Source: Candidatus Bathyarchaeia archaeon
Lineage (GTDB): Archaea; Thermoproteota; Bathyarchaeia; Bathyarchaeales; Bathycorpusculaceae
Assembly: GCA_050015395.1 (NCBI GenBank)
Contig: JBEKBM010000021.1
Coordinates: 1 to 53,010 of the forward strand
Length of the DNA stretch: 53,010 nt
Direction of reading: 5' to 3'
A program made the translations under genes and the position numbers. The notes under the pieces are model-generated. The model did not search any database, was not told the origin of the DNA, and saw nothing but the letters and a program-made list of their open reading frames with translations. Position 1 is the stretch's first letter. Every line of letters begins with the position of its first letter. Shown in pieces: positions 1 through 53,010 of this stretch.

Positions 1-602
1 AAGGAGCTTTTCCCAGACTTCGTATATCCAGCAAGCGAAATAGTCAAGAAGCCAAGCTCCGTTCGCCTCTCTCGATGAAGCACCCTTTTTTCCCTGATTT
101 TTGTGAGCTTTTTTAGGATTGTTTGGACTTGCCTTTTTATGGCGTCTCTGTAAACGTCTGCTTCGTAGGCTCCAAGACCCATAAAGCCAGGCTGCTCGCT
201 TCCTTTGGCTAATCTTACTTTTTCCTTGGCGTGCCTGAGTTCGTTTCGCACAGTTGCCAGTTGAATCTGAAGTTGGGCTTCTGTTGTGGTGGCTCTTCTA
301 TTGAAGATTTCAAGTATGAGTTGGAAGCGATCGATGACTTCTACGTGGGTTGCTTTTGCTAGATTGTATGTTTGGCGAGTTTTTAGTTGGTTGTCAAAAA
401 TTACTTTTCCAGCACCAGTTTCCTGCACCATCTGGGCGAGTTCTTCTACTTTTCCAGCGCCTATTTGATACCGTGCATCAGGCGGTCTGGTTTGTTCTAG
501 TGTGGCTACAACAGTGTATCCGGCTGATTCTGCTAATCTTTTAAGTTCATCTAAACTTGACTCTTCACGGTTCAGCCTACGCTGAACTATGACGGCTTTC
601 GT
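1..602 (-). CDS. hflX: GTPase HflX (N-terminal part; gene runs off the left edge)
   Basis: Manual translation: KAVIVQRRLNREESSLDELKRLAESAGY...IDRFQLILEIFNRRATTTEAQLQIQLA...GFMGLGAYE...ISLAGYTKSGKSS (HflX N-domain and G1 motif). Follows mbf1. No ATG/GTG/TTG at the expected start; ACG at 602-600 is proposed. Confidence 0.9.
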
Positions 603-1114
603 TCTGTGGCCGCCTCCCCGCCTTGCTTATCTAACTTAATAAGGTCTCCCAAAGTCAATTCTTGATTGGCGGACTGAGGAATTTGAGGGACTTTTTCTTC
701 TGAGATGGGAACAAGCAACTTGATTTTTAACATGTGTTCAAGCTTTGCGGCAAGCTGGTTGTTTGGCGCCATTTTGCCAGCTTCAAGGTTTCTTAAAACT
801 GAAGCTTTCTCGTTTATTTTTTTGCCCAGTTCCTCATGGGTAAGCGCTAATTTTTCCCGCGCCGCTCTTATTTTATTTGAATAGTCTTCGGCAGGTTCTT
901 GAGTGATTTCCACTTTAGCAACAATTGGTTTCCTTTGAACCATTGTAACAGGAGCCTGCGGTTTTTTGAGGTTTTTTGGGGGAAGGGCTACCTCTTCTTC
1001 ATGTATTATTTTACCATGCTTTGAACATTCAACGCAGACGGTTAGTTTGGCTCCTTCAATTACTGCCGTTATTGGTTCATCATGAATTTTGTGTCCGCAG
1101 ACTTCACATCTCAA
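587..1114 (-). CDS. mbf1: Archaeal multiprotein bridging factor aMBF1 (Zn ribbon + HTH)
   Basis: CEVCG...CVEC Zn ribbon, followed by the Cro/C1 HTH IRAAREKLALTHEELGKKINEKASVLRNLEAG, and TLGD C-terminal motif. Confidence 0.92.
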   Translation of the reverse strand: MRCEVCGHKIHDEPITAVIEGAKLTVCVECSKHGKIIHEEEVALPPKNLKKPQAPVTMVQRKPIVAKVEITQEPAEDYSNKIRAAREKLALTHEELGKKINEKASVLRNLEAGKMAPNNQLAAKLEHMLKIKLLVPISEEKVPQIPQSANQELTLGDLIKLDKQGGEAATERKPS

Positions 1115-1197
1115 TGTAAACTTTCACCTTTCACTGTCTTTATTATCTTGTTATGTTTATACTTGTCGAAAACAAAAAGCTAATCGATGGTGAAAAC

Positions 1198-1665
1198 GTG
1201 GATAACGAACTTGGCAAAGTGAGGGCTATTGCTGACTACCAGTTTGGAAAAGGCGTGGGCGAAAAGCTTTTTCCTGAAAATATTGAAATACAGTTTTCTC
1301 CCAGAACAGGCAGAATACGCTTCATTAACCTAAACGGCGAAAGATTAGCTACCCTCCGCCCAACCGACAGCTTGTTTTCTTTAAGCATTAAAGCAGCCAA
1401 GTTTACGGCTGAAAATTTACCTTTTGCCAAATGTTTTGTTACAGTGCAAAACGACGTTTCAAAGTTCATTGCTGATGGCGGGGACGTTTTTGCTGTTCAC
1501 GTAGTCAAGGTTGATGATGAGATTCGCGCCAAAGATGAGGTCATCGTCAAGGATGAGGCAGGGAATGTTTTGGCGGTTGGGCGGGCTTTGCTTTCAAGCG
1601 TGGAGATGACTGCTTTTAAAACAGGCGTAGCAGTTAAGGTGCGGCATGGCTGCAAGGAAAGTTAA
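1198..1665 (+). CDS. PUA-domain RNA-binding protein (archaeosine tRNA-ribosyltransferase C-terminal-like)
   Basis: IADYQFG, TGRIR, LATLRP, GGDVFA.HV, AVGRALLS...GVAVKVRHG. GTG at 1198 follows GGTGA; the ORF track starts at 1153. Confidence 0.85.
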   Translation: MDNELGKVRAIADYQFGKGVGEKLFPENIEIQFSPRTGRIRFINLNGERLATLRPTDSLFSLSIKAAKFTAENLPFAKCFVTVQNDVSKFIADGGDVFAVHVVKVDDEIRAKDEVIVKDEAGNVLAVGRALLSSVEMTAFKTGVAVKVRHGCKES

Positions 1666-1691
1666 GTTTATGAAGTTCTACAGCAGAATAC

Positions 1692-2075
1692 TTGGTGGAA
1701 GTGAAGTCTACGCATAAACGCATGAACCCTCGAGAGCAAAAACGTTTGATGCAACGTATGGGCATGAACATGGATTCTGTACCCGACGTTCAACAAGTCA
1801 TAATTAGAACAAGCGGCAAAGACATAGTTATCGATGAGCCGGAAGTGGCAATTCTAGAAGTGCAAGGGCAAAAAATGTACCAGGTTATCGGCGGTCAAGT
1901 TTCAGAGCAAGCCCCATCCCAACGCCAAACCGCTAAGGCTACGCAGCCAACGTTCTCTGAAGAAGACATGAGACTGGTGGCAGACCAAACTGGCAAAAGC
2001 TTAGAGAAAGCAAAAGAAGCCCTTGAGGAATGCCAGGGTGATTTGGCGAAAGCTATACTGCTGCTTCAATCTTAA
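1692..2075 (+). CDS. nac: Nascent polypeptide-associated complex protein (aNAC)
   Basis: MNPREQKRLMQRMG, NAC barrel, C-terminal UBA-like EEDMRLVADQTG...GDLAKAIL. Exact start uncertain (1692, 1710 or 1722). Confidence 0.93.
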   Translation: MVEVKSTHKRMNPREQKRLMQRMGMNMDSVPDVQQVIIRTSGKDIVIDEPEVAILEVQGQKMYQVIGGQVSEQAPSQRQTAKATQPTFSEEDMRLVADQTGKSLEKAKEALEECQGDLAKAILLLQS

Positions 2076-2133
2076 TTCTTAATCCTTATTTATATCTCTT
2101 GGATGTCCTATTAGTCATGAAGGGAGTTGGGCA

Positions 2134-3057
2134 GTGATTCAAAACGTAGATGTAGCAGTTATTGGTCACTTCTCAATCGACACAATTCTATTACCCAGCA
2201 GAACTGCCCCATTTGTTGTTTTAGGCGGCGCTGTAACCTACACGTCATTTGCCGCTAAACGTTTGGAAGCAACAGCTTCTGTAATCTCCAAAGTAGGCGG
2301 GAATTTTCCAGAAGCCTACCTGTGGTGGCTAAGGCAAGAAGGCATCGACGTTTCAGGCGTAATTAAACTTACAAATGAGCCGACCACATGTTTTGAGCTG
2401 GGTTACAATGCAGATTTGTCTGATAGAACCCTGAAATTGAAAAGTAAAGGAGCACCAATAAACTTAGCTGACTTACCAGCTGATTTGCATGCTAAGGCAG
2501 TTCATATTGCGCCCATTGCCAACGAAGTATCATTCGAAGTAGTTGAGCATCTGAAGCATTGCGCAGATATACTGTCGCTTGACCCTCAGGGTTTACTTCG
2601 AAGCTTCGACGAAGCAGGAAACGTAACAGAAAACGCTTCGGTTGACAAACGAATACTTGGTTTAATCAACATTTACAAGTCATCCCAAAACGAGATCTAC
2701 GCGTTAACTGGCCAGTCTGAACTTAAACCTGCAATAAGAGCAATTCACGATTTCGGAGTTGAAACCGTCATCGTCACCATGGGCACCAAAGGCTCAGTGC
2801 TCTCAGTCGAGGGAGCACAATACAATATTGCAGCATGCCCTTCACAAGTTGTAGTTGACCCGACGGGCGCAGGAGACGTTTTCGTAGGCGGCTTCTTAAC
2901 CGAGTACCTACGCCAAAAAGAATCAGTATGGTGTGCTTGTGTCGGTTCAGCTGCGGCTTCGGTAGTCGTCGAAGGAATTGGCCCGACTTATTTCGGCACG
3001 AAAGAAGAAATTTATCTGAGAGCCAATTCTTTGTATGAAAAGGAACTTAAGCAATAG
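2134..3057 (+). CDS. PfkB-family carbohydrate/nucleoside kinase
   Basis: GGAVTY N-terminal motif, DPQG, and VDPTGAGDVFVGGF PfkB signature. Confidence 0.9.
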   Translation: MIQNVDVAVIGHFSIDTILLPSRTAPFVVLGGAVTYTSFAAKRLEATASVISKVGGNFPEAYLWWLRQEGIDVSGVIKLTNEPTTCFELGYNADLSDRTLKLKSKGAPINLADLPADLHAKAVHIAPIANEVSFEVVEHLKHCADILSLDPQGLLRSFDEAGNVTENASVDKRILGLINIYKSSQNEIYALTGQSELKPAIRAIHDFGVETVIVTMGTKGSVLSVEGAQYNIAACPSQVVVDPTGAGDVFVGGFLTEYLRQKESVWCACVGSAAASVVVEGIGPTYFGTKEEIYLRANSLYEKELKQ

Positions 3058-3099
3058 CGTATATTTACGTAGTAAACTAATATGCATGAGGCTTTGACT

Positions 3100-3306
3100 G
3101 TGGGACGCATAGAAAAGGGAGTTAAATGCAATGTGTCAGGCTGCGGTAGAGAAGCTGCCCGTTCAATATCAGTTGACAAAGTCAAGGCTGTTTTAAATGT
3201 TAGCAGCAGGGAAAAGCGTGCTTACATTTGCAAAGAGCATTATAAAGAATATAAGAAAAAGACGAAAAAAGATAAAACGCTTGATAAGTGGCGTTACGGT
3301 CACTAA
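3100..3306 (+). CDS. Small basic Zn-binding protein upstream of thrS
   Basis: CNVSGC...ICKEHY ligand pattern with Lys-rich tail; GTG at 3100 is likely (ORF track starts at 3082). Confidence 0.65.
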   Translation: MGRIEKGVKCNVSGCGREAARSISVDKVKAVLNVSSREKRAYICKEHYKEYKKKTKKDKTLDKWRYGH

Positions 3307-3321
3307 GAAGAGTGAAGTGCC

Positions 3322-5211
3322 ATGCGAATACTCCAGTTACACTCTAACTTTATAGTTTTCAAACCAGTCCAAAAAGAAATCGCTATTGCTGAGGAAGCGG
3401 AGCAAAAAGAAAATCGCATAGAAGAAGTCGTAGTATTATTCATCGCCATAGAGCAAGATGACAACACTCAGATAGCGCAGAAAGCCATCGACGACATCCG
3501 AGCTTTTCTAGGTAAACAGAAAACGAACCGCATCCTAATTTACCCCTTTGCACATTTGAGCAGCAACCTCAGTAACCCAAGCGAAGCCCTCAAAATTATA
3601 AAAGCCATGGAAGCCTACGCTAAAGACAAAGGAATCGAAACCTACCGCGCTCCATTTGGCTGGAACAAGCAATTCACCATCTCAATTAAAGGTTACCCGC
3701 TTGCTGAGCAGGCACGCTCTTATGCACCTGCGATAGAAGCTAAGGCTGAAGGTGGAGCGAAAAAAGAAGAAGAACCTGTTTCTGCAGCACTAAAAGCCGA
3801 GGACAAGATGGAGTCTTTCTGGCACATTATCCTGCCCGATGGCTCATTGGTGCCGGTTGAAGAATTCAAGTTTAAGGGGCATGTTAACCTGCAAAAGTTC
3901 TCTCAGTATGAAATTAAGAAGGCTAGGGCAGTCACTCAGATGCCGCCTCATGTTACGTTGATGAAGAGGCTGGAAATCGCAGATTATGAAGCAGGCAGTG
4001 ATCCAGGCAACATCCGCTGGTACCCAAAGGGGCGCATGATAAAATCATTGCTTGAACAGTATGTCAATCTTCGCATGAGTCAGTACGGCGCCATGGAAGT
4101 TGAAACCCCAATCATGTATGACTTTAACCACCCAAGCCTCAAAAGTTACTTAAACCGTTTCCCTGCACGCCAATACGTATTGAAGTCCGAGGACAAGGAG
4201 CTTTTCTTGCGGTTTGCCGCGTGCTTTGGTCAGTTCCTTATGGCTCATGATGCCCAGTTTAGCTACAAGCAGATGCCAATGAAACTATACGAGTTAACAC
4301 GTTACAGTTTTAGGCGTGAAAAAAGCGGTGAAGTCGTCGGCTTAAAACGTCTGCGAGCTTTCACGATGCCTGATTGCCACGCTTTCTGCACTGACCTTGA
4401 GCAGGCGAAGAAAGAGTTCTTGACGCGGTTTAACATGAGTATGGAAGTGTTAAGCAACATAGGCTTAACAAAAGACGATTACGAAGTAGCCATGCGCTTC
4501 ACCAAGGGCTTCTACGATGAACATAAGGAGTTCATTGCTGAATTAGCGAAAAATTTCGACAAACCCATGCTGGCTGAAGTGTGGAACGAGCGGTTCTTCT
4601 ATTTCATCCTCAAATGGGACATCAACTTCGTTGACAACCAAGACAAAGCCGCAGCACTCAGCACAGACCAAATCGACGTGGAAAACGCTAAACGCTATGA
4701 AATAACCTACGTTGACGAGAAAGGCGAAAAACAGTACCCGCTGATTCTGCACTGTTCCCCAAGCGGCGCCATCGAACGAGACATCTACGCGTTACTTGAG
4801 AAAGCTTACCGTGAGCAGATGGCTGGTAGGGCGCCGATGCTTCCGCTTTGGCTTTCGCCAACTCAGGTGCGGCTTATTCCAATATCTGACAAGTTTATGG
4901 ATAAAGTGGATGAGCTTGCAGGGCAAATCGCTTCCCACTGCATACGCGTAGACATCGACGATAGTGCATCGACACTACAGAAGAAAATCCGCGAAGCCGA
5001 GCAGGAATGGGTACCATACATCATCGTTGTCGGCGAAAAAGAAGTTGAATCAGAAACCCTCTCTGTCCGAGACCGGGAGCTTAAGGGTCAACAGCAAAAA
5101 ATGACCACTGAACAATTAATAACAAAAGTATCTGAGAAAATCGCTGGCAAACCCTTCAAACCTTTGCCGTTGCCGCTTTACCTTTCCAAGAGACCGCAAT
5201 TCCACGGTTGA
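3322..5211 (+). CDS. thrS: Threonyl-tRNA synthetase, archaeal type with N-terminal editing domain
   Basis: MRILQLH, IYPFAHLS, RAPFGW editing domain; LRFAACFG, SFRREKSGE, HCSPSGAIER catalytic motifs. Confidence 0.97.
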   Translation: MRILQLHSNFIVFKPVQKEIAIAEEAEQKENRIEEVVVLFIAIEQDDNTQIAQKAIDDIRAFLGKQKTNRILIYPFAHLSSNLSNPSEALKIIKAMEAYAKDKGIETYRAPFGWNKQFTISIKGYPLAEQARSYAPAIEAKAEGGAKKEEEPVSAALKAEDKMESFWHIILPDGSLVPVEEFKFKGHVNLQKFSQYEIKKARAVTQMPPHVTLMKRLEIADYEAGSDPGNIRWYPKGRMIKSLLEQYVNLRMSQYGAMEVETPIMYDFNHPSLKSYLNRFPARQYVLKSEDKELFLRFAACFGQFLMAHDAQFSYKQMPMKLYELTRYSFRREKSGEVVGLKRLRAFTMPDCHAFCTDLEQAKKEFLTRFNMSMEVLSNIGLTKDDYEVAMRFTKGFYDEHKEFIAELAKNFDKPMLAEVWNERFFYFILKWDINFVDNQDKAAALSTDQIDVENAKRYEITYVDEKGEKQYPLILHCSPSGAIERDIYALLEKAYREQMAGRAPMLPLWLSPTQVRLIPISDKFMDKVDELAGQIASHCIRVDIDDSASTLQKKIREAEQEWVPYIIVVGEKEVESETLSVRDRELKGQQQKMTTEQLITKVSEKIAGKPFKPLPLPLYLSKRPQFHG

Positions 5212-5294
5212 TAAACGAATTATAGGTATCATTGGCGTAAACTATATCAAATAATCGAATAATATGAAACAGTTAGTGACGAAGTGAGAACAGT

Positions 5295-6176
5295 ATGAGT
5301 GAATTGGTAGTTTACGTTGACGGTGCATATTATCCTAAATCAGAGGCTAAAATATCCGTCTTTGACCATGGACTCTTGTATGGTGACGGCGTTTTTGAGG
5401 GAATTCGCGAGTACAACTGCATTGTCTTTAAACTTAAAGAGCACATTGACCGCCTGTACCGTTCAGCACATGTGATAACGTTGAAAATTCCCTTAACCAA
5501 GGAGGAAATGACCCAAGCCGTCGTTGAAACCCTGCGGAGAAACAAGTTGAAGAACTCATACATTCGCTTGGTAGTTACCCGAGGAGTAGGCGACCTTGGA
5601 TTAGACCCACGTAAATGCCCCAAACCCTCAGTAATAATCATAACTGACAAAATTATGCTGCATGCAGACGGAGCGAAAGAGAACGGAATCACCACAATGT
5701 TCTCTTGGGTGAGACGAAACCCCGTGGATGCAACCTCACATGAAATAAAATCACTCAACTACCTCAACAGCGTCCTTGCAAAAATTGAAGCAAACGCAAA
5801 CGGCGTTGACGAAGCCATCTGCCTTGAAAGCAACGGTTACGTAGCTGAAGGCGTAGGCGAAAACATTTTTATCGTGAAAAACGGCGAATTATTAACTCCG
5901 CCCACTTCAACAGGCGCCCTTGCAGGCATCACCGCTGAAGTCACAGAGAAACTTGCCGCTAAACTCGGCATAAAACTAACAGTGACCAATCTAACGCCGT
6001 TCATGGTGTTCACCGCTGACGAAGCTTTCTTCACCGGAACAGCCATGGAAATGGTGCCCATACGCGAAGTTAACAAGCGCCAAATCGGCACAGGCAAACC
6101 CGGACACATAACAAAGAAGTTGATGGCTGAATTCCAAAAAGTAATCGAAGACCCAACACAGGGCACAAAAATCTAA
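5295..6176 (+). CDS. ilvE: Branched-chain amino acid aminotransferase
   Basis: DHGLLYGDGVFEGIR, KSLNYLN, EGVGENIF, LAGIT, EAFFTGTA. Confidence 0.95.
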   Translation: MSELVVYVDGAYYPKSEAKISVFDHGLLYGDGVFEGIREYNCIVFKLKEHIDRLYRSAHVITLKIPLTKEEMTQAVVETLRRNKLKNSYIRLVVTRGVGDLGLDPRKCPKPSVIIITDKIMLHADGAKENGITTMFSWVRRNPVDATSHEIKSLNYLNSVLAKIEANANGVDEAICLESNGYVAEGVGENIFIVKNGELLTPPTSTGALAGITAEVTEKLAAKLGIKLTVTNLTPFMVFTADEAFFTGTAMEMVPIREVNKRQIGTGKPGHITKKLMAEFQKVIEDPTQGTKI

Positions 6177-6428
6177 TTTTCTTTCTTGCTTCAACTTATG
6201 ATTTCTTTCATTTTTACTCGTTTCATTTTGATTCGTAATGTTGTCTCCCTAACATTGGTACTTGGAGTAATCACAGTTATAGGTTTATTTCCCATAGACT
6301 CAAACCGAAACAAATTATGTTTTTTCAAACTGTTCCAATTCGAGACCTGACAGCAACCATTCAAAAAAGAGCAACAGGTTCTGCTGCTAATATCTTGGTC
6401 TTATTTGCAAAAACTATCTTTGGAATAT

Positions 6429-7778
6429 TTAAACAATGGAAACTGAGCCAGAGTTCTGTGGTGTAGGCGGTGGGTTTGTCATTTTAGTTTTCAATCTCTT
6501 TCGAAACATTAAGAAAACCACTGTGGCAACAATTACGACCGCAACTATCCCCCCGATTACAATGGATAGAGTGTTAAACGACTTAGTTGAAGGAGACGCA
6601 TGAGAAGTTCTTAAAGCAATAACGTTGTTACCGCCGCCGACGTAGACTACGCCGTTGACAACAGCAGGAGACGACTCATCAAAGCCATTGTTGTAATTCC
6701 AGAGTTTTGCGCCGCTTGTAGCGTTCAAAGCATAAACGTTACCATTCAACGAGCCTACGTAAACTACACCGCCGACAATAGCAGGAGACGAAGAAACAAT
6801 GCTGCCGGCAGTGTAATTCCAGAGTTGGATGCCGTTGGTAGCGTTCAAAGCGTAAACGTTATTGTCATATGAGCCTACGTAGACTACGCCGTTGAGAACA
6901 GCAGGAGATGAAGTAACCGAGTCGATGGTGGGGTAGTTCCAGATTTTGGCGCCGTTTGTAACGTTCAAAGCATAAACATTATGGTCATTGGAGCCTATGT
7001 AGACTACGCCGTTGACAACAGCAGGAGACGAAGTAACCGGGCTGCCGGTTGTGTAGTTCCAGAGTTTGTCGCCTTTTGTAGCGTTCAAAGCGTAAACGTT
7101 ATTGTCATATGAGCCTACGTAGACTACGCCGTTGACAACAGCAGGAGACGACTCGACATTGCCACCAGTGGTGTAACTCCAGATATAAGCGCCGTTAGCA
7201 GCATTCAAAGCATAAACTTTAGCATCACCCGAGCCTATATAGACTACACCGTTGACAACAGCAGGAGACGAAAAAACCCCGCCGCTGGTAGGATAATTCC
7301 AGAGTTTTGCGCCGTTTGTAGCGTTCAAAGCATAAACGTTACCGTCGTCGGAGCCTATGTAAACTATGCCGCCGACAACAGCAGGAGACGACTCAAACCC
7401 AAGGCCACCTGTAGTATAATTCCATAGTTTGGCGCCGTTGGTAGCGTTCAAAGCATAAACGGCGCCCGCTGTTATGCTAGCGGATGTTGATTGTTCAACA
7501 GGCACTGCACCCACAGCGGAGCCTATGTAGACTACGCCGTTGACAACTGCAGGAGACGAATCAACCAGGCCACCGGTAGCCGAATTAGCGATGATGGATT
7601 TCCAGAGTAGCGTGGGAGCAAGCACTGGATTGCCTGTTCCTGCGCCGCTGTGAGACGGGTTCGCGCGGAACATTGGCCAGTCTGCGGAAGACTGTTGAGC
7701 ATTCACCTTTGGCGCATATGCTGAGAACATAGATAAACACAAAATGGCAATAAATGTAATTGCTAATGTTCCCTTCAA
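6429..7778 (-). CDS. Membrane-anchored PQQ-type (BamB-like) 8-blade beta-propeller surface protein
   Basis: Signal peptide, WPMFR motif, eight SSPAV.NGVVY.GS...VYALNA.G..LW repeats, many NxT sequons, C-terminal TM helix followed by RKR. Confidence 0.88.
   Translation of the reverse strand: MKGTLAITFIAILCLSMFSAYAPKVNAQQSSADWPMFRANPSHSGAGTGNPVLAPTLLWKSIIANSATGGLVDSSPAVVNGVVYIGSAVGAVPVEQSTSASITAGAVYALNATNGAKLWNYTTGGLGFESSPAVVGGIVYIGSDDGNVYALNATNGAKLWNYPTSGGVFSSPAVVNGVVYIGSGDAKVYALNAANGAYIWSYTTGGNVESSPAVVNGVVYVGSYDNNVYALNATKGDKLWNYTTGSPVTSSPAVVNGVVYIGSNDHNVYALNVTNGAKIWNYPTIDSVTSSPAVLNGVVYVGSYDNNVYALNATNGIQLWNYTAGSIVSSSPAIVGGVVYVGSLNGNVYALNATSGAKLWNYNNGFDESSPAVVNGVVYVGGGNNVIALRTSHASPSTKSFNTLSIVIGGIVAVVIVATVVFLMFRKRLKTKMTNPPPTPQNSGSVSIV
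6630..7560 (-). repeat. Intragenic tandem repeat, about 120-bp unit, 8 copies
   Basis: Near-identical blocks recur at 6721, 6841, 6961, 7081, 7201 and 7321; 6841-6900 and 7081-7140 differ at 1 of 60 nt. Confidence 0.93.
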
Positions 7779-8049
7779 GCTTACTTCTCCTTATGAAGTA
7801 AACAGTTACCCACTTATTGAAATTTACCTTATGGCATTTGCATTAAAACGGCTTTGACAAAAGTGAAAAAGTATACCTCTATGGGTTAGGTCAACTCAGT
7901 AGAGGGAGGAGGGACTACTTTTTAACTAGTTAAACAACGCTTAAAAAGTAGGCAGGGTAGAGGGTAGGTCATTTTTGTTGGTGGATTTCTATTTCAAAAA
8001 TGAGGGATGGGTAGGTAGAAGCAGCTTTGCAAACAAGCTTTGTATGCTC

Positions 8050-9264
8050 TTACGGTTTCTTTCTTTTGCTTTTCTTCATAAACTGCTCCAACGCGTTGAA
8101 CGCTTCATCCAACTCTTCAATCGGCGGCAGGAAAACTATTCTCGCGTGACCTTTGCCGTAAACAGGGTCGAAGCCTGAGCCGTTAACGATGAGCACGCCG
8201 GTTTCTTTGAGCAGTTGGACTACGAAGTCCATGTCGGTTTTCCATCTTGAGCCGATGTCGTGGATTTTGGGGAAGATGTAAAATGCGCCTTCAGGTTTGG
8301 TGGTGCTTATGCCTTCGATTTCGTTTAGTCGTTTCCAGGAGAAGTCGCGGCGCTGCTTGAGGCGGTCAACGATATCTTTCACCATTTCCTGGGGCCCATT
8401 GAGCGCTTCTGTTGCTGCTATTTGCACGGGCGTATTGGCGCAAATGCGTATGCGGCATTCCTTCTCAACACCTTCCTTGAGTTCGTCGAGTTGTTTGCCT
8501 TCGCCTTTAAAGTACATGTAGCCTAAACGTAAGCCAGTCATTTGGTAAACTTTGGAGAAGCCGTTTAACCCAACAATTGGCACATCCTTAGAAAGGTACG
8601 CTGCACTGACGAATTCTTTCTCGTAAGTTAATTGGTCGTAAATTTCATCAGACAGCACCGGCAGGTCATGTTCTCCTGCAATGTCAAGAATCTCTTTAAT
8701 CGTTTTTCCATCGTAAACTGAACCTGTCGGATTGTTAGGGTTAATGATTACAATGGCACGTGTTTTCTTGGTTATTTTGCTTCTTAAGTCATCGATGTTC
8801 GGATGCCAACCTTCGTCTTCTATAGTTTCATACGCAACAGGTGTGCCATCAAAAAACCTCGTATAAGAAATGTATGGCGGGTAAGTAGGGCCTGGAAAGA
8901 GAATTTCATCGCCTTTTTCAACTAGGGCGCCAAGAATCATCTGTATTCCTTCAGAAATACCCTCAGTTATCAGCACTTTATCTGCTGTAATGTCAACGTT
9001 GTTGACTTTTTTCTCTTTTCTAACGATTGCTTCTCTGAGGTCCAGTCTTCCTTCTGAAGGCGAATAGTAATTATCATCCTTTTGTACTGCCTTACATAAG
9101 GCATCTTTAACATTTTGCGGTGTTTTAAAATCAAATGCCGCTGGGTCACCGATGTTTAGGTAGTAGATTTTCTTGCCATCTTCCACTAGCTGTGTAGTGT
9201 ACGCTATGACATCTCGTATCGCATACTCAATGTTTGATGCTCTGCTGGTTACTTTGATGCTCAA
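8050..9264 (-). CDS. Class I/II PLP-dependent aminotransferase (alanine aminotransferase AlaA-like)
   Basis: YAIRD, LNIGDP, INPNNPTG, SDEIY, NGFSKVYQMTGLRLGY, PEGAFY. Confidence 0.9.
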   Translation of the reverse strand: MSIKVTSRASNIEYAIRDVIAYTTQLVEDGKKIYYLNIGDPAAFDFKTPQNVKDALCKAVQKDDNYYSPSEGRLDLREAIVRKEKKVNNVDITADKVLITEGISEGIQMILGALVEKGDEILFPGPTYPPYISYTRFFDGTPVAYETIEDEGWHPNIDDLRSKITKKTRAIVIINPNNPTGSVYDGKTIKEILDIAGEHDLPVLSDEIYDQLTYEKEFVSAAYLSKDVPIVGLNGFSKVYQMTGLRLGYMYFKGEGKQLDELKEGVEKECRIRICANTPVQIAATEALNGPQEMVKDIVDRLKQRRDFSWKRLNEIEGISTTKPEGAFYIFPKIHDIGSRWKTDMDFVVQLLKETGVLIVNGSGFDPVYGKGHARIVFLPPIEELDEAFNALEQFMKKSKRKKP

Positions 9265-9575
9265 GTTTTGTTACCTGTAACCCAAACACTTGCTAACCAA
9301 AAAAATAAATCTTCCTAAAATTAGATACTGTTAAGTTATTTGTCATGACCTTTTTGATTTTTTGAGAGCTGATGATTTAGGGTTCTGGTTTTGTTAACTA
9401 TGAGTTTTAATTTTTGGATAGTTTTTATAAATCCACGATGCAATAGGGTGTCTCAGAGCGATACCTTTGGGGGGGAAACGGTTGGTGCTGGAAAAGGAAC
9501 ATGGATCTGGTGGAAAACCGAATCACCGACGACGTTATAAGAGAGAAACTAATATAATAGCTGAGGGGGGTTAGA

Positions 9576-11123
9576 GTGGCTTTAGAAGAAGAAATCATAA
9601 AAACGCTGAAAAACGCATCTACAATTGGCGTTACAAAAAAGCAACTCGCAGGAACCCTCAGAGAGAACGAAGAAATAATTGCCAAACATCTCGATACACT
9701 CTCAGAAAAAGAACAAGTGAACTGCATCGGACGCGGATTATGGATTCTGCGAGACTACAAAGATATAGCCAAAGTAATTGAGTTTACAATACCTGAATAT
9801 TACACTCAACTATTCAAACAAGACTATCCAAACGTTTCTTTTGCCCGATTCAATCATGGAATAACATTTACTCATAATGAGGATAAATCTGTCCATAGAT
9901 GGTCGCCTTATGTGCAAGGTTTCTCATCCACCTTCGTTGACGCAGTACTATCAAAATACAAACTCCCAAAAGGAAGCATGGTCGCAGACTGCTATTCAGG
10001 AAGCGGAACGGTACTCGTGTGTGCAAAAATGAAGCAACTCAACTCAGTCGGAGTAGAATTAAGTTCGCTTCTAACATTCATGGCTAAAGTTAAAACCCGA
10101 TGGGAACCCGACCAAATCAACGTTACGACCGTAAAGCAAGAAGCAGAACGAATAAGCAAACTATGGAAAAGTCTCAAGGGCAACGTACCAATGCCCTTCC
10201 TAAAAGAAACCACCGCGCACTTCAGCGATAACATACTTCATGCTCTTTCCGTTCTGAAAGAGTCAATACTAACAGTTGAAGATTCTAATGTGCAATCATT
10301 ATTCTTGTTGGCTTTTGCAAGTATATTAGTGGCTTCAAGCAACTTGAAACGTTCACCTTGTCTCGGTTATGCAAAAAAGAAGATACTAACCCCAGATGCA
10401 CCTTTCCAGTACTTCCAAGAAAAAGTTGCGCAGATGATAAATGACCTACAAGCTTTACAAACGCAAAGAAGTGAATGGGCAAACGTTGAAATCGTGACAG
10501 GTGACTCTCGTACACATACCTATGAACCAAATAGTCTAAAATTAGTGATTACAAGTCCACCTTACGCGAATGGACTAGATTATGTCACTAACTACAAGCT
10601 TGAACTGGCTTGGCTTGGCAAAGCATCTAGCTATGAAGATCTGAGAAAATTACGTGACCAGATGGTTGCTTGCGACAACATATCAAGAACCGCCATACGA
10701 GAATTTGCAAAAGAAGCAACTCTTTTTGAAGATGAATGGCTCAGCAAGATTATAGAAAATGTACGGCTAAGAGTACAAAATAAGGGGACATTCAGAAGAA
10801 ACGACATGCACTTAGTCATCAAGAAGTACTTTAACGATTTATACCAAACGTTTGATAAGGTTTACAGAGGCTTAGATGATGATGGTCGCTTTGTGGTTGT
10901 CATTGGTGATTCGCTGATTGCTGGAACCTATCTTCCAACAGACTTGCTTTTGGCGAAAGTCGGCAAAGCAGTCGGATTTAACGTTGAGGATATACAGCTT
11001 GCTCGAATTAGGCGTTCAGGTCAACGGCGAAGTTTTGAGCTAAGAGAAACCATCGTCACTCTGACAAAAGGTACAGTACAGAAAACCATCAACTTAGACA
11101 ATTTTGTTTATGGAACGAACTAA
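9576..11123 (+). CDS. DNA amino-methyltransferase (alpha-type motif order, probably m4C) with N-terminal winged HTH
   Basis: HRWSPYVQGFS, motif I VADCYSGSGT, motif IV VITSPPY, FVVVIGDS, LRETIV. N-terminal ~60 aa resembles a wHTH (TKKQLAGTL...IIAKHLDTLSEKEQV...GRGLW). Confidence 0.88.
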   Translation: MALEEEIIKTLKNASTIGVTKKQLAGTLRENEEIIAKHLDTLSEKEQVNCIGRGLWILRDYKDIAKVIEFTIPEYYTQLFKQDYPNVSFARFNHGITFTHNEDKSVHRWSPYVQGFSSTFVDAVLSKYKLPKGSMVADCYSGSGTVLVCAKMKQLNSVGVELSSLLTFMAKVKTRWEPDQINVTTVKQEAERISKLWKSLKGNVPMPFLKETTAHFSDNILHALSVLKESILTVEDSNVQSLFLLAFASILVASSNLKRSPCLGYAKKKILTPDAPFQYFQEKVAQMINDLQALQTQRSEWANVEIVTGDSRTHTYEPNSLKLVITSPPYANGLDYVTNYKLELAWLGKASSYEDLRKLRDQMVACDNISRTAIREFAKEATLFEDEWLSKIIENVRLRVQNKGTFRRNDMHLVIKKYFNDLYQTFDKVYRGLDDDGRFVVVIGDSLIAGTYLPTDLLLAKVGKAVGFNVEDIQLARIRRSGQRRSFELRETIVTLTKGTVQKTINLDNFVYGTN

Positions 11124-11693
11124 TGCTCTTGCGAGAACATACCATGACTGATAATAGCCAATTTCATTAAACTCTATTTCTTTTCCTCTTGTTCTAAATT
11201 TGAGTATTCCAAATTTGTGGGTGACGTTAGGTCTTTCAACAGATTTTAAATTTTCATTGCGCCTTAAGTTGCTGTCAAAGCGGGACGATACACCCTGATC
11301 GACAGAAATTAGTAAACCATGTTCTACATTGGCAGTTACGCAGTAACCGAGTAGTTGAGCATAATCGTTAAGAGTTAACGTTTTTATTTTTATTTCACAG
11401 ATAATTCGTGTGCTTCTTTTTATTTCACCTTCTGGACATACTGAACCTACAATGTCAACGAACAAATCTTGGGTGAATTGGTCGCGTTGATTAGGTATGT
11501 ACTCTGTTTGAGTTATAGACTTGTGAATCTGTTGAAGCCCCCAAAGCATGTCTTTTGTGCCACATTTCTGAAAATGTACATTATACTCTCCAAGTGGCGT
11601 TAAGACGCGAGACATATTTTCCTGTAAGACTGCACAAATTTCATCATAGTAACTGCTTTCAGTTCTAATAGCCGAGTCTTTTGTGTTGTGCAT
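11094..11693 (-). CDS. Small PD-(D/E)XK-family endonuclease (putative restriction catalytic subunit)
   Basis: FVDIVG ... ICEIK ... DYAQLLGY (D, ExK and QxxxY motifs); convergent with and overlapping the MTase 3' end. Confidence 0.7.
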   Translation of the reverse strand: MHNTKDSAIRTESSYYDEICAVLQENMSRVLTPLGEYNVHFQKCGTKDMLWGLQQIHKSITQTEYIPNQRDQFTQDLFVDIVGSVCPEGEIKRSTRIICEIKIKTLTLNDYAQLLGYCVTANVEHGLLISVDQGVSSRFDSNLRRNENLKSVERPNVTHKFGILKFRTRGKEIEFNEIGYYQSWYVLARALVRSINKIV

Positions 11694-12594
11694 CTAACCA
11701 TGCTCTCGGTGCGTAGGGGCAACCTTGCGCATTGCATATATCTGTGAAGTGGATGAAGTGTCCTCTAACTTGAGGTGGTAGTTCAAGTGAATTTTCGTCT
11801 CTATGGTGAACTTTTGGTCTTCCAAGTTTGTATCCTCGGTTAGGTCTTGGACATAATTCTCCTGTGCTGATTTCTCCGCGTGCATGTTGTTCTTTTTCGA
11901 GCAGTTTCTCAAGACCGATGCGTTTACAGTCTAAGCCATAGCCTATTTGTCTAAAATCGCCAGCTTTAACCCGTATTTTGTGACCCTTCTTCCAATAACC
12001 CGTTGGGTTGCTTCCTGAGTGCATGTTAGGGTGATTGTATTCTATTTGGTCAACTGGAACTTTCAGCGAGTATAATAGGTGACAGAGTTGCATAGGCATT
12101 TTCCAGTTTTTGCCCAATACCTCAAAGGAAATAATTGTGGATTCTAAGGTTCTGTGTCGGTGACTTGCTCTGCAACTGCCTATGACGTCTGCTAGTCCTT
12201 GGATGAATCTTTTTCTGCATTCAGCATCCATAGCTGGGGCGAGAACCTCAAGGGAAGCATGTTCTCTTAGTTTTCCTATAGGTCTGATGCCGTAGATTTG
12301 CAATGTTTGACTTAGAAGTTGTGGAATTGGTTCTATTTTGATGTAGAAGTGCGGTGTGTGATTAGTGATGTATCGAGGCGTAGCTCTAGCGTTGATTAGA
12401 GTCTGCACAAGTGGAGCTATTTTAGACACTGAATCGTTAAACCATTCTGGTGATATGCGGTAGTCTTCATGTGCCCAGCGTTTATATGGAAAATCAATTG
12501 TTATAGAGTTTGAGTCAAATTCTCCGCCACCTATGAGTAAACCAAGAAAATAGGCAAGGTCGGGATTGTCAAGACTTGAAGGGTTAGCCATCAT
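11665..12594 (-). CDS. Double-LAGLIDADG-fold protein with degenerate catalytic sites and a C-terminal Cys/His cluster
   Basis: LAYFLGLLIGGGEF and RFIQGLADVIGS helices; C-terminal ELCPRP...HH...HFIHFTDICNAQGCP. Confidence 0.65.
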   Translation of the reverse strand: MMANPSSLDNPDLAYFLGLLIGGGEFDSNSITIDFPYKRWAHEDYRISPEWFNDSVSKIAPLVQTLINARATPRYITNHTPHFYIKIEPIPQLLSQTLQIYGIRPIGKLREHASLEVLAPAMDAECRKRFIQGLADVIGSCRASHRHRTLESTIISFEVLGKNWKMPMQLCHLLYSLKVPVDQIEYNHPNMHSGSNPTGYWKKGHKIRVKAGDFRQIGYGLDCKRIGLEKLLEKEQHARGEISTGELCPRPNRGYKLGRPKVHHRDENSLELPPQVRGHFIHFTDICNAQGCPYAPRAWLDAQHKRLGY

Positions 12595-12699
12595 CGGTCA
12601 CAATTAATTACGTCTTGAAGTTGGGATAAAACTTTTGGTTAAAAGAACCAACCAAATATCCAGCAGAAAGTTTACATGAATGTCCAAACAGACGATTGT

Positions 12700-12933
12700 T
12701 TATTCCGATTCTTCTTCGTCAACATCAGGTTCGGTTGAAGAGTTGGCTTGAGCTAATGATAAGGTACGGGTTATGTATCCAGCAATCTGATTTCTAACTC
12801 GCGTGGTTGTTCCCTGCGTTAAAGAGTCAACTGAACACTTGTTTTCATCAAATTTGGTGGTAAATTTAGTTGGAAAACGTTCCATAAGTGTTTTTCCTGT
12901 TCGTTTAACCTGGTCAGTCTTAACTTTTCCCAA
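12700..12933 (-). CDS. rps17e: 30S ribosomal protein S17e
   Basis: MGKVKT..VKR, FTTKFDENK, VRNQIAGYITR. Confidence 0.95.
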   Translation of the reverse strand: MGKVKTDQVKRTGKTLMERFPTKFTTKFDENKCSVDSLTQGTTTRVRNQIAGYITRTLSLAQANSSTEPDVDEEESE

Positions 12934-13223
12934 ATTTCAATTCCTCGAGTCATCAATGTTTAGTGTCCGACGCTTAAAAAACGTAGGAGCAATTCTCAAT
13001 AGATGATACACTTAATTTAAGTTTGCCATTTTAACTGACAGATAAATAACCTCAGAAAGTCACCATCTTAGTTCTAAATTTCATGACAAATAACTTAACA
13101 GTATACTAAAATTAAGCAGCATGAATAGACTTGTATTTACGAATGGAAGAGTAAAACTGTTGCTTCTCAGCATATTTTTATTCCCGATTCTTCTTTGAAT
13201 ACAGACGGTTTTGGTGAACAAAG

Positions 13224-15056
13224 ATGTTTGGCTGGACTGGTACTTTCCTAAATATAGATTTAACCAAACGTAAGGCTGTTCCAGAAAAATATGATGAAGC
13301 TTTAGCGTTAAATTTTTTGGGCGGCAGAGGCTTCGCAGCCAAAATCCTCTGGGACACCCTTAAACAGGGAACTGACCCATTATCACCTGAAAACAAACTG
13401 ATTTTTGCCACTGGACCGTTGACAGCCATTGGTTTACCAAACAGCGGCAAACTTGTTGTTGCCTCGAAAAGCCCTTTAACTGGCGGTTATGGTGACGGAA
13501 ACATGGGAACATTAGCGGCTGTGAATATGCGCAGGGCTGGTTACGATGCACTAATCATCGAGGGCAAAGCGCAAACGCCAGTCATTCTCCATATCAAAGA
13601 TAAAGACTGCGAGTTTGTGGATGCTAAGGATTTTTGGGGCTTGAATTCCTTTGAAACCCATGAGCAGCTGGTAAAGAAATATTCGCGCACCGTGGGCATC
13701 GTCTCTATTGGTCCAGCTGGAGAGAACCAAGTCAAGTTTGCAACTGTTGTTTCGCAAGAGGGACGTGCGGGCGGGCGACCTGGAATGGGCGCTGTCATGG
13801 GCTCCAAAAATTTGAAAGCCATAGTAATTGAAGGCACAGCGCAAATCCCGCTTGCAGACCCAGACGAAATGAAGAAGCTGACTGCCGATGGTTACCGAGA
13901 AGTCCTAGCTAAACCGCTCTACGCTTTTTGGAAAAGGCAAGGAACCATGTCAACAGTAGAATGGTCACAAGAGAACAGTGCTCTTCCAACCTTCAATTAC
14001 AGGCAAGGAGTTTTCGATAAAGCGGAAGAAATTGGCGGATTTTCCATGGAAAAAATCAAAGTCTCGAACCGTGGGTGCCCACAGTGCAATATGACATGCG
14101 GCAATGTTGTTAAAAACAGCGAAGGAAAAGATTCAGAGTTGGATTATGAGAACGTGATTATGTTGGGTTCTAACATTGGTTTGGGGAATCTTGCGCAAGT
14201 AGCTACTTTGAATCGCATGGCAGACGAGCTTGGGTTTGATGCTATCTCTCTTGGGAACGTGCTTGGCTTTGCCATGGAAGCCTCCGAGAAAGGATTGATA
14301 GCAGAGAAGATTCGGTGGGGGCAGTTTGAAGAGATTAAAGCGTTGATTAAGGATATTGCTTACAGGCGAGGTTTGGGCGCGGTCTTAGCTGAAGGAGTCC
14401 GAGCCGCTTCCAAAGTCATTGGTAATGGGTCGAGCGAGTGGGCAATGCATGTTAAGGGCTTGGAGGTTTCCGCTTATGATTGCCATGCTGCGCCCGGTAT
14501 GGCTTTAGCCTATGGTACCAGCTCCATTGGCGCCCACCATAAAGACGCTTGGGTTATAACGTGGGAGATTAAAGCGGGCAGAGGAAATTATGACGAAGGA
14601 AAAATTGATTATCTCATTGAAACCCAGCTTATCCGTGGCGGAGTATTCGAAGCATTAACCGTGTGTCGTTTCCCTTACAACTCGCTTGGCTTTGAGCTTG
14701 AATGGTACCAAAAATACTTGCGGGCAGCAACTGGAAAGGAGTTTTCTTTAGAGCAGTTAAACCAAATCAGCGATAGAATACTCAATTTAATTCGGGCATT
14801 TTGGGTGCGAGAGTACAGGGAAAAATGGACGCGCAGCTTGGATTTTCCGCCCATGAGGTGGTTTAAAGAACCCTTAGCAGAAGGCGCATTAAAAGGTTCT
14901 ATGCTTGATTACGAAAAATACAACGGTATGCTGAGCACTTACTATGAGAAAAGAGGCTGGGATGAGCAGGGAATACCTAAGAAGTCTACCTTGGCACGGC
15001 TAGGTTTACATGATGCAGCTGAACAGCTCGAGGCATACGTTAAATTGGAGGAGTAG
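13224..15056 (+). CDS. aor: Aldehyde:ferredoxin oxidoreductase family (tungstopterin) enzyme
   Basis: LGGRG, KSPLTGG, IGPAGEN, GRPGMGAVMGSKNLKAI, CPQCNMTC Fe-S motif, DELGFDAIS, YYEKRGWD. Confidence 0.92.
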   Translation: MFGWTGTFLNIDLTKRKAVPEKYDEALALNFLGGRGFAAKILWDTLKQGTDPLSPENKLIFATGPLTAIGLPNSGKLVVASKSPLTGGYGDGNMGTLAAVNMRRAGYDALIIEGKAQTPVILHIKDKDCEFVDAKDFWGLNSFETHEQLVKKYSRTVGIVSIGPAGENQVKFATVVSQEGRAGGRPGMGAVMGSKNLKAIVIEGTAQIPLADPDEMKKLTADGYREVLAKPLYAFWKRQGTMSTVEWSQENSALPTFNYRQGVFDKAEEIGGFSMEKIKVSNRGCPQCNMTCGNVVKNSEGKDSELDYENVIMLGSNIGLGNLAQVATLNRMADELGFDAISLGNVLGFAMEASEKGLIAEKIRWGQFEEIKALIKDIAYRRGLGAVLAEGVRAASKVIGNGSSEWAMHVKGLEVSAYDCHAAPGMALAYGTSSIGAHHKDAWVITWEIKAGRGNYDEGKIDYLIETQLIRGGVFEALTVCRFPYNSLGFELEWYQKYLRAATGKEFSLEQLNQISDRILNLIRAFWVREYREKWTRSLDFPPMRWFKEPLAEGALKGSMLDYEKYNGMLSTYYEKRGWDEQGIPKKSTLARLGLHDAAEQLEAYVKLEE

Positions 15057-15067
15057 CCAGCTTTCGA

Positions 15068-16510
15068 TTAGTATGCTCTTGCAAAATACACCATTTCTTT
15101 AACTTTTTGCCCGCAGTAAACGCAGTTCGTCGTCGGTTCTTCTTTCTGGAAGGGTCGAACTCTGATGGTTGCGCCTGTTTCATCCTTAATCTTTGCTTCA
15201 CAGTCCGCGCTGCCGCACCATGCTGCCTTGACAAAGCCGCCTTTGTCACAGATGACTTTTTTGAATTCTTCATAGCTCTGCACAGTGCTGGTTTTTTCTT
15301 CAAGTAGGGCTTTGGCTTTTGCAAACAGGTTATCCTGAATTTCCTGCAGAAGCTTCTCAACAGTAGCTGGAATGTCTTTTTCTTTAACTGCCGTTTTTTG
15401 GCCGGTATCTCGTCTTACCATTACCACTTGCTCTTGCTTGAGGTCTCGTGGACCGATTTCTATTCTGATGGGGACTCCTTTGAGTTCCCACTGGTTAAAC
15501 TTCCATCCTGGCGTGTACTCTTCTCGGTCATCTAAAACAACGCTTACGCCTTTAGCCTTGAGAGTTTCAGCGATTTCTTTTGCTTTAGCGGCTATTGCGG
15601 CTGGTTCTGCGCCCTTGTAAGGAATAGGAACAATGACAATTTGTATAGGCGCCACTTTGGGAGGAATAATTAAGCCTTTGTCGTCGCCGTGAACCATAAC
15701 CATAGCGCCGATAAGCCGAGTGGTGATGCCCCAGCTGGTTTGCCAAACATAATGGTCCATTTTGTCTTCACCAATAAATTTGACATCGAAGACTTTGCCG
15801 AAGTTCTGGCCAAGGTTGTGGCTTGTTCCCATCTGCAACGCTTTACCATCAGGCATAATCGCCTCTAACGCCGTAGTATAGAGGGCTCCAGCAAATTTTT
15901 CGCTATCACTTTTTGTGCCCACAAGCACTGGAATTGCAAGGTAATTTTCCATTATGTCCTTGTACTCGTTTAGCGCGTACATGACTTCTGCCTCTGCTTC
16001 CTCACATGTGGCGTGAGCTGTGTGACCTTCTTGCCAAAGAAACTCTCTTGTGCGCAGAAACAGTTTGGTGGCTTTTGTTTCCCATCGCACAATGTTGCAC
16101 CATTGATTAATCTTGAGGGGTAAGTCTCGCCAGCTGCGAATCCACTTGCTAAAGGTAGCGTACATTATGGTTTCGCTGGTCGGTCGGACAGCCAACTTCT
16201 CTTCCAGCGGGGTGTCTCCGCCCATAGTGATCCATGCCACTTCAGGCGTGAAACCGGCGAAGTGTTCTGCTTCTTTTGTAAGTAAGCTTTCAGGGATAAA
16301 CATGGGAAAATACACGTTTCGGTGTCCTGTGGCTTTGATTTTTTTGTTTAGGATTTCTTGGATTTTCTCCCATATAGCGTAAGCGTCTTCACGGATTATC
16401 ATGCAGCCTTTTACAGGGGCGTAATCTGCAAGTCCAGCTTTCAAAACAACTTCTACGTACCATTCGGAGAAGTCAACATTTTTCTTTACGGTTACTCCAG
16501 TATCAGACAT
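15068..16510 (-). CDS. proS: Prolyl-tRNA synthetase, archaeal/eukaryal type
   Basis: FSEWY, RPTSET, LRTREFLWQEGHT, LQMGTSHNLGQNF, C-terminal Zn site and FARAY. Confidence 0.97.
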   Translation of the reverse strand: MSDTGVTVKKNVDFSEWYVEVVLKAGLADYAPVKGCMIIREDAYAIWEKIQEILNKKIKATGHRNVYFPMFIPESLLTKEAEHFAGFTPEVAWITMGGDTPLEEKLAVRPTSETIMYATFSKWIRSWRDLPLKINQWCNIVRWETKATKLFLRTREFLWQEGHTAHATCEEAEAEVMYALNEYKDIMENYLAIPVLVGTKSDSEKFAGALYTTALEAIMPDGKALQMGTSHNLGQNFGKVFDVKFIGEDKMDHYVWQTSWGITTRLIGAMVMVHGDDKGLIIPPKVAPIQIVIVPIPYKGAEPAAIAAKAKEIAETLKAKGVSVVLDDREEYTPGWKFNQWELKGVPIRIEIGPRDLKQEQVVMVRRDTGQKTAVKEKDIPATVEKLLQEIQDNLFAKAKALLEEKTSTVQSYEEFKKVICDKGGFVKAAWCGSADCEAKIKDETGATIRVRPFQKEEPTTNCVYCGQKVKEMVYFARAY

Positions 16511-16664
16511 AGCTCTTTCTCTTCTTTCCAGTTCTACGCGTGCAACATATAAAACCGTAACGGGGATAGTTGCTGAAAACAGCCGTCAATAAAGCAAGTA
16601 AAAACGGTTTTAGCCTTCAATCTTCAATTTAAGGACTAATATCAAAGAAAAAGAAGAAAAATGT

Positions 16665-16823
16665 TCACTTCAGTCTCCTGAAGAGCCCCTTTTTAGGGAA
16701 GTCTTTGCATTCGTAGATTCGCAGTTGCCTTTGAGGCTCGATGCGGCATCTCTTGCGCGCGTTCTTGCGCTTTATTAGTGGGGCAAGTTGAAAGAAAGGG
16801 CATTTAGAGCAGAGGGTACTCAA
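16665..16823 (-). CDS. Putative 52-aa basic four-cysteine microprotein (not in ORF track)
   Basis: TTG...TGA frame gives MSTLCSKCPFFQLAPLIKRKNARKRCRIEPQRQLRIYECKDFPKKGLFRRLK. It starts 19 nt after the permease stop, has GGTAAG upstream and a T-tract downstream. Confidence 0.5.
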   Translation of the reverse strand: MSTLCSKCPFFQLAPLIKRKNARKRCRIEPQRQLRIYECKDFPKKGLFRRLK

Positions 16824-16842
16824 GTTTTCTTACCAGCTTCTC

Positions 16843-18042
16843 CTACCTTGTCATCATCCTTCTAAATAACGGAACCGCAATTGCAATCATGATTACACCG
16901 AACGCTATCAGGATTATCAGGTCCATAGAGATGTCGCCTACTCCTGCACCTAGCACCATGACTTTTCGCAGAGCATCAGCAGCATACGTCAACGGAAGGA
17001 ATTTGGCTATGTCTTGCATGTACCAAGGCATCGACTGTATCGGGAACATCACACCGCTGAGGAACATCATTGGAAACATTAACGTCATCATCATCATCTG
17101 CGCCGTCTCCTGATCCTTAGCGAAAGACGTCATCACGATGCCTAAGCCGACGAATGAGAATACGCCTAGCAGGAGCAAAGCGAACACGAGCAGAAGGCTT
17201 CCGTGGATTGCTATACCGAACAGTCCTACAGCCAATACCAATATTATGAAGCCTTGGAGTAAGCCACGAGCGGTCTGACCCAAAGATTTTCCCAGAATGA
17301 TGGATAACCGGTTGATTGGCGCAACCATCATGCCGTCCATAGTGCCAACTTCCTTCTCCTGAGATATCGCCACAGGCAGCCCAGTCATGACGCTCATCAT
17401 AACCGTCAACATCATTATTCCAGGGGCAATGAAGTTAAAGTAACTTGGATTTCCAGAAACAACACCTTCCGACTTAACAACGTAAGGCTGAACGATAGCC
17501 AAAGAGTCATTCGCAGTTACAGCTGAAGATAGACGTTGAACTTTTTCCTGCGCAAGCAGCGTGTTCATCTCCCCAAATACCCCGGTCAAAGCCCCCTGCA
17601 ACTCAGCTGATATTGTCGGGTTGGATTGGTCAGTAATGATAATCAGTGTTCCCTGTTCTCCGTTCATGATGCAGTCGGAGAAATTGATGGGAATGATTAT
17701 GCCGCCGTCAATCTTGCTATTTTGAATCTCGTTCTTGATGTCAGCCATACTTGTAGCGTTGGAAAGCTTCAACATGTGCGTTTGAGTGTTGATTTGCTGT
17801 AACCCCGTGAGGAAGGCTTGGCTTGGAAGTGTGATGTTGTTAAAGCCTGAATCTTGATTCACCACCCCGACAGGCATGTTGCTTATCGTGGTGTTGCCTG
17901 ATGGATAGATAAAACCAATCATAGCCATCATGAACAAGGGCATAAGAATAAGCAGAACTACCCCCAAACGGTTCCTGAATAGTTCTGTTAGATCTTTCCA
18001 AGCGATGCGCACGGAGTGTGAAAGTAAGGATTTTGCGCCCAT
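16843..18042 (-). CDS. ABC-2 type exporter permease
   Basis: N-terminal TM, large extracellular loop, EKEVGTMD...VAPI motif, five more TMs, FLSGVMFP, LPLTYAADALR. Confidence 0.92.
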   Translation of the reverse strand: MGAKSLLSHSVRIAWKDLTELFRNRLGVVLLILMPLFMMAMIGFIYPSGNTTISNMPVGVVNQDSGFNNITLPSQAFLTGLQQINTQTHMLKLSNATSMADIKNEIQNSKIDGGIIIPINFSDCIMNGEQGTLIIITDQSNPTISAELQGALTGVFGEMNTLLAQEKVQRLSSAVTANDSLAIVQPYVVKSEGVVSGNPSYFNFIAPGIMMLTVMMSVMTGLPVAISQEKEVGTMDGMMVAPINRLSIILGKSLGQTARGLLQGFIILVLAVGLFGIAIHGSLLLVFALLLLGVFSFVGLGIVMTSFAKDQETAQMMMMTLMFPMMFLSGVMFPIQSMPWYMQDIAKFLPLTYAADALRKVMVLGAGVGDISMDLIILIAFGVIMIAIAVPLFRRMMTR

Positions 18043-18048
18043 TTTATC

Positions 18049-19068
18049 TCACCTTATCCTATTCGGCGCAGCCCTGTGATGCCTATGCTCTTCCATAGGT
18101 ATTTTCTGGTCCGCGCTGTCTCTTACTTGGTGACCCGTTATGTGCAGGAACACGTCCTCAAGTGTGGGTTGCAGGTTTTCCATGGAATTTATTTTTCCGT
18201 CCGCAGTTCTTATCGCGTCAATTACATTGTCGAAGGCTTCTTGACCGTGGCTAATGACTCTTAAATGCAACGAGTTTTCCTGAGAAACATTGTCCACGCA
18301 TTTGCAATCTTGAACTACCTGAATAATTTTAGGTGATAGATTTCCGATCTCAAGTTTCAATATTGTTGTATCCGCTCCTGAAATCGTTTTTTTCAAGTTC
18401 GTCGAAGTATCCAGCGCCACTATTTTGGCGTGATCCATTATGCCGATTCGATCGCACAGCAGATCTGCATCCACCATCATATGGGTCGTTATGATTATGG
18501 AGGTGCCGTTTTCCCTGTTGAGTTTTTTGATGAATTCGCGAATCTCAACGGAAGACTGAGGGTCCAAACCCAGAGTCGGCTCATCGAGAAAGAGCACTTG
18601 TGGCATGTTCAGCAGCGCCCGTATCACGTTCATCCTCTGCCTCATGCCTGTCGAAAACGTGCCCACTTGAGCGTTCTTCCATTTGGTAAGTTGAACCAGC
18701 TCAAGCAACTCGTCTATTCTTTTGTTTAAGGCATCTTTGGGAAGGTTGAAGAGACTTCCGAAAAATACCAGGTTTTCCCTAGCCGTCAAACGATTGTACA
18801 TTATCATTTTTTCGGAAACTATACCTATCAGTTTCCTGACTTCTGTACCATCTTTCACTATGTCGTAGCCACCAATCGTCGCGGTTCCCTTGGTCGGCGC
18901 GGCCAACGTGGATAGCACTCGTAGGGTTGTGCTCTTGCCAGCTCCGTTGGGACCGAGCAGACCGAAAATCTCGCCCTTTTTGACGTCGAACGAGATGTTG
19001 TCAACCGCTACGAAGTCGTTGAACATTTTCGTAAGGTTCTTAACTTCGATTATCGAATCATTAGTCAT
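18049..19068 (-). CDS. ABC exporter ATP-binding subunit (DrrA-like)
   Basis: GPNGAGKST, FSTGMRQR, LFLDEPT, TTH, PTLEDVF; ATG at 19068 follows GAGGT. Confidence 0.93.
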   Translation of the reverse strand: MTNDSIIEVKNLTKMFNDFVAVDNISFDVKKGEIFGLLGPNGAGKSTTLRVLSTLAAPTKGTATIGGYDIVKDGTEVRKLIGIVSEKMIMYNRLTARENLVFFGSLFNLPKDALNKRIDELLELVQLTKWKNAQVGTFSTGMRQRMNVIRALLNMPQVLFLDEPTLGLDPQSSVEIREFIKKLNRENGTSIIITTHMMVDADLLCDRIGIMDHAKIVALDTSTNLKKTISGADTTILKLEIGNLSPKIIQVVQDCKCVDNVSQENSLHLRVISHGQEAFDNVIDAIRTADGKINSMENLQPTLEDVFLHITGHQVRDSADQKIPMEEHRHHRAAPNRIR

Positions 19069-19083
19069 TTTAATAACCTCATT

Positions 19084-19112
19084 TTGCAATATTATTCATT
19101 GCAATATATTGC
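19084..19112. promoter_or_regulatory. Putative PadR operator between divergent genes
   Basis: Perfect palindrome GCAATATATTGC (19101-19112) overlapping the inverted repeat TTGCAAT-N7-ATTGCAA (19084-19104); another CAATAT at 19139. Confidence 0.55.
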
Positions 19113-19159
19113 GGTAAGATATAAGTATTACCCAAATACAATATAGATTTGAAACACTC

Positions 19160-19750
19160 ATGACAACTGAAACTGAAGAGAAGACAACAGCAAACTGGCT
19201 AAAAGAAGCGCAAAAAGGCATTATACGCATGGGAGTCCTCATACTTCTAAACAAGAAACCCTCCCACGGCTACGAAATCATGAAAGAAATCAACAACCGA
19301 ACCAAGGGCTTCTGGAAACCCACCGCAGGCGGCGTCTACCCAATCCTGCGCGACCTAGAAAAATCAGGGTATATCAATGGCGAATGGCAAATCCAGAAAA
19401 ACCGCAAGCTAAAAGTTTACAAAATCACCCGATCAGGAGAACTCATCCTTAGACGAGCCATCGTAAAACAAGCTGAAATCTCCAATAACATCGGCAACCT
19501 TTTCCGAGAATTCGCCAGAGACGTCCTCAACATCGAGACTGCCACGGCTGTGCCGAACATGCCTTCCTTTTTCACTCCCTTTCTTGAAGAGACACCAGAC
19601 AGCGAAGCAAATCTCGAACACCTCGAACACGAGCGAAAGCATACGTATGAAACAGTCAAAATGATGCAGGAAAAACTAAAACAGATCGACAAGAGAATCA
19701 GAGAAATCAAGAAACAAGCACACAGTGATTCTCCTCAAGCAACAGAGTAG
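19160..19750 (+). CDS. PadR-family transcriptional regulator
   Basis: KPSHGYEIM, GGVYPILRDLE.SGYI, KVYKITRSG; divergent from the ABC operon. Confidence 0.92.
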   Translation: MTTETEEKTTANWLKEAQKGIIRMGVLILLNKKPSHGYEIMKEINNRTKGFWKPTAGGVYPILRDLEKSGYINGEWQIQKNRKLKVYKITRSGELILRRAIVKQAEISNNIGNLFREFARDVLNIETATAVPNMPSFFTPFLEETPDSEANLEHLEHERKHTYETVKMMQEKLKQIDKRIREIKKQAHSDSPQATE

Positions 19751-19811
19751 CGAACATGCGAAACTGTTATTTCGGCAACCGCCTCTAATACTCTTTCAAG
19801 GAGAGAAGCCC

Positions 19812-20249
19812 ATGGCAAGTGAACGCTGTGCTTTCATCTTAACGATTGGTGAGGAATATTGGAGCCGATTGTGCCAACGTAACAATGCTAATATTGGAAT
19901 ACATGTTTTTATCCGTAAAAATCAAGTTGCACCCAAACATGCTCAGCTTTTACTATTTTATGTTACTATAAAAAAGCAGGTTTTGGGTACAGCAGATTTT
20001 CTTGAACGCTTAACTGGCAATTACGAGGAATTATGGGAAAAGTTTGGCAGTGAAAGCTGTTTTAAATCGTTTGAAGAATACAAAAGCTTCGCTGGCGGCA
20101 GAGAAATGATGACTTTCATAAGGTTCAACAATCTTAGGGAAATCGATAATCCCAAATCTAAAGAGGAAGTGTCCAAGGTTCTCGGGTCTTTGCGGGGCTT
20201 CGGAGCAGGAAATTACCTTGATAATGAAACAGTCATGCAATTAGTGTAA
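19812..20249 (+). CDS. PUA-superfamily (EVE/ASCH-like) protein
   Basis: LLFYVT.KKQVLGTA.F...ELWEKFG...EEY..F...FIRF.NL pattern; ATG at 19812. Confidence 0.55.
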   Translation: MASERCAFILTIGEEYWSRLCQRNNANIGIHVFIRKNQVAPKHAQLLLFYVTIKKQVLGTADFLERLTGNYEELWEKFGSESCFKSFEEYKSFAGGREMMTFIRFNNLREIDNPKSKEEVSKVLGSLRGFGAGNYLDNETVMQLV

Positions 20250-20298
20250 AGAATTAAATCTGTGACTGAATATTTGCTAAATTAGAAGTGAATCCCGA

Positions 20299-20622
20299 AT
20301 GTTCCGCGTGAGAGTAAACAAAATTGAGTCCACCCGTGATTTAGACGGCAACCTTGGAAAACGAATCGAGCTGCTTGAAGAGCAAGAAGTCAACCCCTAC
20401 GTGCTAAGACCACAATCAGATGAAGCCAAAATGGCACAAGACATCATGCAAGCACTCCAACAGCAAATGCCCTTCCTGCCGCAAAAAACCCAACTTGCCA
20501 CACCAAAAATAATCCTATTTTTAACCGAGCAGGAATACGACAATTTAGGCATTAGCTTTGATGTAAACCAGATTTACGAAGTGATATTGGAAAACCAAGC
20601 AATCCGTTTCAGGAAAGTTTAA
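20299..20622 (+). CDS. Arcadin-1 homolog
   Basis: Resembles Pyrobaculum arcadin-1 as recalled: KRIELLEE, central DEAKMAQDIMQ helix, PKIILFLTEQEY..LG..DV..IYEV.LEN.AI; GAAGTGA RBS. Confidence 0.7.
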   Translation: MFRVRVNKIESTRDLDGNLGKRIELLEEQEVNPYVLRPQSDEAKMAQDIMQALQQQMPFLPQKTQLATPKIILFLTEQEYDNLGISFDVNQIYEVILENQAIRFRKV

Positions 20623-20947
20623 GGATTTCCTTTCTCATCTGCCTCAGCGCAGCATGCTTAGGATGAAAAGACAAAACAAACATCATACTCCTCAACGCTG
20701 AACATATTCCCTCTAAATCAGACATTTTGCCTTCATCACAGTATAGCGGAATAGGCTCATCGCCATCGCTTTCTTCATAGTAAACGTAAATCGGAGAACC
20801 TACCCCATCGAATTTTACCATCTCAAAGTTTAAATTTAATCGTTTAGCCGTTTCCTGTGTGGCAGTTCTAACCGACGCCAACCGTTTCCTGCCTGGAGCA
20901 CCAGTTGACGCGTAAACCATCAGTTTCCCACTGTTCCCTTTGAACAT
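20609..20947 (-). CDS. Conserved hypothetical protein (possibly thioredoxin-like fold)
   Basis: ATG at 20947 after GGTGA; 112-aa globular ORF filling the gap. Confidence 0.6.
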   Translation of the reverse strand: MFKGNSGKLMVYASTGAPGRKRLASVRTATQETAKRLNLNFEMVKFDGVGSPIYVYYEESDGDEPIPLYCDEGKMSDLEGICSALRSMMFVLSFHPKHAALRQMRKEILKLS

Positions 20948-21074
20948 GACGCACTCACCAACACGCAGTATGCGAAAAACCTCTTTTAAAACAAGCCATG
21001 AAACGACTCTTTCAAGCAGGGGAGGGGTGACTGAAAGTGAAACCCTCTTAAACCGCCAAAACAAGATTTAACCC

Positions 21075-21347
21075 ATGAAAACCAGAGCACACGTGTTTGT
21101 AAGCGGCATGGTTCAAGGCGTTTTCTTTAGGCAAAAAACTAAGCGGCAAGCCGAGAGCTTTGGAATTGCAGGTTGGGTGAGAAATTTGCCTGATGGCAGA
21201 GTTGAAGCAGTTTTTGAAGGTGAAGAAGAAGCTGTTAGGGCACTTGTGGAATATTGCCATCATGGCCCTTCTTATGCAAGAGTAACAAACGTTGATGTTG
21301 CGTGGGAACCTTATCGTGGAGAATTTAGCGACTTTGAGACGCGATAG
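21075..21347 (+). CDS. acyP: Acylphosphatase
   Basis: SGMVQGVFFR, GWVRNLPDGRVE. Confidence 0.95.
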   Translation: MKTRAHVFVSGMVQGVFFRQKTKRQAESFGIAGWVRNLPDGRVEAVFEGEEEAVRALVEYCHHGPSYARVTNVDVAWEPYRGEFSDFETR

Positions 21348-21352
21348 GCAAG

Positions 21353-21751
21353 TTACGCTTTTTTCTTTGGCACCCGAAAATGTGAATCTTTTCCGGCGCT
21401 GATATATTCTCCGCCCATGCCTCTCACTGCGGAAGCAATTTTTGCAAAGTTTTCTGAACCCAAAAACTGCTTCGGTTTAATTATCATGTAATCGCCCTTC
21501 TCCTCAAAGCTTAATCGGGCCTCAAGCTCCTCAGGAAATGACATGCGAATTTCATCAAGCGACCTCTGTTTTGCACCAGCCTCAGGCGGTGTAGGCGCTT
21601 GAGTAGCTGTCGGCTGGGTAATTTGACCCCCCGCGAGAGATTTCATTGATGATGAAACGGAACGCATTTCTTCTGAAATGTCGCTTAAAGATTTAAGAAT
21701 TTTATCAACCTTTCCGACTAGCTCATTGAGCTTTTCTTTGTCAGTGCTCAT
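21353..21751 (-). CDS. Hypothetical protein (N-terminal coiled coil, P/T linker, C-terminal globular domain)
   Basis: Clean ORF with GGGAG RBS; C-terminal FLGSENFAKIAS.VRGMGGEYISAGK. Confidence 0.7.
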   Translation of the reverse strand: MSTDKEKLNELVGKVDKILKSLSDISEEMRSVSSSMKSLAGGQITQPTATQAPTPPEAGAKQRSLDEIRMSFPEELEARLSFEEKGDYMIIKPKQFLGSENFAKIASAVRGMGGEYISAGKDSHFRVPKKKA

Positions 21752-21841
21752 ACAAACGCTCCCTTAAACTTCTAAATAATCCAAGATGCTTATTAATTAT
21801 TTGCAATAACACAATAACTTAAGTCTGGGAGAAAATAGGGC

Positions 21842-22879
21842 ATGATTGAAATCGACGGAAGCCAAAAAAGCGGAAGCGGCACAATACTTCGCCTTTCCGT
21901 AGCCTTGGCAGCCATCATAAAACAGCCACTACATATATGCAACATTAGACAGAGCCGCCCGCAACCAGGCTTAAAACCTCAGCATTTGGAAGCAGTGCTG
22001 ACAGCGGCCAAACTCTGCAACGCCAAAGTACAAGGCGCAGCTTTAGGCTCAAGGGAACTTTGGTTCATGCCCCAGCAAATAAAAGGCGGTAACATTGAAG
22101 CAGAAATCGAAACCGCTGGAAGCATCCCGATGCTGCTACTTGCAACTTTACCTGTTTGTTTGTTCGCCGATAATCCTGTGCACTTGCATGTAGCCAAAGG
22201 CGGAACAGACACAACCCATGCGCCTACAATCAACTACATGTGTTATGTTCTTTTGCCAGCGCTGAAACAGATGGGAACTGACTCTAACATAACCGTGCAA
22301 AAATACGGTTATTACCCGAAAGGAATGGGTGAAGCAACAATGACCGTCAAGCCTAACCGCACGCTAAAACCGGTTCAGCTTCACAATTTTGGCAAGGTCA
22401 AAGGCATTAAGGGTGTTTCAGTCTGCACTTTTTTGGCTGATAGGCAAGTGGCAGAGCGGCAAGCAAAAGCAGCAGAAGACTGCCTCTCACAAAAAGGCTA
22501 TAATGCGTCTATCGAGGTTGTAAACGACCAGTCTAACCCTTTTCAAAAAGGTAGTTCAATTGTTCTGTGGGCTGAAACCGACACAGGCGTAATAATAGGC
22601 GCTGACGCAATAGGTGAACTCCGTAAAATGAGTGAAGCCGTTGGAAAAGAAGCCGCTGAAAAGCTTTTAACCGAGTTAACTGTTGAGCCAACGGTTGATG
22701 TTTACTTGGCAGATATGCTCATTCCCTACATGGCGCTGGCACAGGGCAAATCAGCCTTTTTGGTTAGAACAATTTCAGAGCATATTGAAGCTAACATTTG
22801 GCTGATGGAAAAAATGTTAAACGTCCAATTCACCACTCAAAAAGTAAACAACCTCTACAGGATAGAAAAAAGCAGCTGA
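21842..22879 (+). CDS. rtcA: RNA 3'-terminal phosphate cyclase
   Basis: IDGS..SGSGTILR, RPQPGLKPQH, TAGSIP, GYYPKGMG, DMLIPYMALA, SEH. Confidence 0.93.
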   Translation: MIEIDGSQKSGSGTILRLSVALAAIIKQPLHICNIRQSRPQPGLKPQHLEAVLTAAKLCNAKVQGAALGSRELWFMPQQIKGGNIEAEIETAGSIPMLLLATLPVCLFADNPVHLHVAKGGTDTTHAPTINYMCYVLLPALKQMGTDSNITVQKYGYYPKGMGEATMTVKPNRTLKPVQLHNFGKVKGIKGVSVCTFLADRQVAERQAKAAEDCLSQKGYNASIEVVNDQSNPFQKGSSIVLWAETDTGVIIGADAIGELRKMSEAVGKEAAEKLLTELTVEPTVDVYLADMLIPYMALAQGKSAFLVRTISEHIEANIWLMEKMLNVQFTTQKVNNLYRIEKSS

Positions 22880-22883
22880 TTGC

Positions 22884-23954
22884 ATGCCCAAATCAACCAT
22901 TTGCATAAAAGTTCCAAAAAAACAAGGCGAGAGAGCAATAGCATTAGCCAATAAACTTGAACTTATCGATAAGTCATTGGAAATTCAGCGGGATGAAGGC
23001 AACCTCTGCATCCCCTTACTTAGGCAACCAGATGAGAATGAGTTGATAACGCTAAAAAGCGAAGTGTCCGAAACGCAATTATCAACTAGCATTTTCGCTG
23101 AAAAGAGACCTCCCGCGGATTCCCTCCTGCATGTTCTCGAAAAAGATTTTCCGCCACATTTGCTGGCGAGTTTGCCTCAAGCGTTAGACGTAATAGGAGA
23201 CATAGGCATCATCGAAATTCCGCTGGAATTGAAAGCGTACGAAAATCTTATCGGCGAGGCAATCCTAAAAACGCACAGAAACATCATAACTGTGCTTGCT
23301 AAAGCAGGCGCAATAGGCGGAACTTACCGGTTGCGCGAGTTCACTTTTATCGCCGGAGAACACAAAACGCAAACTGTTCACAGGGAATTTGGATGCCAGT
23401 ACCATGTTGATGTAGCTAAAGCATATTTTTCGCCTCGGCTTTCACATGAACACCATCGTGTGACATCACTCGTGCAAACTGGTGAAACTGTGGTGGATTT
23501 ATTTGCTGGAGTTGGACCCTTCTCAGTGCTAATTGCCAAAAAAAATCCAAACGTTAGGGTTTACGCTGTTGATATTAATCCTGACGCCGTTGAGTTGCTT
23601 AAAGTAAATGCAAGGGTAAACAGGGTTGAAAACCGAGTTTTCCCCATCCTCGGAGATGCAAGGCAAATTACCGCAAACAAGCTTAAGGGTTCAGCTGACC
23701 GGGTTATAATGAATTTGCCTGAAACAGCAATCGAGTTTGTTGATGCCGCTTGCCAAGCAATCAAGCCTCAGGGTGGAATAATCCATTTTTATGCTTTCGT
23801 TCGTTCACCTGATTCAATAGAGAACCTCAAGCTCAGCTTTTGCCAAGCTGTAGAGTCAACGGGCAGAAAAGTGGAAGCGTTTCTTTACGCGAAGAGCATT
23901 CGTGAAACTGCACCCTACGAGTCACAGATTGTTTTAGATGCTAAAGTTGCTTAA
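22884..23954 (+). CDS. trm5: tRNA (guanine37-N1)-methyltransferase Trm5 family
   Basis: DVIGDI, YFSPRL, DLFAGVGPF, DINP, RVIMNLP. Confidence 0.88.
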   Translation: MPKSTICIKVPKKQGERAIALANKLELIDKSLEIQRDEGNLCIPLLRQPDENELITLKSEVSETQLSTSIFAEKRPPADSLLHVLEKDFPPHLLASLPQALDVIGDIGIIEIPLELKAYENLIGEAILKTHRNIITVLAKAGAIGGTYRLREFTFIAGEHKTQTVHREFGCQYHVDVAKAYFSPRLSHEHHRVTSLVQTGETVVDLFAGVGPFSVLIAKKNPNVRVYAVDINPDAVELLKVNARVNRVENRVFPILGDARQITANKLKGSADRVIMNLPETAIEFVDAACQAIKPQGGIIHFYAFVRSPDSIENLKLSFCQAVESTGRKVEAFLYAKSIRETAPYESQIVLDAKVA

Positions 23955-24385
23955 CCACGAATGACAAGGGTAATGTTAACTTTCTGTTTAGGATTTTTTA
24001 ATATCTCTCTAAGTTCTCTTGGTAAATCATTTGCTGATTTGTCAGCGTGAATTGCCAGAGTTCGGTCTGAGATGTAATCGCTTTTTCTAATCACTATGTC
24101 AGTTGGGTGAGTTAAAATCAATTTTGGAGAGCCGAAGGCGTTAATTTGCTCAGTTAAGCCTCCAGCCTCGATAATGATAGTTAGTTTAGCGTTTGGTCTT
24201 TTCAATTTCTCTTTGAATTCTTGGTTTAAGTCCGCTACTGCTTTATCCGCAACTACTCCGACTACGCAATCGCCAGTTTTTGACAAGCGCTTTTCCCTTG
24301 TAAACATTAAAGTTGAAGGGTGAATGGCTTGAATGTTTTCATGCCCGAATGCCACGATGTTTTCTCTTGTTTCTTTAGCGCTCAA
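23951..24385 (-). CDS. DUF371-family protein
   Basis: GHENI.A.HPST, GDCVVGV, VIRKSDYI..RTLAI.ADKSA.DLPR. Confidence 0.85.
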   Translation of the reverse strand: MSAKETRENIVAFGHENIQAIHPSTLMFTREKRLSKTGDCVVGVVADKAVADLNQEFKEKLKRPNAKLTIIIEAGGLTEQINAFGSPKLILTHPTDIVIRKSDYISDRTLAIHADKSANDLPRELREILKNPKQKVNITLVIRG

Positions 24386-25354
24386 TTACTCGTTAACCTC
24401 AATGGAATCCACTTTGCCGTCCCCGTCTAGATCAAACCCGTGAATCACAACTGCGAAGGTGTCCTCGCCCTTGTATTTCTCTAGTGTTTTCTTCCAAAAG
24501 TTGGTTAAGGCTAAAACGCATGCTTTTGTTCCTACGGCTTTGTTTCCTGCTAAAACCACGATGCGTTTGGTTTTATCCCATGGATTCACGATTTTAGCAA
24601 TTAATCCTGAAACATCCGAAGTGTAAACCTGCAAAGTCTTTTTTGATGATAAACCGCCCAGCAAGAACCCTTGCTCTGAAGATTGCATTATGAATTTGAT
24701 GGGTAAATACTCGTTTATTTCCTGTGTAAGAAGGTTTGTGCCTGGACCCCCAACAAGGATTAAATTGTTTTTTTCCTCTTTCTCCACTTTCACGTCAACA
24801 TCGAGTTTCACGGCGAATTCTGTTGGCATTTTTGCAAATTGCCCAATGAAAAGCGCCAAGTGCGCTGCGTAGTGTCCGTCTCTGGCGCTGGTTTTAAACG
24901 GACCATGCGGCTGCGGGCTGCCTACAACTATTTTTCCGTCAAAAACGCCGTTGCTAATGAATTCTTTGAAGAAATCTTGAAGCTGCTTGTCGATGCTTAA
25001 GAGGCAAAAGTTTTGGATTGCTTTATAGCCGTCCGGAAACTCGATGCCGAAAGCTGGTGACACTGTTTTGTAATATTTTGCTGTCGCGCCTTTCTTTTTT
25101 TCCTCACGCTCAACGGCTATGGCTCCTGCTTGGGCTAGTTTTCTTATGTGATAGTAGACTTTTTGCTCATGCATACCGAGCTGCCGCGCGATTTCTAAGG
25201 GGTACATTTCCTTTTTTGATAACATTGTTAGGATTTTCCAGCTTAAGCCGCCGAGTATCATTTTTAGTTTTTGTGAATCGTTCATTATGCTGATTTCTTT
25301 TACTTCTTGGGTGTTGCCGTTGTCTTGGAGAAGCAGTTTTTTATCCATGTGCAA
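24386..25354 (-). CDS. ArsR-type HTH regulator fused to a C-terminal S-layer-C-like domain
   Basis: YPLEIARQLG...VYYHIRKL HTH; NLILVGGPGTN motif; D-L-D-G-D-G-K-V-D Ca-binding-like tail. Confidence 0.75.
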   Translation of the reverse strand: MHMDKKLLLQDNGNTQEVKEISIMNDSQKLKMILGGLSWKILTMLSKKEMYPLEIARQLGMHEQKVYYHIRKLAQAGAIAVEREEKKKGATAKYYKTVSPAFGIEFPDGYKAIQNFCLLSIDKQLQDFFKEFISNGVFDGKIVVGSPQPHGPFKTSARDGHYAAHLALFIGQFAKMPTEFAVKLDVDVKVEKEEKNNLILVGGPGTNLLTQEINEYLPIKFIMQSSEQGFLLGGLSSKKTLQVYTSDVSGLIAKIVNPWDKTKRIVVLAGNKAVGTKACVLALTNFWKKTLEKYKGEDTFAVVIHGFDLDGDGKVDSIEVNE

Positions 25355-25570
25355 TCGAAGGTAGATAACATGGAGGTACTATAAAAAATTTATTTATAAT
25401 GGTTCAAAAAATTTAGGCTCAAGTCGGCTTGAAGCTTTCACTTGCATGAATAAAGGGTAAGACACACTAAAAATTTTTTTTGAGTAGTGAGACTGAAATC
25501 TTAAAAATCCTTATTAGCGAATCGCAGACTCCATAAGCTTATACCATTGTGAAAAGCGAAGGCTTCTGAA

Positions 25571-27400
25571 ATGTGTGGAATATTCGGTTGTGTTTTAAAG
25601 GAAGAAAACGCCGCTCCCCTAATTCACTCATCACTTAAACGGCTTGAATATCGCGGCTACGACTCAGTAGGCATAGCAACAATATCTAATGGAAAAATTT
25701 TCCTAAAAAAGGACCAAGGGAAAATTGATGAGGTTCACAAAATCCTAAATCTTGACGATTTACCAGGCAGCATAGGTATTGGTCACACACGCTGGGCAAC
25801 GCATGGTGCACCCTTAAAAGTGAACGCTCACCCTCATGCCGATTGCACGGGCGAAATAATGGTTGTTCATAACGGAATCATCGAGAATTTCATGGAGCTT
25901 AGAACAGAACTGCAAAATCTTGATCACACGTTTGTTTCCAAAACAGACACAGAAGTAATCCCACACCTTATTGAGCAAACCCTCAAACAGAACCCTAAAC
26001 TCTCCTTTGCCGAGGCAGTTCAAGAAAGCCTCAAACGCCTTGAAGGCTCCTATGCCCTTGCCATAATCTCCACAAAAGAGCCTGACAAGATTATCTGCGC
26101 CAGAAATGAGAGCCCCTTGGTTTTAGGCATCAATGACAACGGTGTTTTCTGCGCTTCTGATATTCCAGCGTTTCTGCCAGTCACCAACAAGGCAGTCATG
26201 GTGAATGATGGTGAACTGGTTATTCTGTCAACGCAAGGTTATGAGATTAAGAAAATTCAGGATCTCAGCCCTGTCAGTCGGGAACCAGAAACTATTGAGT
26301 GGACAGCTGAAATGGCTATTAAACAAGGCTATCCACACTTTATGATCAAAGAGATTCATGAGCAGCCTGAAACTCTTCGCAACACGCTAAGACTGCAGGA
26401 GCATTATCTGGATTTGCTTACAACTTTTCTGGATCGTGCGAACGATGTTTTTCTTGTTGCTTGTGGAACAAGCTACCATGCATGTTTGGCGGCTTCATAC
26501 ATGTTCTCTAAGCTTGCGTTCTTGCCCACTTACCCTGTTTACGCTTCAGAATTTATAGAACAACATGGCAAATCAGTAAACATTGACAGCACCATTTTAG
26601 CGGTTAGTCAGTCAGGCGAAACAGCTGACACCATAGCAGCCGTTACCTGCGCCCAGCAACGTGCAGCCACGATTCTAAGCTTAACTAATGTTATCGGCTC
26701 TACTTTGACACGTATTTCCCGAGTTTATATTGACACGCAAGCTGGTCCAGAGATTGGAGTTGCAGCTACGAAGACTTTTACGTCTCAGCTTTCCGTGTTG
26801 GCGCAACTTGCGCTTAGATTGGCAAAGAAAAGAGGCAAAGTTTCTCAGGATGAAATGGACAGACTTGAAGAGAATTTGGTTAAATTACCTGAAATTGCTG
26901 ATACAATAGTTAAGACGCAAGAGGAAAAAGTTAAGCAAATCGCCAAGAAATACAAGGATTCTAAAGTGTTCTTTTTCTTAGGCAGAGGAATCAGCACCGC
27001 CACTGCTTATGAAGGCAGACTTAAACTAATGGAAATCGCTTATATTCCATCGATAGCGTTCCCAGCAGGCGAAAGCAAGCATGGCCCAATTAGTCTAGTT
27101 GAAAACGGCTTCCCAGCAGTTTTCATTTGCCCCAAGGATGACTGCCACAAGACGCTGATCGGTAACATCATGGAAATGAAAGCCAGAGACGCCCACATAA
27201 TTGCTATTATCGAGGAAGGAGATGAAGAGATTAAGGCGTTGGCGGATGATTACATTGAGGTCCCGAAGGGCATTCCTGGTGTTCTGTCGCCGATTCCTTT
27301 TGTAGTGCCCCTGCAGCTTTTAGCGTATTATGTTGCTCTTGAGAAAGGATACGACCCTGATATGCCAAGGAACTTGGCGAAGTGTGTTACTGTAAAGTAA
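25571..27400 (+). CDS. glmS: Glucosamine--fructose-6-phosphate aminotransferase
   Basis: MCGIFG, LEYRGYDS, GHTRWATHG, SQSGETAD, PRNLAKCVTVK. Confidence 0.97.
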   Translation: MCGIFGCVLKEENAAPLIHSSLKRLEYRGYDSVGIATISNGKIFLKKDQGKIDEVHKILNLDDLPGSIGIGHTRWATHGAPLKVNAHPHADCTGEIMVVHNGIIENFMELRTELQNLDHTFVSKTDTEVIPHLIEQTLKQNPKLSFAEAVQESLKRLEGSYALAIISTKEPDKIICARNESPLVLGINDNGVFCASDIPAFLPVTNKAVMVNDGELVILSTQGYEIKKIQDLSPVSREPETIEWTAEMAIKQGYPHFMIKEIHEQPETLRNTLRLQEHYLDLLTTFLDRANDVFLVACGTSYHACLAASYMFSKLAFLPTYPVYASEFIEQHGKSVNIDSTILAVSQSGETADTIAAVTCAQQRAATILSLTNVIGSTLTRISRVYIDTQAGPEIGVAATKTFTSQLSVLAQLALRLAKKRGKVSQDEMDRLEENLVKLPEIADTIVKTQEEKVKQIAKKYKDSKVFFFLGRGISTATAYEGRLKLMEIAYIPSIAFPAGESKHGPISLVENGFPAVFICPKDDCHKTLIGNIMEMKARDAHIIAIIEEGDEEIKALADDYIEVPKGIPGVLSPIPFVVPLQLLAYYVALEKGYDPDMPRNLAKCVTVK

Positions 27401-27552
27401 GAATACTGTAATTCTTAATACTAAATTGGGTATAGTTAGAATTATTAACCATGCTAGGCTTTCCCCCGCACTTCTTAAAGTGAGAAACTTAGCACTTTTA
27501 GACCTTGAAAGTTAGAGACCTAAGAGAAACAGAAATAGTCTTTAGCCTTAAG

Positions 27553-27753
27553 TTATTTTTCCTTTTTCTCTGAGAAAAGATACTTTGCAGAAATAGCAAG
27601 AGCCACTAAGCCAATGCAAGATATTGATATTCCGTATAGAAATTTTACGTCATGACCAAACTCATCATAAACGACCTGAATAAAAAAAGCGATAAATATT
27701 CCCCAAACAACTAGCCATACTTCTCTTACTCTTTCTCGCCTTATTTTATTCAT
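27553..27753 (-). CDS. Small two-TM membrane protein
   Basis: Two hydrophobic helices with basic ends; promoter-like module directly upstream (27766-27792). Confidence 0.6.
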   Translation of the reverse strand: MNKIRRERVREVWLVVWGIFIAFFIQVVYDEFGHDVKFLYGISISCIGLVALAISAKYLFSEKKEK

Positions 27754-28185
27754 GTTGGTCTATTTCTAAGCTATTCAGATTTAAGATTTTTCTATATCTG
27801 TTCTTTTCGGTACATATTCGATAAATACGCTAAGTTTCTACTTTCCCCAAAACTAGCCTAGTATCGTTGCAACCTTTTAATGGTTTATTCTTATAGAAAT
27901 GTCAATAGGTTAGAAATGTTAGGTTAAAAGATAAAGGGAATTTCCCCTATTTTACTAAGTTTCTAACTGCTTAAAACATTTAGTAAAATTTCGTTGGTAG
28001 GTATTTCTAACCCTTGAATGTACTCGGTAATAGCCCTAACCATTTTAATGTACTCTATCAATATAGCAAAGTTTCTAATCTCTGAATGGTCGTAGTAACC
28101 CACGAACAACTAATATGTTACCTTTATTCAGTCGTTTCATGACGGTATTTTTTTTTCAGAGTCATGTTTTCTAAAAGCTAAATTC

Positions 28186-29205
28186 TCAGGTTGGTACTGA
28201 GTAACTGCCTAACTGCAATTTTTGGATTTGACCTGTATCTGCTCGTATCACTGCGCTGAAATATGGATTTAACAGTGTGTTTCCTTCTAAGGGATAGGTT
28301 ACATTTCCGTTCAGTTGCCAGCATGGAACTAAAGTACCCGTTTCTCCGTAAGTTATGTTTCCGATTGGTTGGAAGCTTAAAGTGTAAGTTACCGAATTTT
28401 CATTTATAGTTGTCCCTGAAATGCCGATTGTTCCACCATCCCATCCAACACTCTGAATAGATTGCACTTCTTGGTTTGCTATTTGTAGTGCTTGCTCTTG
28501 GCTGATTTTCACTGAAGAAGAGATAATTACAAAACTATTCATTTTGTCTTCAAAGGAGTTAAACGTGTCATTATTGAAAATCAAGGTCAATGTATCAAAA
28601 CTATTCGGTATGTTGTCAACTGCTCTGCTCCATGTTATGTTTTCAATTCCGTATGCAGAATGCATATCCAGACGTAAATCGCCTATTTGCTGAGAAGTGT
28701 TAGCTACGGCTGAATAGCTATTGAGGGAATTGCGAAAGTTTTGAATGTAGGGAGCGTTATAAGCGGTTTGGTATCTTTCAAGAATATCCATTGTTTGGTT
28801 GATTACGTTTTCAGTATCATCACGATATGAAATCAAACCGTTCAGCGTTGAAATCATAAAGGAAATGCTGGTGTGGTTTATGTCTATGTAACTTATGACA
28901 AGCATTTGTTGATATTTTTCGTAATTCGTTAGTTCTGTGCTGTTCTTATAATTAATCAAGTATTGAAAAGTAGCAGGATTCTCAGGGTTTGGAAGGTCAC
29001 CAGCCTTTCCGTAATATTTGGTATAATCAAGTTGGAGTATATTTTTGATGAAGTTTAGTGTTTCACTTTCCAGTTGCTGAGATTTAACATTAGCTGTATA
29101 ATCGTACCAATTGTTACCTGTAGCGTATTCTATAACAATGACTGAGGCAATTGAGATAGTAACGACAAGCAGAATAACAATAGCTAAAGTAACGGTCTTT
29201 TTCAT
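28186..29205 (-). CDS. Secreted/membrane-anchored surface protein with a C-terminal PepSY-like segment
   Basis: N-terminal TM/signal; N/S/T/Y-rich; ISQEQALQIA...CWQL...IRADTGQI. Confidence 0.7.
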   Translation of the reverse strand: MKKTVTLAIVILLVVTISIASVIVIEYATGNNWYDYTANVKSQQLESETLNFIKNILQLDYTKYYGKAGDLPNPENPATFQYLINYKNSTELTNYEKYQQMLVISYIDINHTSISFMISTLNGLISYRDDTENVINQTMDILERYQTAYNAPYIQNFRNSLNSYSAVANTSQQIGDLRLDMHSAYGIENITWSRAVDNIPNSFDTLTLIFNNDTFNSFEDKMNSFVIISSSVKISQEQALQIANQEVQSIQSVGWDGGTIGISGTTINENSVTYTLSFQPIGNITYGETGTLVPCWQLNGNVTYPLEGNTLLNPYFSAVIRADTGQIQKLQLGSYSVPT

Positions 29206-29365
29206 GTTACCAATACCTAAATTCTTACTGAACAGAGGATGCTTAAAATATTATCCGTCAACATTCCTTGACTAAGCTATTGATTCATAGGTCAAAGTTT
29301 CTTGACTAAGAATTAGCCTATTTCTACGCTTTATAGATTTAAGACTTATCAAAAAGTCAAAAAAC

Positions 29366-29954
29366 TCAGGAAGGTAGGGTTACTGTCATTGAACCTTGTG
29401 CTGTGTTAGTTTGGATTGTAATTTCAACTGTTGCACCTGAAACCCAAGGACTCCCAACTCCTTGTGGTAAATTAATTTCAATAACATTAGGTCCAGCCCC
29501 CCCAATGACCACCGCACTAATTGTCATCTGCGAAATACTATCCATATTGACATCAAAAAGTTGAGGAGCAAAATTTCCGTAGTTATTACCTAACACCCCC
29601 ATTGTATAAAATATTGGCACTTGAAATTGTAATATCTACAGGTGAATTAGTACCACAATTCAAACCAACTCGAAATACTGTTCCACCATTTAAAACCCCA
29701 TAATACGGACTTAAAAAAATTGTATACGTAGTTGGCGTAATTTCAGGTGTTGGTGTTGGTATTGATATATAATTGGGTGTTGCTGTTGGCGTTAAAGAAG
29801 TCACTATATTTTTTACAATTTGTTCTTGATGCCAAGCCCAATACGCACCGATTCCAATGATTGAACCAACTACAATAATAACTACAAGAATTATTCCTAT
29901 AATAAGATGCCTAACAAATCTTGCTGTTTTTTCAACTTCTGATTCTTTTGTCAA
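29366..29954 (-). pseudogene. Frameshifted membrane-anchored protein with a pilin-like C-terminal domain
   Basis: ORFs 29586-29954 and 29366-29620 join into one frame if one G is removed from the G5 run at 29596-29600. Confidence 0.6.
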
Positions 29955-30048
29955 TTTTTTGGCTCAATTGTATTCCTATGCTTTACAGATTTAAGACTTA
30001 TCTTTCAAGTTCTTTTGCGTCTCAATCGAATATGGCCAAAACTAACCT

Positions 30049-31083
30049 TTAACCGAACCATTTTTCCAGCGTCATTTTTCCCTTCTGCTTCTTGGAGCCT
30101 TCAAGCATTTTGTCTAAGGATTTTCTGACTCTGTCTTCTGAGAAATCCCTTTGCCTGCATAAGAAGTCAATGACTCCTTCAACGTTTGGTTCTCTCCATT
30201 CTAGCTTATAGTTATCTGTCACCTGCGGATGCAAAAATACTTCTCGTATACAATTTGGCTCAACTGGGAAACTAGCGTTTTTTACGTAAGGCAGCGCGTT
30301 CTCTAATGTTCCATACTGTTTGATTAATTTCAAAGCGGTTTTTGGTCCAAGCCCTTTTATGCCATTTGGGTTGAAGTCTGTGCCAATCAGTATGCCAACA
30401 TCGATTAATTGTTCATAGGTTAAGCCGCACTGGTCTAGCGTTTTGGAAAGCTCAATCACCTCAGGAACAACATCAATGTAGATGTTTTTGCTGGGGAGCT
30501 TCCGTCGGCCAGAAATGGTTACGTTTCTTAGCAGTTTGGGTGCCCCAAAAAGCAAGCTGTCATAGTCTTGGCTTGCACAGTAATCTGCGTCTCCGCGTTT
30601 GGTCATCTGCGCGGCTTGGGCTTCACCTTCGCTTGGCGCCTGAATCCACGGCAACCCCATAAGCTCCAAAAGTTTTCGGCTGTCATCTTGCATGTAATCT
30701 TTCATGCTTGCTGTGGCTTGAGCGAACATCCGCATCTTGGCTATGTCACCTGTTGCCGCTGCTTTCTCATAGTGCACGGCTGCTTCCACCTTGACTTGCC
30801 TGCGCCGCTCAATCTCAGCCGCCTTCAAAGTCGGCGGAATACCATCGAAAACGTAGATGGGCTTTATCCCCATTTCTACAAGGTTACTTGTACGATAGAA
30901 TAAGCCGCTCAGGTGGCTGGTGACTTTTCCAGTGCTGTCTTTTAGCGGCGTACCATCGGGCTGGCGAATAATGGAGAGAAACTGGTAAATCGCGTTATAA
31001 GCATCGATGGCAATGACTTTGCCACCTAAATCTTCCAGCTTAACTGGAGTTTTCGGAACAAGGTCCTTGAAATCTACGCCCAA
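30049..31083 (-). CDS. fen: Flap endonuclease 1
   Basis: IDAYNAIYQFL, SHLSGLFYR, SEGEAQAA, SQDYDSLLFG, GTDFN, PIP box MTLEKWF. Confidence 0.97.
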   Translation of the reverse strand: MGVDFKDLVPKTPVKLEDLGGKVIAIDAYNAIYQFLSIIRQPDGTPLKDSTGKVTSHLSGLFYRTSNLVEMGIKPIYVFDGIPPTLKAAEIERRRQVKVEAAVHYEKAAATGDIAKMRMFAQATASMKDYMQDDSRKLLELMGLPWIQAPSEGEAQAAQMTKRGDADYCASQDYDSLLFGAPKLLRNVTISGRRKLPSKNIYIDVVPEVIELSKTLDQCGLTYEQLIDVGILIGTDFNPNGIKGLGPKTALKLIKQYGTLENALPYVKNASFPVEPNCIREVFLHPQVTDNYKLEWREPNVEGVIDFLCRQRDFSEDRVRKSLDKMLEGSKKQKGKMTLEKWFG

Positions 31084-31177
31084 AACTTATCACAATAAAA
31101 ATAGGCAAGAAACCTTCTTAATAAACTTGCGAATGCCTCTTAAGGTGAAAATTCTCTCTATAAGTCGTGATAAGAAA

Positions 31178-31441
31178 ATGATTCAAGAGGAAAGAAAAGT
31201 CGATTCAAAAGGGCAAGTCGTTATTCCAAGGGCAATGCGAAAAGCCCTGAAAATAGAATCTGGCTCCAAGGTCTTATTCAAACTGGAGGGTGACAAGATA
31301 ATTCTAAAAAGGTATTTTGACGCTGTAGCTGTGTTTGAAAGAATAGCTAAGAGTGGCAAATCAGTTTCCAAAATAGACCCTCACGCAGCATACGAGGAAG
31401 AACTTGAAGAGAGATACAAACGTGCTCTATCTGGACGCTAA
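31178..31441 (+). CDS. AbrB/MazE/SpoVT-type (VapB) antitoxin
   Basis: RKVDSKGQVVIPRAMRKALKI..GSKVLF; ATG at 31178. Confidence 0.85.
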   Translation: MIQEERKVDSKGQVVIPRAMRKALKIESGSKVLFKLEGDKIILKRYFDAVAVFERIAKSGKSVSKIDPHAAYEEELEERYKRALSGR

Positions 31442-31481
31442 CGTTTTCATTTTCACCTCACCTAAAAAGACGCAACACTAA
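31422..31481 (+). pseudogene. Truncated PIN-domain (VapC) toxin remnant
   Basis: GTG overlapping the antitoxin 3' end gives MLYLDANVFIF (typical PIN first strand and catalytic Asp), then a stop after 19 aa. Confidence 0.65.
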
Positions 31482-31558
31482 AGGGCCTAAAGACTCCTCA
31501 TTTTAAGCATAGCAGATATAAGGAAGACTTACAATTAGAAGCGCAAGAGATGTAGATT

Positions 31559-31747
31559 ATGACAGAAAGAGCAACAACACTGTCCTTGGTTACCTGTACA
31601 AGCTGCGGCAAACCAATTCCGCCAGGCAGCGACGCCACAAAATTCCTCTGCCCCAACTGCGGAGAAATCCAGATTAAACGTGATGGAAAATGCCGCAAAT
31701 TCGGCCGCTTATACAAGTGCCCAAAATGCGGATTCACAGGACCATAA
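31559..31747 (+). CDS. Zn-ribbon protein (DUF1610 type) preceding EF-1beta
   Basis: [23 protein letters not shown]. Confidence 0.88.
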
Positions 31748-31760
31748 AAGGCGATTTAAC

Positions 31761-32036
31761 ATGGGAAGCGTTTTAGTAACATACAAGGTTTTTCCAGAAG
31801 ACATAGTGGAAAACTTTGATGACCTCAAAAATAAAATCCAAAGCATCGCGCCTGAATTCTCAGCAATCGAAGGTTACGGAGAAGAACCCATAGCTTTTGG
31901 ACTTAAAGCGCTGCTTGTTCAAGTTAAGTTCCCAGAGGACAAAACAGGCATAGTTGACGAGTTCGAAGAAAAACTCGCTAAAATTCCAGGGGTCAGCCAA
32001 GCGCAAGCTTTCATGGTGCGTAGAACCAGCAGATAA
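31761..32036 (+). CDS. ef1b: Translation elongation factor 1-beta
   Basis: MGSVLVTYKVFPE, EEPIAFGLKAL; ATG at 31761. Confidence 0.92.
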   Translation: MGSVLVTYKVFPEDIVENFDDLKNKIQSIAPEFSAIEGYGEEPIAFGLKALLVQVKFPEDKTGIVDEFEEKLAKIPGVSQAQAFMVRRTSR

Positions 32037-32182
32037 AACGCTTACGGCTGTTTTGACAAAAGCCCATCAATCTTCACTATTGAGCACCTGAAAGTCTCAA
32101 CCGTTACGCTTTAAAGTTTATATAGTCATAAAGGTTCTTTCAAACATGTATCTTTAGCATCAGATTATTTGGAGGATTCTGT

Positions 32183-34378
32183 TTGAGCGAAGTTCAATTA
32201 CGTGTCGGAGACGCAAGGCAAAGAGATGTGGGCAGAGGAATCGCCCGCATAGACCAGCGAACTATGCAAAAACTAGGCATAAGCGCTGGAGACGTAATAG
32301 AAATTATAAACAAACGCACAACGTCAGCCATTGCTTGGCCAGCCTACAGTGAAGACCAAAACCGTGATATCATCCGCATCGACGGTTTCACACGCAAAAA
32401 CTCTGGCGTAGCCATAAACGAATACGTTGTCGTGAAACCAGCAAAAGTCAAAACAGCCTTGAGTATAACGCTTGCTCCAGTTGATATGCGGCTAAATGTT
32501 GACGAAGACTTCACTAACTTTGTTAAAAACCGCCTCATGGAACGTACCCTCGTGGAGGGCGATACAACCCTGGTAATGATGCTGGGACACGCCATTCCAT
32601 TTACAGTCTCAAAAAACCGACCCCACGGCATAATAAAAGTAACAGCCGAAACGCGCTTAACCATTCTAAACGAGCCAGCACCTGAAGGCAAAGGCTTACC
32701 TAGAACTACGTATGAAGACATCGGCGGCTTACATGAAGAAATTCAACGTGTTCGCGAAATGGTCGAACTGCCACTCCGTCACCCAGAACTCTTCCAACGC
32801 TTAGGAATAGAACCGCCAAAAGGTGTACTGCTTCATGGCCCACCAGGCTGCGGCAAAACACTATTAGCCCGAGCGGTCGCTAACGAGTCAGAAGCTAACT
32901 TCTACTCCATTAACGGTCCAGAAATCATGAGCAAATTCTACGGAGAATCTGAAGCTCGTTTGCGAGAGATTTTCCAGCAAGCCCAGCAGAACGCTCCGAG
33001 CATAATATTCGTCGATGAGCTTGACGCCATAGCGCCTAAACGGGAGGAGGTTACAGGCGAAGTTGAAAGGCGCGTAGTTGCACAACTCCTCGCGTTAATG
33101 GATGGTTTAAGCGGAAGAGGAAACGTCATAGTCATCGGTGCAACCAACCGTCCAGGCGCACTTGACCCTGCACTGCGCAGACCCGGACGATTCGACCGAG
33201 AAATAGAAATCGGCGTACCTGACAGAAAGGGAAGATACGAAGTCCTCCAAATACACACAAGAGGAATGCCCCTAGTCCCCTACAAAGAAGGAGAAAAAGG
33301 CGAAGGAGTCAACCTTGACCGCCTCGCCGACATGACACACGGTTATACAGGAGCCGACTTATCCGCACTGGGCAGAGAAACAGCCATGAAAGCGTTACGC
33401 AGATACCTACCGCAGATTAACCTTGAAGAAGAACGCATTCCACCAGCCGTGCTTGAAAAGATGGAAGTGCAAATGAGTGATTTTGACAACGCGTACAAAG
33501 AAATTACACCAACAGCCATGCGAGAGGTGTACATTGAAGTTCCCACTGTCCATTGGGACGACGTAGGCGGACTTGAAAACGTAAAACAGCACCTCATAGA
33601 AGCCGTGGAGTGGCCATTGAAGACCCCAGAAGTGTTCACTAAGCTTGGAATTAGACCGCCAAAAGGCATACTTCTTTATGGTCCTCCAGGCTGCGGCAAA
33701 ACACTGTTAGCCAGAGCGGTCGCGACAGAAAGCGAAGCCAACTTCATATCAATTAAAGGGCCTGAAGTCTTCTCTAAATGGGTTGGAGAATCAGAAAAAG
33801 CTATACGTGAAATATTCCGCAAAGCCCGTATGGCAGCGCCTTCAGTGGTATTCTTAGATGAAATCGACTCGATTACGCCTAGACGTGGTATGGGGATGTC
33901 TGACAGCGGTGTTTCAGAACGAGTCATAAGTCAACTTCTAACAGAAATGGATGGCATAGTAACATTACAAGACATTGTTATTATAGCTGCCACCAACCGT
34001 CCTGACATGGTGGATCCCGCCGTTCTGCGCCCTGGAAGATTTGACAGATTAATTTATGTGCCTGAACCAGATGATAAGGGTCGCTTGCAAATACTCAAAA
34101 TCTACACGAAAGGGATGCCAATCAGCAAAGATGTTGATTTAAACCAGTTGACAATAATGACTAAGTACTATGGCGGCGCTGACATAGAATCCTTATGCAG
34201 AGAAGCCGCAATGCACGCTTTGAGAATAGACGTGAAAGCCGGCGAAGTCACCATGAAAGATTTCCAGGATGCGTTGAAAGAAATGGGTCCATCAGTAACT
34301 CCTGACATGGAGAAATGGTACAAGAGCTTCATGCAGCAAATCCGACAAGTACAAAAACCAGCAACACCAGTTGCTTAG
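32183..34378 (+). CDS. cdc48: CDC48/VCP-family AAA+ ATPase
   Basis: N-domain plus two AAA modules (GPPGCGKT twice; FVDELD and FLDEID; RPGRFDR). Confidence 0.97.
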
Positions 34379-34389
34379 AAGGAAAACGT

Positions 34390-34620
34390 ATGCCTCAGAT
34401 AAAAACTTGGAAAACCCGCCCAGCTTACTTCTTTATGTTGGAAGTTCTCACTAAAAAGGGCGACTTGACCGATGATGAGCTCTTTGGACAGTTGAAAGGA
34501 GAGTTTGACGATTTAGGCTACAAAGACTTCAATGATTTGCTACTAAAGCTGGAGGTAAGCGGTAAAATCCGCACTTCTTCAATGGCGCGTGGAAAACGCC
34601 GAATTGAACTAGTCCATTAA
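34390..34620 (+). CDS. Small winged-helix protein downstream of cdc48
   Basis: ATG at 34390; LTDDELFGQL...FNDLLLKLEVSGKIR wHTH pattern. Confidence 0.7.
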   Translation: MPQIKTWKTRPAYFFMLEVLTKKGDLTDDELFGQLKGEFDDLGYKDFNDLLLKLEVSGKIRTSSMARGKRRIELVH

Positions 34621-34624
34621 CATA

Positions 34625-35878
34625 ATGATGATGAAGCACACAGTGCAACCAACAGGCAATACTCCAGATGCCATAATTATCGGAGGCGGACCTGCTGGTT
34701 CATATGCCGCATTAAACTTGGCTAAACTAGGCGTTAAAGTCACCGTTTTTGAAGAGCACCCTGAAATTGGGTTACCTTCCCATTGCGCGGGGCACCTGAG
34801 CATTCGAAGCTTAAGCACCATGGGTTTGTATCCGCTTCCAGAGGGGATTGTTGAAAACACTTTTAGCATCGCCAACTTTTATTCGCCCGCTGGCACCAAG
34901 TTTTCACTTCACCTTTCCCGTCCAGTAACTGCTGCTGTGAACAGGTCACGTTTTGACCAGTACTTGGCGGGGCAAGCAGAAACGGCTGGTGCACGTTTCG
35001 TCTTAAACGCCCGTGTCCAATCCTTGATTATATCGGATGGCTATGTCGAAGGTGTAAATATCCAAAGAAACGGTGTAAAAGAAGAGAAAGCTTATTCTAA
35101 AATTACCTTGGATGCGGAAGGCGTCTCTTCTAGGCTTTTGAGGCAAGCAGGTTTAACGGCGCTTAAGCCAAAAAGGCTCGTCTATGCGGTTGAAGCTGAA
35201 GTAGAAAACGTACAAGACGTTGAGCGTGATGCGGTTGAAGTTTACTTAGGCAAGAATTACGCGCCTGGCTTTTACGGATGGCTTATTCCAAGGCTTGATG
35301 GAACTGCAAAGGTTGGGTTGGCAACAAACAAGGGAAACCCCCGTGAATTCCTGCATCAGCTAATGTCTAAGCATCCAGTTGCGGCTAAACAGCTTGGCAA
35401 AGCCAAAATAACACAAATCAACTATCACGCCATATCTTTGGGCGGTCCAATCAACAGGGCTTATGCGAACGGGTTTCTTGCTGTAGGCGACTGCGCTTCA
35501 CAAGTTAAACCGACCACTGGCGGCGGAGTAATTTTCGGGTTAACATGCGCCAAAATCGCGGCGGAAACTGCTAGCGAAGCCATAAAGCAAGGTGATGTTT
35601 CCTCTGGTTTTTTGCGGATTTATCAGAAGCGCTGTTCTGACTTGTTGAGTTTTGATTTTAGTGTTATGCTTAGACTTAGACGGTTTCTTGATTCTCTGTC
35701 AGACGATAAAGTGGATGAGGTCTTGCGGATCTGCAGAAAGTTGGGCGTGGATAAAGCATTAAGCGATGTGGATGAAATCGACTTTCAAGGAAAGCTCATG
35801 CTTAAAGTTTTAGGGAAACCTTCAATGCTGGCAGCTATGGCTTACTTTGTTATGCTTTACTTGTCTGCAAACACTTAA
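34625..35878 (+). CDS. Geranylgeranyl reductase family FAD oxidoreductase
   Basis: IIGGGPAGS, PSHCAG, APGFYGWLIP, VGDCASQVKPTTGGG. Confidence 0.88.
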   Translation: MMMKHTVQPTGNTPDAIIIGGGPAGSYAALNLAKLGVKVTVFEEHPEIGLPSHCAGHLSIRSLSTMGLYPLPEGIVENTFSIANFYSPAGTKFSLHLSRPVTAAVNRSRFDQYLAGQAETAGARFVLNARVQSLIISDGYVEGVNIQRNGVKEEKAYSKITLDAEGVSSRLLRQAGLTALKPKRLVYAVEAEVENVQDVERDAVEVYLGKNYAPGFYGWLIPRLDGTAKVGLATNKGNPREFLHQLMSKHPVAAKQLGKAKITQINYHAISLGGPINRAYANGFLAVGDCASQVKPTTGGGVIFGLTCAKIAAETASEAIKQGDVSSGFLRIYQKRCSDLLSFDFSVMLRLRRFLDSLSDDKVDEVLRICRKLGVDKALSDVDEIDFQGKLMLKVLGKPSMLAAMAYFVMLYLSANT

Positions 35879-35916
35879 AATCTTGGATGCTAAACATAGA
35901 GGCGGGATAAAAGAGA

Positions 35917-36279
35917 ATGGGCGAATTTGAATACAAGCAGGTTCTCGTGTTTCGCACGGATTTGAAGATGGGTAAAGGCAAAATTGCAGCGCAAGCTGGG
36001 CACGCGGCGGTTTCAGCTGCTCAAGATGCTTATACGCATCATAAGAAGTGGTGGGAAGCTTGGCTTTACGAGGGGCAACGGAAAATCGCTGTTAAGGTTC
36101 CAAGTGAAAAGGAGCTTCATGAATTGGAAGAGGCTGCAGGCCAGTTGGGTTTGCCGCATGCATTGATTGTTGATAGGGGTTTAACGCAGATTCCTGAGGG
36201 CACGGTGACATGTTTAGGGATTGGTCCTGCCCCAGCGGGAATGGTTGATAGGTTAACTGGTAAGCTTAAGTTATTCTAG
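35917..36279 (+). CDS. pth2: Peptidyl-tRNA hydrolase Pth2
   Basis: DLKMGKGKIAAQAGHA, GQRKIA, DRGLTQI, GIGPAP. Confidence 0.96.
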   Translation: MGEFEYKQVLVFRTDLKMGKGKIAAQAGHAAVSAAQDAYTHHKKWWEAWLYEGQRKIAVKVPSEKELHELEEAAGQLGLPHALIVDRGLTQIPEGTVTCLGIGPAPAGMVDRLTGKLKLF

Positions 36280-36283
36280 GCGA

Positions 36284-37663
36284 GTGGTTTTGCCTGTGTC
36301 GGCGCTCGATAAACAGCTAGGCATCGAAGTTTACGCTAGCAGAAGCTTGGGTATCGGGGGCGTCATCCGTGAAGATGTTGACGACTTTGTGGTGGAAGAA
36401 GTTCTTGTTGACGGCTCAAAAGCATCTGTGAACGGGGCTGTTGCAGGCAGGATTTTAGGTTCTACTCTTCAAAAGCAAAGGTATTTGCTGTGCGTTTTGG
36501 TGAAGCGCAACTGGGACACGTTCATAGCCGTCAAAAACGTTGCTAAACAACTTGGCGTTGACCAGAGGCGCGTCCAGATTGCGGGCATTAAAGACGCAAA
36601 AGCCGTGACAGCTCAGCACTTGACGATTGAGGATGGCTTGATAGAGGATGCTTCAAAAGTTAATGTTAAAGATATCCAAATCTACCCTGTAGGCTATCTT
36701 CGTGAGGCTCTTTCATTATTTTACCTGCTTGGCAACATCTTCACAATAAAAATCAAAGCCATAAAATTCAGGGAAACAACCGTTGAAACAAGAATTTCTC
36801 AAACCCTTGAGGAGCTTGAAGCTTTAGGTGGCATTCCAAACTTTTTTGGGCATCAGCGCTTCGGAACTACCCGTCCCATAACACATTTGGTTGGAAAAGC
36901 TCTGGTTAGAGGCAGTTTTGAGGAGGCAGCAATGCTTTTTTTGGCTAAACCAAGCGTTCACGAGCATCCAGCCTCAAGACAAGCACGCCAAGAACTCCAA
37001 TCAACAAAAAATTTCAAACAAGCACTGGAAAATTTTCCTAAGCAACTCCGTTTTGAAAGGTTAATGCTGAATCACTTAGCCGATAAACCAGATGATTTCA
37101 TTGGCGCTTTTCAAAGGTTGCCTGTTAAGCTTCAAGAACTTTTTGTTCAAGCGCATCAGTCTTACATTTTTAATCGTTTCCTCAGCGAGCGGATTAAGCA
37201 TGGTTACTCTTTGAACAAGGCTGAGGTTGGCGATTTCGTGGTTGCTGTTGAGCGTTCTGGATTGCCCTTGACTAGCATGGCAAAAAATGTAACCGCGGAA
37301 ACCCTTGATAGTGTTAATGAGCAGATTAAGGTTGGAAAACTGCGGGTTGCTTTACCTATTGTTGGATTAAGGCAGAAGCTCTCTCAAGGGGTCATGGGGC
37401 AAATAGAAAAAAAGGTTCTTGAGGAAGAAGAAATCAATTTTGGGAACCTGCGAATTAACGCGTTATCAAGAATTGGCGGCAAAGGCGGCTTGCGAACGGC
37501 AGTTACTCCAATCAGAGATTTTAAGCTGCAAAATGTTTTAGCAAATGCAGGGGGCAAAGACTGCCAAGCTGAGTTAAGCTTCATGCTGCTCAGAGGTTCC
37601 TATGCAACAGTGGTTCTCAGGGAAATAATGAAACCAAAAAGTCCCATAACTGCGGGTTTCTGA
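36284..37663 (+). CDS. truD: tRNA pseudouridine(13) synthase TruD
   Basis: DFVVEE, AGIKDAKAVTAQ, PNFFGHQRFG, QSYIFN, GSYATVVLRE. Confidence 0.95.
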   Translation: MVLPVSALDKQLGIEVYASRSLGIGGVIREDVDDFVVEEVLVDGSKASVNGAVAGRILGSTLQKQRYLLCVLVKRNWDTFIAVKNVAKQLGVDQRRVQIAGIKDAKAVTAQHLTIEDGLIEDASKVNVKDIQIYPVGYLREALSLFYLLGNIFTIKIKAIKFRETTVETRISQTLEELEALGGIPNFFGHQRFGTTRPITHLVGKALVRGSFEEAAMLFLAKPSVHEHPASRQARQELQSTKNFKQALENFPKQLRFERLMLNHLADKPDDFIGAFQRLPVKLQELFVQAHQSYIFNRFLSERIKHGYSLNKAEVGDFVVAVERSGLPLTSMAKNVTAETLDSVNEQIKVGKLRVALPIVGLRQKLSQGVMGQIEKKVLEEEEINFGNLRINALSRIGGKGGLRTAVTPIRDFKLQNVLANAGGKDCQAELSFMLLRGSYATVVLREIMKPKSPITAGF

Positions 37664-37724
37664 GGGACAGCAAAAACGCTGATAAGGAAGCGTTAGTTCA
37701 CTATTTTTAGGAAGCTCATTTTCC

Positions 37725-38288
37725 ATGGAAGATAAGCCTCAACAGCAATGCGTCATACCAATTCATAAACCGAGTCTTAGAGAATTAATCTTCTTTTTCT
37801 TATCTGGAATCCTAGTGAGTATTCCGTTTGCTTTGTTTTTTTCGAACTTTTACCCGCTTTTTCCCGGAGCTTTAGCGGTTATTTTAGTAGCTCCTTTCGT
37901 AGAGGAGTTAGCGAAAGTTTTCCCATTATTCTATAGGCATGGGGAAACCGAAAGGTCACTTGTAACTTTAGGTATTCTGATTGGGTTAGGTTTCGGTATT
38001 TCCGAATTCTTTTTGTATGTTTTCATTTATGATGTACCTTGGATTGTTAGAATCCCAGGCGTTATTTTTCATGCTTCAAGCGCGGCTATAACTGCTTACG
38101 GTATCGCTAAGAAAAAACCTCTACCCTACTACCTGACGTCTGTACTGCTTCATGCTACAAACAACTTTTTTGCTTTGGAAGCTGCGGTGAATTTTGGTGT
38201 ATTAGCTGAATTGATAGTTTTAATCACTGTTTATCTTCTTGCTTGGCACTTTTATCATCAGGCTTCAAACGAAAAAATGGTCGTTTAA
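37725..38288 (+). CDS. PrsW-family intramembrane metalloprotease
   Basis: APFVEELAK, GLGFGISE, FHA, LLHATNN. Confidence 0.85.
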   Translation: MEDKPQQQCVIPIHKPSLRELIFFFLSGILVSIPFALFFSNFYPLFPGALAVILVAPFVEELAKVFPLFYRHGETERSLVTLGILIGLGFGISEFFLYVFIYDVPWIVRIPGVIFHASSAAITAYGIAKKKPLPYYLTSVLLHATNNFFALEAAVNFGVLAELIVLITVYLLAWHFYHQASNEKMVV

Positions 38289-38812
38289 GAAACCCTGTCT
38301 GTTCTAGCTAAATCTCTAAGCCTGTTAACCCCATCTATCTCATTAATGAATTCAGCGACGCTTTTAGGAACAAGATCCGTCCAGCTGTCATCTTGGAGCA
38401 TTTTTTCTCTAATGATAGTTGACACGTATTGTTTCCTATCAAAGAATGGAATGTTTTTGACTTGATAACCTGCTTCCATGAAAAGCCTTCGTGTCAACGG
38501 CTCATTAGAATAACAAACATTAAACTTTGGAGTGTAACCTTCCAACGCGCTAACCCATAACATATGCAAGTGGACATCTGGAACTGGAACAATCCAAAGC
38601 TTAGAATAATCCACTTTAGCCTCTTGCAAAGTACGGCGAATCATAACTAATCTTTCGCCCGCTGTAAACGGGTTATTGGAGTTATGGCTGTACTGAGCGC
38701 TACCAATAACTATGACGAGTTCATCAACTTCTTTTAAAACTGCCTTGATAGCGCCAAGGTGACCTAAATGGAAAGGCTGAAATCTACCAACGTAAAGACC
38801 TCGATTAACCAA
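38285..38812 (-). CDS. nadM: Nicotinamide-nucleotide adenylyltransferase
   Basis: GRFQPFHLGH, GSAQYSH, NPFTAGER. Confidence 0.93.
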   Translation of the reverse strand: MVNRGLYVGRFQPFHLGHLGAIKAVLKEVDELVIVIGSAQYSHNSNNPFTAGERLVMIRRTLQEAKVDYSKLWIVPVPDVHLHMLWVSALEGYTPKFNVCYSNEPLTRRLFMEAGYQVKNIPFFDRKQYVSTIIREKMLQDDSWTDLVPKSVAEFINEIDGVNRLRDLARTDRVS

Positions 38813-39050
38813 CGGTGCTTCCTCGCCTTTGAGGTTAAGTTCGCATGCTTTTATGATTTGCGTTAAAGGGTTCTGTGAAGTCTTCGGTTGAAATAGGGTT
38901 CATGTGAAATTTCGGTTGATTATTTGTAGAATACATGCTAATAAGTCTTTTATTGTAAGAAAATGCGTGTTTCTAACTAAGTCAAGAAATCTTGTGCCAA
39001 GAAATTTTTACAAGAACCCTTTTATCGTCAAACCGTCTCTAAGACTAAGT

Positions 39051-39839
39051 ATGGGTAGTATCAGCAAGAGTTTCTCATTAGTTCTTATTGTTCTCTTAGC
39101 CGTATCAAGTTTAATGATGGCTAAACCAGCATTTGCTCAGACACCGCCCACTCCGGTTTTTAATGTAAGCACTATCACCGGCTCTTATACGGTGCCTACA
39201 ACTTATTCGACTAACCCGTACACTGGCGCAAAAGTTACCACGCAGGGCTATACCGTCACTTACTTCAACATTACCTTTACTATTCAAAATCCACCATTCT
39301 TTACTGTTCAAAATCCGCCAATCACTTCATCTTACATGTCATATTATTATGTGTTGGAGTACAAAGGTCACTACACTTCACAGTGGACTCCTCTCGTGGA
39401 AGTTGATTCCAACATAACTATATTTGCGTCCTCTGGGTCTCAAACAGTTTTAACGCTCTCGGGTAACCCTAGTTCTAACTCAATAACACTGCAATATGTT
39501 AATGCTCCATATCCTAATGCTGATAGTGGGTTAATAATCGTTCCCTTAGGCGGTAAAGTAGATTTTCGATTGCAGGCAGTAAGCAGCAATGGTGCGTTTA
39601 TACCCAATTATTCTTACTTAGTGCAAGGTAATGTAAGTGCTTTCAGTGCGGTGCAAACTGTGACGATACCCAATAATTTTACCTCCACATCAGCTTCACC
39701 AAGCCCAACTTCTACCTCAACACCAACGCCTACCGTTCCAGAATTTCCAACATGGATAATTCTGCCACTGTTTGCAGTAATAATACTACTATCAACTGTA
39801 TTTTTCAGAAAGAGAATACCTAAAAAAATAGCTTCTTAG
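39051..39839 (+). CDS. Surface glycoprotein with PEF-CTERM sorting signal
   Basis: Signal peptide from ATG at 39051, S/T/P linker, VPEFP + TM + RKR; internal near-perfect 24-bp duplication (FTIQNPPF/FTVQNPP). Confidence 0.8.
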   Translation: MGSISKSFSLVLIVLLAVSSLMMAKPAFAQTPPTPVFNVSTITGSYTVPTTYSTNPYTGAKVTTQGYTVTYFNITFTIQNPPFFTVQNPPITSSYMSYYYVLEYKGHYTSQWTPLVEVDSNITIFASSGSQTVLTLSGNPSSNSITLQYVNAPYPNADSGLIIVPLGGKVDFRLQAVSSNGAFIPNYSYLVQGNVSAFSAVQTVTIPNNFTSTSASPSPTSTSTPTPTVPEFPTWIILPLFAVIILLSTVFFRKRIPKKIAS

Positions 39840-39950
39840 ATTCAAGATTTTTTGCTTGCATTTTCTGTCAGAGTTTTCCATTTGTTTTGTCCTTCTATGG
39901 TTATTCCGCATGCTTCGCTTGGATTTTTTCCGTCTACAAAAAAAGTCTGG

Positions 39951-40535
39951 TTAAGCCAAATTTCTTAGAACGTATTCAACAGGGAATATCTGAAGCTGAC
40001 GCCCATTGACTTCTAATTCTTTTGAAGTTGAGAATCCTCTTTTCTCCCTGCCTAAGAGCTCGAGTTTAACTTTCAAGCCTCCACCATAACCGCCAAGCGT
40101 AAAATCAGATTTAACAACTCTGTGGCAGGGAACGATTGGTGCAAAAGGATTAGCCGCCATAACGTTTCCCACAGCCCTTGGTCCACCACCTACCGCTTTG
40201 GCAACTGAGCCGTAAGAAGCCACATAACCGAGAGGAATCTCGACAGCTGTTTTAAGCACTTTTTGCGTGTAAATTGGCAAACGAGTCAAAGCTAACGAGA
40301 AGCCTGCGTTAACATTTTGTCCATCATAAATGCTCTTTATATAAGCGAGAATGTTTTTGGCGAAAGCTGAGGGCTCATGGAAAACCTGAAAGGGCACATT
40401 GAACGGTATATTTCCTAAAATGTTGCTTAATGTTAATTGTTGGCTTACATCAAAGGATGATGCTACAATCTGTTCTTGAGCATAGGCTACTCCGAACCAA
40501 ACGCCGCCAATGTTTTGAGTATAAATTTCTATCAT
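39951..40535 (-). CDS. ogt: Methylated-DNA--protein-cysteine methyltransferase
   Basis: IPLGYVASYG, RAVGNV, VPCHRVV, GGYGGG. Confidence 0.92.
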   Translation of the reverse strand: MIEIYTQNIGGVWFGVAYAQEQIVASSFDVSQQLTLSNILGNIPFNVPFQVFHEPSAFAKNILAYIKSIYDGQNVNAGFSLALTRLPIYTQKVLKTAVEIPLGYVASYGSVAKAVGGGPRAVGNVMAANPFAPIVPCHRVVKSDFTLGGYGGGLKVKLELLGREKRGFSTSKELEVNGRQLQIFPVEYVLRNLA

Positions 40536-40874
40536 TTGCCTTCCTTTCACAACTTACATAGAGACAGAGTCCAAGAGGGTCTACTCCCTAATTAGCATAG
40601 TTAGAAAGCAGGGGTATGTTAAAAGTTTCTGCGGTAAAAAGCTTATTTTGCCTTTGCATTCCATGCAAACAATCACTATCTTAACATTCCTAATGCTTGC
40701 TGGAAATTCAGGAAGCCTTTTGCAAACACGGTTATGTAACCGATTAGTTTTCCGCATTTATGCACCTTCCAGAGGTTAGACTCGGTCATATTTAGTCGCC
40801 TTGCCTGTCATAGAATGGTTATAAGTAAGCTTAATAGATTGTTTTGTGTATATCATCGGGAAAAGGCGAAATTT

Positions 40875-41561
40875 ATGGAAGGATACGGACCACAATTACC
40901 GCAAATACCACAAATCCCACAAATGCCACAGATGCAAGATCCATCACAACAAGCTCAGCAAGGCGGCTACGGCTGGATTCCAGGCGCCACTACAGTTGGC
41001 GTTGTCTTCTCAGACGGAGTACTCTTAGCTGCTGAAAAAAGAGTAACATACGGTTATTTCATTATGAGTAAAGGCGGGAAAAAAGTGTTCAAAGTAACCG
41101 ACCGAATCGGCGTTGCCTGTGCAGGGCTTGTTGGGGATATGCAAATTCTCGCTAAAGAAATGGAAGCGCAAGCTAATCTTTTCAGCATGGACACTGGCAG
41201 AAAAATCAGCGTGCGCTCAGCAGCAAAACTTATGGCAAATGTCCTATTCAACCGTCGATACGCGCCATTAATTACTCAAACTATTGTCGGCGGTTTAGAT
41301 GAAGAAGGTCCATCGCTTTTCGTGCTTGATGTTTTAGGCTCGCTTATACCTGATAAATACGCAGTGGTGGGTTCGGGCACAGAAATTGCTATAGGTGTTT
41401 TGGAAGAAGGCTACAAAGAGACCATGAACGCAAAAGAAGCGAAAGAACTCGTGATGCGTTCTATAAAGTCAGCAATAAGCAGAGATTCAATGAGCGGCGA
41501 TGGCATTGACTTCCTTATTATAACTAAGGAAGGCGTAACTGAAGAATCTGTAAAGTTTTAA
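40875..41561 (+). CDS. psmB: Proteasome beta subunit (Thr1 replaced by Ala; likely non-catalytic paralog)
   Basis: GATTVG, AAEKR, AGLVGDMQ, GSG, RDSMSGDG; PQ-repeat N-terminal extension; ATG at 40875. Confidence 0.92.
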   Translation: MEGYGPQLPQIPQIPQMPQMQDPSQQAQQGGYGWIPGATTVGVVFSDGVLLAAEKRVTYGYFIMSKGGKKVFKVTDRIGVACAGLVGDMQILAKEMEAQANLFSMDTGRKISVRSAAKLMANVLFNRRYAPLITQTIVGGLDEEGPSLFVLDVLGSLIPDKYAVVGSGTEIAIGVLEEGYKETMNAKEAKELVMRSIKSAISRDSMSGDGIDFLIITKEGVTEESVKF

Positions 41562-41643
41562 ACCAATTTTTCTTCAAATTTATCTTTCACTGGAAGAGGG
41601 ATTCAGCGGCCTATGTGCATGTTACTGAGGAAAGGGAAGCGTT

Positions 41644-42267
41644 ATGTCGTTTGAACTAAGCTTAGAAGAAGGAAAATTCTTAATCCAACTTGCTCGAAGC
41701 GCAGTAAACGAAAAATTGGAGAAAGGCAAAACCATTCAACCTCCAAAAGAGACTCCCAAGAAGCTCTTTGAGCAATGCGGCGTATTCGTAACTATAAATA
41801 GTCTAAGGAACGGGGAGAAGGAGCTTCGCGGCTGTATAGGTTACCCTTACCCGACAAGTCCGCTGGTTGAAGCAGTGATTGATTCTGCCATTAATGCTGC
41901 AACACAAGACCCACGGTTTTATCCATTAACCTTAAAGGAATTGAGCAAAGTTGTTTTTGAAGTAAGCGTGCTAACGCCTCCAGAGCCTGTGGAAGTTAAG
42001 AATCCGAAGGAGTACTTGAGTAAAATTAAGGTTGGCGAAGACGGCTTAATTGTTGAAAGGGGCTTCTATCGGGGTTTGCTTTTGCCACAAGTGCCTATTG
42101 AATGGGGATGGTGTGAAGAAGAATTTCTTTGCCAATGCTGCGTCAAAGCAGGGCTTTCCCCGGACAGTTGGCTAACGAAAGATGCTAAAATATACAAGTT
42201 TAAAGCTATCATTTTTGAGGAAGAAGCGCCACTGGGCGAAGTTAAACGTGTAAACCTTGGCAAATAG
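41644..42267 (+). CDS. AMMECR1-domain protein
   Basis: GVFVT, LRGCIG, DPRF, EVSVL, GLLLPQV. Confidence 0.92.
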   Translation: MSFELSLEEGKFLIQLARSAVNEKLEKGKTIQPPKETPKKLFEQCGVFVTINSLRNGEKELRGCIGYPYPTSPLVEAVIDSAINAATQDPRFYPLTLKELSKVVFEVSVLTPPEPVEVKNPKEYLSKIKVGEDGLIVERGFYRGLLLPQVPIEWGWCEEEFLCQCCVKAGLSPDSWLTKDAKIYKFKAIIFEEEAPLGEVKRVNLGK

Positions 42268-42276
42268 CAATCGGCG

Positions 42277-43416
42277 TTAATCTAGTAGGGTTTCTATGAT
42301 TGTAACTGCCCTGTCTAACCCTTTAAACTTGTTAGAGAACTCGTTGAGCGCCAGCATGTTTCTGTCGAAGGATTCTTGCTCCTTTTCCATTTTCGCAACC
42401 GCCTTTTGTAATTGGCCTTTGTTTTTAATAGTTATTGAGCAGCCTAAGTCTTGAAGTTTGGCAGCGTTGCCCAACTGTTCAGGTTGTGTTGGAATGCAGA
42501 TGCTTGGTTTTGAATATTTGATGGTTTCAAAGCATGTTGCGTGTCCACCGCTAAAGATTACGAATTTAGCGTTTTTCATACATTCCTGCCGTTCGTGTGG
42601 AGATAGCCAAGTGTGAAGTTCGCAATTTCCAATTTTGGCGGTAACTTTCTTTCCCGGCGTTCCTAAGCTGATGACGCATTTAGTTTTGAGTTTTTCAAGG
42701 ACTGGAAGGAGGGTTTTCATTATTTTTGCTCTTGTGCCTGGTGGTCCGCTTATGGGTGCAAAAATGTGTTCTTGTGAGCCTTTAGCGTGTGTTGTGTCAA
42801 CGAAGCTTCCTATGAATTCAGCTTTCCCGTTTAATCCTATATTATCCAAGTTTCCAATACTATACTCAGATATAGTGTACGGTGGAGGATTATCTGGGAT
42901 TATTATTTTTGAGCACCGCTTTACATATCGTTCAATCAGTCGTTCGCCTGGATTAAGGAAAGCAGAGAAGCCGTAGCTTGGCCTTATCATGTTAGCGATG
43001 TAAACTGAGGGAAACCCCCATTTCTGCGCAAGCCTAAGCGCGTTTATGTCACCATCGGCGATAAGAACGTCAGGCGCAATATCACGAATATTTTCTCTAA
43101 GGTCATAGTAACGATGTATAGTTTCCATTGTACTGGAATTTTTTATTTCAAACTTGTTTTTTTCGATGTTAAACAGTGGAAGAGGAAATAAAACGTTGAT
43201 TAGCGAGGCAGAAGTGATTATGCCATAGGCGTTCTCATACCAAGATACTGGCGTGCATTTGTAAACATTTCTAAATTCTTTCTGGAGCATCTGGTAAGCT
43301 TTGCCGCCTGAGAAAAAGAACAATTCATGACCATTTTTCTCCAGTTTCTTTCCTAAGGGTATGATACGGGAAACATGGCCTAAGCCAAGCTCTGAACAGC
43401 TTAACAGCAATCGCAT
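42277..43416 (-). CDS. GT-B glycosyltransferase (GT28/MurG-like)
   Basis: GLGHVSR, SGGHAT..E, QPEQLGNA. Confidence 0.82.
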   Translation of the reverse strand: MRLLLSCSELGLGHVSRIIPLGKKLEKNGHELFFFSGGKAYQMLQKEFRNVYKCTPVSWYENAYGIITSASLINVLFPLPLFNIEKNKFEIKNSSTMETIHRYYDLRENIRDIAPDVLIADGDINALRLAQKWGFPSVYIANMIRPSYGFSAFLNPGERLIERYVKRCSKIIIPDNPPPYTISEYSIGNLDNIGLNGKAEFIGSFVDTTHAKGSQEHIFAPISGPPGTRAKIMKTLLPVLEKLKTKCVISLGTPGKKVTAKIGNCELHTWLSPHERQECMKNAKFVIFSGGHATCFETIKYSKPSICIPTQPEQLGNAAKLQDLGCSITIKNKGQLQKAVAKMEKEQESFDRNMLALNEFSNKFKGLDRAVTIIETLLD

Positions 43417-43511
43417 ATGAACACAAGATAGGTCGACGATTTATTTTAACTATCCCGTATTCTGCTTGAAAAAAGCAAGCAATTTAAGGGTTAAACGCAA
43501 CAGTACAAGAT

Positions 43512-44366
43512 ATGTTTGTTCCACGAAAAATTCTGGAAGAAAAGCTCAGGCAAATACTTGCGGAAGACATTGGGCAAGGCGATGTAACAGCGCAAGCAAT
43601 TATTCCGCCAAATTTAACTGTTAAGGCAATAGTTATAGCTAAAGAAGAAGGCATAGCTGCAGGAATTGAAGAAGCAATCATTCTCGCTGAGTATTTAGGA
43701 TTAAAAGTTAAAGCTAAAGTTGCTGACGGAGAAAAAATAAAAAATAAACAAGTATTAATGGAAATCTCAGGAGATGCCCAAACCATTCTCTGCGCTGAAA
43801 GAACAATGCTAAATCTTCTTTCTCGAATGAGCGGTATCGCAACTGCCACACGAACGTTAACAAATAAACTTGAAAAAGCAGGTGCTAAAGCGAAAATCGC
43901 TGCGACACGTAAATCGGCGCCGGGATTGCTTTATTTTGATAAAAAAGCAGTAACCATAGGAAGCGGAGATCCACATAGGCTTCATTTGGATGATATGGTT
44001 TTGATTAAAGACAATCATTTAGTAATAGTTGGAAGCGTTGAGGGTGCAGTTAAAAAAGCAAAAGCGAACGCTTCTTTTAGCAAAAAAATTGAGGTGGAAG
44101 TTACAAAAGCTGAGGATGCAATGCAGGCGGCTAAGGCAGGAGCAGACATTATTATGCTGGACAATTTTTCGCCTAAACAGGCTAAGGATGCAGGTGAAAT
44201 GTTAAAGAAAGCTGGTTTTGCCAATGTGCTGTTGGAAGTAAGCGGTAAAATTACAGGCGAGAACCTTTTGGAGTACGCGGCGGCGCAAGTTGACATTATA
44301 AGTATGGGAGAGCTTACTCATAGCGTTAAAGCCTTAGATATAAGTTTAGAAATAATGAAAGATTAA
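43512..44366 (+). CDS. nadC: Quinolinate phosphoribosyltransferase
   Basis: EDIGQGDVT, ERTMLN, TRKS, HRLHLDD, IKDNH, IEVEV, IMLDN. Confidence 0.95.
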   Translation: MFVPRKILEEKLRQILAEDIGQGDVTAQAIIPPNLTVKAIVIAKEEGIAAGIEEAIILAEYLGLKVKAKVADGEKIKNKQVLMEISGDAQTILCAERTMLNLLSRMSGIATATRTLTNKLEKAGAKAKIAATRKSAPGLLYFDKKAVTIGSGDPHRLHLDDMVLIKDNHLVIVGSVEGAVKKAKANASFSKKIEVEVTKAEDAMQAAKAGADIIMLDNFSPKQAKDAGEMLKKAGFANVLLEVSGKITGENLLEYAAAQVDIISMGELTHSVKALDISLEIMKD

Positions 44367-44396
44367 AAAGAAAAGGGTTATCTGCCAATTTTGGTT

Positions 44397-44951
44397 TTAG
44401 CCTAATACGGCTATTAGCCACACTTCTATTATTGCACTTACGATCAGTATGGCAGCACAGATTCCTATTAGCATTGCAGTGTTTTTTAGTTCAAGCCATC
44501 GCCGTTGCATTAGTCTGCGGGTCAGCCAAATGCCTTCTGCCATTGCAGTTGAATAAGCAGCGAATTCTAGCCAGAACACGGGTGTTAACACTAAGCTTAG
44601 CAGTTCTATCCATACAGGATAGCCTTGTACGGAAGATATAGCCCCAAGGGCAAGACCAGTATTACCCATTACTAAAAATCCCCATATAAGCCCAATTATG
44701 GGAACGAACATTGGCAAGCAAACTTCGAAAAAATTGTTGAAGAAAATGAATTCTGTTCGGCTGCCAAAGGACTTGTGTGCATTAAGAGTCGCGTTTACAC
44801 CGTTACTTAATGTCTGTGCGTCTTGATGGCTGAGGGGTATATAGCTTCCGATAACCGTAATTATGAATGCAAGTATGAAAATTATTATGATTGAATAGAT
44901 TCTCTTGCGTTTTGATGAAGCATTCGTCCAAAAGGACAAATCAAGTTTCAT
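44397..44951 (-). CDS. SpoIIM-family membrane protein
   Basis: IFFNN, WLEFAAY, SAIIE motifs; several TMs. Confidence 0.75.
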   Translation of the reverse strand: MKLDLSFWTNASSKRKRIYSIIIIFILAFIITVIGSYIPLSHQDAQTLSNGVNATLNAHKSFGSRTEFIFFNNFFEVCLPMFVPIIGLIWGFLVMGNTGLALGAISSVQGYPVWIELLSLVLTPVFWLEFAAYSTAMAEGIWLTRRLMQRRWLELKNTAMLIGICAAILIVSAIIEVWLIAVLG

Positions 44952-44964
44952 TGTATACCTTCTT

Positions 44965-45657
44965 TTAGTTTGTGAGCTTAATTTTTAAGGCGCGGAATCC
45001 TCGCGCACAAGGGTTTAGCGTTTCTATCATTTTAACCTTTGTTAAAACTCTTTCAACATCAACAGCGTAGCCACGTACGTCATGCTCAGCCGCTATAAGC
45101 GAGTAAAGGTACACGCGGTCTTCTTGCACTATTGGTTGACACATTAAAGGTAAACCCAGCAAAACAGGCTCTTTTTGATCCACCACTTTTTTGCAAGCAT
45201 ACAAAATTGCTTCTGCACCAGCCGTTAACTCCGCAATACGGACGGGAACACTTTCTTTACCAATAGCCAACATGTCCACATCATGGATCCGTTTGATTTC
45301 GCCAGCAATTTTCCGTAGCCTAGGCAAAATCTTCAAAATGTTTTGTCTTCCGGTTCTTGATGCGCGCAAGTTTGAAAGCTCAACTGGCGATAACTCCTCA
45401 ATGGAGACACCACCAAGCGACAAATCCAAATGCACAACATCAGCCTTCATTTTATCAAGCAAACTTCTGCAAAGCTCAGCTTCATGCACTATCACTTCAA
45501 AGCCGCTTTCAACTTCTCTAAAAATTGGTTCAGCCAACCGGAAAGACGGTTCCCTGTACGGTGGATCAACCAGCACTGAAACAGAAGCAACAAGGCACAG
45601 TGGCTTAAACTGCTGGTCTAATATTGCCGCCGCAGAATCCGCCGATATAACTCTCAA
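44965..45657 (-). CDS. DUF4152-like protein (RNase H-like fold predicted)
   Basis: MRVISADSAAA, VHLDLS, AIGKESVPVRIAEL. Confidence 0.65.
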   Translation of the reverse strand: MRVISADSAAAILDQQFKPLCLVASVSVLVDPPYREPSFRLAEPIFREVESGFEVIVHEAELCRSLLDKMKADVVHLDLSLGGVSIEELSPVELSNLRASRTGRQNILKILPRLRKIAGEIKRIHDVDMLAIGKESVPVRIAELTAGAEAILYACKKVVDQKEPVLLGLPLMCQPIVQEDRVYLYSLIAAEHDVRGYAVDVERVLTKVKMIETLNPCARGFRALKIKLTN

Positions 45658-45696
45658 GCCTTACACCTAACAATAATAGTAGTTGAGCAGAAGAAA

Positions 45697-46329
45697 TTAG
45701 GTTTCCTGTTCACAGTTACCCTTCGATTTTAAGCCTAAGGCCAAAAGGTACATTTCAGAGCTTTTAGCCCGGCTCGCCTGAGGCTTCACTATCTTGACAG
45801 TATCAAAGAGATCTTTTACCTTCAGGATAAAGTCGTTGAACATTTCGCCTTCGAAGAGTTTTACAAAAAAGTTTCCTTTGGGCTTAAGTAGGCATTGGGC
45901 TATTTCTAATGCTTTGGTTGCTAAGTCGATTTGTCTTGCATGGTCAACTTCCCAAACTCCAGTAATGTTTGGTGCAGCATCAGAGATTACCGCGTCCGCT
46001 TCGCGAGGCAGAAAAGAGCGTATTTCCTCGACTATGCCTGGCTCAGTAAAGTCTGCAATTATTGTTCTGATGTATTCTTGAGTGAAGGGTTCGATTGGTT
46101 TTAAATCGACGCCTAGAACGAAGCCGTTTTTTCCAGTCATTTTTCTTGCGGCTTGAATCCAGCCGCCTGGCGCAGCGCCTAAATCGACTACTACGTCGTC
46201 TCTTTGTATGAAACCATATTTCGCGTTGGCTTGAACTAGCTTGTATGTGGCTCTGGAGCGGTAGTTTTCTTCTTTGGCTTTTTTGTAGTAGTATTCTCGT
46301 TTTCTATCTTGGATCCAAGCTTTCGGCAA
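45697..46329 (-). CDS. rlmE: 23S rRNA Um2552 methyltransferase RlmE/FtsJ
   Basis: YRSRATYKL, VDLGAAPGGW, SDAAPN, KP.ASR..SSEMY; TTG at 46329 is likely. Confidence 0.95.
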   Translation of the reverse strand: MPKAWIQDRKREYYYKKAKEENYRSRATYKLVQANAKYGFIQRDDVVVDLGAAPGGWIQAARKMTGKNGFVLGVDLKPIEPFTQEYIRTIIADFTEPGIVEEIRSFLPREADAVISDAAPNITGVWEVDHARQIDLATKALEIAQCLLKPKGNFFVKLFEGEMFNDFILKVKDLFDTVKIVKPQASRAKSSEMYLLALGLKSKGNCEQET

Positions 46330-46735
46330 GTGAATCATCCTCTTGTGTGCTTGGCGCGCTTGGACCCGCAGGAGTGGTGGCGGCTTCTTTTCCTAAGGCA
46401 AGTATCCAATCGGTAAGTTTTGGGCAGCTTTTAGGCGAGAGCGCAGTTGTGGGGTCACACCTTTCATTGTCTGGGCAGAGTAAGCATGGGCAGTCAACGA
46501 TGGTTTCTATCGATGCTGGAAGCCTTTTTGGGTAAAGCCGATATGTCCATCTGCCTTCTTGCAGTTCTTTTTCTCTGCGGATTAAGCCTTTTTCTTCTAG
46601 TTTTATGGAGACACGTGAGCCTTCTCGACTGCTTGCGCCTAGTTCACGCCATAAATCAGATTGAAGCACGCCTTGATAGCCAGTGTTTACCACATAATGA
46701 AGTGCTTTCTGTTCAAGGTCATTACGTTTAGGCAT
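46304..46735 (-). CDS. TFE-beta / RNA polymerase III RPC34 homolog (wHTH + Fe-S cluster domain)
   Basis: GVLQSDLW.EL...SREGSR...LE.KGLIRR wHTH, then CLLC-x5-C-x10-C..LTDW. Confidence 0.8.
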   Translation of the reverse strand: MPKRNDLEQKALHYVVNTGYQGVLQSDLWRELGASSREGSRVSIKLEEKGLIRREKELQEGRWTYRLYPKRLPASIETIVDCPCLLCPDNERCDPTTALSPKSCPKLTDWILALGKEAATTPAGPSAPSTQEDDSLAESLDPR

Positions 46736-47435
46736 CTGATATCAATTCCAAATGATGCAATTAGAATATAAGCGTTGAATCCAGATAAAAATATGTTTCC
46801 GTAGCTGTAGCTGTAGATAATACATCAATTGACCCAGAATTCATAAAATCTTTAAGTTTTGAGGGGGTGACTGTCTACGAGTGACTTTACGGAAAAAAAT
46901 GAGAAATGGATTCTCAAATTCGAGTCGGGTCGCAATTGGGTTGCTAAACTCAAGAAAAAAAGATACTACTACTGATTTTCCGACCACACATTCCGATTTC
47001 CTTTTGAGCGACAAGAAGTGTCTAGGAAAAAGACGTTTTTTGCCGATAGCGGCTCAGGTCTTGTTGAGCCGACGCCATTAGAACCGATTCTTTAAACGGT
47101 TTGATTAACTGCTGGAATCGTGCGGAAAACTCTGGCAAAATAGTTCATAATCCAATCCTTCAAAATTGCCGAAAAACTTAGGGTATGTACATACGGTAGA
47201 GTCTTACCAAATCCCACGGGACTCCCGTGCCATTTGCACCCTAGAGCGATTTGAATTGTCGCAAGTCCGCCCATAACTGAAGTAATGGGGGGTAGTGGAT
47301 TCTAGCTAGAATTTTTTTCAAAAATATTTGCAAAGAGCGAATAGAAAATTCAGCTTCATTAAGACGGTTTTGCGGAAAAGTTATATCTGAACCGAACTAT
47401 ACTGCCTTGTTTGGCTATTGATAGGTGTCTTGGGA

Positions 47436-48317
47436 ATGCGAAAATCTTATGGAAAAATAAGTCCGACCGCTAAACTAGTGGCTTACCTACGAACTTTTAC
47501 AGATATTCCTTACGCCAAAGAAATAGCGTTGGAGAGTGGAGCAAAGAAAACCTTCCAAGAATTAGCTGGGGAAAGCGAAGAATCAATGGTTCGATTCTTT
47601 CCTTTTTCGGAAGCACGATACAAGGTTACTGACCGAATTCTAGCAGAACACGACATGACTCAGGTTCTAGAAATTGCCGCTGGGCTTTCTCCTCGTGGGT
47701 TGGAAATGACTAGAAATCCAGATGTCGTTTATGTTGTAACTGATTTACCAGAGATGCTAGAGGTGGAAGAGACGATTGCAGAGACAATACTCACTAAGTC
47801 AAATAGTCACCGTTCAAATCTTCATTTCCAAGTCGCAAATTGTCTTGATATGGAAAGTTTATCAAAAGCGGCTATGGCTTTCAAATTTGATAGACCTTTA
47901 GCGATTATTACTGAAGGATTAATTCCGTATCTCAATCGTAGAGAAACGGGAGTCTTGGCTGGCAATATTCATGAGGTTCTCGAAAAATATGGTGGACTAT
48001 GGATTGCAACAGAAGTCCACACTAAGGGATACTGGCAAGAAATCTCTCAATTAGACGAAAAACTAATACGGAAACGATTATCAGCTATTTCTAGTAGCAC
48101 GGGGAGCGATTTTGAGAGCAACGCTTTTGCTGACAAGAACGATGTGGAACAATTTTTTGGGAAAGCTGGATTTAAGATAGAAGAATACTCACATTCAAAG
48201 GTTCTTGAAGATTTGTCTTCAGTAAAACTATTGAATCTCAATCAGGAAGAGAAACAGAAGATAAGACGAGGGCTTGAAATATTCAAAACCTTAATTTTAA
48301 CTCCTCGCAATACTTAG
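47436..48317 (+). CDS. Class I SAM-dependent methyltransferase (LCM/TcmP-like)
   Basis: ISPTAKLVAYLR, QVLEIAAGLSPRG, TDLP, ITEGLIPYL; flanked by 15-bp direct repeats. Confidence 0.82.
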   Translation: MRKSYGKISPTAKLVAYLRTFTDIPYAKEIALESGAKKTFQELAGESEESMVRFFPFSEARYKVTDRILAEHDMTQVLEIAAGLSPRGLEMTRNPDVVYVVTDLPEMLEVEETIAETILTKSNSHRSNLHFQVANCLDMESLSKAAMAFKFDRPLAIITEGLIPYLNRRETGVLAGNIHEVLEKYGGLWIATEVHTKGYWQEISQLDEKLIRKRLSAISSSTGSDFESNAFADKNDVEQFFGKAGFKIEEYSHSKVLEDLSSVKLLNLNQEEKQKIRRGLEIFKTLILTPRNT

Positions 48318-48375
48318 AGCCAGTTTTGGGTTTTACGGAAAAGCCGTTAATTAACGTGAGGGTTTTCTCTTGAAG

Positions 48376-48555
48376 TTAGCTCTCGGATAGTTTCTGTTTG
48401 GCTTTTGTTATCAGTTCAAATTCTTCATTAAGTGCTTGATAGTGCTTTCTGATTCTAAGGTTGAGCATACGGAAAGCTCCGCTGTTTCTTTCACCGCTTT
48501 TGAGAAATTCTGTTAATAGTTCCCTCTCTTTGTCGCTTAGGATATGTTCGTGCAT
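48376..48555 (-). CDS. 59-aa helical hypothetical protein (not in ORF track)
   Basis: MHEHILSDKERELLTEFLKSGERNSGAFRMLNLRIRKHYQALNEEFELITKAKQKLSES; ATG to TAA with amphipathic helices. Confidence 0.6.
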   Translation of the reverse strand: MHEHILSDKERELLTEFLKSGERNSGAFRMLNLRIRKHYQALNEEFELITKAKQKLSES

Positions 48556-48556
48556 A

Positions 48557-48609
48557 TGTCACTAATACAGTAACGTTTACATCTAGTTATCGTCACTACA
48601 TTAGTGACA
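48557..48609. promoter_or_regulatory. Operator-like inverted repeats between divergent micro-genes
   Basis: TGTCACTAAT (48557-48566) and ATTAGTGACA (48600-48609) form a perfect IR; nested GTCACTA-cat-TAGTGAC (48592-48608). Confidence 0.55.
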
Positions 48610-48621
48610 AGGTGACTAAAC

Positions 48622-48729
48622 ATGAACGAAGAAACAGTAACCAGAGAACAAGCGCAAGAAATGATAGAGCTATTAAAGCAAATCCGTGACAAGCTCGATA
48701 CCTTAGTCGCTTTTGCTGGGATGCACTAA
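48622..48729 (+). CDS. 35-aa coiled-coil microprotein (not in ORF track)
   Basis: MNEETVTREQAQEMIELLKQIRDKLDTLVAFAGMH preceded by a strong AAGGTGA RBS. Confidence 0.5.
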   Translation: MNEETVTREQAQEMIELLKQIRDKLDTLVAFAGMH

Positions 48730-48785
48730 AATGACTAACCAAAACCAAAAGAGAATTATCTACAGTTGCAGAAGTAGATACAAAT

Positions 48786-49847
48786 ATGTATCCCTTAAAA
48801 AACGTGGAATCCATGAAAAACATGCAGAGCAAGCAGCGAAAAGATGAAAATTACTGTTTAGGCATAGAATCCTCAGCAGACGATTTCGGCGTTGGAATAG
48901 CCGCCTTCAACGGAGAAATACTCGCCAACAAATCAGACAGTTACATACCGGCGGAAGGCGGAATCCACCCTAGAGAAGCAGCAAGGCACCACTCCGAAGT
49001 GGCTGATAAAGTGCTAAGTGACGCCTTAACGGCGGCGGGCGTGAAGTCAAGTGACTTGTCGGTTATCGCGTTTTCTCAGGGTCCAGGTTTAGGACCATGC
49101 TTGCGCACAGGTGCTACTGTTGCCAGAGCTTTAGCTTCGTACCTTGAGGTTCCGCTTGTTGGTGTTAACCATTCTGTGGCGCATATTGAGATTGGGAAAC
49201 TGAAGACTGGCGTTGTTGACCCAGTGACCCTTTACGCTTCAGGCGGCAACACTATGGTGACGGCTTTTGAGGCTGGGCGCTACAGAGTTTTCGGTGAAAC
49301 CTTAGATATTGCGCTTGGGAACTGTTTGGATGTTTTTGCTCGGGAAGCTGGTCTTAAGCATCGGAAGGGTTTGCCGCTTGGGGCTGCCGTGGAGCGGTTG
49401 GCAGCTAATGGGAAAAGGCTGGTTTCTTTGCCGTATGTTGTGAAGGGCATGGACTTATCTCTTAGCGGCTTGTTGACTGCGGCAACAGCTCTTCTGCACA
49501 GGGGCGATTGCTGCTTGGAGGATTTGTGTTATAGTCTGCAGGAGAACGCTTTTTCGATGGTTACTGAAGTTACCGAACGAGCGTTAGCGCATACGGAGAA
49601 GAAGGAAGTTTTGCTGACAGGCGGGGTAGCAGCCAATAAACGGTTGCAATCCATGCTTGCTGTTATCGCGGAGGAGCATGATGCACGGTTCAGTGTGGTT
49701 CCGCTTGAGTTTGCAACTGACAACGGCGCCATGATTGCTTGGACTGGCGTTTTAGCTTACAGGCACGGGTTGGTTACGCCTTTGGATGAAAGTTATGTGA
49801 AGCTTCGGTGGCGGGTGGATAAGGTGGATGTGCCATGGATACAGTAG
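48786..49847 (+). CDS. kae1: KEOPS t6A synthase Kae1
   Basis: LGIESSAD, GGIHPREAARHH, GPGLGPCL, NHSVAHIE, GGVAAN, DNGAMI; true start may be 48813 or 48822. Confidence 0.96.
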   Translation: MYPLKNVESMKNMQSKQRKDENYCLGIESSADDFGVGIAAFNGEILANKSDSYIPAEGGIHPREAARHHSEVADKVLSDALTAAGVKSSDLSVIAFSQGPGLGPCLRTGATVARALASYLEVPLVGVNHSVAHIEIGKLKTGVVDPVTLYASGGNTMVTAFEAGRYRVFGETLDIALGNCLDVFAREAGLKHRKGLPLGAAVERLAANGKRLVSLPYVVKGMDLSLSGLLTAATALLHRGDCCLEDLCYSLQENAFSMVTEVTERALAHTEKKEVLLTGGVAANKRLQSMLAVIAEEHDARFSVVPLEFATDNGAMIAWTGVLAYRHGLVTPLDESYVKLRWRVDKVDVPWIQ

Positions 49848-50494
49848 CCGAGCAAACGCTGTTTAAGAAGGGCGCTGAAGCTAGCCTCTATCTTGCCGAT
49901 TGGCATGGGCGAAGGGTGGTCGTCAAGGTGCGAATCCCAAAAAGGTACCGTCCCGAGGCGTTGGATGAGCAGATTCGAAGTTACCGCACAGTGCATGAGC
50001 CGCAGTTGATGCATGAAGCGAAAGCTGCTGGCGTGCCGACTCCGCTGATTTACATGGTTAACATTCCTGAAGCTTCGATTACGATGGAGTTTGTGGAAGG
50101 ACAACAGATTAAGCAACTACTGAACAAGGTTCAACAGGACAAACGGCAGGAATTATGCGTTAGAATCGGCGAATTAATCGGAAAACTACACAGGCAAGGC
50201 TTAATCCACGGCGACCTAACAACATCAAACATGATTCTGAGCCCTGAGGACAAAATCTTTTTTGTTGACTTCGGTTTAGGCGAAAAAAATAGCGAGTTAG
50301 AGGCAGAGGGCGTAGATTTGCATTTGATGAAGCGGGCGCTGCAGAGTACGCATTACCAGTTCTGGGAAGAATGCTTCAGAAATGTGTTGTGCGGTTACTC
50401 GTCGGTTCTGGGCTCGGAAGCAGCGGAAAAGGTTTATGAGAAAATCAAAGAGATAGAGAGGCGTGGCCGCTATGTCGAAGAAAGAAAACAATAA
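49835..50494 (+). CDS. bud32: KEOPS kinase Bud32
   Basis: KGAEA, RTVHE, IHGDLTTSN, VDFGL, VDLHL. Confidence 0.95.
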   Translation: MDTVAEQTLFKKGAEASLYLADWHGRRVVVKVRIPKRYRPEALDEQIRSYRTVHEPQLMHEAKAAGVPTPLIYMVNIPEASITMEFVEGQQIKQLLNKVQQDKRQELCVRIGELIGKLHRQGLIHGDLTTSNMILSPEDKIFFVDFGLGEKNSELEAEGVDLHLMKRALQSTHYQFWEECFRNVLCGYSSVLGSEAAEKVYEKIKEIERRGRYVEERKQ

Positions 50495-51098
50495 CCAAAG
50501 CTGCAACCTCAACGGCAAGGTTGTCTTTTTTGCCACAGGCAACATTAACAAGTTCAGTGAGGCACGTAGCATCCTAAGCAGTTACGGCTTTGCGGTCGCA
50601 ATGCTGCGCGTGAAGGGAGAAGAGATCCAAAGCGACAGCCTGAAAGAAATCGCCCAAACAAGCGCCGTAAACGCGTTTAAGCGAAGCCGCTTGCCAATTT
50701 TCGTGGAAGATGCAGGTTTATTTATTGATGCCCTGAGCGGTTTTCCGGGTCCTTATGCTGCTTACGTGTACAAGACAATTCACAACAGCGGCATACTACG
50801 GTTGATGGAGAACATGGCGAATAGGCATGCGAGATTCCATTCAGTTATAGCCTACTGCGACGAAACCCTTTGCGAACCAAAGTGTTTTGACGGTGAATCC
50901 AATGGCGAAATAACCACAACCGAACGCAAACCGCAGGGAAAATCAGCTTTCGGCTTTGACCCGATTTTTCAGCCCGTTGGAAGCAGTAAGTCGTTTGCGG
51001 AAATGACTATTGAAGAGAAGAATGGTTACTCGCATAGGGCGATGGCTATACGGAAATTTGCTGAATGGTACAAACAAAGCTTATTCTCAAAAAAGTGA
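50472..51098 (+). CDS. rdgB: Non-canonical purine NTP pyrophosphatase (RdgB/HAM1)
   Basis: ATGNINKF.E, EDAGL, GFPGPY, FGFDPIF, KNGYSHR. Confidence 0.94.
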   Translation: MSKKENNNQSCNLNGKVVFFATGNINKFSEARSILSSYGFAVAMLRVKGEEIQSDSLKEIAQTSAVNAFKRSRLPIFVEDAGLFIDALSGFPGPYAAYVYKTIHNSGILRLMENMANRHARFHSVIAYCDETLCEPKCFDGESNGEITTTERKPQGKSAFGFDPIFQPVGSSKSFAEMTIEEKNGYSHRAMAIRKFAEWYKQSLFSKK

Positions 51099-51128
51099 TT
51101 TATAGACCTTAAGGCTAATACTAGCTTT

Positions 51129-51338
51129 ATGAAAGAGTTGACTTTCTACGTTACTGATGCTGAAAAAATAAACAAAAAATACAGTGGAAAACACATTGCG
51201 ATAGTTGATGACAAAGTAGTAGCAAGTGGAAGCGACCCAAAGGAAGTCTGGGAGAAAGCCAAAAAGAAATATCCAAACAAACAGCCGGTTTTGGCTTTCG
51301 TACCTAAAGAAGACGCATTGGTGCTCATGATTGGTTGA
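51129..51338 (+). CDS. DUF5678-like small protein
   Basis: KYSGKHIAIVDDKVVASG...EV...AKKKYP pattern. Confidence 0.75.
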   Translation: MKELTFYVTDAEKINKKYSGKHIAIVDDKVVASGSDPKEVWEKAKKKYPNKQPVLAFVPKEDALVLMIG

Positions 51339-51792
51339 GTTTACCTATCGAAATCGCATAATATTTTTTACTTTCTTACCTTAAAAAGATACTCATATGA
51401 TGCGTAATTCAAAGGTTTCTATCATTTGAATCCCATAAGCAAAATATTTCTCTTGGCAATACTGAAAATTTTAGAGCCCGCCCTTTGAAGAATTTTCGGT
51501 TTTTTCCTTATTAAGGGGATTACTTTTAAGTAAACTAAACCGTAAACATGGACTATCCCTGAGTAGTCCGTTTCTGTAGCAACGGAGTTTGCGTTTTCCA
51601 TTTTAGTTCACCGAAAGAAGGCAGTCTCTTCAGCCATATGTGACCTTCGGCATTTTTCTGCTAATTGCTCAGGTACTATTAGAACCTTAAGCGCGCATGC
51701 CTGTTGCGTTTAGGAACAATGCTTCGTCCACTGAGTTCTAGCAAAAAATTAAAAACACAAACCTCTGTAACTCAGATATTGGTGTCTGAAAT

Positions 51793-52032
51793 ATGGGTGA
51801 AGATGAAGATTTGAAAGAGTTGAAAGAGTTAGCTAGAGAAATAGTCTTTACGTACAAGATAATGTGGGATGAAGTAGAACGCCAATTTCCAGAATTATCC
51901 GTTGAGGATCGCCATCGAATCTTTTCCCTCATATCGCCTTGCATAAACAACATGTTCGCCATGGCGATGAATGAAGGTGCAATGGAAGACTTTGCTAAAA
52001 CCCAAGATAAAAGCAAGATGAAAAGGAGGTAA
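51793..52032 (+). CDS. Hypothetical helical protein
   Basis: ATG after GGTGT; apparent operon with the next gene. Confidence 0.6.
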   Translation: MGEDEDLKELKELAREIVFTYKIMWDEVERQFPELSVEDRHRIFSLISPCINNMFAMAMNEGAMEDFAKTQDKSKMKRR

Positions 52033-52043
52033 GTGTCGGCTCT

Positions 52044-52301
52044 ATGTCCGATCGACCCCAACCTAGAGTGAGCTTCAGAGACAGACTCGTCAACGGGGAC
52101 TTCTTGACTTTAACTGTTTGGGCGGGCAAGTCTGATCCAAAGGCAGAGGTAATTACGGTGCAAATACGTCACCTTAATGGCGACGTTTGGGAGACCATTG
52201 GAAGGCTGGCAGCTTACAGGACAGCCGATGGAATCTACTCACAACTTCCAGAACGCAGAATACAGAAACAGGACAACGGAAATCCCAAATCAGAAACTTG
52301 A
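52044..52301 (+). CDS. Hypothetical beta-rich protein (possible nucleic-acid binder)
   Basis: GGAGGT RBS; alternating beta pattern DFLTLTVW, EVITVQIR, GRLAAYR. Confidence 0.6.
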   Translation: MSDRPQPRVSFRDRLVNGDFLTLTVWAGKSDPKAEVITVQIRHLNGDVWETIGRLAAYRTADGIYSQLPERRIQKQDNGNPKSET

Positions 52302-52493
52302 GATTCCTACCATTAAAAACGATAACCAACCAAAACGATTCAGCTTATTTCCTGCGTTTAGCCCGCAAACTTACGGGTTTTCCGAAATTTAGTTTAAACC
52401 TTCACCGATTAAGAGTAAGTTGTTCAGCCATAAATGGCCTTCGTCTTTTACCAACATATTTCAACACATAATATCGGGACAAGGCAGCGCGCT

Positions 52494-53010
52494 TGTGTTA
52501 AGTCAAGTTTCTAACGTTACATCTTTTTATCCTTAGTAGATACATAATTGGTTGTCTGGTGATGGTGTGAGGTTATCTCCTGACATTAGGGGAGCCTTCA
52601 GAAAGCTTGCCAAGACGGATTTAACAGTCACCAGCATCGCACAAATGTTTAACACTACCAGGCAAACCGTGTAGAGGTGGCTAAGAAGAGGCAAGCATCG
52701 TGGATTGGAAACCTTCAAAGACAAGCCCAGACAGCCTAAAGAGTGCAAAGTCACAGCTGAAGTTGAGCTGTCCATTTTAAAACTGAGAACTACCTTCAAA
52801 TGGGGAACCGCACGCATACAACAAGGCCTCTGCAACTTGCCACCCTTCATGCTGGATTCTGTACAGTGCGTTCAAGGAGTAGTGCTCTCCAGAGAAACTA
52901 TAAACAACGTACTGTCAAGGAACAATCAAAACGGGTATCAGCGTGAGTTTAAGCGATGGAAGTTCTTTAGGGCACAGGCGCCTGATGAGCTGTGGCAGAT
53001 AGACTTTAAG
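52494..53010 (+). mobile_element. IS481-family-like insertion sequence, left part; transposase (from 52567) interrupted by an in-frame TAG
   Basis: GTG at 52567 after GGTGA gives MRLSPDIR...SIAQMFNTTRQTV*RWLRR (HTH)...WGTARI...TINNVL...APDELWQIDFK (start of the rve/DDE core); candidate left end TGT at 52494. Confidence 0.82.

Follow-up and report, generated by a model that had tools for sequence, protein, structure and literature searches.

A predicted LAGLIDADG-fold protein without catalytic acids is paired with a PD-(D/E)XK-type nuclease: a candidate two-protein restriction enzyme of bacteria and archaea

The stretch of DNA analysed here (the window, 53,010 nt, from a Candidatus Bathyarchaeia archaeon) contains three overlapping genes coding for a DNA methyltransferase (MTase), a protein with a nuclease signature (NUC) and a protein with a predicted double LAGLIDADG fold (LAG). 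Since the LAG-NUC pair recurs beside MTases across bacteria and archaea, it has the look of a restriction enzyme made of two proteins and not described before. Rather probably, the trio constitutes a Type II restriction-modification (R-M) system in which LAG would read the DNA and NUC would cut it. The features of a Type II R-M system found here are: (i) an adjacent MTase; (ii) an intact nuclease signature; (iii) a patchy and mobile spread with accessory genes.

The locus and the cassette that carries it

A preliminary description, made from the letters of the DNA, had reported three overlapping ORFs; their coordinates, their overlaps and the motifs quoted for them were all reproduced from the 53,010-nt sequence (Table 1). 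There is an overlap of 29 nt between the stop of LAG and the start of NUC, and one of 30 nt between NUC and the convergent MTase. The LAG and NUC ORFs are more than chance ORFs, because both have conserved homologues in which the residues quoted below are invariant or nearly so. Searches for LAG and NUC homologues gave 30 and 10 matches, and the encoding loci amount to 87 in species-representative genomes and 138 in metagenomes.

Table 1. Features of the locus and of its borders within the window.
Feature	Position	Strand	Basis
Left target-site duplication, 9 bp CTAAAATTA	9315-9323	.	copy recurs at 13106-13114
Left terminal inverted repeat, 29 nt	9325-9353	+	pair I1, 93% complementary to 13076-13104
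DNA methyltransferase (MTase), 515 aa, with VITSPPY	9576-11123	+	translation, Pfam, PADLOC
NUC, 199-aa PD-(D/E)XK-type nuclease (putative cleavage subunit)	11094-11693	-	invariant residues, Atlas model
LAG, 309-aa protein with predicted double LAGLIDADG fold (putative DNA-reading subunit)	11665-12594	-	AF2, Foldseek, VIA
Second rps17e copy, 77 aa	12700-12933	-	Pfam Ribosomal_S17e 2.2e-13
Right terminal inverted repeat, 29 nt	13076-13104	-	pair I1
Right target-site duplication, 9 bp CTAAAATTA	13106-13114	.	copy of 9315-9323

The trio had also been described as lying beside rps17e and with no integrase. Both remarks are true, but this rps17e is a second copy and belongs to an inserted element, i.e., the trio and the second copy form a 3.78-kb cassette (9324-13105) with terminal inverted repeats (TIR) at its ends and a target-site duplication (TSD) around it. 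Two relatives, G003 and G001, have empty sites in place of 9324-13105, with a single CTAAGATTA at that of G003; none of the related genomes examined has the cassette. Other cassettes of this genome have the TIR core at their ends too. No transposase ORF was found in this cassette or in those with the same termini, from an assembly of 42 contigs in which an autonomous copy may be missing. With its TIRs, its TSD and the empty sites in relatives, the cassette resembles a non-autonomous TIR transposable element.

Within the cassette rps17e is the next gene upstream of LAG and shares its strand. The genome has two rps17e copies, the other one being on contig C23, and the relatives G001, G003 and G014 have one each. 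The cassette copy shares 88% amino acid identity with the C23 copy, and positions 12694-13034 share 86.6% DNA identity with the C23 rps17e locus.

Properties of the three proteins

The LAGLIDADG fold proposed at the outset for the 309-aa protein agrees with the AF2 model, Foldseek and VIA alike. The AF2 model has a pLDDT of 87.9 and a pTM of 0.89. Foldseek gave 83 matches at E<=0.001, and the best 30 of these 83 are all LAGLIDADG homing or intein endonucleases, maturases or WhiA. With VIA, LAG matches I-Tsp061I with a Z of 16.6 and an rmsd of 2.8 Å over 188 of 204 residues; the other matches are PI-PfuI (Z 14.7), WhiA (Z 13.8 and 11.8) and I-DmoI (Z 13.0). LAG is thus predicted, on its model, to have a double LAGLIDADG fold. 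In sequence searches the window LAG matched no Pfam LAGLIDADG family even at E=1, and the LAG profile found nothing better than E 0.29 among PDB sequences.

The two motifs read AYFLGLLIGGG (motif 1, containing LGLLIGGG) and FIQGLADVIGS (motif 2, containing GLADVIG). Position 8 of the motifs, as matched by eye to I-DmoI, is G23 and I138; in the family (101 sequences) it is Gly or Ser in motif 1 and Ile, Val or Arg in motif 2. The corresponding catalytic residues of I-DmoI are D21 and E117, according to PMC3384342. The lack of the catalytic acid, claimed earlier for both motifs of this one protein, holds for the whole family.

The C-terminal Cys/His cluster of LAG reads LCPRP...HH...HFIHFTDICNAQGC. 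Across the 101 sequences its residues C248, H264, H282, C287 and C292 show 97-100% conservation, and this tail probably binds zinc; in the AF2 model it has just two short helices. Bacterial LAG proteins have an extra domain of ~150 aa. The residues invariant at 100% are D136, S140, R146, E158, Q183, H188, N190, K203, K206, R208 and H264. Positions conserved at 95% or more amount to 16 of 43 in strands b1'b2', b3' plus the HPN loop and b4', to 2 of 31 in the strands of domain 1 and to 9 of 57 in the tail.

Two assignments of LAG were rejected. It is not an ordinary LAGLIDADG homing endonuclease: the acidic metal ligands are missing and there is no intron, intein or own-target setting, LAG genes being always part of an M-LAG-NUC operon or neighbours of a convergent MTase gene and never in an intron or intein. 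Nor is it a member of WhiA/DUF199, for which no Pfam or NCBIfam match was obtained; its C-terminus is of the Cys/His type and the fold is the only common feature.

For NUC, the D...ExK...QxxGY motifs noticed before form a complete PD-(D/E)XK signature: D80, E100-I-K102 and Q113-L-L-G-Y117. E12, Y16, D80, E100, K102, Q113, G116 and Y117 are invariant in two alignments (76 and 65 sequences) that span bacteria and archaea. NUC and its relatives repeatedly match PF13366 (PDDEXK_3) and TIGR04256 (GxxExxY) over ExK...QxxGY with E from 0.008 to 0.0003, all under the curated cut-offs (17-21.5 bits vs. 22, and 14-20 vs. 35, respectively). Unlike the proteins of these two families, NUC has Gln and not Glu in the helix motif (QLLGY). 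The ESM Atlas model (pTM 0.87) has GxxExxY clusters as nearest neighbours (TM 0.83), followed by the HsdR N-terminal domain, Mrr_cat, McrC and NucS_C (TM 0.47-0.67). The NUC profile gave no match to PDB chains at E<=10. The AF2 model of NUC is unusable (pLDDT 38.9), and the fold therefore rests on the motifs, the sub-threshold family matches and the Atlas model. On this basis NUC can be placed in the PD-(D/E)XK nuclease superfamily, with an intact active-site signature and a predicted activity.

The MTase passes the Pfam model N6_N4_Mtase (46.2 bits vs. a cut-off of 26.7; 6.9e-12) and matches PADLOC MTase_II (1.5e-47, residues 96-482); motif I (DCYSGSGT) precedes motif IV (SPPY). Its sequence thus assigns it to the N4/N6 amino-MTase type, and SPPY suggests an m4C product. 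The N-terminal ~70 aa gave winged-helix matches in 4 of the 4 orthologues tested, all of them sub-threshold, the best being HTH_69 (3.9e-5, 23.9 bits vs. a cut-off of 27). Of the wHTH-MTase announced in the preliminary description, the MTase is confirmed by Pfam and the winged helix is likely. Orthologues of this MTase adjoin LAG-NUC in L084-L087, L091 and L092.

Pairing, methyltransferase partners and distribution

Where there is room for it, NUC adjoins LAG in all genome loci (72 intact and 1 frameshifted out of 73) and in 71 of 71 metagenome loci. NUC is directly downstream of LAG and on the same strand in 72 of the 77 genome loci with a LAG ORF; the five exceptions are four loci with <600 nt of room and L070, whose NUC is frameshifted. 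The same arrangement is found in 69 of 76 metagenome loci. Here the exceptions are five loci with <600 nt downstream and two (L113, L133) with NUC upstream and divergent. One of these five, L090, has an intact LAG followed after 90 nt by a convergent MTase; NUC is truly absent, and LAG can therefore persist without it. The start of NUC mostly overlaps the stop of LAG, and at the majority of loci the gap between the two is -1 to -17 nt. Taken from the other side, the NUC profile matches 4 of 401 genomes of the phylum, and LAG is immediately upstream of NUC in 3 of the 3 matched genomes that have upstream sequence (this one, L189 and L190).

Pairwise identities of LAG and of NUC are correlated (Spearman 0.84 for 2145 pairs from 66 loci; 200 label shuffles gave at most 0.07). 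As kin among the 66 loci are not independent, this correlation means co-inheritance only. The pairing of the two genes is near-obligate.

An MTase gene is found within 3.5 kb of LAG-NUC in 75 of 77 genome loci (74 C5, 1 N4/N6) and in 74 of 76 metagenome loci (62 C5, 10 window-type and 2 L001-type, the 10 window-type loci including 3 copies of the window itself). Three of the four loci without MTase have 114 nt or less upstream; the fourth, L050, has a C5-type ORF four genes upstream, behind a 947-aa ORF. The neighbourhood check proposed in the preliminary description thus gave the expected result: the two minus-strand genes occur together almost always, and with an MTase. Three kinds of MTase stand by LAG-NUC, i.e., C5 in bacteria and two N4/N6 kinds in archaea.

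Bacterial loci with a C5 MTase often carry a C protein or Vsr. An HTH_3 controller-like gene is present in 28 genome and 10 metagenome loci, a Vsr gene in 7 and 2, respectively. The archaeal systems have no separate HTH controller gene, which is present in 28 of 77 bacterial loci. No further nuclease candidate is conserved in the LAG-NUC operons.

The distribution of the system is patchy and mobile. Among 41 relatives LAG was found at E<=0.001 in two, i.e., the genome itself and one weak match (28% identity). LAG-NUC is also present in cultured strains, among them Sphingobacterium alimentarium DSM 22362, Niabella hirudinis DSM 25812, Mesonia mobilis DSM 19841, Parablautia muri and Faecalibacterium tardum. 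The family is common and, with these strains, ready for experiment.

The source names seen for LAG and NUC homologues are hypothetical or a generic domain label only. LAG and NUC match no Pfam family at its cut-off, and searches of PADLOC, NCBIfam and PDB sequences gave no significant match. In PADLOC (2023), the window LAG and NUC and three bacterial pairs match 0 families, and the L001 pair has only matches at E of at least 0.029, to unrelated cyclase and Cas4 models. The suggested comparison with PADLOC thus yielded no known defence system for either protein, and a literature search found no description of the LAG-NUC system.

Interpretation and comparison with known systems

The mechanism would be as follows: (i) LAG, a monomeric double-LAGLIDADG scaffold that has lost its metal-binding acids, would bind the target DNA via its beta-sheet saddle; (ii) NUC, with its intact E...D...ExK...Q site, would be brought by LAG to the target and cut there; (iii) the convergent SPPY amino-MTase (probably m4C) would modify the same site and protect the host. 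The preliminary description had arrived at a similar scheme. Its fold, dead motifs, nuclease signature and co-occurrence all stand; the division of labour and the contact are what we infer, together with the binding of DNA by LAG, the stoichiometry, the recognition sequence and the methylated base.

Several observations fit this mechanism less well. With its ~190 aa, NUC is about as large as some Type IIP enzymes that are self-sufficient, and so might need no partner for specificity; L090 keeps an intact LAG without NUC; LAG keeps D136, E158, H188, N190, K203, K206, R208 and H264 invariant. LAGLIDADG proteins normally read 14-40 bp, which does not go well with a site short enough for a C5 MTase to cover. 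Moreover, no LAG-NUC fusion protein was found, which is weak evidence. The invariant residues lead to another possibility, i.e., that both subunits are catalytic, LAG being a site-specific nickase with a non-canonical site (formed either by the invariant acidic and basic residues of domain 2 or by the His/Asn/Cys-rich C-terminal region) and NUC cutting the other strand. We regard this as unlikely. It would account for a conservation concentrated in domain 2 and the tail, with eleven residues at 100% from D136 to H264. The enzyme would then resemble BspD6I, BsrDI and BtsI, known heterodimers in which, according to PMC1950550, PMC2909958 and PMC6261011, the large DNA-reading subunit nicks one strand and the small subunit the other. 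However, the canonical metal ligands are missing in both LAG motifs. D136 occupies position 6, where the canonical motif has Asp as well and which, judging from the motif, is not the catalytic position. Residues 240-282 have little predicted secondary structure in the AF2 model, and family searches gave no HNH or His-Me match for LAG.

NUC could also be a self-sufficient Type IIP endonuclease, with LAG as an accessory DNA-binding protein that does not determine specificity but, for instance, regulates when restriction sets in or enhances the search for targets. Among the characterised Type IIP PD-(D/E)XK enzymes some have ~200 aa. A dead LAGLIDADG regulator is known, namely WhiA (PMC3384342), which is among the structural matches of LAG (Z 13.8), and an accessory regulator would suit the archaeal systems, devoid of the HTH controller seen in 28/77 bacterial loci. 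Nevertheless, loci that have a separate controller protein retain LAG all the same, LAG exceeds NUC in size and in strength of conservation, and nearly all loci show translational coupling of LAG to NUC. It is also unlikely that one regulator family was fixed while the MTase was swapped among three unrelated kinds. This explanation seems decidedly improbable. More improbable still is that LAG-NUC is not a restriction enzyme at all but a selfish homing-type or addiction module, or a repair or DNA-processing pair travelling with MTases. LAGLIDADG proteins are typically mobile-element nucleases, the genes are here in a transposon-like cassette and no defence-system model recognises them. On the other hand, the LAG and NUC genes are free-standing in an M-LAG-NUC operon, with no intron or intein; the links to three kinds of MTase, to controllers and to Vsr are the standard signature of Type II R-M; and these operons conserve no other nuclease candidate.

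The two-protein restriction enzyme can be given a fuller form, for which we see about equal chances of being right or wrong: a dead meganuclease scaffold would act as reader and aim a separate PD-(D/E)XK blade, in a widespread restriction enzyme exchanged among m5C and amino-MTase partners and moved here by a transposase-less TIR cassette of a family carrying defence-type genes. If LAG reads the site, it would represent a new structural class of restriction-enzyme recognition. The specificity of LAGLIDADG proteins has been extensively re-designed, hence a natural split between reader and cutter could serve engineering. The nuclease pair stays constant while its MTase is swapped (m5C in bacteria, amino-MTases in archaea), a clean example of module shuffling among R-M systems, and the cassette is one way for such systems to move without an integrase.

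To our knowledge, the LAGLIDADG fold has so far been described in homing endonucleases, maturases and WhiA, and LAG, if it reads the site, would be the first case known to us of this scaffold serving host defence instead of homing or regulation. Like I-Tsp061I, I-DmoI, PI-PfuI and PI-SceI, LAG has a first motif that is recognisably LAGLIDADG-like, and its VIA Z values are 13.0-16.6 with I-Tsp061I, PI-PfuI and I-DmoI. Unlike the monomeric LAGLIDADG homing endonucleases it has no acid at either helix end, and unlike homing endonucleases it carries an extra Cys/His tail and is encoded in an operon together with an MTase and a PD-(D/E)XK protein. The domestication of the fold in WhiA, cited in the preliminary description, agrees with PMC3384342, where WhiA is a catalytically dead LAGLIDADG fold put to a host function as a regulator. 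LAG is similar to WhiA in its predicted fold without catalytic acids (Z 13.8, 11.8). The two differ in the C-terminus (a Cys/His cluster vs. a helix-turn-helix) and in the context: R-M and patchy in bacteria and archaea for LAG, the whi operon and conserved in Gram-positives for WhiA. The LAGLIDADG-like subdomain attributed earlier to the recognition domain of BpuJI found no support in searchable papers.

BslI is a two-subunit (alpha/beta) Type II restriction enzyme. BsrDI, BtsI and BspD6I share with LAG-NUC two adjacent genes, for a larger subunit and a small one of ~160-200 aa, and their small subunit probably does not locate the site by itself (PMC1950550, PMC2909958 and PMC6261011). The large subunit of BsrDI, BtsI, BspD6I and BslI has its own nuclease domain and a recognition domain that is not of the LAGLIDADG type, whereas LAG is predicted to be a LAGLIDADG fold without the catalytic residues.

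Fold and motifs of the LAG and NUC proteins

The three ORFs and the overlaps claimed in the preliminary description are reproduced exactly in the sequence: the stop of LAG (the double-LAGLIDADG-fold protein) overlaps the start of NUC (the PD-(D/E)XK-type protein) by 29 nt, and NUC overlaps convergently by 30 nt with the SPPY methyltransferase (MTase).

Coordinates of the trio, of the cassette that carries it and of related elements in the source genome (G000; C, contig; TIR, terminal inverted repeat; TSD, target-site duplication)
Feature	Location	Strand or orientation	Remarks
MTase, 515 aa	window 9576-11123	+	carries DCYSGSGT and VITSPPY
NUC, 199 aa	window 11094-11693	-	ORF translation
LAG, 309 aa	window 11665-12594	-	ORF translation
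Second rps17e	window 12700-12933	-	other genome copy G000:C23:17281-17460
Cassette TIRs, 29 nt	window 9325-9353 / 13076-13104	inverted	93% complementary
Complete sister cassettes, same termini	C4:6301-7991; C1:26659-29199 (G000)		each with its own ~9-bp TSD
Single ends	C13:30003-30026; C31:8451-8474; C40:8764-8787 (G000)

LAG has zero matches in Pfam, PADLOC and NCBIfam scans, and PDB sequence searches with LAG, NUC and the profiles A1 (LAG homologues), A3 and A4 (NUC) give none that is significant. Among 524 candidates from a large protein collection, 30 LAG homologues are found at E<=1e-3, mostly nameless metagenomic proteins of 295-320 aa. The AlphaFold2 model of LAG (alignment A1) has a pLDDT of 87.9 and a pTM of 0.89. 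Foldseek gives 83 PDB matches at E<=0.001, and the best 30 of the 83 are all LAGLIDADG homing or intein endonucleases, maturases or WhiA. After VIA re-alignment, Z is 16.6 for I-Tsp061I (188 of 204 residues, rmsd 2.8 A), 14.7 for PI-PfuI, 13.8 for WhiA and 13.0 for I-DmoI. Because the model is confident and is matched by both Foldseek and VIA, the predicted double LAGLIDADG fold is considered real, in agreement with the two LAGLIDADG-like helices first read from the sequence.

The two motifs read AYFLGLLIGGG and FIQGLADVIGS. The invariant D136 is at motif position 6, which is also Asp in the canonical LAGLIDADG motif. When the motifs are aligned by eye on the motif pattern, G23 and I138 fall at the position of D21 and E117, i.e., the metal-binding acids of I-DmoI (PMC3384342). 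In 101 archaeal and bacterial family members the residues at this catalytic position are G/S and I/V/R, and an acidic one does not occur; the absence of the catalytic acid from both motifs, as proposed earlier, thus extends to the family. The Cys/His cluster described at the C-terminus is conserved as well (C248, H264, H282, C287 and C292 at 97-100%; C171 at 97%), and this points to a zinc site. Conserved positions are concentrated in the second domain: those at >=95% are 16/43 in the second-domain beta-strands and HPN loop vs. 2/31 in the first-domain strands.

Bacterial LAG proteins reach 440-470 aa because of an extra ~150-aa C-terminal domain, present in loci L002-L080 (e.g., L003:8865-9386) and absent from the archaeal short forms. 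This extension has few invariant residues (K21, G100) and no PDB or Pfam match, i.e., no detectable family; it is not a second NUC (hhalign probability against NUC, 0.3%). The homologues P0029 and P0030 (476-481 aa) were rejected as LAG-NUC fusions, their extra part being the bacterial extension and not NUC. Locus L092 also encodes a LAG with the bacterial-type extension, preceded on the same strand by an MTase of the window's type. A weak search for longer proteins yields no LAG-NUC fusion among 998 candidates; its 2392-aa match (P0060) is spurious, i.e., a Muc_B2 repeat protein.

For NUC, 10 close homologues were obtained, and the profile search gives 55 representative clusters, nearly all of ~165-220 aa. 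Residues E12, Y16, D80, E100, K102, Q113, G116 and Y117 are invariant in 76 and in 65 sequences, in agreement with the nuclease motifs initially recognized. Judged from sequence, they constitute the E...D...ExK...Q pattern of PD-(D/E)XK nucleases. In Pfam, only a sub-threshold PDDEXK_3 match is obtained (E 0.008), and divergent members give repeated sub-threshold PDDEXK_3 / GxxExxY matches over the same stretch. The AlphaFold2 model from a 10-row alignment is unusable (pLDDT 38.9). For the exact protein, the ESM Atlas has a model with a pTM of 0.87. Structurally it lies nearest to GxxExxY clusters (TM 0.83), followed by an HsdR N-terminal domain cluster (0.67) and, further away, Mrr_cat, McrC and NucS_C clusters (TM 0.47-0.55), all of which we take to be restriction-type PD-(D/E)XK domains.

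Gene pairing and methyltransferase partners

The genome scan, with one genome per species, gives 87 encoding loci (80 kept); the majority come from bacteria (Bacteroidota, Bacillota, Pseudomonadota, candidate phyla) and a few from archaea. LAG and NUC proteins are encoded, e.g., in Sphingobacterium alimentarium (WP_132776699.1 / WP_132776698.1) and Mesonia mobilis (WP_027885772.1 / WP_027885773.1). The metagenome scan gives 138 (80 kept); the two sets overlap (e.g., L132 is the contig of L014 and L150 that of L026), and L081-L083 in the metagenome set are the window itself. Pairing was scored with the NUC profile on all ORFs of each locus. In 72 of the 77 genome loci with a LAG ORF, NUC follows LAG directly in the same orientation; the remainder comprises four loci with <600 nt of room and L070, where NUC is present and frameshifted. 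The corresponding metagenome count is 69/76, five loci having <600 nt downstream. From the NUC side, a match occurs in 4/401 genomes of the phylum, and LAG is immediately upstream in 3/3 cases with upstream sequence. The co-occurrence proposed for the two minus-strand genes is therefore found from both sides, and the pairing looks obligate, L090 excepted. LAG and NUC identities are correlated (Spearman 0.84; maximum of 0.07 over 200 shuffles): the two genes are inherited together, with the caveat that kin are not independent.

In L070 (a Chitinophagaceae MAG), NUC is split over three frames at 9269-9870, behind an intact C-M-LAG operon; this reflects either frameshifts or assembly errors. The start of NUC usually overlaps the stop of LAG. 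In two metagenome loci (L113:1825-2373 and L133:1953-2507), NUC precedes LAG and is divergent from it; translational coupling of the two genes is therefore not obligatory. The single true exception to the pairing is L090, one of the five metagenome loci with <600 nt downstream: at 171-1604 it has an intact LAG (304 aa), 90 nt and then a convergent beta-class MTase, without NUC. This locus may be a system in decay, or else it may indicate that LAG has a role of its own.

An MTase is encoded <=3.5 kb away in 75/77 genome and 74/76 metagenome loci, so that the linkage to an MTase seen in the window holds across the family; its kind is not constant. Bacteria have a C5 cytosine MTase gene immediately ahead of the pair (Pfam DNA_methylase, 2.7e-67); it is upstream and in the same orientation in 73 genome and 60 metagenome loci. 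Frequently an HTH_3 controller-like gene stands before this MTase (28 + 10 loci), and in some cases Vsr comes after it (7 + 2 loci). The matches of the C5 MTase to M.HaeIII and M.HhaI are mostly confined to the catalytic core (best stretch, residues 24-196) and give no recognition sequence. Among archaeal short-form loci, L084-L087, L091 and L092 have an MTase of the window's type, and L001, L088 and L090 a 290-300-aa beta-class N6_N4 MTase.

The MTase of the window passes Pfam N6_N4_Mtase (6.9e-12, 46.2 bits vs. a cut-off of 26.7) and PADLOC MTase_II (1.5e-47, residues 96-482), and no blastp match to it at E<=1e-3 occurs in the 80 genome loci. The preliminary description gave it a winged helix-turn-helix: winged-helix matches cover the N-terminal ~70 residues in 4/4 orthologues tested, none above threshold (best 3.9e-5), so that a winged helix is likely and unproven. 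An ESM Atlas search with this N-terminus gives no usable match. It must be noted that contigs C16, C30, C6 and C18 of the source genome contain at least 5 further N6_N4_Mtase matches, and therefore several other restriction-modification (R-M) systems or remnants are present. On C30 two such genes are adjacent, one broken by five stop codons.

The inserted cassette and its relatives

In G003 and G001, two genomes of the same genus, the aminotransferase and aldehyde:ferredoxin oxidoreductase genes are neighbours and window 9324-13105 has no counterpart. This stretch is a 3782-bp cassette encoding the trio and a second rps17e. A direct duplication of 9 bp, CTAAAATTA, stands on either side of it; the empty site of G003 has a single copy, CTAAGATTA. 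Its G+C is 0.38-0.44 vs. 0.45-0.50 in the flanking genes. The cassette nature of the locus is new here. It contains neither transposase nor integrase, consistent with the lack of an integrase noted at first.

The source genome has two rps17e copies (88% identical), and the related genomes G001, G003 and G014 one each. The cassette copy has ~100 nt of its own upstream region, the DNA being 86.6% identical to the C23 locus. It is located directly upstream of LAG and NUC on the same strand, and the restriction genes might therefore be transcribed from it.

The ATACTGTTAAGTTA... termini are common to a cassette family in the source genome. Sister cassettes carry: (i) ParB_N, an AlwI-like nuclease and a PAPS reductase-like protein; (ii) a winged-helix protein beside uncharacterized ORFs; a C39-like peptidase is also found. 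Most of what the family carries, including the R-M trio, belongs to defence or mobile types. No transposase is present in any cassette with these termini, and the 42-contig assembly yielded no autonomous copy. Searches of 40 relatives recovered no LAG in 39 of them; the remaining one has a weak LAGLIDADG match (28% identity).

Reads over window 8500-14000 contain a joint from 9342 to 13087 in all four runs, most simply explained by the C1 cassette contig matching by its TIRs. Contigs of lower depth have joints from 9323 to 13157 (run X20, depth 49 vs. 177) and from 9318 to 13163 (run X24, depth 2.1); these joints could represent empty sites in relatives that occur together in the same peat or wetland samples.

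The proposed enzyme and known systems

With moderate confidence, the trio is interpreted as a Type II R-M system in which LAG reads DNA, NUC cuts and MTase protects. We infer that LAG would bind the recognition site through its saddle, and that its invariant second domain and zinc tail would read a constant half-site or dock NUC. NUC, presumably too small for much recognition apparatus, would be positioned by LAG before cutting, and MTase would block the recognition site. Alternatively, by analogy with BspD6I, BsrDI and BtsI, both subunits might cut; LAG, non-acidic at its catalytic position, would then be a non-canonical nickase, which we regard as unlikely.

That NUC is self-sufficient and LAG accessory seems quite improbable. 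It is very hard to credit that LAG and NUC do not form a restriction enzyme: in its gene content, a nuclease-candidate pair that stays constant next to interchangeable MTases, controllers and Vsr bears the signature of Type II R-M.

The preferred reading, i.e., LAG as reader and NUC as cutter, has no described equivalent in the sources at hand. Homologues of LAG and NUC are all named "hypothetical protein" or bear generic domain labels. PADLOC has no model for LAG or NUC; of the trio it recognizes MTase. In the portion of the literature available, no LAGLIDADG-fold protein was found described in an R-M system: the accessible text of a 2014 Type II review has 0 occurrences of "LAGLIDADG" (PMC4081073), and that of a 2012 review on host relatives of homing endonucleases gives WhiA as the LAGLIDADG example (PMC3384342). 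The trio is rated as a probable Type II R-M system whose enzyme architecture is new. In fold, the nearest known counterparts of LAG are the archaeal monomeric LAGLIDADG enzymes, whose defining features of catalysis and context it lacks. In logic, its nearest counterpart is WhiA, a dead, domesticated scaffold, whose HTH and family features it also lacks. LAG and NUC have no sequence relation to any solved structure, whereas their two-gene layout resembles that of BsrDI, BtsI, BspD6I and BslI.
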